The position numbers and the translations under genes were made by a program. A DNA stretch of 64,000 nt. Source: Schmidtea polychroa (taxonomy: Eukaryota). Location: positions 17,300,001-17,364,000 of the forward strand of contig CM097885.1 of assembly GCA_044892525.1 (NCBI GenBank), in the 5' to 3' direction. The notes beneath the pieces are model-generated. The model searched no databases, was not told the origin of the DNA, and saw only the letters and a program-made list of their open reading frames with translations. Each line of letters opens with the position of its first letter. Within the stretch, counting starts at the first letter, position 1. Positions 1 through 64,000 of this stretch are shown here, piece after piece.

Positions 1-148
1 TAAAGTTTTTCCACTACCAGTAGGACAATTTGATAAACGGCATCATTTCTTAATTCCATCTTAATTAATCTAATTTCATTAATATTATTGTTTATATTTG
101 TTTAAATTTAATATTATAAGTATATAAAAATTATTTAAATTTTATTAC

Positions 149-595
149 ATGACTTCATTATTATTGAGCAACATTAATTATAAAGATAAGTGTTTAGTCA
201 AAAACATGAAATTCCCATTAGGTAAACCCCAACAAGTTGTGGATAGAAGTGGGATGTATCCAATTATATTTTTCAAGTTGGGTAGATGTCGGATAATGGG
301 ATGCAAGCAACCTCTTAAATTAGTTGATTTGAAATATAAGATACAAGATTTACAAATTCAGTCCATTACAGTAACTGCTGATATCGAAAAATTTATAAAT
401 TTATACGAATTACAACATAAAACTAAATGTGTGTTTGATCCAGAAATATTTCCCGCCTTACGTCTTCAAAAATATAATCCAGTTTGTGTTAATGTATTTT
501 CAAGCGGGAAGGTTTTATTACATAGAATAAAAACTTTAGAATATAATCACTATGTAGAGAACATTATCTCAGAAATTAAAATGTTAATTAATTAA
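149..595 (+). CDS. Divergent, minimal TATA-binding-protein-like protein (148 aa, intronless)
   Basis: C-terminal half QIQSITVTADIEKFINL...FDPEIFPAL...VNVFSSGKVLL matches TBP repeat 2 (KIQNMVGSCDVKFPIRL...YEPELFPGL...LIFVSGKVVL). IIFFKLGRCRIMGCK resembles the end of a shortened repeat 1. Confidence 0.75.
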   Translation: MTSLLLSNINYKDKCLVKNMKFPLGKPQQVVDRSGMYPIIFFKLGRCRIMGCKQPLKLVDLKYKIQDLQIQSITVTADIEKFINLYELQHKTKCVFDPEIFPALRLQKYNPVCVNVFSSGKVLLHRIKTLEYNHYVENIISEIKMLIN

Positions 596-637
596 TTAAT
601 TTTGTTTGTATTGATTTTGTTTTTAGTAATAAGAAAA

Positions 638-1024
638 ATGTCAAAAGGTAAAGAATATATTTTTATTTATAATTAATAATCTTTATATCTAGTTTACTTA
701 TTTGAAGTAATTTTAAAGAAGTTTCAAGAATTATACCCAGGAATAAGAAATACCATAGATTATTGTGCACCAGAGTTACTTATAAATAAAATATTTCGCT
801 TAACAGGTATTAATATAGAACAACTTTTAGAGTTGCACTACGTTATGGTTCTGAGGTCTGACACTAGATGCATTGAAAATTGTATTGTTTGCAAAGATTC
901 TATGAGATTGTCATGCCCCAATGGGTGTCCATGCTGTCACGACTTTAAAAGGGATCAATCAGTTCATATCTTATTAGCTGAAATGCGTAAAGCATACTAC
1001 ACAGATGTATTTAACTTGAAATAA
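638..1024 (+). CDS. Small Cys-rich hypothetical protein (~113 aa); exons 638-647, 693-1024
   Basis: ATG TCA AAA G|gtaaag...atctag|TT TAC: a 45-nt GT-AG intron puts the ATG in frame with ORF 833-1024. C-terminal cluster CIENCIVC...CPNGCPCCH; AATAAA overlaps the stop codon. Confidence 0.55.
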
Positions 1025-1657
1025 AATGTTTTATATAATTTTTAAATTTTTAATATTATCTGTGTGTGAATTATAACCGAGTGGTTATCACATTCATTGT
1101 CATCATTATAGTACTCGGGTTCAAATATATGTATGTATGACGTTTCTTATATAATTATAATACAATAAATATATATCTATAATAAAATTATAGAATTATG
1201 TAACACCATACCACCCCCTGGGTACCCATACAAATATTACGTAATAATATATATCCTGAGATATTTGGTTTGGTTTATACTCCTCACTTGTCACTACTCT
1301 ATCAAAATGTATAGAGTTTTTCCTGAGATATTTGGCTTGGTTTATACTCCTCACTACTCTAATAAAGTATAATTATTATGTAAGAGGTCAAAGGTCAATT
1401 ATTATATAAGGGATCAAAGGTCAATTAGTATGCAAGAGGTCAATGGACAATTATTGCACAATGGGGTCAGATAGGACATGAAATTAAAAAATCAAATGTT
1501 ACGTAAACAACACATCATTACATCGCCTTATATACGATTACGTAATTTTACAGAATTATGTAACACCATACAACCCCAGAGTACCCAATCAAATATTACG
1601 CAATACTGTATATCCTGGGATATTGGAATTGGTTTATACTCCTCACTTGTCACTACT

Positions 1658-3116
1658 AATGAAATTTTTCAGATGTTTGAAGTAACGAAGATTCCGTATT
1701 TTAATATCCTCAGTATAGATTTTGATTTTGGAAACAAATGCTTTCCATATCTCATAAAGCTCCATAACCGTTTGTCCAACACCTTGCAGATGTAAATTAA
1801 ACTCGCCGAGGTGAGCTATAAAACATAAGTTTTATAAGCCACTGTGTGTCTTCAAGTTCGGAATATCTTCCAGATTTTTCTTCCAAAAAGACTTTGATTG
1901 AGTCGAAGCATCCAACAAACCTTTCCAGAACTTTACCGCAACTTAGCCATCCAACGTTGCGGTGAAGAGGTATGTGCTGATATGCACTCTCCATCTCTTG
2001 AAGTAAAGCTTCGAACTGTCTTTTTGTTAGAGAAGAGCGTACCACAAGAAAATTTACAATTTTAGATACGGTAGACATAACATTGTTAAGATCGGTTTTT
2101 GAAATCTTTGCACAAATACTCTCTTGGTGAATAATACAATGAAACTTTAAAATGGGGTGGCTAATCTTTTCTTCAAGTAAATTGACGAATCCATTTAGCC
2201 TACCTACCATGGCAGGAGCACCATCTGTCATAACAGCAAATATCTTGATGTCAATTCTTCTTTCTTCAAAATGATCGATAAACGTTTTTAAAATATCTTT
2301 TCCCGTTGTATTACCATGCATAGATTCGTGACAACATAACTCCTCACGCATTTCAGTATCACTGTGTCTAGTTACAATTGCCAAACGTGGTATCCCGTTT
2401 ATATCAACACTCTCATCAATTGCTACATTCAGGACGCTAGCATTCCTTAACGCATCAGTGTGCTGTTCTTTTATATTCTGAACCATTTCTGTAATGCGTC
2501 TCTCAACCGTCCTAGCAGAAGTAGGTATTTCTTTTATCCTTGAAATACTTATGTTTTTATTGGGAAGATGATCAAACAGCACCTCAGAGCACTTGAGGAA
2601 AATCTCTTTAATATAACCACCGCTTTCCAAAATTTGCAATACACTGTGAGATTTTGTAGCTAGCTTCAGTTGCTTGATTTTTTCTACCGATCATGTTTAC
2701 AAAAACGTTTGTTTGCTTCTCATAGCGAGCCACATCATTTTTAATAGATTCATTTTTTTCTGCCTCACACTTAAAGGATCCTTTGTGTTTTGTTTCAAAG
2801 TGACGCTTTACTTGACGTTCTAACTACAACAGTTTCGATTATTTTTTAAAATAAACCCGTAATCTGTTGTCCAAGAAGACTGAAATTGGCGAATATCAAA
2901 CTTCATTTTTTTGGAATACGCCATAATGGGTATTTAAATAATAAAACAAGTTTAATATTTGAGTAAATAATTATGGCAGTAAAAATGAAATTAACTAAAC
3001 TTATTTACTATTTAATGATTAAATTTCTTTATCATTATTTTTTTCATTATTAGTAAATTTAATAAATCACTTCGAGTGCCAAGTTTGGCACGCGTGCCGT
3101 AGGTTGCCGACCCCTG
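1658..3116 (-). mobile_element. hAT (Charlie-type, GTF2IRD2/EPM2AIP1-like) transposon, frameshifted and 3'-truncated
   Basis: Terminus CAGGGGTCGGCAACC on the minus strand at 3116. ORF 1797-2639 has AIDESVD, MTDGAPAMVG, HCIIHQE and GWLSCGKVLERF motifs. Reading frame is broken at both ends. Confidence 0.85.
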
Positions 3117-3150
3117 GATTAAAGGGAATACATGTCACCAAAAATAAATT

Positions 3151-3193
3151 AGCCAATCAGAGAGTAATTACAAAATTTATTCAATCCGATTGG
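3151..3193 (+). promoter_or_regulatory. Possible paired CCAAT boxes upstream of the LicD-family gene
   Basis: AGCCAATCAG at 3151 and reverse CCGATTGG at ~3186, 75-115 bp upstream of the ATG at 3268. Motif match only. Confidence 0.3.
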
Positions 3194-3267
3194 ATAATCA
3201 TCATCAAAACATCGAATACTTTGGAATTTCACATTTTATACGACAAATTCTTTGTTTGGAATTTTCA

Positions 3268-4842
3268 ATGAAAAATTACAATCTATTCTTCGTCACATTT
3301 TCTTTAATTATTATCTGTGTTTTTTATACTGTATGGAGAATAAATACGGTATATCTAAATGCTCAGAATTCAACGAGAATATCTCCGAACATTTCACTAA
3401 AGTTGACGACAAAAATCAATAATAAGGAAACTTATTTTCACAGAAGAATGTCAAATTCTCAAGTCTTTGAGATGTTGGAATTGCTTCAAGTTTTCATAAC
3501 TTTATTGGATAGATCTAATATAACATACATCGCATACGGAGGAACTCTTATTGGTATCTATCGACACCACGGGCTGATCCCTTGGGATGATGATATTGGT
3601 AAATTTTACCATTTTTATTCATTTATCATTTTGATTAATAATTTTCATTATAAAAATTAATAAAGATAAAATAAATGTGTTGGGTATTTTGTGTAAGTCG
3701 AGTAGGTAGTTAGTGGCTTACGGCAGCAATAGGGGGGGGTAAAAAATGTTGCAAACTTTTGATTGCATAACTTTTTCCGTAGACATTTTTTGATTACATA
3801 ATTGTTGCCGTAATGCCCAATGTTTTCTGGGATTTTAAATACAAAATTTTTTTTTTTTTTTTTTTCAATAAACAAGCCAAGGATAAATATTATTTGGGTG
3901 GGTCTCCTTGGTCCTGAGAATTTCAATAGAAAAAGGTAGTCTTCAATAAAAAAGCATGGATTTTTCACACTATAGTGAGGGGATCTTCTTGGTCATGAGA
4001 ATTTCAATAGAAAAGGTGGTTTACATTAAAAAACGCATAGTAAATTTTTAAAATAAAGCAAATTATGGGTCTAAAATTTAAAAATAAAGTAAATGATGGG
4101 TCTAAAAATTTAAGTAAATCAAGGTTCAGATTTATTTTTGAAATAAAGTAAATTATGGTCTAAATAAGTAAATTATGGGCTAAGATTTTTCAATTAAAGT
4201 AAATAATGGTTCTAAAAAATTAAATTACAGTAAATTATGGTCCAAATTTTTAAATTAAAGTAAATTATGGTTCTTAAAAATTAAATTAAAGTAAATTATG
4301 GTCAAAATTTTTGAATTACAGTCCAAAAATTTAAATTAAAGTAAATTATGATCCAAATTTTTAAATTAAAGTAAATAATGGTTCTAAAAAATTAAATTAA
4401 AGTAAATAATGGTCCAAATATTTTAAATTACAGTAAATAATGGTTCTAAAAATTAAATTACAGTAAATAATGGTCAAAAATTTTAAAATTAAAGTAAATT
4501 ATGGTTCTAAAAATTAAATTAAAGTTAATTAAGGTCCAAATTTTAAAATTAAATAATCAATGGTAAAAAAAATTTAAATTAAAGTTAAATAAGTAAATTA
4601 AAGTAATAATTTTTAAATAAGTAAATTAAAGTAATGTAATAAGTAAATTAAAGTAAGATTTTTAAATTTATTAACAAAAATAGAAGGTGTTTGAGAATTG
4701 AAATTTTTTAATGGAAATTTTAATGAATTATTTTTTAAGTAATTTTTAATAGAAATTTTTATGAATAATTTTCAATGGTAATTTTTAATGGAAATTTTAA
4801 TAGAATAATTTTTAAGATAATTTTTAATGAAAATTTTTATGA

Positions 4843-4886
<44 letters not shown>

Positions 4887-7800
4887 TAATATTAATAATA
4901 TATCAACCAAATACTATACAACACATAAAAAATTAACTAAACACATAAAAATAACTAGACACATAACAAAACATATAAACATTAACTAAACACATAAAAA
5001 TGAACTAGACACATAACAAACATAAAAATTTACCAAATAACAAATGTAAAGATATAAAATTTATTCAATAAAATTAGTCCTCATCGGACAAAATAACGTC
5101 ATCGATATCGATGTCATCTTCTCCAAAATCTTCATTTAATTCTTCCTCATCTTCTCCATCATTTTCTCCAACATTTTCTGAAACATTTTCTGCAACAATT
5201 TCTCCAACATTTTCTCCAATATTTAATTCACTTAATCTTACATGCCCATATGCAAGACTAGTATTTTTCCCCACCAAAACCCTTTTGTCATCTTTGTTAG
5301 TTAGTGCTATTTTTGTGTTTTTAATTGTAAAAATTTGATGATTTTTGCTTGTTATTTTAGTCTGAGGAACCGAAAAAATCTGGTTAGTGTTATAACAATC
5401 CAGGTATGACTGATGTTTTATGTCACTACCTTTCAATGTTACACCTTTAGCCTTTTTTGTTTCCTCATCACCCAACAAGCTATAACATTTAGGTCTAAGA
5501 AAAACCCACTCCTTATATTTAAGACCTTTATTCTCGTCTTTGAACTTTCCAATGACTGAATCAAGGTTCTTACTATATAAGGAATGACAACTATTGTAAT
5601 TGGAAGTATCCAATAAATTATCTCGAACCATTGCAGGTAAAAGAACCTCAAGTTTGCAGTTAATGACTTCGAGGAAAAAAGAATCTGTATCACCTGCAAC
5701 GATATTAATTTTACAATTAAACTCATTGCGAAATGATTCCAGATCCTTATATTGCAATTCATACATTCTAAGTTTAGATAGATCAAGTACAGATTGACCA
5801 ATGTAACTCGGTCTATCTAAACATATAGAATCGGAATTCAATAGTGCTGCAATTAAATTATCTGCTATTTTAATAGATTTTTTAAAAGTCGGTTTTGACG
5901 AATATTTAACTAATTTACCGGCAGTTGTACAAAGACGAAGATTCATTCTTCTCTTTAAATTTTCAACTGTTTTGCCGTATAAACTATTATTTAGCAATTT
6001 ATAATAATTTTTATCTAAGCTATTTACGCTTTTTGATCTTAATTCGGTATTTGTATCTATATATATTTTAAAAATTGGTGATTGCTTAAATCTTACACCC
6101 CTATTTACACGTGTTACTTTAACACCAAGTTCCAAATATAATTTTAATAATCTCCAATGAATAACATAATTAGATTTTGGAAGATGAGTTAATAATAATT
6201 TTTCAACCTTAGACCCAGCAGGTTTCATTTTTTCAGCAGCTACAGGGAAATCATCCAACTTATCATGAAGCTCAGAAGGAATTACAAGATCAACTTCAAG
6301 TGTGTATCCATAAGACAAAGATTCAAGATTTAAATTCCTACATTCATCCATTATTTTATCAAATCCATCAAGAACCCAACAAAATTCGCCACAAGGTAAT
6401 GATTGACTTAAAGCCCAGCCATAAAGATTATTAATATCTATATATAGTAACTCGGTGTTCTCGTCGGTTTTTACGTAATGCTTATTCACAAAAGTAAGAC
6501 CGCCTCTTATTCCACCCTCATAAAAGCTAAACATTTCGTTTTCCGTTATGAGTTCAATTGGTTCATTTAAAGACATTAATGCAGAAGACCAAGACATGCC
6601 TGGAATTCCGAAATAATTCAATGGTTCCAATCTATTGTGAGCAATGGATTTCAACCGAAACTGATGAAAGAAATCAGCCAAAAGAAAACAATCAAGTTTT
6701 AGGTAGATCATCATATAATCTAATAAAGTTACGCAATTAGTTTCTACCCAAATCTCCTGAGCTTTTTCATACTCAAGCTCAGTGACACCCTCCCAGATTG
6801 GTGGTAATTCATAAGTAGTTTGGAGAATATCTAAAGAAGTGGCGAAATTATAAGGGAAGATTCCTTTTTCACTTACTATGGTGCCAGAAAAAGCAGAATT
6901 AGTAAAAGGCAAAGAATTCAAAGTTTTGACTGCTTTAGCCAAAGAATCATTGACAAATTGATACGAATCAATGAATCTTAGGCTAATTTTACCTAAATGA
7001 GCAATCAAAGATATAAATTTTTCCGTAGTTATTGGGATGCACCCTAAATTCCAATTTTTAAATTTATTTAATCCATATTTAAGTATATGGTGCATATCGT
7101 ATCCCTTCAAGTTGTGAAATACGATAGGCAAAATTTTATTTATTTTTCTATTTACGTTACATGTGCTACAAGCTGCACCCAAGTATTTCCCCGTAAAATG
7201 ATCGTGATCTCTAACAGGATCCACGATAGATTTCAAACAAAGATAACAAACCGTTGAATTAATGAATTGTTGTTGCTCAATTTTCGTTAATTTAATCATT
7301 GGTTTCCTACCCATTTTATAATAAAAAGGAAGAACCTTATTTAATGCTATATCCTCTATAGCACTTAAAAAACTCTCGACGCAATCTAAACCTATAAACT
7401 GCTGATAAGATTTAGATCCGTCAAAGTTATTTACTAGTAAAAGACCAGCAGATATTGGCATGTGTCGCTGAAAATGATCATTATCAGAAGGTAAAATAGC
7501 CTCAAAATCGGCATAAACTACAAAAGGAGGAGTTACTGTTTTCGACCAGTCAGTAAACTGTAAGAATTTATTTTGAGGGAAAGTATAAAGAGTTGTTCCT
7601 AATTGATTACGTTTGCATAATATTTCATGTTTTTCTAGTGCGTTTCTATTATTAAACCCATTCAAACACCGATGGCACCATAATGAACGTATGCGTGTAG
7701 GACAAGTAGTGTTGATACCACAATTCAATAACCTATTTAAATTGCTTATAGCAACGTAATGGAAATTGTTCCCTTTATTTAATAATAGTAAATTAATTAC

Positions 7801-10800
7801 AGTTCCATTTAAAACTTTGGAACGATGTATAATGTCTAAATGTGGGTGTTTTAAAACGTAATTATCTATTAATTGTTTGTTATTGTCATAAGAAAAAACG
7901 TTAATTATTAAACCAGGATTTTTGGCCTCGAATTTTCTAATATCTTTTAATTTCATGGGTAAGTCCAATGGATTATATATTAATTCAGATAAATTATAAC
8001 TGGATGTCCTATTTCTAGCATAACTACTAACCTCATCATATTTTAAAATAGCTAAAATGCTATATAAAAAACATGAATCATCGGTGTTTTTTATATTAAT
8101 TAAACAATATTTATTTTTTAGATAAGTAGGTAGTTCAATGAAACTCCTACCACTTAATCTACTTAGCCTACTTATCTTTGTTATGGTGAAGTGAATTTCT
8201 GTTATTTTTTTTTATGATCCAGCTACTTCCTAACTCTGTGATATTACTTATTTTCTCGTTTAGTTCCCTAATGCCTTCGTCAAAAAATGAGGCAGTTAAA
8301 GGTTTTGCGTAATTCGAAATATTATTAACCTTTATTTCCCCATCTTTTTCAAATTCGATTGTTATTCCGAATTGAATTTTGACGGAGCCTAATTCGTTAA
8401 TAATATCTCGTAATTTTATAATTAATTGTTCAGGAAATATTATTTCCTTTATATTTAAGTCGCTAGTATTTAAACTTAATATTTGATGGGTACCCCTTAG
8501 ATCTTTTTGTATTATGGGAACATTACCCCCTATTTGTATTATATTTAATCCATCCCAAGAATCAAAGGAATTGAATAATCCATCATTGGATTCAACAAAA
8601 GACAATCCAGCCTGGGATTCAACCTCTAATCCGACCTGGGATTCAAAAGAAGAAGTATCTAATTTAATTTTTTTATTTGTATTATTTTTTTCTATAGTTG
8701 ATGGTCTTTTAAAAACACTATCTTTTTTAAAATTAAACCTATCTAAATGATGTTTATGTTTATTATAAAAAACGCTATATGTTACAGGGTTACTAGTCTT
8801 ACATACGGGACATATAAAATATGTTTTATTATAATATTTTTTCGTGTAATAATTCTCCATTATAGAATGGCAATTATTATCATGTTCTTTCGATGAACAA
8901 TAATTTGGATAAAGTATACCTATAAAATAAAAATTTAATAAAAAAATATATATATATATATAATTTAAATGAAATATTTTAATAAATGTTTACGCATAAA
9001 TTTACAAATTTTATTTACTAAAAAAATAAAAATTTACTAAATTAAAAATATTAACATTTAATTAAATAAAAAATTATATTAAATTTCCTTTAAATTATAT
9101 AAAAAAGTAATCAATACTTACATTGTAAATTTTCATTTCGATTTATTGACACATTGACATAATTTTTCTCTTTATTCGTATTACCTAAATTATTAATTAA
9201 TTAAATCAATAAATAAAAAATTATGTTTACTTTTTCTTTTCAAATTTCCTTTAATCTTCGATTTTAAATTGTCTTCATTAATATTATCTAAATTAATTAA
9301 TAAATTAATTAATAAATTAATTAATAAATAAATTAAAATTTACCAAATTCCTGAATTTTTCCTCGAACATTCATAACGTTTTCTATTAAAGAATTCATTT
9401 TTAAAGGTTAACTATTTGTTAAATGTGACTAATAATTGATATTGTTTATAGATTATTATTGTTTATAGATTATTATTGTTTATAGGAACAAATTCTAACC
9501 AATCAAAATCAAGGAAGGGTAGGGAAAAATATATTACGTTGCGGTATTTTAAAATTAAAATTTATTTTAAAAACACATTTTGACGTTAAAGTCGAGTTAT
9601 GTAACAAAGACATAATAAACTTATTATTTACTACAAATATTTCACCTATCAAATACCTAACTAGAGATGCTATATATTGATTGTTCATAAAAGCCAACTT
9701 AATCATAAATTTCTGTATATTATTTTGTAAATTATTTCTGTAAATTAAATTTTGTATATTATTTCTGTAAATTATCAAGTAAATTTAAAGTTCTTGATAA
9801 GGTTAACTGGTTTCTTAGCTTATGTTTTTTTTAAAAAGTTCATCAATGTGTAAATATTCTTAGAAAATTATTGAAAAAAAAATATTTAGTCAAATGCATT
9901 ACAAAGTCATCTAAAATTAAACCAATTACTTAATTATTAACATAACAGTCATTAAAAAAAAATTAATTTTTATTTAAAATTTAACAAATTATCAAGAAAT
10001 TCAATTAAAATCATCATTAAAACTTTAAATTTTTTAATAAATCAACATGAAATTCTTAGAAATATGAAAAAAAAATATTATTACAAAGTTATATCCTATC
10101 ACATGATTATTAACCTGACTGTCATTAAAATAATTTTTATTTAAAAAAAAAACCAATCAATTAAAATGCATCCAATTATCAAGAAATTAATTAAATTTAT
10201 TTAGAACTAACTTAAAATTTTTAAATATTCATTCAATCCACATGAAATTCACGAAAATGATAAAAATTCACAAAAACCATCAACTCTAAAAAAAATAATT
10301 ACTAATGAATACCTTAAACACCAAAATTTATCTAAATAATCTTTCAAATTAATTCATTAAAATTGAAGACAACACGCTCTATTTTGTCATTACATTCAAT
10401 TAAAATTAAATAAATCAAGATAAGAACTTTGATAAAAAATATTATTCTAAAATGGTAAAAATTAACACTGTAGTGTTAAATGAAAAGGTAATTATTCTTT
10501 AAATCTAATTAACTTAGTCATAATTTTCTTTAATTTAACTCTTTATTTACTTAATTTAGTCCTTGTTTACCGAAAATAGAAGTTTAAAATATAGACCATT
10601 GATTACTTTAATTTAAAAATGTATCCCTTAATTTACATAATTTCAATCTAAAATTATTTCAAAAAATTTTTTCTAAAATTTTCATTGAAAAATATTTCAT
10701 AAAAATTTTCATTAAAAATTTTCATTGAAAAATATTTCATAAAAATTTTCATTAAAAAATTTCAATTCTCAAACACCTTCTATTATTTTGTTAATAAATT

Positions 10801-11932
10801 TAAAATCTTACTTTAATTTGCTTATTACATTACTTATTTAAAAATTATTACTTTAATTTACTTATTTAAAATATTTGACCATTGATTACTTAATTTAAAA
10901 ATTTGGACCTTAATTTACTTTAATTTAATTTTTTAGAACCATAATTTACTTTAATTTAATTTTTAGAACCTTAATTAACTTTAATTCAAATTTGGACCTT
11001 AATTTACTTTAATTGAAAATTTTAGACCATAATTTACTTAATTGAAATTTTAGACCTTAATTTGCTTATTTATCTTTAATTTACTTAAGTTTGTTGCAAC
11101 TTGTTTTTTTTTTTTGTATTGAAAATTCTAGAAAAAAAAAATAATACAATTGCGTAATAATACAAAAAAAAATACAACAAAAAAAACTAGTTGCAACAAT
11201 TGCGTAATCAAAAGTTGCAACAAAAAAAAGTTGCAACAAAAAAAAAGTTGCAACACCCCCCCCCCCTCCCCGGGGGGGGGGGTAATTGTTGCAGTGGGCT
11301 ACTATCTACCTACTATAAACATCGCCTGAGAAATGAAAATTTTTTCAATGACAATTTTACATTAAAATTATGGTCTAAAATTTTCAATTAAGTAAATTAA
11401 GGTCTAAAATTTTCAATTAAGTAAATTATGGTCTAAAATTTTCAATTAAGTAAATTAAGGTCCAAATTTTTAAAAAATCATCAAATTTTTACAATTAAAA
11501 ACACAAAAATAGCACTAACTAACAAAGATGACAAAAGGGTTTTGGTGGGGAAAAATACTAGTCTTGCATATGGGCATGTAAGATTAAGTGAATTAAATAT
11601 TGGAGAAAATGTTGGAGAAATTGTTGCAGAAAATGTTTCAGAAAATGTTGGAGAAAATGATGGAGAAGATGAGGAAGAATTAAATGAAGATTTTGGAGAA
11701 GATGACATCGATATCGATGACGTTATTTTGTCCGATGAGGACTAATTTTATTGAATAAATTTTATATCTTTACATTTGTTATTTGGTAAATTTTTATGTT
11801 TGTTATGTGTCTAGTTCATTTTTATGTGTTTAGTTAATGTTTATATGTTTTGTTATGTGTCTAGTTATTTTTATGTGTTTAGTTAATTTTTTATGTGTTG
11901 TATAGTATTTGGTTGATATATTATTAATATTA

Positions 11933-11988
<56 letters not shown>

Positions 11989-14900
11989 TCATAAAAATTT
12001 TCATTAAAAATTATCTTAAAAATTATTCTATTAAAATTTCCATTAAAAATTACCATTGAAAATTATTCATAAAAATTTCTATTAAAAATTACTTAAAAAA
12101 TAATTCATTAAAATTTCCATTAAAAAATTTCAATTCTCAAACACCTTCTATTTTTGTTAATAAATTTAAAAATCTTACTTTAATTTACTTATTACATTAC
12201 TTTAATTTACTTATTTAAAAATTATTACTTTAATTTACTTATTTAACTTTAATTTAAATTTTTTTTACCATTGATTATTTAATTTTAAAATTTGGACCTT
12301 AATTAACTTTAATTTAATTTTTAGAACCATAATTTACTTTAATTTTAAAATTTTTGACCATTATTTACTGTAATTTAATTTTTAGAACCATTATTTACTG
12401 TAATTTAAAATATTTGGACCATTATTTACTTTAATTTAATTTTTTAGAACCATTATTTACTTTAATTTAAAAATTTGGATCATAATTTACTTTAATTTAA
12501 ATTTTTGGACTGTAATTCAAAAATTTTGACCATAATTTACTTTAATTTAATTTTTAAGAACCATAATTTACTTTAATTTAAAAATTTGGACCATAATTTA
12601 CTGTAATTTAATTTTTTAGAACCATTATTTACTTTAATTGAAAAATCTTAGCCCATAATTTACTTATTTAGACCATAATTTACTTTATTTCAAAAATAAA
12701 TCTGAACCTTGATTTACTTAAATTTTTAGACCCATCATTTACTTTATTTTTAAATTTTAGACCCATAATTTGCTTTATTTTAAAAATTTACTATGCGTTT
12801 TTTAATGTAAACCACCTTTTCTATTGAAATTCTCATGACCAAGAAGATCCCCTCACTATAGTGTGAAAAATCCATGCTTTTTTATTGAAGACTACCTTTT
12901 TCTATTGAAATTCTCAGGACCAAGGAGACCCACCCAAATAATATTTATCCTTGGCTTGTTTATTGAAAAAAAAAAAAAAAAAAAAATTTTGTATTTAAAA
13001 TCCCAGAAAACATTGGGCATTACGGCAACAATTATGTAATCAAAAAATGTCTACGGAAAAAGTTATGCAATCAAAAGTTTGCAACATTTTTTACCCCCCC
13101 CCCCCCCTATTGCTGCCGTAAGCCACTAACTACCTACTAAGTCGGTATTACTGTCTGACTCTTTTGTGTTCTTTTCAAAATAAATAAACGACCCAACACA
13201 AAATCTTTATTTAAGACCGATATAGTTACACTTTAGTTACACTTTTTATTAATTCAACCACACCTGATGCAACCCTTTTTGGTCTGCACTTTTCAATCAA
13301 TCTCACACAGGGATAAATCTTCCAACTGGAAATGTCCCTTTCTGGTACGTTCGATTTAAATTATTTATTTCCTACTAACTTTAACGTTTTTTGATCGCTC
13401 TCACTGAACTTCTTGTTTTCTTTTTCTTCGACCAACTGGCAATTTTGTTTTCTTGCCAGTTGCTTTTATACCCACTTGGTAATTGATTTTATTTTGACAA
13501 ATTCGTCTGGATCTAACTTTCCCCCGGGCTTCCTCTTGTAACTCTAATTCGCTTTCAGGAAATTGCTCCAATTTAATTTTATTTGGCTAATTTAATTGCC
13601 TTCCCAAAATTGGATTGCAAATTCCGGTTCTCTCAAATCGGTCGGGTTCTTCATTAGTTAATTAATTTTTAATTAATTTTTGTTTTTTGTAATTTATTCC
13701 TTCTAGGGACCCCCCATTGATTTTATTTTATTATAGTTGAACTCGTCTCATTATTTAGCATCCGCCAATACCAGTTTCCCCCGGAAGATATTCATTTTCT
13801 CATTTTGTATTTTAAATTTTTATTTTGAATTTGGTGTTTTTATCGATTTTTACCTCAATTTTTGTGCCTCTCCTGTTGAACCCCAACAAATACAAAAAGG
13901 TTTGAGCCTCACTATAAAATTTGATAAATATATAAAAAAGTATATTGGAATTTGAAATGAAAATAACATTGATAAAGTTGACTAAAAATAGCGTAAAATA
14001 TGAAAAATATAATAATGAGTAACGGTAAAATTTGCACGAAAATGTCTAAATAAAGACTTCTATATTTTGTCACTTTTGATCTGTTTTTATTCGCTTTTAA
14101 TATTTCATTTATTTTTATTACGATTTCAAAACAAACCTTCTTTTCTCGATGTAACTCAAATTTTCGGCAATGCCTTTTTCAATTATTATAATAATATTTA
14201 AAAAGGTGGTACCGAAAATTTATGTTACAGACAAAGCCAGCCACAGAAATTTGGTGGGGGGGCAGGAAATATAATTATGACAGAAAAAATATTTTCTTAC
14301 ATGTTGTATCATATTTATGAATACACCTAAATTCGAAAGACACCAACCGGCAATTGATTATCATCGAATGGACATTGATTTCGCTTTTTATAATGTAAAT
14401 ATTAACTTACCTATAATAAATGTGTGTGTGTGTCATAGCCAGAAGTGACATTAAATTAGCTTTGTGACATTAAATTAACAATTACACTATAGAAAGAAAG
14501 AAAATATCTTTGTTGGAAGGAAAATAAATAAATACACACAAACACGGTTCACAAAATTTCTATCATAAAAAATACACACAACAGGACATTGATTAATCCT
14601 ACGGACATTTAATAAGCTAAAAATTACAATATTAAAACAATTAATTATAAAAATATGTATGAGAATATCTCAGAAGCTTCTTCAGAATAAACTATTCCAT
14701 TTCAAGAAATTCATAAATAAATGCTCTTTCAATATATGGACGAACAAGAGATTCGGTAGATCACGAGTAGGCAACCGAATTTACAGTAATGTACCGACAA
14801 ATTGAGGTCCCAATATTTCTCTGGTTTTGGCAATTTCCAAAGATGAGCCAATCCATTCACAAATTATTATTGACTCTTTTAAAAATGAATCATACCGAAT

Positions 14901-17506
14901 TGACTGTGAAACATTGGCTCTGGATTCATTTTGATCCACGATAATGCATCCATCCACAATAATATATTTTCATTGAATAACCAAATTAAAAAGTTGCCTT
15001 CATATAGTCCATTTTTGAACCCCATCGAAAGTGTGTTCAGCAAAATTAAAAATGGAGTAAGGACTAAAGTTTTCTAGGCTAATGGATTTAACTAGATGAC
15101 GTTCAATGACAGATTTACTGCAATATCCCAAGCAGTTATCGAGGAGCTTCGAAAACCAGATTATAGTAATTTGAAAAATTACTATAATCATATTAAAAGA
15201 TTCTTCCCTAAATGCTTGAAGAAACAGGATATTTTAGGTGAACTATGAAAACTGTAATGTATATTTAATAAATAAATATCTTACTTCTTTTTTCATTATT
15301 TTAACATAAAAACTTAAATTATAACTAAAACCCAAAGAAAGCTCAATTGTCATTTCTGAATCAGTGTCTCATTAATGATTATCAATTGAACTTTGGTGTA
15401 TAAAAGTTTCTATAATCTAAAAAAATTTGATAAAATTATAGTATAGGAACACATAAACTTACCTATGTGTAAAAATTTAATGTTCCGAAAGTTAAAAGTT
15501 TTTATATACACCTAACACCACTGAGATACGTTTCCTATAATATAAGAAAAAAATAGATAATCTACATCATAGAAACATACATACTTACTTTGATTTCACG
15601 TTGATGTTCTCATTTATAGTGCAATGAGATACATTTTACACTAAAGAAATCTAATAAGTGATAGAAAAATTAAATACTGCACACAAACACAGCATATACT
15701 AAAAACACTTACAAACTTTCGATTCATAGAAATGCACCACTGAGATACGCTTCTATAATAAATTTATTTTAGACAATTTTTAGAAAAAAAAAGATCACTG
15801 AAAATATTTTAAAATATCAAGAGCAGATGAATTTGATTCAATGTCTTTTCAATCCAGAATTGATTTCCTGAAAGAAGCCCTTCATATTGAGCTCAGAAAA
15901 AGAATTACAAAAATTACAAAAATTATTTTATTCATATTCGGCGATTTTTCCCAAAATGTTTTAGAAAAATACATATTTTTGGTGATTGATTTATTTAATT
16001 ATAATTAAAAATATATCTGACTCAGATTTTTTCGAAATAATTCCAAAATAATTAAAAATAAATGTCATAAAATTCGTAAAACCCCCGAAAATTAATTAAA
16101 AGTAATTTATAATTATACTGTTTAGTAAAAGTAATATTTAAGAACTTGAATAATGATCTCATATCTATATGGATCAAAATTCAAGCCTTAAAATTTACTT
16201 AAAATTAAACATCTTACCTGAAAGACGAGCATTTCGTACGTAAACACAATTAGTGAGTGAAAATTTGCTGTACACGCCAACCACCACTATAGAAAATTTA
16301 TCTCAGGGGTGTTTGGTGTAGGAATTGAGAAATTCACAGAAAAAAAATTTTACAAACAAACACAGCACACATAATATAAAATACATGCCCATTTTTATTG
16401 CGTTTTTTTCCGAAAGGTAAAAGTAATTAACATATTGCTAACAGTTCTTATATTTTCAATATATTAAAAAATCACGGCGGAAAAAATTTTAGATTTTGAA
16501 TTGTATAACTCTACCTTGAGCTTTCAATAAAAGGACGATAAAATAGTGTTAGATCTATTTATAAAATATTTTTGAAGTTAATATTTCTTTAGATTTTCAG
16601 ATATTTCTCTGGAAATTTCTCTTTATGCGAAGGTGAAGATCTGGCAATATAAGAACTTTTTCATTTAATTACAAATAATTAAAATATTTTACAGTATATC
16701 AGATATTTCTTGTAAAACGCTTTTGTGTGAAGGTAGCATTTATAATATTCAACAAAGTCCATCGACATTTTTGGATTGGCAGAAAAAAATTCGAAAATAG
16801 TAAATTTTAATAACTTATTAAAAAAAATAATATTTTCAATGAATTACAAAAAATTACAAAATTCGTCTTATCAATGCCTTTGAAAATTGGGAAAATTACA
16901 AAGAATTTGGAACTTTACTTGGAATCACCAAAAAATCGATTGGAACAATAATTTATAGTTATAAAAAATATGGGGAGGTTTGCAAAGGCAAAAAAGTGGC
17001 ACAAAATCAGAAGAACAGGTAAATAATTTGTTGGATTTCGTAGAATCCAATTTTTATTCATCTTTGGAAGAAATGCGAATTCTCATTTTGCAACAAAATT
17101 GCATGGCCTCCAAAACAACTAATTTTCGATTTCTAAAAAATCAATTAATATCTGTGAAAAAAGTAAGATCATGTGTCGCAGAACGAAATTCTGATCGTGT
17201 AATTGAAATCCGAAGTAAACGATAATGATGTAATAGTTATGATTTAGTGAGTTGATTAAATAATCTCAATAAATTTGCACACTGATTGAATGTTAATTGT
17301 AGGGGATTGTGATTAACTCACAATTAAATATAGTTTCTACTATACAGCATACTAAAATAACAAGTTGTATAAGCTGAAGATATTAGGCTACTTTTCATGT
17401 ACTTTTCATTATATTTTCATGTTTTTGAAAAGTTGTTTTTAAATAAAATCTAACCTTTTGGAACAGGAATTGATTGGGAAAATATAAAACTATTGGTTAA
17501 TCCTGA

Positions 17507-17584
<78 letters not shown>

Positions 17585-17604
17585 CGTTATTATTATTATT
17601 ATTA

Positions 17605-17684
<80 letters not shown>

Positions 17685-19955
17685 TAAAACAATAAAATGA
17701 TAATTTAAGCCTTTTGCTGCAAATAATGTATTTAATGAAAAAGTTTTCGACTATACGATAGTCCTTGTCAATCTCCTGGAATTTAGCAATGTTCTTCCCC
17801 AAAATACCTTTCAATCTTTCTTTTATTTCTTTTCTCTTAATTCTCATTGGTTGTAAATATAATGAATTGTTTTACTAAAAACTTTTAAAATTTTTACATT
17901 TAAAATTGGTGTAAAAAAAAAAAAATTCTGATCTTCCTAACTTCTACCACCTAATTAAAACTCACAAAGAGGGTCCTGGTATCAAAATTAGACCTATAGT
18001 GTCCAACAAAAATGAACCAACAACTAAAACAAGTTGGCTCCTTGCAAAGATCTTGAAACCTTTATTGGACACGATACCACACCATCTTCAAAGCAGCGAC
18101 TGCCTCATGACAAGACTAAATAATAACATGACTTGTCATAGAGAATTCCAATACCCATTTAGTCTTGATGTCGTATCACTATACACATCTATCGAACCAA
18201 CAGAGGCTATTCAATGTTTAGAAAAGAAATTAAGAGAAAGCAACTTGTTAATAAAGGAAATGAATATCGAGAATATCACCAAACTACTTACTGTTATCCT
18301 CGAGAACACCTATTTTACCTTTGAACAAAATATCTATAAACAAGTTAAAGGTCTGCCTATGGGTTCTAGCATATCAGGACTGCTAGCAATCATCTTTATA
18401 GATAACCTCGAACGACAGACACTGAGGACCATACAACCCATCGGTTTCTATGCAAGATATGTAGATGATATCTTCACCACGACCAAAAACAGAAAAGAAG
18501 CGGAGGAAATATTTCATACATTCAATGCGGCTCATCAAGATATTAAGTTCGAAATCGAATATCCGGAAGAAGATGGATCCCTCAATTTATTGGATTTGAG
18601 AATCAAAATAGAAGAAAATACTCCAACATACGGGTTCTACAGAAAACCAGCTCGCAAAGAAATATTTATGCACCAAAGATCAGCGCTTCCATACTTCAGA
18701 AAGTACATGTCATAAGAAACGAGAAACGAAGAATAGCCAATCGATGCACGGAGAAAAACGAAAACTTTAAAGAGCAATCAAATTTCAATAAAATCCTACA
18801 CCGAAACGGATACCAAGGTGAGGACATTGAAAGAATGAATTCTACCCCAAGAAGATCTAGGGAATTAACACAAAAGAATCAGAAATATTTCTATCTGAAT
18901 ATCCCATTCATCAGTGACATACTCGACTTCAAGATCCTGAAAGAACTTAAACGTACCGGTCTTCCAATTCGGATAGCACATAAATCTTGGACATTGAGAA
19001 GGGCTCTGGCAGGCAACATAAATAGAGAAAACAATTGCACAATGAAAAACTGGCAGGCAACATAAATAGAGAAAACAATTGCACAATGAAAAACTGCCAG
19101 ACACCGAAAGATATGTGCTTTAGAAAAAACATCGTCTATTGCATCACGTGCAATGTATGCAATGAAATCTACATTGGAAGTACCCTCAGGACCTTGCACC
19201 AAAGAGTTAAAGAACATCTAGATCCTGGTGGAACATCCTCGTTGGGCAGACATCTCCGGCAGTGTCAACCAACAGAGGAAAGAAAAAATATTTCAATAGA
19301 AATCATAGCTAATGGAAACATCCAAAAGAAAAATGTCAGAATCAAAGAAGCAATTCTCATCATAAACAGACAGCCAAAGATCAACACTAAAGAAGAAATC
19401 AATGAAATCATGAATTTGATCTGTTGTCATTGACTTTGAGAATAACTGACAATATATAAAGAAATTAAAAAAAATAGAATAAATTAAAAAGTAATAATTA
19501 GAATAATATAGAAAACAATTTTAAAAAATAGGGTTTCAAAATCAAAATTGACACATTTATTGAAATATTTAAATAGCATATATAAGTAGTTATTGGATGC
19601 TTTATTTAAAATATTTTCAAATATTTTATTAGGCTTCTAGCTAATTATAGAAGCTGTAAAAAATTTAAAAATTTTTAGTTTGTGTCATTTTGAAATTTTA
19701 AATGTAAAAATTTTAAAAGTTTTTAGTAAAACAATTCATTATATTTACAACCAATGAGAATTAAGAGAAAAGAAATAAAAGAAAGATTGAAAGGTATTTT
19801 GGGGAAGAACATTGCTAAATTCCAGGAGATTGACAAGGACTATCGTATAGTCGAAAATTCTTTCATTAAATACATTATTTGCAGCAAAAGGCTTAAATTA
19901 TCATTTTATTGTTTTAAATAATAAATGCTGCTACCAAGCAATCATCATTTTATAC

Positions 19956-20022
<67 letters not shown>

Positions 20023-20674
20023 GTTAATTAAAGTAAATGATAATTTAATCCTTTTGCTGCGAAGTACATATTTATTAAAATGAAAGAATTTTAGGTTTAC
20101 ATTTTTGTATTTTGAGTGATATACAGTTTGCGTAAAGATTTTGTGTATTCAATGTTGTAGTGGTTTCTAATTCCTGTTTTTAACTTCTTGTTTGTTAGTG
20201 GATTTCAAGTCCTACTTAAATTGTGTTCCGATCTTGGTTATAAATATTTATGTCATGGGTGTAAGACAACTACATTGGAATGACTGCCTGTCATCTACGT
20301 TCTCAAGTTCTTAATAACTATCGAGTGAAGAAATTGATTAATATTAGTAAACACAATTTTGTGTAAAATTTATTGAGATGTTGTTTGATTTCAACTTTTA
20401 TAAGTTTAAAAAGTTTTAAAATTTTTAAAAATTTGAATTGACAAAACAAAATTGATTTTTTTGCAAAATATAATTTAAAATATTAGTGAATTAGTTTCTT
20501 TGAAAAAAGAGCAATTTAAATTGATATAGTTTGAATTTCATTTCTACCTGATGATGACGGTGAGTCTGTCAAAATATATTGTAGTTTAATATATACTGGA
20601 TTGGCGTTTTTACTTATATTACTGTTATAATTATTATTAATAATAAATGCTGCTACCAAGAAATCATCACTTTA

Positions 20675-20753
<79 letters not shown>

Positions 20754-21378
20754 TAATATTATTAATATTTTAGATATACTTATTGATGGAAACCAGAAAG
20801 ACCTCCTGAAATTATTAGCTAAAAATATTGGCACCACTCACAAATTACTAAGCATAAACAATAAACCGACCGGTCATTGGAAGTTCTTTAAAAGAAATAG
20901 TACTTATATTAATGGAAAACCTTTCAAATACCCATACATAGACATCTTCTTCTTTCAGTATTCGTCCAATAAGATTTTACACGATGAATCGTATCCGAAG
21001 TTTAACACGACGATATTGAACATGTTTCCTCTTATTAAAAGATTTTTTGATGGAATCTTGATAAATACACCATGCCAAATAAAACAGGTCTTAGAAAGTT
21101 TTTATGGAAATCTAAACTACTGTGAAAGTCCAAGGTATAATCACAGCAAAGAGCATTCTATAATTCATTACAAAAGCATTAGATGTGAAAAATTAAAAAG
21201 GCATTATTCATTTGTTGAGAGAAAAATATCAAAAAGTTCCAAGAAAAAAATTATCGTTGAAACTCTTATAAAAGGCACCAAAATAATCCACAAACTTGTT
21301 TACTCCGTACCACAATTATGTAATGGTGAAAAGGAAACATTGAAGTCAGATATGGATGTGTATCTAATAAATGATTAA
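3268..21378 (+). CDS. LicD / fukutin-related nucleotidyltransferase (~311 aa); exons 3268-3598, 20774-21378
   Basis: N-terminal signal anchor; [21 protein letters not shown]|DILID is restored across a phase-1 GT-AG intron (3599-20773). Exon 2 has YPYIDIFFF and FPLIKRFFDG motifs. Confidence 0.88.
3701..5346 (+). repeat. Left terminal inverted repeat, containing ~30-bp tandem subrepeats and the PolB 3' end
   Basis: Near-perfect reverse complement of 11473-13138; visible differences are homopolymer and (AAT)n lengths. Confidence 0.92.
5074..9398 (-). CDS. polB: Protein-primed family B DNA polymerase (~1339 aa if repaired); exons 9398-9344, 9287-9231, 9184-9122, 8919-5074 with a 1-nt frameshift at T9 8205-8213
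   Basis: Motifs INIKNTDDSCFLYSIL, C2H2 finger, VVYADFE (Exo I), endonuclease VII-like VRDHDHFTG..ACSTCN, FHNLKGYD, YIDINNLYG, KLLNNSLYGK, GDTDS, LRPKCY. Three GT-AG introns splice in frame into ORF 8168-8860. Confidence 0.9.
10560..11314. repeat. Internal, diverged Polinton-type right terminus
   Basis: Homologous to the TIR subrepeats (CAATTCTCAAACACCTTCTATT...) and ends ...CTATCTACCTACT at 11314, like the outer terminus. Confidence 0.7.
11473..13138 (-). repeat. Right terminal inverted repeat, including a duplicate of the last ~90 codons of PolB
   Basis: ORF 11542-11745 reproduces the PolB C-terminus; the sequence is the reverse complement of 3701-5346. Confidence 0.92.
14830..15250 (+). 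pseudogene. IS630/Tc1-like transposase C-terminal remnant
   Basis: Translates to DNASIH...LPSYSPFLNPIESVFSKIK with frameshifts; a likely N-terminal remnant lies at ~16840-17225. Confidence 0.6.
17507..17683. repeat. (ATT)n microsatellite
   Basis: Direct sequence; similar tracts at ~19957-20022, ~20675-20753, ~44535-44664 and ~46233-46307. Confidence 0.95.
17680..19956 (+). mobile_element. Penelope-like retroelement, 5'-truncated (RT + GIY-YIG), with inverted pseudo-LTR
   Basis: RT motifs IRPIVS, SLDVVSLYT, GLPMGSSISG, YARYVDD; GIY-YIG NIVYCITC..CNEIYIGST. ~17680-17905 is an inverted copy of ~19695-19921. Frameshifts near 18700 and from a 44-bp duplication at 19006-19093. Confidence 0.9.
20030..20675 (+). 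mobile_element. Non-coding Penelope-type pseudo-LTR fragment
   Basis: Same 3' tail TAAATGCTGCTACCAAG.AATCATCA.TTTATA followed by (TTA)n as the adjacent element; contains a hammerhead-like motif. Confidence 0.6.
20544..20584 (+). ncRNA. Minimal hammerhead ribozyme-like motif (probably mutated)
   Basis: CTAC-CTGATGA-T-GACGG(tgagt)CTGTC-AAAA-TATA-TT-GTAG; stems I and II pair, but core GAAA reads AAAA. Confidence 0.55.
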
Positions 21379-21586
21379 CATTATTACAAAAATTTTTTTA
21401 ATTTAATTTAATTTATTAATAATTAAATTTATGTATTCAATTTTTAATTTTTTTTCCTTAATTTTTCTGAACAAGTTTCAAAGGAAAATTAAATTAAATT
21501 CAATTTTTAAATAATTGAGTTGAAGGAACTCACTATAAAGAAAATTAGTAAAAAAGTCAAAGAAAATGTCAAGCTAGCTTTATTAA

Positions 21587-21831
21587 CCCTACACTGCATA
21601 TTGTATCACTGGTGATACACAATTATCTTATTAGAATAAAAACTGTCTCGCTCTTGTTCTCGGTAAATGTTCTCTCATATTACATTGTATTGGCTATATT
21701 TGCAATATAATACAATATAATACAATATAATACAATACAATATAATAAACTGTTGTTCTTTAACTTATAGTAATCTCGCTGAAACGAATATAAAAATATA
21801 AAAAAATATAAAAAAGTCATGCAGTGTAGGG
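21587..21831. mobile_element. 245-bp piggyBac-type MITE
   Basis: TTAA flanks and TIR CCCTACACTGCAT; second copy at 47641-47885. Confidence 0.85.
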
Positions 21832-22778
21832 TTAAACGCGAATTACAGCGTCTAACCTATTATTAAAAGGAATTGATAGTTATTACTATTACCATTGTTA
21901 TTAGAAGTATATATCAGTCGTTAGGATACTAAAATGTTTGTCGATGTTTGATCCAACCCTCATGTTCAGCGATCAAAGAAATAAAACTCAGATCCCAACA
22001 AAATCTTTATTTTCAAATTGTACAAACTCTTTTCCTTTAACGTTAAAACAGCTGAGTAAATGCCGAATGGGTATCACCCTATAAGTCGAAACACAATTTT
22101 GTTTATCATTCCTTACTAAATCGATCTCGTTTGTCCCCTTTGATTAATTCTGTTAAATTAAACTGCTTTACACTTCACTTTAATTCTACTAAGTTTATAA
22201 ATTTTGCTTCGACCAATTGGCGCTTTCTGTTTTTTGCTAGCTGTTTTTATAGTATTTCATTTATCATCAATCTTTGTCTCACCCGGCTGAAAAATTCGCT
22301 ACCGATTCGCCTAATTCCTGGCACTCCATTCATTTGACCATTAACTGGGTATAATGAATAATTTATTGCCTTCTTTTAATTCCCGGCAATCCATTGATTT
22401 GACAAATAGTTGGGTATCCTTTGATTAATGACTTTTTATTGAAACTTAATAAATTAATTAATTTGTTTTTGGGCACCAGGTTCTTCTAAGGACCTCTGAT
22501 CGATTTGAAATTATTTTATTCGTTTTCAGAATTTCATTTGCCAACCCCTCCCCCCAAAAAATATTGATTTTTAGTTTTTCCAAATTTTCAATTAATTTTG
22601 ATAATTTGTAAAATTTTATATAGTTTTATAAATTTCATCTTTCTAAAACAAAAGCAAAAGCAAAAAATGGTTTATTTCTGCAATTTAAAAAATATATGAA
22701 CTTTTTATTATTTATGCAAATAACGATAACTCCCAGTGGGGAATTATTTCGGGGTGGGGGATTAATTCTAGTCTTAGA

Positions 22779-26080
<3,302 letters not shown>

Positions 26081-26112
26081 TATATATATATATTAGTCCA
26101 TTATTATTATAA

Positions 26113-27110
26113 CCAGAGCCTGTTAGAGCCACTTGGAGGCCCAGGTCTGACATCATATGTGGCCCCTATATAATGAAAAATATAAAAAAATGTATACTTT
26201 TTACTGATTAAAAATTTATTATTTCAAAACTTAAAAGAATCTAATTCAAAATATTATACTTAATAAATAAATTTAAAAATGAGCTTTTCGAGCTTTCCGA
26301 GCTGCAAAATAACTTATTAATTTGGAATAGTCCACATTTCTTGCAATATCGCAATTAATATTTAGCGTCACCAAACCATTTACACGATCCTGGAGCATGG
26401 TTGATCTTAAATAATTTTTTATGCGTTTGAGTACGCTAAAACTCTTCTCTGCTTCCGCTACACCAACTGGCAAGGTTAAAAATATTCTGAGCGCAATAGC
26501 AATGCTGGGATATATATTTAGAAAACCCATTTCAATTATTTCCTTTAAAAGCTCGGATGGTTTCGTGCAGCCTTTAAAATTGGTTTAATACATACTTTTA
26601 AGAATTTTAAATTCTTCTACAATTTTTTCACTTATTTGGTTTTTATATTTTGTCTGTAAAATACTTGCTGCTTCAATTAAGCTCTTTTCTTCCATCTCAT
26701 CAAAATTCCATAAAACTTCAAATAAGTTGCATATAGAGGAAACAGCTTTAAATCTTTGCGTAAGTCCAAATATTATAAAATCAATAATTTTGTTAAAAAT
26801 GTGGTTGTGAAAATATACTTCTGCAGATACTTGATCTTTTATTTGACGATTTGTCGCAAATTCTATAACAATGTCATTAGCTGCTGCAATTTTCTTTGAT
26901 TCTGTAAAAACCGAACCCCATTCATTTTTAATTTCCTTTACACCTTCAATAAGTTTTTTAATATTAATTTTTTCTATTGCTAATGTTGATTTCTGCGCTT
27001 GGAGAATTAAATCTGTTTGATGCAATAAAACCAGAACCCTCGTTCAAATTATAGACATCAAGACACATTCAAATGTTGATAGATATTTTTTAAACGATTG
27101 CTCCTCCTCT
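26113..27110 (-). mobile_element. hAT transposase 3' remnant (C-terminal dimerisation domain)
   Basis: YPSIAIALRIFLTLPVGVAEAEKSFSVLKRIKNYLRSTM; broken reading frame. Confidence 0.8.
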
Positions 27111-29189
27111 TGCGGACGCCCATGATTTAAAGTATGAATCATAATTTATAATTTATAACCAAGTCTAATAAATATAAAAATAATACATTATTTTGTGTCA
27201 ACTAATATCAAACAATAGAAAACATGGTTCATATAGATGAAAATGACAATATGTAGAATTTATGAGAAAACATGTTTATTTTATGTATTCAGAAAGCTAA
27301 AGCCTTATTTTTATTAGTTGGTACAAAATAATGTATTATTTTTATATTCATCAGAGATGGTTATAATAATAATTTGTGCAGTTCAAAGTTTAGGGTACAC
27401 ATCTTTTGAACTACTTACTGCACGTTCCCTGGCAAAGAATGGATAATGAAAATAATTTTTTAGAAAAACATGATTTACATAGCTAGTTTACATTTCAAAA
27501 GTTTCATTTATTTGATCCTTCAAAACATTGATCAGTACATTATTGTCTAACTCAATGTTAATCAGTGTTCTTCATTTTCCTTTCATATACAGAATTCTCA
27601 GAGATTACTTTAAGTTAAGGGGTTGTAAAATCTATATAGAAAGTATAACATTGTAATAGTTCTCGAATTATAAGTCAGAATTCAATCTATAAAGAAGAGT
27701 GATGAATGATTAAAATACACCGAAGATTATTTTACAGCTCTAAATGAACGGTCAAAAACTGTTCACCAATGTAAATTAATATAACGTAGACTTTTGTCTG
27801 GATCACATAATTACACATTTGATCTGAATCAAGTCGATCATCTGACTTAGAGATACCTCTGTAATCCCGAATTCCAAATTTGATTGATAATTCAGGTCCT
27901 CTCACATAGCTCGGGTTTTCCATTGCCTCGGGTTATCCATTAGTTGATTAATTTTTAATAAATTTTAGTTTTTTGTAATTAATTCCTTTTAGGGACCGCC
28001 CATTGTTTTTATTTTATTATAGTTGAACTCGGCTCCTTATTCAGCACCCATCCATACCAGTTTCCCTCGGAAAATATTCATTTTTAATTTTTGATTTTTT
28101 AATTAATATTTTGTACTTTAATTATTATTGTGAATTTGGTGTTTTTATTGACTTTCCCCTCATTTTTGTACCTCACTTTTTGAACCTTAACAATATCCAT
28201 CTGTGATCTGACGACGAATAGGAGTATCAGGAGCTTGTTTTATCGTTATCACTAGATTTATCGTTTGTAATGTGCATTCTATATATAAGTGAAGAGTTAT
28301 GGTTAGGGGTAGGGTTCCAATTCTAGAGTTTTGAGCACATTTTTATTGATTAAAAAAATGGAGATTTTTGAAAAAACGGTGATATATTTGTATATTAAAA
28401 CAATGTATTTTAATTTTCTTAATTTAAAAATTGTATGTTAATTTAATTAATTTAACAATGTATTTATAATTTGCCTAGTAAATTAATAAATTAATATATT
28501 TATTAACTTTATTACCATTTCTATAATATATAATTATATAATTATATAATAATTATTTCTATAATATATAATATGCAATGCCAATTGAAATGAAATCAGA
28601 GGTAAAAATCAAAATTAAGTTCTTATAACATAATATAAATATGTATATTACATTTAATATCTAAAATTAAAATTTATATCTCATTTGAAAAATAGCAATA
28701 TCCAGCATTTATTCATTATTTTTAGAAATTACTATTTTCTTTGTCTAACGGCTATTTTTAGACCATCTCAAATGGCCCAACGTTAACAAGTTGACTAATT
28801 TATGATTTACCTTAATCATTTAGAATGACCATTTCAACAATCACTTATTTGTCCCGAGAAGTGAGTATGACAAAGGCTATAAAGAAAGATTGTTGCTAGC
28901 AAATACTCCATACAAATAAAAACAATAAATAAAAAAATTGATCACATATGATCGAAAGAACGTTGCAAGCAAAGAAATTTACAAACTACTAACCAATATC
29001 AAATTGCAAAATTTATCTCAGGGATGAACTTCTTTGTACTTCTGGTGAAGAAAAATGCAATATTAATATTTATTTCCTATTACACTTACTGTTTTTCGAA
29101 TTCTGGTTCTTTTGAATAATCATTATATATAAACAAATAATATTCTTTAATTAAATTGAATATGATTTAATTTAATTATCATATTACCT

Positions 29190-29910
29190 TGTGATCAGTA
29201 CGGCGAATCCAACTCGCCCTGATCAAGATAGGAAGGCTTCCTTCGGTTGCGAGCCAAACGCTTGTTTTCCTTATTCTCTTCTGGATTTCTGATGTCGACC
29301 TGACTGTCTTCAAACTCTCGTTCGACATCGCTGGATTCGATGAATGGATTTGGCAACACTTGGATGTCTTCTACAAGGCGCGGTACTCCGTCAACCTCTA
29401 TGTTGGTGGTTGAATTTATGCCAGTGATAACTTTACTAAGCCACCGAGCAGTGCATTTTGTTGGAACTGGCTTTATAACAACCTTCTGACCAGTTTTAAA
29501 ATCACAATATACCACGCGATCCTCTTCAACACTATAAAATCTCCACTGGTATTTAAATAACCTCTCTGAAAGATCTATACTTTAATTCTTCACGTTCTTG
29601 AATGGCATGTTGTACCAAAAATCAATGCCCCGTGGGTCTGAAAGTCTCCTGGCTGCATGGATTTTATTGTCCGGTGGTTTCTCTTCACGACCCACTCCCA
29701 AATGGTAGAAGTCACACACCTGTATGTCGGCTTCATCCCATCTACAACATAAATCCTTAAAAGATTTTGGACCTCTTTCTCGAAAAACTTCTTTCAGATT
29801 TTTTACAATAATTTGTGCATCTTCACGTGATATCTTTCTCCAAATAGAAAATCTCTCGTGGTGCATGCCATCTACGGCTAGTTTTCCTAATTTTATTGAC
29901 CACTAATGAT
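29190..29910 (-). pseudogene. Degenerate Gypsy-type integrase C-terminal fragment
   Basis: RFSIWRKI..EDAQII..LKEVFRERGP and FKTGQKVVIKP...VEVDGVPR; multiple frame breaks. Confidence 0.6.
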
Positions 29911-30170
29911 CCATTTTCTCACTTAACTGGCTATATATTGATAGATTTACATTCAATACAATTACTTAAAACATTCCTTATTTCATCTAGTGGAGTATCT
30001 TGGTTTTCCAACTGAACGAATTAAATAGATTTTTCCATTCCAAAGTGGTGTTTGCCGTGACGGTTCTTTACTTGTTATGACGATAAGTTTACACAGCTAA
30101 AAAGAAGCTCTAGACATCAACTATCTATGTGGAACTTTATAATAATTAATATTTTCTTTATAATAATTAA

Positions 30171-30400
30171 TACTCTCAGTGCCATGTCAGTCATTTTTGA
30201 CTGACAGTGCTTTGCAATGATAACAAAGAAAGAGAAAATATGGAAATATTTTAGTCTACTGTGACTTTCGTAATAGGTAAGTTCATTAGCATAAGGTCGA
30301 TTTGTCTGACAGTGACTTTTTTAAAAATAAACTTGTCAGGTCAATGTGTCTGACAATAACATGTTATAAAAGGCATGTGTTTTATGTGGCACTGAGAATG
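30171..30400. mobile_element. TTAA-flanked MITE
   Basis: TIR core TCTCAGTGCCA / TGGCACTGAGA with TTAA on both sides. Confidence 0.65.
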
Positions 30401-30720
30401 TTAATAACCTTGTAAGATTTCAACTTAAATTAATTTAGGGATTGAAAAATAAATTGGAAATTTACTTTCAGTTTTTAATATTTACTTCATAAAGTTAAAT
30501 TGAAATTATATTTGAAGTTATTTTAATGTTATGGCTGCAATTATTTGCAATTATACATTTGTTTGTGTATATCAATCAAAGTTATAGTTTTGAAATTAGT
30601 AATTCAATATTTTACAAAACTGTTGCTGAAGTGATTTTTTTATCAAGTATTTTAATTTATTTCTTTACTCTTTAAATTTTGGATAATAATGTTAATAGAA
30701 TTGTAAAATACACCATTTTA

Positions 30721-33700
30721 ATGGCATCAGACAATAATAACACGAAATTCTCTATTTCTGATTTCATTAAAATAGAAAAAATTGGCGAAGGTTTTGTTTT
30801 TAATAGATTATTAATTAAAGTTATTAATTAACAAAGGCACTTATGGTGTTGTATATAAGGGTAAAAATAAAAAGACTGGTGATTTTGCTGCTTTGAAAAA
30901 GATTCGATTGGAAAACGATGAAGATGGAGTTCCATCGACAGCGATTCGTGAGATATCCCTCCTTAAAGAATTGATTCATCCAAATATTGTCACGTATGTG
31001 CAAAAGAATTTTTTATCGGGATTATTTTGTTTGCTTGTCTAACTAATTCCAGATTGAAACAAAGCATGATGCAGGATGGTAAATTATTTCTCGTGTTTGA
31101 GTATTTGAATATGGATTTACGCCGCTATCTCGACAATCTGCAAGGCAAAATGGATCCCATGGTTATCAAATGTTTTGTTTACCAAATATTGCAGGGATTG
31201 TTGTTCTGTCATTTGCGGCGAGTTATTCATCGAGATTTGAAACCACAAAATCTACTCGTTGACGCCACTGGCACAATAATCAAATTGGCTGACTTTGGTC
31301 TGGCTCGAACGTTTGGTGTGCCGGTGAAAGCTCTGACGCATGAAGTGAAATTATTAATCGATCTAATATGGTGACATCTAACTCAGGTTGTCACGTTGTG
31401 GTATCGAGCACCGGAAATTCTGATGGGTTCCAAACGGTATTCTTGTGCGGTTGACGTTTGGTCTGTGGCGTGCATTTTCGCTGAAATGGCAACAACTAAG
31501 CCGCTATTCAGGGGTGACTCAGAAATCGATCAGATTTTCAAGATATTCCATTTATTAGGCACGCCGACCGAGAACCACTGGCCTGGGGTCAGTCATTTGT
31601 CTAGCTGGAATTCTATGCTGCCCTTGTGGACAACTAGTCGATTGTGTTCCCATTTTAAGGATTCCATGTCGCCGGACGGGCTGGATTTGATAGCGGTTAA
31701 TTATTGATTGTTGCTATATTGAATCCAATATATTTAAATCACAATTGGATAATTTTGATCCCGTCAGGAATGCCCCATACATTGTGTTACGCAATACCTA
31801 TGTAATGCGCCAATTAAGCCACTCCACGTTGTATTATATATAGATTATATGCCCTTATTATGTCATATATGTTATCATATATATTGCGTAATAATTTGGC
31901 AACTTTTATTGTTATATGACATCCACACAAAACCACTCATTACGTAATCATCGAGTTCTCCATAACATATATGTTAGTTATGTGACAATTGACATTCCCA
32001 TAGCATAATCAATATTTCCTATTATGTAATCATTTATATATTTCCATATATTTAATATAAGCCTTGTGATGTAATAATTTATATATTTCCCTATGGTTTA
32101 TCACATTTATTTTATAATTGTTAGGTAATCATTTAAATTATCATGTATTATATTTAATATAAGCCTTGTGATGTAATCATTTATATTATCATATATTATA
32201 TTTAATATCAGCCCAGTGATGTAATCATTTATATATTTCCCTATGGGATATCACGTTTATTTTATTATTATTACATAATCATTTAAATTATCATGTATTA
32301 TATTTAATATAAGCCTTGTGATGTAATCATTTATATTATCATATATTATATTTAATATAAGCCTTGTGATGTAATCATTTATATTATCATATATTATATT
32401 TAATATAAGCCTTGTGATGTAATCATTTATATATTTCCCTATGGTTTAGCACATTTATTTTATAATTGTTACGTAATCATTTACATTATCATGTATTATA
32501 TTTAATATCAGCCTTGTGATGTAATCATTTATATTATCATATATTATATTTAATATAAGCCCTGTGATGTAATCATTTATATATTTCCCTATGGTTTAGC
32601 ACATTTATTTTATAATTGTTACGTAATCATTTACATTATCATGTATTATATTTAATATCAGCCTTGTGATGTAATCATTTATATTATCATATATTATATT
32701 TAATATAAGCCCTATGATGTAATCATTTATATATTTCCATATATTTAATATAAGTCCTGTGATGTAATCATTTATATATTTCCCTATGGTTTAGCACATT
32801 TATTTTATAATTGTTAGGTAATCATTTAAATTATCATGTATTATATTTAATATAAGCCTTGTGATGTAATCATTTATATTATCATATATTATATTTAATA
32901 TCAGCCCAGTGATGTAATCATTTATATATTTCCCTATGGGATATCACGTTTATTTTATTATTATTACATAATCATTTAAATTATCATGTATTATATTTAA
33001 TATAAGCCTTGTGATGTAATCATTTATATTATCATATATTATATTTAATATAAGCCTTGTGATGTAATCATTTATATTATCATATATTATATTTAATATA
33101 AGCCTTGTGATGTAATCATTTATATATTTCCCTATGGTTTAGCACATTTATTTTATAATTGTTACGTAATCATTTACATTATCATGTATTATATTTAATA
33201 TCAGCCTTGTGATGTAATCATTTATATTATCATATATTATATTTAATATAAGCCCTGTGATGTAATCATTTATATATTTCCCTATGGTTTAGCACATTTA
33301 TTTTATAATTGTTACGTAATCATTTACATTATCATGTATTATATTTAATATCAGCCTTGTGATGTAATCATTTATATTATCATATATTATATTTAATATA
33401 AGCCCTATGATGTAATCATTTATATATTTCCATATATTTAATATAAGTCCTGTGATGTAATCATTTATATATTTCCATATATTTAATATAAGCCTTGTGA
33501 TGTAATCATTTATATATTTCCCTATGGTTTAGCACATTTATTTTATAATTGTTACGTAATCATTTAAATTATCATGTATTATATTTAATATCAGCCTTGT
33601 GATGTAATCATTTATATTATCATATATTATATTTAATATAAGCCCTGTGATGTAATCATTTATATATTTCCATATATTTAATATAAGTCCTGTGATGTAA

Positions 33701-36700
33701 TCATTTATATATTTCCATATATTTAATATAAGCCTTGTGATGTAATCATTTATATATTTCCCTATGGTTTAGCACATTTATTTTATAATTGTTACGTAAT
33801 CATTTAAATTATCATGTATTATATTTAATATCAGCCTTGTGATGCAATCATTTATATTATCATATATTATATTTAATATCAGCCCTGTGATATAATCATA
33901 TATATTTTCCATTGTTATGTAACATTTGATATAAAATATATATTACGTAACAATGTATGCTATATCTAGCGTGAACAGACGATTTTCAAAATTATAAAAA
34001 AATTAATAAATGTTTATGAATAACATCTTTATTTTACGTATTTATCAGAGCAAATTATTTTTCCCTCGAATTCAACATTTCCTTTTATCACTGCATAGAA
34101 TTGAGTAAAAATTACATCTGAATTGTGTTGGATGGTGAGTTGAGCGCTTATAGTTTCAACATCAAATCTGTTTTCTCATCCTTCCACGCTCGATTATTGA
34201 AAGAAAAAAGTCTCTCTATGTCACACGAGGTTCCTGGCAATGAAAATGCAAACTCTGCGCACTTTTCCATGTTAACCAAGCGAGTTGATTGTTCGCGAAA
34301 GCGAGTAAAAATACTAATCCATTTTTTCTCAACAGTAAATTCTTCATCTGCATACGATAACAACTTATCTTCAACAAATGACTTCATAAGAATATATTTG
34401 TCAAAGGAATGTAACTATCGATGATCGATTTAATTTTATCTCCATACTTGTCAGCAAGGTATTCATCATCGACTCATCAACTTCCTTCCATTCTGCGACT
34501 TTTGCCATGAGCATCCACATAAATCTAGTCAATTAATGCCTCGTAGAAGTCCGAAATTTGCTTCTTGATTTTTACTTGAAGACCATTGTTAAATTTCTGA
34601 TATTCAAGTTGAGATTCTCTAGGCATAAAAGAGAAATCTTTTCTATTCTGCATCCTCCTTTTTAACCTTATCATTTCATTAGCTGATTTACAACGAACAA
34701 AATCCAGAATTTTCCAGCTGGATTCTCGAAGAATCGTAAAACTGTTGAAAGACATTTTTTAATGACAAAAATTATTGCTTCAAATGATCATAAAGCTCAA
34801 TCAATCGATTAATAGCCGGCTCTAATGTCAGAAATCTTGTTGATGAATGATTTTGTAGAGGCTTGTAACTTTCATCCATTGCTTCACAGCAAGTCTTAAA
34901 GGTTTCTATTCGAACCGTATATAAACTGAAATGTTTGTAAATCTTAACAACAAGAGCTTCCATGTCAATGTCGAGAATTTCACATCCAGCATTTGATGCG
35001 TTATAAGTGTTGAGGTCTCACTTTTAACTATGGAGACTATTTGGTAAAGTTTTATTAATAAGAAAAATTCACTTTTTAATTATACACAAATTGTCTTTCG
35101 AGCTTTTCCAAAATTTGCTGATCAAAAAGAAATAGATGCGTGTTATATGATCAAATGTAAATAATCTTCTGGTAGACGTTTTTGTTCTGTCTTAATTTAA
35201 AATCTCGTAGAGATTACCTCTTCAAGATTTAGGAGCTTAATTTACTAAATTTTGTTGTGCTATATATACTATTTTAAATGTTAATGAAATAAAATATTTT
35301 AATTTCCGGCCTATACGCACGGAATATTATATATTAATTATATTATATTTATTATATTTATTTTGCTACCATCTGTTAAACATTGCGTGTTATATACTTA
35401 TTGAATATTGCATGTTTTATAATTTAATATTTCTTTTTGCTCTATTCGTTAAGACAGCTGTTTCTTTTTAATACTCATAGACGAAATCGCTGATTATTTT
35501 ATATTATTATTGTTATTATTATTTTTATTATTTATTTCTAAAATTAATTATTAATTTACCCTTTTGTAAAATATTAAATATGTATACGGGAAGATATATT
35601 AGCAAGCTACAAAATAGAATAAAATAATCCATATATACACCCATAAAAGAATAAAATAATTAAAAATAGTCACATATAAAGGATCAAATTAAATATCAAG
35701 AATAGTCAATAATACCATAAATGTAGATTATATATTTACAGGGGATGTTGAAAGTTATTCTTTGGGAAATTGGATTGTTAAATTGGATTGATAGATAGAG
35801 TTTTATTTACATTAGATTGCGAGCGATCTAATTGCGTTCTTCGGCGAACACATTGACCCTATATTTGTTTGGCCCTGTTCTATAATACTTATCTAGGGTA
35901 AATGTAGTGATGGACCTGTCCTCATCATCTAACATAAGCAATATGAGTTACACATCCATTTCCGATTATTTGTCGATGAAGAAAAGTTTGAAGATGCCTC
36001 CATACGTTGTTTTGACCATTTCGATCGATTCTACCAAAATTAAGATTTGTATTGTCTGCTCCAAATGCTATAACTTTCTCCTGCAAATGTTGTTCCTCGA
36101 TAATTTTGGAAATCTCATCAGCTATTGTTTTTGACTTTTCGTTTGGAATCGACACAAGTCTTTATATCTTGGTGGATCTTTTCATCAATGTATGGTGCAA
36201 TCACTTTCTTTATGATCGCAACTGTTTTTGTTCTTCCTAATGTAAAATTTCCCTCGAAACATGCTCGAATGAGTTCGGATGTGCAATTATTAGAGCGAAA
36301 AGACAAGTTGTGCCTTCCAGTATGATATGCAATTGCTGCTTCCTTAGAGCTAAAATTTAATTCATCCTTTGTTGCCGAAATCTTATTAGAAAAGTCGCTT
36401 ACTTTCTTACTTGAGGCTTCGATCGACCACCGTGGCTTATTGAGAATGCTGATGAGCAAACTGTACACAATACTTTGCTGTCGTCTGGTGAATATCTCTT
36501 GATGAATACAAACTCTGTGCCATAACTGTCATTTCCCGAAGTCTTTCTTTTCTTGCTTGTGCTCATCTGGATTAAAAATTTGATTTGCTGGAGACATTTT
36601 TGAACGAAATCAACAATGGCATTACTTACAATAATAGTTTTGATGATTACGTTTTATCAAATAATACTTTTAAATCATAAATCAATTTGCAGTTAATTGT

Positions 36701-39700
36701 AAATTTTAATTTGATAAAGTAGCAAAATATTGAGGTTATCAAAAAGGGTAGGAAATTAGGATTCGGGGGAGGGAAACAGAGGAATTTTTTGAAAAATAAT
36801 ATAACGACTTTACTGAGAAAAATTTTCTTTTTTGCTTCAATTTGATAATTTTTTTTAAAAACGTTAATAGTAATTTTTGAAATATGGGACTGTCCCGGGT
36901 AAATATGAGAAAATGGTCACGCTAGTTATATCACATATTAATATCGGATCCTTTATGTAATAATTTATATATTATATTTCCATAGTTGTGCACATTTGAT
37001 ATTTTACATATTACATAGTCATACATGTTTTCCCTTGTTATATCATAGTGGACTTCTCAAATCTTATGTAATCATTTAAATTTCACCATACTGGATTTTC
37101 CTTCTGTTACCAGCTTAATCCAGAATACAAAGATTACCATACTACTCGACATTTGTTAAATGAGCGAGCGTGAACTATGAGTGTAAATTTTAAATAAATA
37201 ATGATGTCATGTAGAGAATCAAATTGTTTCAGCAAAAATATCTCATTTTGTCTAAAATGGTGTATTAAAATGTAATTTCAAATTTTTTATAACGTCATAG
37301 TCTCATTAAATCGATAATTTAATTTCAAGTAAAAGAGTCTTTGAAGTTCTTATAAAAAATTTAATTTATGACGTAATTATTATTTTAAAACAAAAAATTA
37401 AATTATTACACAATCACCGATTAAAACAAAATTTAAAATATTTTTATCGATGATTAAAACAAAATATTAAAACAAAAATAAATCCAATGATAATCTTCAA
37501 CCTTAAATAAAAATATACTCAAATCAAAAAAAGATCACTTCAATATTATGAAAGAATTTCGAAAAATCAATCGTCAACCCATAAAAAAATCGTCAAACTC
37601 TGCAAACAAATCATCAATATTTGCATTTCCAGTATTTATTTTATTTTTATTAACAAAGACATGTGTAATACTAGAGCATGATTAACTTAAACGAAGCAAT
37701 ATGAATCTGATTAGTTAAATGTAATATAAATACACCACCCTTTCAAAAATTTATTATAGAAATATTGCAAATTAAATTTTTCATAAATTATTAAATGCGT
37801 AGGTAACTAATAACGAAAATGATGAGGTCATCAATAAACTACAATTCCTCGTTAATCGCACAGAGAAAATAGTTGAAGACACTCTTTTGAAATATGCTAG
37901 AATTCTACATTTAGAGACAGTAGAACAAAAGAAATTGTTTCAAAGGAATATTTGACTAATTGTTTAATGATAAAATCAAATGAACCCATATAAATGATAA
38001 GGTTATCATTCATGAAGAAAATTATGAAATCTGACTTGGAATATGAAAACTGTTTTCGATGTAAAGGTATATTATTTTATTCTTTTTATTATTGTTATTA
38101 TTATTTAGATAATTGAATCAAAAATTGCTCCGTGGGAGGATGGGATGTCGTAATCGAAATCGTCGCAGAAGCCAAAAAATCGAATGAAAATCGTGAAAAA
38201 TTAAAAAAACTTATTAAAACTCGTTACTAGATTAATTGTCGTATATGGTTCTAATAAGATTTATCATATGCTTTTATAAATGTAATTATTATTTTATTTC
38301 AAACAAATATAATAAAATCAAGTCTAAGATTCATTGATTAATACATGTACTGTCTTCATCCCCACGTGTTGCTTTCATTATATTTTTTTCAACATGATCA
38401 GTACAGTAATGATATTACATTAGAGGCCAAGGACCAAATGTGAAGCAGTTCAGAGTATATTGCGTAATTCAATACAATGTGTTAGTTATTAAGCAATATA
38501 CATTACTATTTAAGAGTGATCACTCTGTGTTAATATTAATAAATCTTTAGATGGAACCAATTGTTCTAACTGGCGACCACGCCGAAAATGTTCACACAAT
38601 GACAACTCGAGGAGAAGGGAAAAGTCTGCAAAAGACGCGCTACCGAAACGTGCGCAAAAACTCTTGGATATGGAAATTAGAAGATACGACGGCAGATGTA
38701 CCAAGGAAGCTGAAAAATGGATACAGGCAATTGATGATTGGATCGCTAGGAATGATTTGAAGAAAACCGAGGTATTCGATTTTCTCCTTTGCGATGAAGC
38801 GGCTACACTGTGGAAAAATTTCAAAACAGAAAAAACAACAGATAAAGCAGCTAAAGAATGGTTTTCCGATATATTTACAATTAAATTGACAATTATAGAC
38901 AAGATTAAAGAACTTGCTGCAATTAGACAAGAGGAAAATGAGAGATATGCAACCTTCGAAATCAGGGTATTGAAATTAGTGAGTGATTATTAATTCAGGA
39001 ATGAGGGTAGAGGAGATTGCCAATGAAATTATAACTGGACGCGTCAGAGACAAGATTAAAGGATGCTCTAACAATGAAACCATCGATGACAACAGAAGAA
39101 CGAAATCAACTGGCCAAAATTTACGAAAAAGTGGAATCAAAAGAAAAGACGGAAGAAATTATGGTAATAAAGAAGAGTAGTTACGCGGAAGCAACAAGGA
39201 GAAGAAATTCAGAAACGTTTACAAGAGAAACAAATGGAAGTAACACCAATGTATTAAGAAGCCAAGGAAATTACAGAAGAGAGAATTTACCAAATAATTC
39301 GTATAACAGAAATAACGAAACGAATCATACAGTGGAAAGGAATGTGCAGAGAAGGACACCGACGGTTTCGCTTAAACACATTGCCAAGAGATTATACAAT
39401 CGATCTAGAGGCCTTTCTGATCCAAGAAACGGCGAATTACAGTCAGGCCAATGCTTTTGCTGTGGAGAATAATGGCACAGAAGATATGAATGTCCACTAA
39501 AAGATAAATGTTTGATATATGGTAAGGGAGAGCATAATTTTCGTGATTGTTATTTATTAAGAAAGAAAGAACAACAGAACTATGAGAACAAGAAATGATA
39601 GCTTGTGTGCATGACGAAGAAAACGGAAGAAATTACTCGGATGATGCATAAACAAGAGAATCAATTAATGATTATGCAATTCATGATGTGGAAACTGAAA

Positions 39701-42700
39701 AAAACACGAGGAACTCTATTGCATACATTTCGTCAATGGGGTTGTAAAGGAAGAAAATCGGAATGACAGAACAGAGAGAATGAGGTATGCGACATCAGAT
39801 GGAAGAGAATGGAGCAAGATGAAAATAAATGATGTTGAGATTGAGATGTTGTGGAATTCTGGAGCTTCAATTACAGTGATGAATGAGGAAACATGGCATA
39901 AAATTGGCAGTCCACGTTTAAGCAGCAGTGAAATCAAAATATGTGGAGTTTTTCCAGGAACTCAAAGACCACAGGGATGTACAGAAGTAAATGTTTATTG
40001 GCACAATAAGATGAGGACTATCAAAATAATTGTTATTAAAAATATATTTCCAGGTTTTATTGGTGGAATAGATACTTTGAAAGCATTAGGAGTGCAGTTG
40101 ATGGAAATTAACAATATCGAATCCGAAACAAAGATTAGCAATTATACTGATGACGAGAGAAGACAAAAAGCAAAAAGGGAATTGGGAAGAAATGAATTGC
40201 CAACAATTAACAAATTATTAGATGGATTCGGGTCAATATTTATGGCAGCCAGATTTGATTTAGGATTCACAAGAATCGTAGAGCACGAAATTAATACATC
40301 TGGGAATCCAACAATGCAATTTCCAAGACGACAACCGATGCATCTAGAACAGAAAATTGACGATATGATAAAAGAGTTAACAAAAGCTGGAGTTATAAGA
40401 CGATGTAAAAGTCCATGGAGCTCTCCATTGGTTGTAGTAGGAAAGAAAGACGGCTCAATTAGAGTGTGCGTAGATTATCGAGAGTTGAATAAGATGACAG
40501 AAAGAGAATCTTTTCCTATGCCCAACATATCCCAATTACTCGATAACCTATCAGGATCTAAATTCTTTTCTTCTTTAGATCTTGAACAAGCATACTATCA
40601 GGTTGCATTAGCAGAAGATGCACAAGAAAAAACGGCTTTTAGTTCCAAAGAAGGTCAATTTTGTTTCAATCGACTTCTATTTGGATTATCAACGGCTCCA
40701 GCAACATTTCAGCGATTAATGCACACGATGTTAGAGGGTATCTTGTTTAATGGAGCAATTGTTTATTTAGACGATATTCTGGTATATGGCAAGGACCAGT
40801 CTGAACATGATGAGCGATTGCGAGAAGTTTTCAAAAGAATAAAAAAACAGGACTAAGAATAAATCCGGAGAAGTGCGAAATTTACAAAACCAAATTAAAA
40901 TTCCTTGGCCACACCGTCAGTGAAGATGGAATACAGACAAATTCAGAGAAGATCAAGTCAATTACAGAAGCGACGAAACCACAGTGTGCTAAACAACTTC
41001 GATCTTTTCTAGGTTTGACAAATTACTATAGACGATTTGTCAAAGATTATGCTAAAATAGCAGCACCCCTACATGCAGCAGCGTCAAGTTGTGATAAAAC
41101 AATCGAATGGTCAGAAAATTGTGAAAACAGTTTTAAAAAACTTAAAGAAGCCTTAACACAAGCACCTATTCTTGATTTTCCTCGTATAGATCCAACTATT
41201 AAGTATTGTTTTGAAAATTGTCCATTCGTCTTTCTTTGTGATTGCAGTTAAAGAAATCAGTTTGCTAAAACGGTCCACCATTACTACTATATATTTTTTT
41301 ATGGCGTTCATTTCCATGTAAGCCACATCCATAACAATCTGTTCTAGGAATTCAGAGCTATATCTAGGAATAAATGTTTCCTTGGTTCTTGTCTGATCGA
41401 TTTTTCTCTTAGCGCAGATCTCGCAACATCGTAAACAGAGTTCGATTGTTTCTTGCATTTTCGCCCAATAAAATATCTTTTCCGTATAATGAAATAATTT
41501 CTTAACTCCAATGTGACAGTTCTTCACGTAGGGTTGTTGTTAACAGGCTTGCAAATGTTTCTGGGACTAACATTAAGATATTTTTGTTCTTTTCTACTGT
41601 TATTAATCCTCCATCAATTCGTGTATTTTTTACGTTAAAAGGAAAGCAATTCTTTTTCTCCCGTGTACATCCATTTTCCAATATCTCTCGCAGCTCTCGA
41701 AACTGAATGTCCTTTTGTTGTTGTTCCCATACTTTTTCCATAGCTTCTGTTCTTTGGATAGTATATATATCTAATCTTTGATTTTCCTTCCTTAGCTTCT
41801 TCATGTCTTGTTTGACACTGGGTGCAAATCATACTTTTTAATCTTGATAGTCCATCTGCATTCGAGTGTTCTTCGCCTTTCCGATATTTTAGTTCAAAAT
41901 CATATTCCGACAGGTTAGCTAACCATGTTTGGAACTGCGGATTGATTGGCTTTTTTGTAGTGTTCATGAAAACTAGTGCTTTGTGGTCAGTGCGAATTAT
42001 GAATTTTTTTCCGTACAGATATTCTCTAAAATGCATGACGTATTCATGTACGGCGAGGAATTCTTTCCTGGTTACACAGTATCCATTTTCATGTGATGAC
42101 ATGTATCTTGAGCCGTAAGCTATGACAGATTTTTCTTCATCTTCTGTAATTTGACTCAAATCTGCACCAATGGCTCCGAAACTAGCGTCTGTGTCTAGGA
42201 TAAAAGTCCTATCTTCTCTTGGAAAATCAAGGATAGGTGCTTCGCACAAACGTCTCTTCAGAGTTTGGAAGCTCTCATTGAATTCTTTAGTCCAATTTAT
42301 ATCTTTATCGCATCCAGATGTTGCAGCGTATAATGGTTCGGCGATTTTGGCATAGTCTTTGATGAATCTTCTATAGTAGTTTGTTAATCCGAGAAACGAT
42401 CTCAATTGTTTTGAACATTTTGGTACTTCTGCTTTCCCGATCTCGTCCACCTTCTTCCTATTTGTCTGGATACCCTTCTCGTTAACTGTGTGACCAAGGA
42501 AACACAATTCTGTTTTTTTGAATTTGCATTTTCTGGATTTATCTTCAGTCCTGCCATTTGAATTCTTCTGAATATTTTCCTTAATAGCTCATCGTGGTCT
42601 TTTTGACTTTTACCATATACCAAGATATCATCTAGATAAACTATTAATCCCTTGAATAGCATTCGTTCTAGCACTGTGTGCATTAGTCTCTGGAATGTCG

Positions 42701-44431
42701 CAGGGGCTGTTGCTAAGCCAAGTGGTAGTTCACTGAAGCAAAATTGTCCTACTCTTTTACTGAATGCAGTCATTTCTTGAATTTCTGGAGCCAATTCCAC
42801 TTGATAATACGCCTGACCTAAGTCGATTGACGAAAATATTTTTGCATTCGTGAGACAGTCTAGTAAGAATTTGGTGTTAGGCATCGGAAATGACTCTTTC
42901 TGTTATGGAATTCAATCCACGATAATCTACACACATCCTTCTTCATGGATATTGTTGGCAGCTTCCTTTCTGAGCCATTCGGGATTCTCGCATTTCTCAA
43001 GAATTGTTCTCTTGGAGATTGTTCTCGACGACCATGGTTATTTCCTTCGTATTGTATTGGTCCACTTATAGGATGTTCGTCTCTTCCTGATCTGTGGTGA
43101 CTAAATGACTCTTCTGATAGTCTTCTTTGTGGTGATGTAGTTATGGGATCTTGGTTATTCTTTTGAATTCTCATTTGCTCTCCCTCAGTCACGCTAGCGT
43201 ATGTTCTTTGACTGATTGCTTTTATAAATTCCATTTTATTGTTTTCATTTTTGTTACTTTCAAAAATTTTCGCCAATGATCTCGTTTCTTCAATTTTTGT
43301 TTCTGGTTTTGTCAATAGTATCTCCCGCAGTCTCGCATCGCGTGCTTTATTTGCGATGAAGTCTTTGAATAATATCTTCTGATCGTCCTGAATTTACAAC
43401 TTCAGCTAAAGCTTTCCTTAGCCGTATCTCAAAAGCTGCAAACCTTTCATCATCTTCCTATTCCATAGCTGCCAATTCTTTTATTTTATCAGTTATTGAT
43501 TTTGTAATTGTGAACGTATGTAAGAACCACGCTTTGGCTTTTGCATCTGTTGTTTCTGTTTCTCTGACGTTTCCCCACAATGTCTTTGCTTCTGCCACTA
43601 ATAACACATCGAAAGTGCTTTTCAATCGTTGTCTATTTGTAAGCAGCCATTCTTCTATATCACTGATCCATTCTTCGGCTTCTTTTAAACCTCGTCCATC
43701 ATATAGTCTGATGTTCAGTGTGAGCATATATTGGCATGATTTCGGTAGGCATTCCATTAGCGATTTTGTCGATTTCGAAATGGCGTTGATATTTTGATTT
43801 TCGGCGTTGTCGCCAGTTAAATCCATCTTTAAATCCATTTTTAAATTTCTCAGCAAAAGTCTTGAACTCAACAATATATATTTAATCAAAAGGATTTATA
43901 AATAAAAAGTTTTTAATTTTTTACAAAAACCGCCAACTCCAATTATTAAAACAACAAGATATCTAACTATTATAATTACTCAATGATTGAATGTGATCTT
44001 TAGAGGTATTATATCAGTGTACTTTGGAATTTTATAAACATCATTTAAAAATTTCTAAACTAGATTGATAATATCAAGTCAAATTTCTTTTTTACTCTGC
44101 CATCTTTTCATCATTATTATTAGCACTTAAAATATAAGATATTTTTTATACCTTTCCATTGTGTACTTTTAAAATATATATTCATAAAGCCAATATTGTA
44201 AACTTTTACATTTTTCGATGAATAATCTTTTAGGAAATGCTTCTCTATAATCCTCCGGATAGAATTAATTCTAGAGATGCATTGTTGCATTCATATTTTG
44301 CTAATTTGAATAGAAGTCAGTTACCTGCTCATGGAGAAGAACATAGGGCATCTCCGTTTGAAGCTCCTCATAAATCAAAATTTAATTCAGTCAAAGAAAA
44401 TAATTTTATGGACACTCCAACAATTAAATAG
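30721..44431 (+). CDS. cdk1: Cyclin-dependent kinase 1; exons 30721-30790, 30837-30993, 31053-31344, 31387-31695, 44234-44431
   Basis: [44 protein letters not shown] and GDSEIDQ; all introns GT-AG and in frame; last intron 12.5 kb. Confidence 0.92.
32020..33900. repeat. Minisatellite array with higher-order structure
   Basis: ~40-50 bp monomers with core GTGATGTAATCATTTATA; 693-bp (32211 vs 32904) and 240-bp (33541 vs 33781) higher-order periods. Confidence 0.9.
33967..36924 (-). mobile_element. hAT (Blackjack-like) transposon, degenerate
   Basis: TIR TAGCGTGA(A/C)CA, 8-bp TSD GCTATATC/GTTATATC; fragments [35 protein letters not shown]. Confidence 0.82.
35008..35934. mobile_element. 927-bp TGTT...AACA insertion (solo LTR-like)
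   Basis: 4-bp TSD TAAG; removing it restores the transposase sequence [14 protein letters not shown]. Confidence 0.75.
38551..41188 (+). mobile_element. Ty3/Gypsy retrotransposon fragment: gag (zinc knuckles), protease, RT; frameshifted
   Basis: CFCCGE knuckle, [10 protein letters not shown] (protease D>N), [13 protein letters not shown]; ends at APILDFP. Confidence 0.9.
41189..43840 (-). mobile_element. Related Ty3/Gypsy fragment in opposite orientation: gag, RT, RNase H, partial integrase
   Basis: Gag start LTGDNAEN parallels [24 protein letters not shown]...[12 protein letters not shown]; protease region deleted near 42950. Confidence 0.9.
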
Positions 44432-44529
44432 TTATTGTTTGTTTATTAATAATTTGTTTCATGAGATTCGTTAGTTTTGAAAATAGATAATAGCTTCATG
44501 GTGTTTTAATTTAATTATTCTAATTAATG

Positions 44530-44649
<120 letters not shown>

Positions 44650-45587
44650 GTTATTATTATTATTGAGATTGTACAAATTTAAAATTAATTATCAAATTAT
44701 GTGCAAAAATTTAATTAAAAATATGAAATCATAAGAACTCTTTTCAATTTTCACCGTTGATTTATTTTCAATTGACATTGTATTTATTAAAAAACTTGAC
44801 TATGAATTTTAATAAATACATTTTTTTTAATAAATACAATGATAAAAATACGAAAATCAATATTTCTCAGGAGAAATATATGATCGGATAGCAAGCGAAA
44901 GTTAAATACGAATATACAAATTGTAAAACGATTGGAGATTTGTAGGAAACATAAATACAAAATAATTGTTTAAAATGTTGTTGACAACATTAACCATTTT
45001 AGTAGAAAATCAAAATCCTTGAGCCTGGCTGGTGTAAGATTGTGAAACGGCTTGAATATAGATATGTTTAGTGTTTAGTTGACGAGTTCGTGGTCGAAAA
45101 AGGATTATTATTTTTGTAGTGTTTAACATTAGCGATAGTTACAGATTACCTAGTTATTACAGTTATCTTGTCTGTCTCCAAAGTTTTCTGTCCTTAACCC
45201 AAGTTGCGTTGCACTTTTATACACTAGCATCTAATAGAATTTACACATAATTCTGTTGTTTTTAATTTCAGCTTTCAGCACATTTTCAATTGGTCATCCG
45301 TAATTTATCATCTATTATCTCTAACAGCTGTCAAATTCCTTTTCAAATTGTACTTATTAATTAAGAATGATTTTGTCGAATTTCATTTTGTTTAATTTTA
45401 TTATTTAGATATCCTCTACAATATTATAATCGATTATGTCACACTCTCGTTGCAATTTAAATTATTATAAATCTTAATGATTCAGCCATCGTAAAAGGAG
45501 CTAAACTGACAAAATAAATTTTTATCACATGGCTTATTGAAACATAAAAACAAATAACGAGACTCGAACTGCATGAATGTGACTGAT

Positions 45588-46231
45588 TCAGGTTTTCGGT
45601 AACACATTCCATAAATCCGATAATTCAAATCCGTCTTTAAGTTTACCAATTACAAGACCCAATTCTTCGTTGAAAACTGGCTCCGATGTTTCCTGACCAA
45701 CATTATCAGCTAAATATGTCTGGAAATATTTACACAGACCAATTAAATAAAGATTTATCGAAAAACCTACAGCAAAAACATCCGATTGCTCAGGCCCATT
45801 ATCGATTTCAATATCGTCATTAGATTGGTCGACGGAAATTGCGCGTCCGTCATTTTGTGATCCCTACATTTGAATTGACAGATGGATTGGAAAATTAAAA
45901 ATTACAATATCGTCTTCTATTTCATAATCAACTCCGAAATTTGGATTTTTAACGTAGACTTTTAACAAACTGCTCGTTTCTTGAAGAATAGAATTTAATT
46001 TTTCCAATGGGTCAGTTCTGAATCCGAGTACATAGCCACCACTCTTAATACAAATTGAAATATTTGATAAAATAGTTTCTCTGTGATTATGATAGAATGG
46101 ATCATTCAATGCATCTTTGTAAGGAAATTGAAAATTTAGTAAAAGTAATAGTAATCTTAATAATAAGTATAAAGTGATTATTTCTTGGTAGCAGCATTAA
46201 TTAATTGTTTGATAGTAATAATAATATTAAC

Positions 46232-46307
<76 letters not shown>

Positions 46308-49300
46308 GTAAATAATTAATTAATAAAAGGTAATAATAAAAAATATATAATAAATAAAAATAAAGATAAATAACAATATATTATAATATTAATAATAATT
46401 ATTATTAATCATTATTATTAAATCTTTATTATTGATCATTATTAATAATAATTATTAATAATCATTTTTGTTAATTATTATTATTAATCAATTGTTAATC
46501 ATTATTAATCAATCATTGTTATATGAAACCTGTTCTGAAGTTTGAACAACAAGAGCTTTGCCAAATTTAGAATCTTGAACTTTAACATATTTCTAAGGCG
46601 ATAAAATCAAATATATGAAAGGCAAATAGAATAAATATAAACGTACAATCTGAATGTAAGGCAAGCTGACATTAAAATTGGTGTTTATTGCCGCATACCA
46701 TATCAACCTTACATTAGTAAGAACAAAAGTTCCGAGATTTCCTTGGTCTGAAGATAGATTCCACACCCCAGCGGTTTCAGAATAAATCTGTTCATTCGGC
46801 AATAAACAGACTTTCTTATTGTCGAGTAGAGATATTCTCAACTTGAGATCCCGATATAGTCTACTAGTGTCATATGCCCTATGGACTGCTATAACCGACG
46901 TGAAGAGACGCGTGCTGCCGGTGACCTAATGATAAGAGAACCAGTAAAGACAACATAAGCCACTAAATAACCAGATTAGTAAATATAAATTCATATCGTG
47001 TTGTTCGAGACTTTGTTAGTACAAATAATGCTTCGGTATGTCCTTTCAATTTCTAAATATAACGGCAGTGTTATTACAGAATGGTTCTAACATATTTCAC
47101 AAAACAATGAAACAAGCACTACAACTTAGCATTCGAATAGCAATTTTATTACTACGTGTTTTACCAGTGCATGTATTTCATAATATAATTATAATAACTA
47201 ATGACGAATTATGAGGACTGGAATATTCAACATTCATCCAGCACACATGGAGACATCAATACAAAATAATTATAATAGGTTAGATAATATAACATAATAA
47301 TCAGAACAATCAAATGTTCCATTACAATTACATCACAGTTATCATTTATGTTAACCCTTTAATGTCCAATTTTTTTCACACAGTGCTACAACGAACACAC
47401 TACAACTTCTGAACCAATAGTCACGACAAATGTGTATATCAGTTCATCGCTGCTCACTAGTCCCAACAATATGTGTTCCCTGAAAGTGCCGACAGACAGA
47501 AGCGGTCAAATTACACTCAAATTACTAAATTATGGAAGAAAAAAATTTTAAGTACCGTTATACAGTGAAGGGTTAAACAAGTAAATAATAAGCCTTTTTT
47601 ATTATCTTTATAATATGGGTTTAAATAATTTTTACATTAACCCTACACTGCATGACTTTTTATATTAAGTACTTTGTACACTTTCACTTAAACTGTAAGA
47701 CGTTTTAAAAATTGATTTGGTAATACAAAACTATTGAGAATTACATTACGGTTTTTTTGTATTATATTGCAAATATAGCCAATACAATGTAATATGAGAG
47801 AACATTTACCGAGAACAAGAGCGAGTCAGTTTTTATTCTAATAAGATAATTGTGTATCACCAGTGATACAATATGCAGTGTAGGGTTAAGCTAAATTTTG
47901 CACAAATTAATGATTTTTATCCTATATGAAGGTAAGTCAAACACTATTGTTTCTAAGGTTCCGTTTTATCATAAACAAAATATATTTAAACATGAATTTG
48001 CGATTTGAGAATGGCTACCAATAAGATATGCTAGGGCACCTTTAAAATTAATATATGATGCTAATTATAATATAAATCGCAGAAATGACAAATCGAATAT
48101 CAGTATTTCGATGAATGTAACGTTTTCTGGAAATTTAAAAGGAGCATCAATTTAGCTAAGAATTCAGTTGTCAGAGTCCCAGAGGGCTTATGAATATATT
48201 ACAGCTCTATTCAAGTAGTTACGAGCTAGATACAATTTATTTTCTATTTTCAGCAATTTAAAGTTTTAATAAATTATTTTATTTATTTTCTATTTTTAAT
48301 AAATTATTTTATTTATTTTTTATTTTTAATAAATTATTTTATTTATTTTCTATTTTCAGCAATTTAAAGTTTTAATAAATTATTTTATTTATTTTTTATT
48401 TTTAATAAATTATTTTATTTATTTTTTATTTTTAATAAATTATTTTATTTATTTTCTATTTTTAGCAATTTAAAGTTTTAATAATTTATTTTCTATTTTT
48501 AGTAATTTAAAGCTTTAATAAATTATATTTTTTAAATTAGTTTAATTTTTATATTTAAAAATTTTAATTTCTAATCAATTTTTTAAATAAATTTTTATTT
48601 TTAACAAATAAATATGATTGACATTCCCTTGTAATTATAGAATATAAGACTCCTTTTTCCAACCAAAAAGATACAAATGTTCTCGACATTTGAAAAACTC
48701 TACATAAGTAACAATTTGCCCCCGTTGTCACGCAGATTACCTAAAATTTAATAATTCATAAAACATTCATTAATTCTCGATTCTGATATTTATTATTCAA
48801 TAATGTTTATTAATCGATAATATTATTAATTTTGTTAATAAAATAAAATTTTATGAAAAAAGTAATATTTATTTGTATTGCCCCCCCCCGTTTTGATTTT
48901 AAATTTCTTGTAAGGAAAATGACCCAATAGACAGTTTTAATTGAAATTTTTGTGTAGGAAATAAATTATCGGGAGAAATATTGAAATAATGTCCGTTTCA
49001 TTGCTTCATGAAGTTAACAACATCAATTAACTTACTGAAACAACTGACTTAGTTGTGATATTAATCACACAGTTATAACCAATTGCTATTAATAAAGTAA
49101 AAATTTTTATTCAACTATATTAGCTATTTACATAGATTTATCTTTGGATAATTGTGCGAATGCCATATTAACCTCAAATTAGTGACTATTAAGCGTCCTA
49201 ATATGTGGTGAAACAATTATTGAAACTTTTCAATTCAGATAGATACCTTTTTCACCATTGTTTCCTTTTGTATCTTCAACAGAATCTAATGAATCGATTA

Positions 49301-49440
49301 TTTTTTCACCGGGTCTATTTTTAATATCCCTATATTAATATTATTTATTTGAAAGATACTCAAAAAAGATATTACTGGATAATGCAATCAAACTGAATAT
49401 CTCGGTCTTGCCAAAGAACATCATAACCTGATTTTGACAT
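45588..49440 (-). CDS. bbs5: Bardet-Biedl syndrome 5 protein (multi-exon)
   Basis: Exons encode [68 protein letters not shown] and [12 protein letters not shown], all characteristic of BBS5. Confidence 0.93.
47355..47572. mobile_element. TTAA-flanked MITE-like element
   Basis: TTAA-CCCTT...AAGGG-TTAA with short imperfect TIR. Confidence 0.45.
47641..47885. mobile_element. 245-bp piggyBac-type MITE, inverted relative to 21587-21831
   Basis: TTAA flanks, same TIR, shared internal sequence. Confidence 0.85.
48230..48530. repeat. AT-rich tandem repeat (~30/50-bp units)
   Basis: Reiterated TTTTAATAAATTATTTTATTTATTTT. Confidence 0.8.
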
Positions 49441-51419
49441 TATGTCTGATAAAATTATTTTATAATAATTAAAACTCTAAAATTTATCAAAATTAATTAA
49501 TTTTAAAAATAATTATTTAAATTAGTAACAATGTATCTATACTTTTAACTATTTTAAACAAACGAATTCAATAGAATTGCTTTGAATAATATTAAATGTT
49601 GTCTTTAATAGAATTATAATTAATGTAAAAATTAATGTGAACTTAAAAAGAATTCTTTTAGATTGATTAATACAAAATTATTTTGAAAAATCTTGACTCA
49701 TCGGGACAAATTTTTTAATTTTAATATTAAAATTAAACTCTTGACCAAAAATGATGGCCTTTTTGGGCTAGAAGGCCAATAATTAAAAACTTAATTAAAA
49801 TTAATTAATTAATAGTAAGTAAAATAAGACGTTCGAACAGTCAACATAAACATTTATACCACAGCAACTATATTTAAAATAATAAAAATCACACCAACTA
49901 AACATATTAATAAACAAGACACTTAATTAAAAAATAAAACACGAATAAATAAATAACATGCATTAATAAATAAAATTTCTTTTAAAAATTAGATAAAAAT
50001 AAAATTAATTACGATATTATTCGATTGTTAATCGAAACAAAATATTAAATCGGCCATCAACCAATGAAGTTAGGCCTCGACTGATTGGTCAGAAAATACG
50101 ATATAAAGACTGTTCCAACAGTGACAAATAACAAACATTATTTCTGGCACACAACTAATTTTTGTTCTTTTATCAACTTATCACGTAATCATCTTTTGGA
50201 AATAAATAATTTTTAGCTTGTGTTTTATGTTTTTGTAATTTTTATGCAATCATCGTAAACTTTCCTTTACGTTTAAATAAATATCTATGATAATTTATGT
50301 TTTATTATTTCGTTCTATTGACTTTACGAGACAGCACAAAATTTATGACATCCCACTAGCAGGTGGAGGAAGGCTCTAGGATCTATTAGGTTCTCGGAAG
50401 GCTTCCGAAACTTACCTGATAAAGAGCAAATACATCATTTGAAGAACTTGGTTTTTGATAACTGGTAACTACCCAACGCCCATATGCCATGATATGAGAC
50501 AGTTATAGAGAATTAATTCGCCGAATGAAAGATTTTCAAGACTATAAAGCTGTCCTGCGACTGGTGGCGTATCAGAAGACCCATGCTCCACAATATCAGA
50601 CAGTGAGCTAATAACTGTGGTTGTCAGAGGGAAACATAGCACACCTCTTTGAAACATTTTCGGACGGGTCGAGCTTTTGACCTGAGGAAGGTGTAGAAGC
50701 CCGCAGGCTAGAAACTTGGTCGACCTAGCAGAGAACACCCCACATACGTCTCCGCTAATACATTCCGACATTAGTGTGTGGTATATTTTAAAATACAGTG
50801 ACCAAAACAGTAAACTACTAGGAAACTCTGTCTCGAGGATGGGGTCACAAAATCGTTCATACGAGTTTCAGTATGAGAACGTTGATAGGAGAAGACCATA
50901 AACATTTAAAAGATACATAATAGCAGCTGATTGAATAAAACGTTTATAACTTCGCCCGACGAGTCACTATCGCATTAGTAAATTCATGAGTTCCAGTAAA
51001 TTATATTGAGTAACATTAAGCGAGGGTTTAAATAAAATAGATAAGGCACCGTAGAAAATTAAGGTTAAAATTACATATGACTACAAGACTGTTTGATCGA
51101 CACCTATGCACGAAAATCATCACATATAACGTACAGACTTAATCAAGAAATCTTATGTAGTCACTATCGATGATAGAATAATTAGGTCATGGGTACTCAC
51201 ACAATAAACTAATAAATAGCCACCAGGAAGCTACTTAATCAATACCAACGAGATTTAGATGATGTAATGATGCTCGAAGCAAAAAAAAACTATAGTCTAT
51301 TCCTCAAATTTTGGGTGCAAAATCCTGACCTGTACATTTTTATAGAACTTCTCACTTATAGTCAAATAGTGAAATAATCGAGTTTCTTGTATAAATAAAA
51401 TTACAATAATTGAATCCTG

Positions 51420-52800
51420 TATTAATAGTTCCCTTCGGTTCCCTTCAGCGCTCTGGTTTCTCACGGGTTCGATCTACCCATTAGCTTGGACTTCCGATTA
51501 CCGATTAATTAACTTTAATTAATTAATTTGTTTTTCGTTATAACTTTCCCTTTGAAACCCTTATTAAATTGAGATCTGTAAATTAAAATAAATTAAAATA
51601 AAATTTAGGTTAAAAATCAAATAAAAAGTGAGTCGAAGATAAAAGACAAATAAAAGCGTGATCATGTAGAGAATTGATAGTAAAGGAAAGTATGATGGAA
51701 GCAGTATTAGGAAATGGTAAAAGCAGTTGCGAAAAGCAAGAATCCGGAAATCCGAGAAAAATCAATAAATTGTAAAATCATCGAAATCGAATTTGGAAAC
51801 GGAACAGGTATAGATTAGCTAATGGTCAACAAGATGATGATTAGGGATTTATCAGAAAATGGTTAGAAAGGGTCGAAAAGCATTCAAATGGATTAAAACA
51901 GAAAACATTAATTAATTAATTGATTGGCTAATAGAAAACCCGAGCTAATGGGAAACCCGAGAGATGAAGGAAACCCGAGCTGGGTAAACAAGAAGAAAAG
52001 TAAACAGAAAGAAGATTTGGGCCCATTAGCTTGACACAATGATTAATTGGAAAAGAGCAAGGAGAAGATAGGGCATGCAGAAAGGCCGGACGGGCCATTA
52101 ATTATTTTTGTTCGTTGGACCATTATGGGTGAGAGCCAAAGCAGATACGTGGAAGCAAATGTCAAGTGAGAGATTGACTCGGCAATAACCATTTGTCATC
52201 CCGATTTCGAAAAATATATAAGGAAGGGGAAAATCAGAACAAACCGGCATTTTGCCTCAGGTAGGGTTAGAAGAAATCGAGTTAGGAACAGGTAAAAACG
52301 AATTAAGGAGATTAGGGAGAAGTAGATATAGAATAGGAATACTGAAAGGTGAAAAGAATCAAATCAAACAGAAAAAGAGGAAAACGTTGGTCAAGAGAAC
52401 CTAAAGAAATAAAAGGTGAATATTATCTTTTGTTAAAGCATCAACGCCGTGCTGTAAATTTTGTTATTCCAATATACGTTGGGTAGTTATTGTTTTGATT
52501 TAAATGACACGAGGAGTCAGAAGTTACCGACTTAAATTAACTGAAAACACAACATATCGATGTTTGTTGATACTCACGAATTTTCAGCACTGCCTTTTTC
52601 AAGTGAATTCAAGTGAATATATATATTTGGTATTAGTACTAACCCCAACAAACACTAAACTTTGCTACTATACTCTTTGTTACTATTCGATAGATTTTGG
52701 ACTACCTTTAACTTTTACTGAAACACCTTTGACAAGGATTATTTGAATAAATTTATCTTCGAACCATTGGTCTTTGACTGAGAATGGTACATTCTTATGT
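51420..52800. mobile_element. LTR-family repeat remnant
   Basis: Shares AAACCCGAGCTAATGGGAAACCCGAG-type blocks with ~27910 (reverse) and ~61780; boundaries approximate. Confidence 0.45.
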
Positions 52801-53949
52801 AAGGGGTTTTTAAAATACAAAAATCAAATTATGCCTTTTCAGGAATTTCAATGATTTATTAATTAATGACAATTTCGATTATTGCATTTTTGTGGTCGCC
52901 TTTGATCACCACTCTTTTTTACTCTCAAAGGCCTTTTTTATTTAAATTTTATTTGTTAATTTTTTTCTATTCGGTTTGGTTTTCTATTAACTCAGAGTGT
53001 CCATTTTTCAATTAAAACTATTTAGAAACCAATATTATTATACTTCAGCTAATGGTTTGCACAAGGCAATTAAATTTATTTAGGTTTTTCTTAACTAATT
53101 TGTGTATTTTTGAATAACTTTTTTTCTTTTTTTTTAAATGACCCAAATATTTTATTCTTGATCATTCAGTTTTAGTTGTAAATATTCCTTAACCAAAATA
53201 ATATCAAATTTAATCTTGAAATTATGAGTTATAATCTTTGTCTTTCAGAGTACTCAAAATTTTAGGGATATCTGAGATAGAGAGGATGAATTTACGAAGT
53301 TGATAGTGCAATTGAATATGAATTATGAATTGAATTACGGATTAATAAAATCTTTTGTATACTTGCGTTAGTTTTAGTGCTAGGACTCAAAGAGAGATTA
53401 CTAGAGAAAGAAATTTAATTAACACATTAATTGCAAACTGCAAGATAAATCATAGCTATCAGATCAACAGAAAATTGAATTTAAGAAATGAAAACTTAAA
53501 TGACAGAATGTCGCGATCCATCGATTAAAACTTACCAAGAAAATAAACAAAAAAATTTGATAGAATAGACTTTTTAACAGATCATCCACGAATAGTTCAA
53601 TAGGTGTGCATTCAATCCGGTTCATATACAAATAATAGGTTACGGGCGGGTAGGATCTTTCACTTCTAGATTCTTATCCGATCAACACTTTCATTATATT
53701 CTCATTCACCTCTGCAACTGCGCATAATTGTTTTAATCAGTATCTAAACGCCTATTGCAAGCGACGTTGGTACTGCGATTGAGCGATTGGCTTTCGGCAA
53801 ATGTTAGGTCCTATGAGTCGGATCCCTAAAGAACCAACCCGCTGGATTCATAGGCTACTATAGAAGTTGTCGTGCCTCATTTTCTCTTATCCCTTCATCG
53901 TTTCGTTATGTATTCAATCTCCTAGTCATCATCCTAGACAACATTTTAG

Positions 53950-54730
53950 TTAAGGATGAGAAAATTTTATAAGTAAATACGAATAGAAATACATAAGGGG
54001 AGATGTGACCTCATGCAGATGCGTTTCCAGTTCATAGGCGTTACGGGCAATGGGAATCCTTTTGCGAACTCGTCTACCAGGGGCAACCCACAGAAACTCA
54101 ATAGGATTCAGACCAAGGCTTTGTGGAGCACAATCCAAAATGTTGATGCTGTGCTACAGAAAGAATTCCTGCATAATGTGTGAAGTATAGATTGGTGTAT
54201 TATCTTGTTGTAAAACCACTCAATTTCTGGGATAAAGGGAACAAACTCATTTTCCAGAATGGCACGGTATTTCACTGACGTCATGTGATTGCTGCATTTT
54301 ATTAGAGGGCCAGTTCTACGAGCTGAGAAGACTCCAAAACATGATGGAGCCCCTCCATATTTCACAGTTAGTTGAATGCAGTCAGGTTGAAATCGTTCTC
54401 CTACACGACGTCAGTAAAATTGCTGTCCATCAGATTTGAAAAGAGTGAAATGTGATTCAACACTCCAAATGACTGAGTGCCATTGTTCTGCTGTCCAAGC
54501 ACCACTTAAAGCGACGACGAATTGTTTCTGTAATCAAAGGCTTCCTTGCGCAGTATCTGTCTTAGAAACCATGAAGATGTAATGCGCGACGAATGGTGGA
54601 CATGTTAGAATGCACAGGGTCAGTGTTAAATGTGGACACTAACTTGGACAGGGGAAACCGAAAATGAGCCACCACAAGTCGTAACATCCGTAAAACATGC
54701 CCTTTTGAAAGTCTGTAGGCTCTATCGGAG
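53950..54730 (-). pseudogene. Tc1-family transposase remnant
   Basis: TVKYGG..., KYRAILEN, APQSLGLNPIEFLW (degenerate WPxQSPDLNPIE). Confidence 0.75.
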
Positions 54731-55140
54731 TAGCCATATTCTAAGAAAATGACAATCCTTCATTAACATGAATATCTGTTGTATGTCTGGTGTAAGTAGT
54801 GATATTCTGCGTGTGCGTTCGTGCGTTCATGTGCGCATGCAGTATGTTGAAGGTATTGATGACCTTTGTTCCCATTGCTGTTCATATTTGCACTCCAGGC
54901 GTTAATTATAAACTGCAATATGTAAATAACTGCTTTTATTTTAAATTAATAATTTTTGTTTTAATCAATGTCTATTTATTTTTATGAATTAAATTCTTCA
55001 TATTTCCACCTCAATTAAACAGCCGGTTTTTTCTCCTTGTTTTGCCCAACACAAATACAACAATAAAACAAATCAATTGAAAAGCATGAAATAGAAATTT
55101 ATTAATACAAATTTATTCTAAAAACATTTTTCTATTACTC

Positions 55141-58100
55141 TCATTGTATATTTGATTTATCTATCAAGGGGTCACACTTGGACACTTGATAAAATTTATT
55201 GATCGATTCTGAATATTTCTTTTCCAAATTACAAGCAGGTAAGTCTGCTCTATCTAAATCATCAAAATAATCATGCAATAAGGCGTCTCGGATATTTATG
55301 CGCTCAGGAGGGTAGTATACCAACATTTTCTAAATATAAATCGAGTATTACGAATGAAAATTAAATATTTTATCCAAATGAAGCTAAATATAAATTCCAC
55401 TTATCTATTTATCAATCCATTTATCAATTTATATATCAATCTATTTATCAATTTAATTATCAATTTAATAATCAATTTAATTTATCAATTTATTATAAGA
55501 ACTTTTTCCAATTTCACCACTGATTATTTTTTCCATTGAATTTATTAAAAAGAGAGCTTGAAGACTATAAATCAGTAACATATCGATGTTTTTTTTATAC
55601 TCACGAATTTTCGGCACTGCCTTTTTTAAGTGAATTTCTTTTTAATAAATTTAATCTATTTATCAATCAATTTAATTAACAATTTATTTATCAATCTATT
55701 TATTAATCTATTTATCAATCTAATTTACTCATATTTTAACAATGATTGAAATTAGAAGATGCAGATGTTCATTATCACGCAATTGAATTTAACCCCGGTG
55801 ATATTGCTCTTGTTGGTGTCGTTTGATAGAAAACGAAAAAATCAAAATTTTTATAAAAGCGTGATTCAAACATATTTTTGATCTTATAAAAGTTGTATCG
55901 AAAAACTTGTTGAAAAAGTGTTCAGAGTATTTTTTAATGTAAAATGTGGACTGTGTAACACTGGATTCGACAATAATTAAAGATAATAAAGTGAATGGTG
56001 TTATCTTAAGATTTCAAGATTTCAGTGCTATTGAAAAAGACTTGGATATTTCCAGAATGTCTTTTTAATGTGACCTACAAAGTAGTGAGACTTAGCTTGA
56101 ATTCCAATCTAATAATCACCTTAAATAGCTGTTACTCAATCGCTCAAAATTAGAGTTCTATGGTGAGTGTAGTTCCTATGATGTAATAATTATATAAGAG
56201 GTAAAATGTCATTTAATGTCACTGTGGATTGAAATGATTGATTTAAGGTCTAAACTGGCGGAATAAGGGTTAGGGTGCTTTAGGTTGAATTAAGGATTGA
56301 AAACATGAAGCTAATTAAGGCTTAAGACAGTTGATTTGTGTCAAATTTTAAGGGTTGTCTTAAGATTCATTTCATGATGGAAAAGGTGCGTTTAAATAGT
56401 AAATTTTACAAGTAAGCTCAATTTAAACTCGATAACGGGTCGAAATTGTGACTCCGTGGTGTAAGAGTTGTTTAATAATCTTATATATCTGAGAACAGGC
56501 GTTATCCTAGAAAGAGTTGTATTAGACAAGCAATTATGTAGCTTTATTCATCGTATTGGTATTAAAGAATTTGTAAAAATATAATATTTCCTGAGTCTTT
56601 ATTAATATAAAAAATATTTTCTTTTGTCTGGTGCGCTACCAAAAATGGTTTACTCATCACTGAGTTAATTTCAAAGATATGCAATTAATAATTACTTTTT
56701 ACATTTCAACTATAAACCAATCAATTCCAGAAATCAACATAAACTTATCCAATGAAATCTGGTTGTGTAATTTTATATTTTCCCCTTTCAAATATCCATT
56801 AGAAATCAGTCTTTAGTATTGAGTAACGATTTTATACAGCACATGTGCTCTGATTAAGGGAAATTACATTAGCTAAAATTGAGAAGAGGGACCTCTCGGA
56901 CAACAAAAGAAAAGCCTAAAATGATCAGCTCCAAAGTAGAAAAGAACATAAGTAATCATCTTTTGAGTGGAACTTACTAAGAAAGGTAAAAAGGCTAACG
57001 AAAGATTTAAAGACAAACAATCTACCAATTTTAAATTTTACAATAAATTTTAATTTAAATCGACAACATGACATTTTGATTTCAATATTAATTGAAAATT
57101 GACTTTCTATTGATTGATAATAATAAAATCAATTCAATTTTATAAATATATTGAAAATTAAATTATTGTAAAGTTTTTGATTTCAATTTTATCTGGAAAT
57201 AGACTTTTAATTGATTGATGAATAATTTATTCAATTTCACTAAGAAAAGAACCATTGGAAATGGAGAAGAGAAACAAAATGAATTTATTGGTTAAAAAAC
57301 GAACCACTATTATTAACTATTCATTTCCTATACCCTGTACTATAAAGGTTCAGATTCCCACGGAACCGTTCCCTTACTGGTCTCGGTGGTAAATATGCAC
57401 GATTCCGTTAATGCATCACAGTCGGCACTAGTGTTTCATATGCATATCCATTGATAATTTTTAACCCTGCAGAGCGCGCGCTAAAAAAATTACATGGATG
57501 CGCGCGTTGGGTTTCACAGACCCAATATTGTTTTCTCATGATTTATAGACTTGATTAAAGCTTGATCCCATATTTATCAGGTTTAGATGGAATATATTGT
57601 CGAAAACTGCATCTTCCCCGAATTTTTTTACGCAAAAAAAGATCGTCTAGGTCTGTGAGACCCAACGCGCCCTCTGGAGGGTTAAGAGCTTCGATTGATT
57701 TTGAGCACTTTATTAAATACACACGGACAAGGTAAGAAGTTACAGATGTGAATTATTACATAAGGCACATTAGTGCAATCAATCCAGTTGCGAATTACAC
57801 ACGCATGCGTTAAGATCAATAGATGATTTATATTATATATAAAATGTGTTGTTTAGATCAGAACCGCGCGATTTAAAAAAATTGGTAAAAATTAATGAAA
57901 AAATAAATTAATTTTTTTTATTATAATTAAATTATTTTAACGATATTTGTGTTGTTTAAATATTCAAGATTTTTGGCGCGCATTTTAAAATAATTTATTT
58001 TTTAGATTTATGAAAACCATATTTTACGATTTTTTTAAAATTTTGGGCCATTATCGATTTTTAATGTTGAATAAAATTTATATAAAATGTGTTGTTTATA

Positions 58101-59968
58101 TTAAAATCGCGTGATTTAAAAAATTGGTAAAAATTAACAAAAAATAATTAATTTTTTTACTATAATTAAATTATTTTAACGATATTTGTGTTGTTTAAAT
58201 ATTCAAGAATTTTGGCGCGCGTTTTAAAATAATTTAATTTTTGGATTTATGAAAACTAAATTTCACAAAAAAATGTTTGAATTTTTAGGTCATTATCGAT
58301 TTTCAATATTTGCGATTTTTTTACTTGATAGTTTTCAAATAAATCTTGGTAGTTTGAAATAGATTTCTATTTATTCTCTACAATATTATTTGGGATTGTT
58401 TTAGAAATTATCGATTTTTAAATTTATCAGTTTATACACAACATTAAAAATATTTCTCAGCTTATATTTAGCTGATTGACCTCAGAATAAAATTCTCTAT
58501 TAGGTCATACATTTTTCAAATAAATTATTGATTTTCAAATTTTTAAATTTTAGAATGAAATAATCAATATATTTTCATCTCGTTGAACTTATAATAAAAT
58601 TATCGACAAGATCATTTGAATTATGCATTTGTATTGGATCTGAGTTGTTTGTTACTATTTATAACATGATTTAAAATAAATCAATACAATAAATATCCTA
58701 ATTCACCGAAAAACTGAACAATATTATAATATTAAATCCCTATTAGTTGTAAATTATCCTTTTTAAAGTCTTTAAATCTTTATAAAATTATTATAAAGCT
58801 CAATCGAATATTATTTCCTTAATATTTAATCAATGCAATTCCTAATTTAATAATTTAAAAATCGATTTAATAAATATTATTAAATCGATTAATAAAATTT
58901 TTCATTAATAATATTAATACCGAAATAGCTGAGCTGATAAATCAATCTTACGAATACCACTGGAAATGATTTTAAATTAATTTAATTATTAAAAATTATA
59001 TTTAATGTTAGTAACCAATTTACCTCCAACAAATCTAATAAATTTGCATCAAAAACTTCTGTTAAACGGTTTCTCAAATCATATCGCCAAACTGGGAATA
59101 GTGGATTCCAACCTGGAAGTTTATCTAAATCCGGCCACACTTTATTATCAGGAGTGCCAAGAATTTTGAAAATGGAAAATAATTGATCGATTTCTGAATC
59201 GCCTCGAAAAAGTGGTTTATAAGTGATCATTTCTGCCATTATACAAGCAACTGACCAAACATCAATGGCACAAGAGTATCTTTTAGTGTTAAGAATCACT
59301 TCAGGAGCTCGATACCATAATGTTACTACCTAAATTAAAAATATATAATTAATAGATTTAAACATAAAGAAAAATGTAAACCTCGTGAGTTAAGGCCTTT
59401 ACTGGAGCACCATAACACCTAGCTAGACCAAAATCCGCTAATTTAATAATAAATTTATTAGTGTCAACTAGTAAATTTTGAGGTTTCAAGTCTCGATGCA
59501 TGAAGCGACGAGTATGACAATATAATAAACCCTGCATAATTTGATAAGAAAATTTTTTCAGTATGATATCATTCATTGGATTTTCCTCATTATCCAAATA
59601 TCTGCGCAAATCCATATTTAGATATTCAAATACTAGGTATAATTTTCCTTTTTCAGAGATGGTTTGTTGCAAACTAAAGTGTCGATTTTCCAAAAAATAA
59701 AAAAATAAAAAATTTTACTGAACAATATTTGGATGTTTAAGCTCTTTTAAAATTGAAATTTCTCTTAAAGTCGTAGGAGCTACACCATCTTCATCATTAT
59801 CTGATCGAATTTTTTTAATAGCAGCAAATTCATTGGTTATTTTATTGATACTTTTATAAACAATACCATAGGTTCCTTTAAAAAATATTAAGATATTTAA
59901 TATTGAAAAATGAATTTACCTTCACCAATTTTTTCTATTCGAGTGAAGTCTGATAATTGATACGACAT
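55141..59968 (-). CDS. cdk1: CDK1-like paralog; exons 59968-59920, 59875-59719, 59673-59382, 59329-59024, 55329-55141
   Basis: [44 protein letters not shown] and GDSEIDQ; same intron positions as the + strand copy. Confidence 0.88.
57465..57681. mobile_element. piggyBac-type MITE
   Basis: TTAA-CCCTGCAGAG...CTCTGGAGGG-TTAA plus internal inverted GCGCGTTGGGT..CACAGACC. Confidence 0.75.
57830..58310. repeat. Two-copy ~243-bp tandem duplication
   Basis: AAAATGTGTTGTTT at 57841 and 58084 with collinear downstream sequence. Confidence 0.8.
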
Positions 59969-61451
59969 TTAATGGATTTAGACTTTATCGAAAATTAAAA
60001 TTAATGGCTTATTTAAACAACCAAATAAAGAGATCTATACCATAAAAATATATTTTAAATATGTATATGTAATTTATGTATCAAAACAATACTTCTTACA
60101 TTTATGTTATATAATATAAATTTCAATGAAATATTCTGAAAAGAAGATTTTAATTTTATCAGCCTTCTTAATATTTTAAAATAACAGTTTGCAAAATGTA
60201 TGTTTTATTAAAATTGTTGGGTCTCCTTGGGGATTAGATCGAAAATTTTTAGGGGTTGAAAGAAGATTATCCGTTCGTGACAATCACATGATCAATCACA
60301 TAAACAACATGACTATGCAGACTGACTTCCTGCATACCCATGGCGACATATCATGTTGATACTACATGCAGGGGTTGGGTGTGAGCAGACAAGTGAGCTT
60401 TGTTACCAAGACTGATCTCTCCTAGACCCCCATCAATAATCCTGGACCCCCGATAGTAGAACCAATATTGTACAATAGACTCCTTTCCTAAACACATCAT
60501 GCGTGTGAGCAATGGTCACGTAAACTTCAGGGATTCCTTGTTAACGTAGGGTGAATCCAATTAACCATAAACAACTTGTTGAGGTCTCGATAACAAGAAT
60601 TGAGATTTTCAACGTTGCACTGGTGTTATCTATTTAAATATATTGAAATATAAAAAATAAAGTCTTAAATTTGAAATATTTATTGAACAAAAACCACCAA
60701 TTTCAATCTGAACAAAATGACGGATATCAATTGTTATTCAAATAATAAATAAGTTCATGAAGCTGTTGTCCTTTTGAATTAGGTTTGATATTCCTTTGGG
60801 TTTGGTATATTATTATTGCTTTTCATCTTATTTTCGCATATATGTTGACGCGGTATTTATTAGGTTCAACTCTGAAATACTTAGTTAATTCAAAGTAATT
60901 TCAAAGTAATCTGTGGCTCGTTCTCTGTCATCAAACATTCCTCACTGGGCAGTCAAGGTAGTGTTCTCTTTACCTTTTTTCGCTAAATACTAGCTCGATT
61001 TCCGAACCGTTTGTATTTATAACTGTTCTTCTGAATTCTTTTTCTAGAGCCAAGTTTGGGATATTTCTTTTGTTAATTCGTCTCGCAAAATGACGACATA
61101 TATCTCTTTCTGTAATTACGCTTTTATTCTTCTCGATCAAAAACTTTGACTCCTCTAATATGATTTCTGGCACGGTTTTAGGTCTTCCTCTGGATCGTCA
61201 ATTTGTATGCCATTGTTAATTTCATCTTATATTTCCTCCTCATGTATCGAAAAATAGTCCTAATCAGAATCTAGATAAAAATCTTCGTTGTTGATGTTTC
61301 TTGTCATCAAGGGTTCTGTTGTGATTGTCATTGTTGGTCTGACTAATTTTTCCTCTCATATAAAAGTTATATCATCATCACAATCCATCAACTCATTCTC
61401 GAATGTCCTTTGTGTTCCATTTCTGTTGAACTTCAATTTTCATTGCGATGA

Positions 61452-61559
<108 letters not shown>

Positions 61560-61897
61560 TCATATATAAAAGGAAAGCACAACAAATAATGGAAAAATCA
61601 ATAAAAGTGCAAAATTAATTAAAATTTACTAAAAATCAAATATCAATAATGAACGGAGGGTATCGGGTATGGTTGAACGACAAATTGATAGACGAGTTCA
61701 AAAATTATAATGAAAATTTAATAAGGTGTTCACAGAGGAAGTTAATGCGAAAAAAGAAATTAATTAATCGGTAATGTAAAGCCCGAGCCCATGGGAAACC
61801 CGAGCGCTGAAGGAGACCCGAGCTATAAGATAAAGAGAGAAAATGTTTTGAGCCCTAATTAAGGGTAAACAAATTAAAATAATCAAAAAACCCTCAA

Positions 61898-64000
61898 AGT
61901 AGTAGGATGTGTCACCACTGGCACATGTCACCTCTGGCACACTACCCCCGGGGGGGTAAACGAAAACTTTTTTTTCAAGGTCAAATTTTAAACAAAGACA
62001 TATGACTCATCAAGGTCATTGAAACAAAGACCATGACTCATCCTATGACTCATCAAGGTCACTGAAACAAAGACCATGACTCATCAATGTCATTGGATGA
62101 CTCACCAAGGTCATTGAAACAAAGACAACGACTCATTCAAGGTCAAAGGATGACTCATCAAGGTCATATTTTTAAGGTCAAGGTCATATTTTTAAGGCCA
62201 ATGTCATATTTCTAAGGTCAAGGTCATATTTTTAAGGTCAAGGTCATATTTTTAAGGTCAAGGTCATATTTTAAGGTCAAGGTCATATTTTTTAAAGGTC
62301 AAGGTCATATTTTTTAAGGTCAAGGCCATATTTTAAGGTCAAACCTTCACCAAAGGGTATCATTCGAAAGGTATTTGAGAGGTCTATCTAATGGTCATAC
62401 CCTCGAAGGTGTATAGCTGAAGAATTATGATCAAACAATATATATCATCTCCAGTATTTGATGGTAAATATTTGTAGAAAATTTAGTGAATTTTGATCTT
62501 TTAATGGGCTCTTATTATTTGTCTGGTTCTATAACAATTAATTAAAAGTCATATTTTTGAATTTCTCTGAGGATTTTAAGAGGATTGATATATATTAAAG
62601 GGCTCAAGTGGGTGAAATCTTTAGGGAAAATAAGGGATATAATCGGATAGATGTTTAAAAGAGTAGAAATATTTGCTGAGAGATCGGATAAGATGGGATA
62701 TTGTCGGTTATTAAATTTAATGAGGGATGGGTTAAGATGGAAATAGATCATTGTAAGGGAGATATAGTCGATTGACTTTAATAAGAAATCGGTTAAGATG
62801 GGAATATATCATTGCAAGGGAGATATAGTCGATTGAATTTAATGAGAGATCGGATAAGGTAGGAATATATCATTGTAAGGGAGATATAGTCGATTGAATT
62901 TAATGAAGGATGGGTTAAGATGGGAATATAGTCGGTTAAATTTAATGAGACATCGGTTAAGATGGGAATATATGATTTTTTTAATGGTGATGTTGGTAAA
63001 ATATCATTGTTTTAAGGGAAATGTCAATTAGTCAGTTATGTATCAATAATAATTATATCGTTTTATTAGGTTGTGATTAATTCATTGTATATTAATTTAG
63101 ATTTATGGATTATTAAGTAAGAATAATGATCGATTTACTTGGTTTTGACGATGAAAACTTTACAGATATTTGGGATTGATATCAACTTTAAATTATTTTT
63201 ATCTTTATTTAGACGGACAACGACAAAAGTTGAGAAATATGGACTTAAAACATTGACTAAATAAAATTGATCTTTATTGGAAGAAATCTTGATTTTAATT
63301 AGTAATTAAATCGGTTGAATATTGGTAAAAATGATCATTTGAAGAAATATATTTTATTGAATGGATAAATTTAATCTTTCAATGGGACCTAGTCAGTTAT
63401 ATTGTAGTAATATTTATTTAAAATATCGAGTACAGTGATTAACAAAAATTTAATTATAACCACTTTTATCATTAGATTTTATAAATTATTTAGGGTTAAT
63501 GATTTTACATGTTTTATAGGGAAATATTCGTGATAATAGGAATTAAAGTTAGAATTATAGTCATTTAAATGGGACTTTAAGCAATCTTATTAGTCTGAGG
63601 GGAATATATGATCCTTTACGGGTACTTATCATTAAAATATCAATCTTTAAATATTGATATATTTAGGGGAAATGATGCTTTTTAGATGATTTTAATGAAT
63701 TATTTGTAATAATATGAATTAAGGGTAGAAATATAGTCATTTAAGGGATTTTAAGGAATCTTATTAGTTTGATGAGAATATATGATCCTTTACGGGTATT
63801 TATCATTACAATACCAATCTTTAAATATTGATATATTTAGGGAAAATGATGCTTTTTAGATGATTTTATTAGATAATTCACTTGGATATACCAATTATTG
63901 CCATTTAAATGAATTTACTGGTTTGTTAGATGTTATCATTAGTTATCTAGTCTCTTTTGGAATTTAATGATAATTATTTTTATTGTAGATTGCTGACTTT
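61898..64000. mobile_element. Left end of another putative Polinton-like element (runs off window)
   Basis: Abrupt start AGTAGTAGG inside an LTR-family repeat, C-tract/G-tract near the end, then subterminal tandem arrays (~20 bp, 61 bp, ~174 bp). No genes in the visible part. Confidence 0.55.

Follow-up and report, generated by a model that had tools for sequence, protein, structure and literature searches.

A short TATA-binding protein gene of Polinton elements in Schmidtea polychroa and its proposed link to a TATAAAC late-promoter box

A small gene encoding a protein with the TATA-binding protein (TBP) fold is found at positions 149-595 of the forward strand in a 64,000 nt stretch of the Schmidtea polychroa genome, hereafter the window (G000:C1:17300001-17364000 of the 781 Mb genome). 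The evidence supports this being a fixed gene of a Polinton/Maverick. In the reading we favour, to which we assign a probability of roughly two in three, the short TBP would be a specificity-shifted transcription factor, encoded by the element and directing expression of the element's own late genes.

The short TBP gene and the Polinton that carries it

The 148 codon frame is open and intronless, as first described, and residues 68-129, corresponding to the clear second TBP repeat of the preliminary description, match the Pfam TBP family (PF00352) over one repeat with an E value of 3.9e-10 (39.9 bits; cut-off 22.9). Each of the 27 PDB sequence matches is a TBP or TBP fusion. The fold was further assessed by profile comparison and structural prediction, as had been suggested: against nine two-repeat TBPs, 140 columns spanning both repeats were aligned with a probability of 99.3, while an AlphaFold model built from a 20-sequence alignment (mean pLDDT 92.3) matched TBP in Foldseek (best E 4.6e-9) and superposed on human TBP in VIA-align with a Z score of 12.8 and rmsd of 2.8 across 148 aligned residues, the first non-TBP row in that list having a Z score of 7.1. 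In agreement with the shortened first repeat noted at the outset, residues 1-84 of the model are without any helix of at least four residues. Based on the Pfam match, the model superposition and the profile comparison, both lobes are present and lobe 1 has no helices; the predicted structure is a two-lobed TBP saddle, with a complete C-lobe and an N-lobe lacking its two helices.

The gene is arranged head-to-head with that of an A32-like packaging ATPase, the 5' end of which occupies positions 1-59 on the minus strand (ATG at 59-57; Pox_A32 E 8e-7 on a sister copy), with the remainder upstream of the window. Continuing upstream on the minus strand are the pX-bearing PW gene, an rve integrase, putative minor capsid, core and major capsid genes, a protease and pPolB; hence the carrier is Polinton-like, as had been claimed, and includes the pPolB and putative capsid genes that were to be sought there. 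The DNA_pol_B_2, rve and Pox_A32 domains all exceed the Pfam cut-offs in a sister copy, to which the window copy has colinear matches of 93-97%. A double-jelly-roll-like match to the sister's putative capsid falls below the cut-off (E 0.003), and Pfam detects neither its putative minor capsid nor its protease; a homologue of this protease in another element (L169) matches Peptidase_C5 (E 1e-7). The capsid labels are our assumption from position and size. On the other side of the TBP gene lies a Cys-rich ORF (638-1024, forward strand), probably spliced through a GT..AG intron predicted at 648-692, which belongs to families from the same genome only, having no match in Pfam and none in the Atlas at 0.9 or above.

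The element ends in a right terminal inverted repeat (TIR) at positions 1034-1657, containing two sub-repeats (1188-1298 and 1548-1657) that are 87% alike. Its end at 1657, reading ...CACTACT, is 1062 nt beyond the TBP stop codon, consistent with the terminus originally placed about 1 kb from the frame. The family has AGTAGT..ACTACT ends, with TIRs finishing ...CTTCTCACTACT; the form ...TTGTCACTACT is a variant of the window copy only. Sister copies have long TIRs, of approximately 1.2 kb in one case, and when both ends were checked in 16 of them, the 6 bp target site duplication (TSD) predicted for such an element was perfect in 11, two of which share flanks; in the other five, the outer left end is absent from the stretch fetched. 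These features, together with pPolB, rve integrase, A32 ATPase, protease, two putative capsid genes and the pX-bearing PW gene, are shared with Polintons/Mavericks (adintoviruses). Scans of viral contigs using the TBP alignment, the ATPase, the capsid and the ATPase alignment as queries found no relatives. In run X7, presumed to be RNA, which covers the late-gene side of the element but leaves out the TBP gene, the poly(T) ends at L001 29, 53 and 656 correspond to short genomic T runs.

Beyond the Polinton terminus, the larger part of a hAT-type DNA transposon extends over positions 1658-3116 on the minus strand, ending in a CAGGGGTCGGCAACC TIR; this was the target of the Polinton insertion. 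A search for the rest of the hAT located the other arm at G000:C1:17282918-17283126 and 17292528-17292612, placing the transposon's TIRs at C1:17282918 and window position 3116, with 8 bp flanks that agree at seven of eight positions. The transposase portion has no Pfam match, and its motifs are presumably hAT/Buster-like. As three of the four hAT-like sister copies read are continuous across the 1657/1658 point, the Polinton junction cuts the transposase where it had been reported to. The matching left TIR end expected upstream is missing from the window copy, because most of the left TIR was deleted, together with around 470 bp of the hAT.

The window copy also has deletions or stops in pPolB and the capsid gene. 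Its TBP frame has 11 positions at which it departs from at least 27 of the 29 sisters, and comparison with seven sisters gives a dN of about 0.033 and a dS of 0.054-0.093. To judge from these changes, the copy looks like a decayed, aged and neutrally drifting remnant, and is probably inactive.

Other repeats are found nearby. The same hAT contains a further insertion of about 9.4 kb (G000:C1:17283127-17292527; L031/L032) with Polinton-like inverted ends (...CCCACTACT). A second Polinton fragment, at window positions 5074-8860 on the minus strand, has an open 960 aa pPolB frame and a 230 aa Cys-rich ORF, and shares about 67% nucleotide identity with two TBP-bearing families. The window additionally includes a LicD-family exon (3268-3660) and retroelement fragments encoding reverse transcriptase, GIY-YIG and RNase H domains (18107-19433 and 39780-43838).

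Distribution, phylogeny and selection

In a protein search of its own genome with the ORF, 150 of 4,088 candidates were scored and all 150 matched, with identities falling mainly in bands near 89-93%, 62-64% and 57-59%. Homologue searches returned 23 and 283 matches, and 154 of the 172 proteins that were classified are a better fit to the short family than to two-repeat TBPs; these 154 are the representatives of the family at the 50% clustering level. Among 54 metagenome loci with the TBP, 25 also have one or more Polinton genes next to it, and the others are contigs of 1-5 kb. The gene order varies, such that the TBP is found either ahead of the ATPase or behind the protease. Such a distribution indicates a gene family spread widely among Polintons, as opposed to a single capture. 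In many metagenome loci, the TBP gene is adjoined by a conserved ORF of about 160 aa (for instance, L067:5843-6352 and L169:10736-11212), a single cluster of which covers 16 loci; it has no Pfam match, and possesses an acidic N-terminal motif that we take to be exonuclease-like in appearance.

The relationship to host TBPs, which the preliminary description had proposed examining, was addressed with unrooted trees. In a 62-row tree that included 29 hand-picked database members of the family, 33 short TBPs are set apart on a branch with support of 100/99, the other side consisting of 11 eukaryotic TBPs, 13 other two-repeat proteins and five host TBP-like sequences. The short-TBP clade is likewise separate in a second tree (SH-aLRT 99). 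On the topology of these trees, the short TBP is not derived from host TBPs. The host's own TBP exon shares 82-87% identity with animal TBPs. Six TBP-like loci are present in the host (L126-L131), of which four are 34-41% identical to canonical TBP and two are apparently intronless.

A comparison of dN/dS across copies, also proposed initially, gave values of 0.07-0.09 between the first and second own-genome subfamilies, where dS is saturated, and 0.15-0.24 between the second and third. The median was 0.22 in 56 metagenome pairs with dS of 0.1-1.5. From the analysis, 15 of 98 loci that were partial or contained stops had been dropped. One partial TBP copy has a ratio of 0.81. Among 29 sister copies pN/pS is 0.12, a value biased low since these are the best-scoring copies. 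By these ratios, the short TBP is under purifying selection between lineages.

Viral TBPs are already known, and the short Polinton TBP is a variant of them, not a new category. Giant DNA viruses encode proteins with the TBP fold, including structural matches in BFVD with E values down to 7e-8, the matched proteins being 186-840 aa long and 9-16% identical to the short TBP. TBPs are also mentioned in the available text on mirusvirus-like algal elements (PMC10675990). In the available text of Starrett et al. 2021 (PMC8502044) and its preprint, 'TBP' is mentioned in figure legends only, being listed for some MELD virus or related element; the available text of the paper describes no TBP gene, short form, spread or late promoter, and the label is absent from the extracted text of the animal adintovirus maps. 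Nothing relevant was found in the available text of PMC12220804. A literature search whose scope lay outside subscription journals and Repbase found no account of a Polinton short-TBP family or of a TATAAAC promoter.

A TATAAAC box upstream of putative late genes and a remodelled DNA face

Two different promoter-like motifs lie between the divergent TBP and ATPase genes. On the minus strand, a TATAAAC box at positions 90-96, starting 37 nt 5' of the ATPase ATG, is a candidate late promoter on the basis of its sequence and its conservation in relatives. On the forward strand, upstream of the TBP ATG, a canonical TATA-like stretch, TATAAGTATATAAAAA, at positions 115-130 is a candidate early promoter for the host TBP.

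The box was sought within -80 to -10 of the ATG in sets of related genes, with near-duplicates removed and start codons called automatically. It precedes 12 of 14 ATPase genes, nine of nine PW genes, eight of ten major capsid protein (MCP) genes and three of five protease genes, the starts of the last being uncertain; it is weakly represented ahead of core genes (one of eight) and minor capsid genes (two of nine). Shuffled sequences gave means of 0.1-0.4 and the reverse complement was found in none of the same sets; the sequences being related, these counts are not independent. The box mostly starts 32-39 nt before the ATPase or PW ATG and 32-45 nt before the ATG overall. Upstream of the TBP gene itself, TATAAAC is present in one of 35 sequences and a canonical TATA in 22 of 35 (shuffled mean 8.2, maximum 14). 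Many of these regions have TCA(T/C)T, which we take to resemble the invertebrate initiator, about 28-30 nt past the TATA box, a spacing that would therefore imply very short 5' UTRs.

Across ten late-gene blocks (50.7 kb), TATAAAC occurs 59 times in the sense and five times in the antisense orientation, relative to nine of each in the background (window positions 9001-64000). TATAAAG is similarly sense-biased (16:1), and some copies of TATAAAC lie in coding sequence, such as that specifying Y-K-Q at the ATPase C-terminus, so that protein constraint may have raised the count. At the level of motif counts, it is shown that the ATPase, PW and major capsid genes carry a sense-strand TATAAAC, as the protease gene probably does.

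The box is retained across elements with ATPases 56-85% identical. Four extra loci (L169-L172) were found by the ATPase alone: L169 has a short TBP and a TATAAAC strand ratio of 11:0, the nearest box in its ATPase leader being about 96 nt upstream, while ratios of 2:2 were found both in L170, a partial contig with no TBP seen, and in L171, which has a full-length TBP; L172 is uninformative. In the same genome, a Polinton family without a TBP has TATAAAC at none of 25 ORF starts, counted in overlapping stretches from two elements. These negative controls are few: a single TBP-less family, whose virion module is different, a single element with a full-length TBP, and a single partial contig. The TBP-less family (L155-L157) includes one copy with a PLA2-like domain before the integrase, and the start codons of its ORFs mostly follow A-rich sequence (...AAA|ATG, often TAAA|ATG), which to us resembles the poxvirus late TAAATG. 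The TBP of L171 (11568-12122, minus strand) is a two-repeat protein of 185 aa with a largely canonical DNA face, in a more distant Polinton (ATPase 38% identical), and may represent either the ancestral state or an independent capture.

Compared with cellular TBP and TRF proteins (PF00352), the short TBP shares the saddle across all 148 residues; however, it is about 30 aa shorter, 20-24% identical, and in this sub-clade has lost the N-lobe helices. Residue frequencies were calculated from 110 full-length members (median length 160 aa), with yeast numbers assigned by alignment to canonical TBP, the end points of which fit the PDB matches. The list of DNA-contact residues was taken from Table 1 of PMC12529657. 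Giving yeast residues first, those kept are N69 (N8, 92%), F116 (F42, 99%), F190 (F101, 99%), P191 (P102, 89%) and F207 (F117, 100%), and the stirrup remains acidic (E-P-E), with position 97 acidic in 95% of members and E99 present in 98%. Three of the four intercalating Phe are retained (99-100%), as is one of the two canonical DNA-contacting Asn, N159 being replaced by S72 in 82% (Ser/Thr at this position). The fourth Phe, F99, is a Pro (P27) in 95% of members, a change that might lessen DNA bending. Polar or charged residues are found in place of V71 (N10, 79%), V122 (R48, 99%), V161 (T74, 81%), I194 (R105, 76%) and L205 (N115, 100%), and further replacements affect T124 (M50, 100%) and V203 (C113, 77%). 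R48, M50 and N115, on the DNA-facing strands, are each conserved in 99-100% of the 110 members.

The I194, V203 and L205 positions are those of the altered-specificity mutant TBPm3, whose mutation shifts TATA specificity, and the N-lobe of TBP reads the 3' half of the TATA box, where C is disfavoured, according to the available text of PMC1636458. Counting against the reading we favour, changes at these three positions would be predicted to act on the 5' half of the box, and TATAAAC is canonical in that half. The lobe-1 helix sequence is still present in deeper branches of the family, which suggests that the shortening of the N-lobe was gradual.

Proposed function of the short TBP

Under the late-factor reading, the TBP gene would be transcribed early by the host TBP and RNA polymerase II (Pol II), the latter being assumed on the grounds that no gene for an RNA polymerase was seen in the Polinton stretches read. 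The short TBP would then bind TATAAAC, with its remodelled N-lobe reading the C-containing 3' half, and the conserved acidic stirrup of the C-lobe would recruit host TFIIB and Pol II. TFIIA, Mot1/BTAF1 and Brf1 dock at the N-lobe of TBP, and loss of the N-lobe helices may free the short TBP from such host partners. No viral TFIIB partner was found, as the TFIIB matches in the genome are host genes and intronless arrays, with no Polinton gene block in the three 10 kb stretches read; nor was a conserved partner gene found for the short TBP. TFIIB-like genes that are divergent, have no introns and are 301-310 codons long number at least 13 in the genome and are clustered at G000:C3:38.2-39.1 Mb and C1:23.8-24.2 Mb (L152, L153, L165, L166), and no Polinton gene block surrounds these clusters in two 10 kb stretches read.

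A similar combination of viral TBP and variant late TATA box is found in beta- and gammaherpesviruses, where KSHV ORF24 and EBV BcRF1 act on TATT late promoters (PMC12529657). In the available text of that source, ORF24 has a polar DNA face, including polar substitutions at the same V122, V161 and L205 positions, and is a 752 aa multidomain protein of a six-protein complex that has four Phe and is missing the acidic TFIIB residues, whereas the short TBP is a bare 148 aa domain in which those residues are kept. The multidomain architecture, loss of acidic TFIIB residues and six-member complex of the herpesvirus vTBPs (ORF24/BcRF1/UL87) are accordingly not features of the short TBP. By analogy, our best reading is that the protein would work like ORF24 yet be TFIIB-compatible, with no claim of common origin.

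An unlikely alternative is that a host factor, either a Forkhead protein or a divergent TBP paralogue, binds TATAAAC(A), leaving the viral TBP to serve other promoters or replication. ATAAACA fits what we take to be the Forkhead site consensus, and the six TBP-like loci of the host, four of them so divergent from canonical TBP, would provide candidate paralogues; against this, the one-strand orientation and fixed spacing of the box suit a core-promoter element better than an enhancer site, and it is kept across diverged TBP-bearing elements but absent from the other Polinton family in the same host. The preliminary description had allowed for either a dedicated promoter-recognition factor or a TBP decoy, and the strand-specific box that precedes several packaging and virion genes favours the former. 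The decoy is the less likely of the two: it would titrate TFIIB or NC2, or sit on TATA boxes, conceivably dampening host or its own early transcription, with TATAAAC being read by something else. An acidic stirrup retained on a protein with a reduced N-lobe and one intercalating Phe lost would suit such a dominant negative, although a mere sink would have no need of new DNA-face residues conserved at 99-100%, and a box of set position and strand is found in elements that have the short TBP and not in those that lack it. Passive carriage of a decayed host TBP retrocopy, to which the intronless, short frame, the dN and dS of the window copy and the ratio of the one partial copy might have pointed, is refuted by the position of the clade in the tree, apart from every one of the five host TBP-like sequences there, by the 154-member family and by the between-lineage purifying selection, and with the gene being multi-copy, the single-copy host gene also originally considered does not describe it either.

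Extending the late-factor reading, we think it fairly probable, albeit less so than that reading itself, that a wide clade of Polintons possesses a one-protein early-to-late switch, in which a minimal TBP, trimmed stepwise from a full-length viral TBP, co-evolved with TATAAAC and steers host TFIIB and Pol II to the virion genes. The series cited for this trimming runs from the full-length TBP of L171, through the deep branches in which the helix is kept, to the window family in which it is lost.

To our knowledge, the timing of capsid gene expression in Polintons, and whether those of animals have a real virion phase, are largely open questions. The short TBP and its candidate late box offer a direct handle on them, as start sites can be predicted from the box and short oligonucleotides would suffice to assay the protein. 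If the proposal is correct, this would be a very small natural TBP of shifted specificity, revealing which parts of the TBP surface Pol II initiation can do without, and would constitute a natural orthogonal TBP-promoter pair, convergent with that of the herpesviruses, and a sign of a regulated virion phase.

Follow-up and report, generated by a model that had tools for sequence, protein, structure and literature searches.

The window analysed here, the whole 64,000-nucleotide stretch of the Schmidtea polychroa assembly (contig CM097885.1), lies on the largest contig of an AT-rich genome of 781 Mb with four large chromosomes. It contains a 9.4-kb element (3701..13138) with AG...CT ends, in which nothing is recognisable except a gene for a DNA polymerase B of the protein-primed type (pPolB). 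The left boundary reads ...taagtcg|AGTAGGTAG at 3701 and the right boundary reads CTACCTACT|aagtcg at 13138; the presence of aagtcg on both sides (chance match of the 6-mer ~1e-4) bears out the ends and the 6-bp TSD proposed in an earlier note on this DNA. Of the traits of Polinton/Maverick elements, which were reportedly described from animals by Kapitonov and Jurka in 2006, the element displays the AG...CT terminal inverted repeats, the 6-bp TSD and the protein-primed DNA polymerase B, and it lacks the retroviral-like integrase and the packaging ATPase, protease, and major and minor capsid genes. The features of the element are listed in Table 1.

Table 1 Features of the element and its flanking duplications (window coordinates).
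Feature	Position	Strand	Description
Left TSD aagtcg	3695..3700	+	6 bp
Left inverted-repeat copy	3701..5346	+	AG terminus, G run, subterminal ~30-bp repeats, AT-rich 3' region, final 276 nt of pPolB region
pPolB catalytic part	5074..8211	-	open frame of 1045 aa with exonuclease and polymerase motifs and an endonuclease VII-like insert
N-terminal part of polymerase gene	8168..8989	-	other frame than catalytic part here; single 1207-1327-aa frame in several sisters
AT-rich non-coding spacer	8990..10560	.	matches the two arms of palindrome L026/L027 at 99-100% identity
Inner array of TIR-like repeats	10561..11091	.	~80% to subterminal repeats; unique junction cuts array at ~11091
Remnant of ~300-bp double-ended mini element (loop of sister palindromes)	11092..11314	-	terminus identical over 42 nt to full-length L141 and L144
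Start of original right arm (inverted loop flank)	11315..11472	.	ends at unique deletion junction, 2-nt microhomology
Right-arm outer part, surviving	11473..13138	-	92-codon 3' remnant of second pPolB copy + terminal repeat ending CT
Right TSD aagtcg	13139..13144	+	6 bp

The catalytic ORF matches PF03175 (E 4e-30) and, weakly, endonuclease VII in Pfam; certain strings within it we take to be the exonuclease motifs and polymerase motifs A, B and C. The polymerase frame of this copy is broken near 8200, between the N-terminal and catalytic parts, so that the replication competence considered in the earlier note is not supported for the window copy. The N-terminal part, out of frame here, is predicted to be the terminal-protein/vOTU (priming) region, following the accessible part of PMC11161782. 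The same note had recognised pPolB as the single gene and had seen no integrase, ATPase, protease or capsid ORF, and both statements stand: none was found in the element by the ORF list and Pfam, and locus L031 (window 9580-13020) yielded zero tblastn matches to the core proteins of a related Polinton. In the region 9000-10560, including the portion (9400-10560) singled out for profile searches, the sole frame of at least 70 aa spans 91 aa (9509-9784) and has no Pfam match. A motif at 9530-9560 of this spacer matches the tandem subterminal repeat in the TIR of another Polinton family (B1) and may represent a regulatory site, common to both, that lies upstream of the polymerase.

The two copies of the inverted repeat (3701-5346 and 11473-13138) are identical at 1646/1646 aligned bases, with zero substitutions, the right copy being longer by 20 bases in three homopolymer/microsatellite runs. 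Thus, the near-identity of the repeats reported earlier holds, but their description as plain TIRs does not: the final 276 nt of the pPolB region lie within the 1.65-kb repeat, which is therefore an arm of a fold-back structure.

Comparison with the rest of the genome shows that the element belongs to a palindromic family. Exact genome matches to the terminal 30-mer number 139 in forward and 139 in reverse orientation, and the first 300 bases of the element were matched at 97-100% by 40/40 scored candidates (1561 candidates). Each of the 10 sisters retrieved over its full extent is a giant palindrome, 7.4-16.4 kb in length (mostly 11-16 kb, near full-element size), with arms of 3.7-7.3 kb and loops of 0 to ~1.7 kb; each arm carries an inverted pPolB, and each of the 10 is flanked by its own, different, perfect 6-bp TSD. 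The arms of a sister differ at up to 54 sites, and the loops differ too. Inside the ends of these 10 sisters, no match to capsid-like, ATPase or integrase proteins was detected, and for 25/25 window-type ends no integrase was found within 20 kb. Among the best 150 matches to the polymerase C-terminus (at least 150 exist, all at 99-100%), 106 form 53 inverted pairs. Polymerase-only content is supported as a trait of the family.

The relative abundance of the palindromes was estimated with two markers, namely, a 24-mer common to all 36 polymerase copies at hand and an integrase 24-mer common to 11 full-length copies, which have 1103 and 313 genome matches, respectively. Among the first 100 polymerase markers by position, 60 form 30 inverted pairs, none of which contains an integrase marker, and 15 of the other 40 have one of 13 integrase sites at a distance of 8-16 kb, such that palindromes are about twice as numerous as parents in the sampled stretch (30 vs. 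13). By extrapolation, the genome would hold a few hundred palindromes.

In the subfamily of palindrome L026/L027, the loop is an element of ~300 bp that is bounded at either side by a Polinton end and has inverted flanks (gtttat|AG...CT|ataaac), a structure observed in 9/9 further loci as well as in L026; for one such inner end plus its flank, there are 45 exact genome matches. A second subfamily shows the same loop geometry with another inner element (cagtag|AG...CT|ctactg), the ends of which match Polinton family B2, and in L015 the turn lies within the polymerase and there is no loop. The window copy is colinear with L026/L027 at 96-100% through the polymerase, the spacer and the inner repeats, and contains a second Polinton terminus, ending at 11314 and slightly different from the outer end. 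Missing from it are ~5.6 kb of the right arm and the left part of the loop (a few hundred bases of the centre), and both deletion junctions show 2-nt microhomology.

The right-arm junction has a single match in the whole genome, and none of the 39 other scored candidates (of 40) convincingly crosses it. Other copies with short right arms (L151/L118 and L152/L099) have different junctions and their own TSDs, and accordingly, the one-polymerase appearance recurs through independent loss rather than by descent. The single-gene 'mini' unit of the earlier note is therefore not borne out, nor does its layout recur with different TSDs; the recurring form is the two-polymerase palindrome. A one-off deletion derivative, which that note had listed as grounds for abandoning its proposal, is indeed what the window copy is, although its direct parent is a palindromic polymerase-only element and not a full-length Polinton. 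The intact ends, the TSD and the one long pPolB frame, together with the description of cytoplasmic linear plasmids as Polinton derivatives without the morphogenetic module (in the accessible part of PMC11161782), would be compatible with a self-standing 9.4-kb single-gene mini-Polinton or linear-plasmid-like replicon, but the uniqueness of the junction in 781 Mb, the 92-codon remnant of a second polymerase in the right arm, the colinearity with L026/L027 and the frame break between the N-terminal and catalytic parts render such a replicon highly improbable. The window copy itself is an ordinary decay product.

Long inverted repeats are difficult to sequence and assemble, and the palindromes could in principle reflect mirrored reads or graph errors, or else the missing 5.6 kb could be a collapsed palindrome. 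Among the contig pieces listed (32 of 6581; four public runs), none bridges 11473, although both sides are covered, and identical breaks occur in both arms of palindromes; conversely, the private TSDs with unique flanks on both sides, the terminus and polymerase clade specific to palindromes, the differences between arms (up to 54 sites) and those between loops all speak against an assembly artefact, which we regard as distinctly unlikely. For the family, an artefact is improbable; the deletion of the window copy is more exposed, and a local assembly collapse at 11473 is a possible cause of its missing arm. Parts of the stretch are contained in 19 rows of public runs from 7 studies, with no RNA run listed among them.

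A polymerase frame of at least 1200 aa is present in at least one arm of 27/53 palindromes. The frame has the same length in both arms of 37/53 pairs, including 9/14 pairs in which the catalytic part is interrupted by a break private to each, and variants that are private to an element or recombinant are present in both arms. This likeness of the arms fits arm-to-arm copying in replication, later gene conversion, or assembly polishing. Because the arms are kept alike, their identity is a weak clock; accordingly, the identity of the window repeats stands as an observation, but the 'probably recent' insertion that had been read from it carries little weight.

To characterize the parents, 40/44 unpaired polymerase matches were retrieved (the other four being the window, one known palindrome and two on small contigs). 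Full-length Polintons were found at 11 of the 40 loci, a near-complete second inverted polymerase at 10 and a partial second polymerase at 5; the remaining 14 are shortened, interrupted or without clear structure within 10 kb. The full-length locus L113 encodes, according to Pfam, an rve integrase (in a split frame), a Pox_A32 ATPase, an adenoviral protease and a TBP-like ORF. Certain proteins of the full-length relatives are, by position and motif, presumably capsid proteins; these had no match in Pfam or PDB. Over the whole length of the gene, the polymerases of nine full-length copies show 95-97% DNA identity to that of the window. Among 10 full-length end pairs, four have a perfect TSD and one a 5/6 match. 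The termini of full-length elements differ from the outer end of the window element, and those of L141 and L144 are the same as its inner end over 42 nt.

Thus, the missing genes do reside in sister elements, as the earlier note had suggested might be found: integrase, ATPase, protease and capsid-like genes are all present in full-length relatives (11/40 loci). The note's further proposal, a segment of a multipartite element, in which no molecule would hold all core genes, is not supported given full-length parents with a nearly identical pPolB, and an obligate multipartite system is ruled out by them. The palindromes derive from one end of the parent genome, as in snap-back genomes, the window copy being a partly deleted form, and they combine parent-like ends, missing core genes, an autonomous parent in the same genome and independent insertions, as non-autonomous Polintons do.

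In a phylogenetic tree of 36 rows, 25/27 palindrome-type polymerases, including that of the window, form one clade (support 100/98), which suggests that most palindromes trace back to a single founder whose lineage multiplied separately from the parents. Two palindrome-type polymerases (L093 and L121) fall outside the clade, the palindrome label needing two changes on the tree, and the full-length L145 lies near it; the palindromes may thus have multiple or recombinant origins.

The pN/pS ratio was 0.21 in 9 full-length copies and 0.43 in 18 palindrome arms; it was 0.23 for shared variants and 0.79 for singletons. Of the 46 shared variants, 22 also occur in full-length copies, mostly within one tract. 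After the alleles common with full-length copies were removed, 9 synonymous and 15 non-synonymous variants were left within the palindrome lineage, and purifying selection was not evident. Hence the apparent selection signal in this lineage may have been imported by recombination. Polymerase codons ~98-354 of L013, L022, L028, L030 and L115 form a tract of shared variants, many of them also present in full-length copies, which suggests recombination between the parent and palindrome lineages.

Taken together, these observations make it probable that the window element is a deletion copy of giant pPolB-only palindromes, for which the likely route is copying as fold-back genomes, followed by insertion through an integrase from full-length relatives in the same genome. 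Protein-primed genomes replicate by strand displacement, and the fold-back model builds on this feature; to our knowledge, replication of Polintons has been modelled but never observed. In the model, a short element with Polinton ends would have become nested in the polymerase half, creating an internal inverted repeat; a displaced single strand would fold back on this repeat, and its 3' end would prime copying of the whole arm to the terminus. Nesting followed by fold-back copying would yield inverted loop flanks (gtttat|AG...CT|ataaac) rather than a direct duplication. The founder would then amplify as a separate lineage, with priming at its two identical ends and re-copying of the arms on each other, and the integrase, perhaps along with polymerase and capsid proteins, would be supplied in trans. 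The nested-end step is not universal: L015 lacks the inner end, so that some palindromes turn at other points or have lost their centre later. From their gene content, the palindromes, known here as integrated copies, would replicate in a free, helper-dependent form. Given the private TSDs and the lack of an integrase within 20 kb of the 25 window-type ends, integration in trans, which the earlier note had envisaged, is supported as the simplest reading, the parent being the most likely source of the integrase. The parent enzyme would then recognise the window-type terminus, which differs from those of the parents at several positions (Polinton end motifs are discussed in PMC8097293, in the part of that article available to us).

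A scan for Pox_A32 returned three other candidate helpers, all of which were rejected: family B1, with a pPolB 61-64% identical in amino acid sequence to that of the window and different termini; a distant family, with a pPolB 27-28% identical; and an old remnant beside the element, which belongs to another family. The distant family, with a PF21738 capsid and a pPolB 27-34% identical to that of the window, is represented by L055-L058 and L090 (C3:134.88-134.91 Mb) as an inverted pair of near-complete gene sets, the arms being 81-95% alike. In family B2 (G000 loci L157-L170), 8/14 loci have no pPolB and contain instead ~4 kb of shared non-coding DNA (90-93% alike), and 5/14 carry a third polymerase type, ~60-67% identical to those of B1 and of family A, that of the full-length parents; B2 termini match the inner ends of one subfamily of the polymerase palindromes. 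Fold-backs of the integrase/ATPase end occur in both B1 and B2 (L074-L083, L168, L054/L051), several with TSDs, and turn within the integrase or a capsid-like gene, or past the polymerase. One B2 fold-back (L078/L079) appears to be nested in an A element, as it has repeats of family A to its left and the 3' region of an A-type polymerase to its right. The ATPase is present in at least 150 copies with 99-100% identity.

The palindromes might alternatively form part of a cooperative, de facto segmented system, with polymerase-only palindromes as the replication segment and polymerase-less elements carrying the integrase, ATPase, protease and capsid genes as a second one. A polymerase-less lineage indeed exists, given that the 8 of 14 B2 loci without pPolB retain capsid-like, minor capsid-like and (upstream) ATPase genes; moreover, in 3/3 B2 inverted pairs the integrase end, devoid of pPolB, takes a palindromic or fold-back form, B2-type termini are found in the loop of many polymerase palindromes, and a frame of at least 1200 aa survives in at least one arm of 27 of the 53 palindromes. 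In AAV, 5' and 3' snapback genomes are described as helpful to the parent virus in the accessible part of PMC8235507. However, both lineages include autonomous parents (11/40 loci in A and 5/14 in B2); 9 of the 14 palindromes broken in the catalytic part have equal frames in the two arms, so that the palindromes seem able to do without a working polymerase in cis, unless later homogenisation made the arms alike; and purifying selection is not evident once the alleles shared with full-length copies (9 synonymous and 15 non-synonymous variants remaining) are set aside. We consider a segmented system unlikely. Equally, there is only a slight chance that the Polintons of this animal have split into complementary modules that integrate separately, with self-complementary replicons holding the polymerase alone and integrase/capsid elements devoid of it, and that exchange termini and replicate each other, a heritable, chromosomal stage toward a segmented DNA virus or linear plasmids.

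Fold-back copying of polymerase-only palindromes with an integrase in trans remains the preferred reading, and several known systems can be compared with it. The accessible parts of PMC8097293, PMC6431247 and PMC11161782 describe animal Polinton/Maverick elements that, like the present family, have AG...CT ends with short repeats, a 6-bp TSD, long TIRs and a protein-primed family B polymerase; the palindromes, in contrast, have no integrase, ATPase, protease or capsid genes, and the whole element is one inverted repeat with two polymerases and an inner pair of Polinton ends. The 5' and 3' snapback genomes of AAV, as presented in the same portion of PMC8235507, are likewise palindromes of one genome end with the replication gene, and counterparts from the other genome end are present here too (family B2). 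Unlike AAV snapbacks, the Polinton palindromes are chromosomal, with TSDs, heritable and present in many copies, and are protein-primed rather than dependent on a hairpin and Rep. Polinton remnants in C. elegans, consisting of pPolB1 and a TIR without integrase at 10 loci, share the polymerase end devoid of integrase, but are described as partial, and the accessible text of PMC11414722 reports no palindromic two-polymerase elements with their own TSDs. Linear plasmids are also pPolB-bearing, capsid-less Polinton derivatives, although they are extrachromosomal and non-palindromic and do not integrate with TSDs. The short terminal palindromes of PLVs and virophages are a different feature, judging by the available portion of a 2026 preprint (10.64898/2026.07.28.741278). 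The closest protein relatives elsewhere are unnamed metagenome proteins, 50-61% identical, and none was found in viral contigs. The palindromes work like a snap-back defective genome and are a non-autonomous Polinton derivative, neither an autonomous Polinton nor a multipartite virus.

It is the palindrome family, rather than the window copy alone, that gives these elements their interest. With their private TSDs, the integrated fold-back genomes preserve, like fossils, a record of a panhandle step in single-stranded form and of an integrase acting in trans, and the fold-back model predicts that denatured DNA snaps back, that linear palindromes occur free and that one arm is corrected from the other. 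Polintons, snap-back defective genomes and polymerase-plus-TIR remnants are already known; among the openly accessible papers on palindromic, integrase-less or planarian Polintons, we found no account of integrated two-polymerase palindromes. The presence of many 10-16-kb inverted repeats in the chromosomes bears on genome stability, production of double-stranded RNA and assembly quality. Planarian Polintons are piRNA targets, according to the accessible part of PMC8532177.

The surroundings of the element are themselves composite. Immediately to its left, an older Polinton from a related family, now broken, has its end (window 128-1700 and L071); a TBP-like ORF (128-595; PF00352, E 4e-10) is part of it, and remnants of its ATPase, integrase and capsid-like genes lie upstream of the window. 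A TBP-like gene adjoins the ATPase in this old remnant as well as in families A, B1 and B2 (L051, L113, window 128-595). The minus-strand ORF remnant at 1797-2890 has no significant Pfam match and is presumably DNA transposase-like. A probable host exon at 3148-3660, with a LicD-family match (E 3e-9), is followed by GT at ~3598, and the element may sit in an intron of this LicD-matching host gene.
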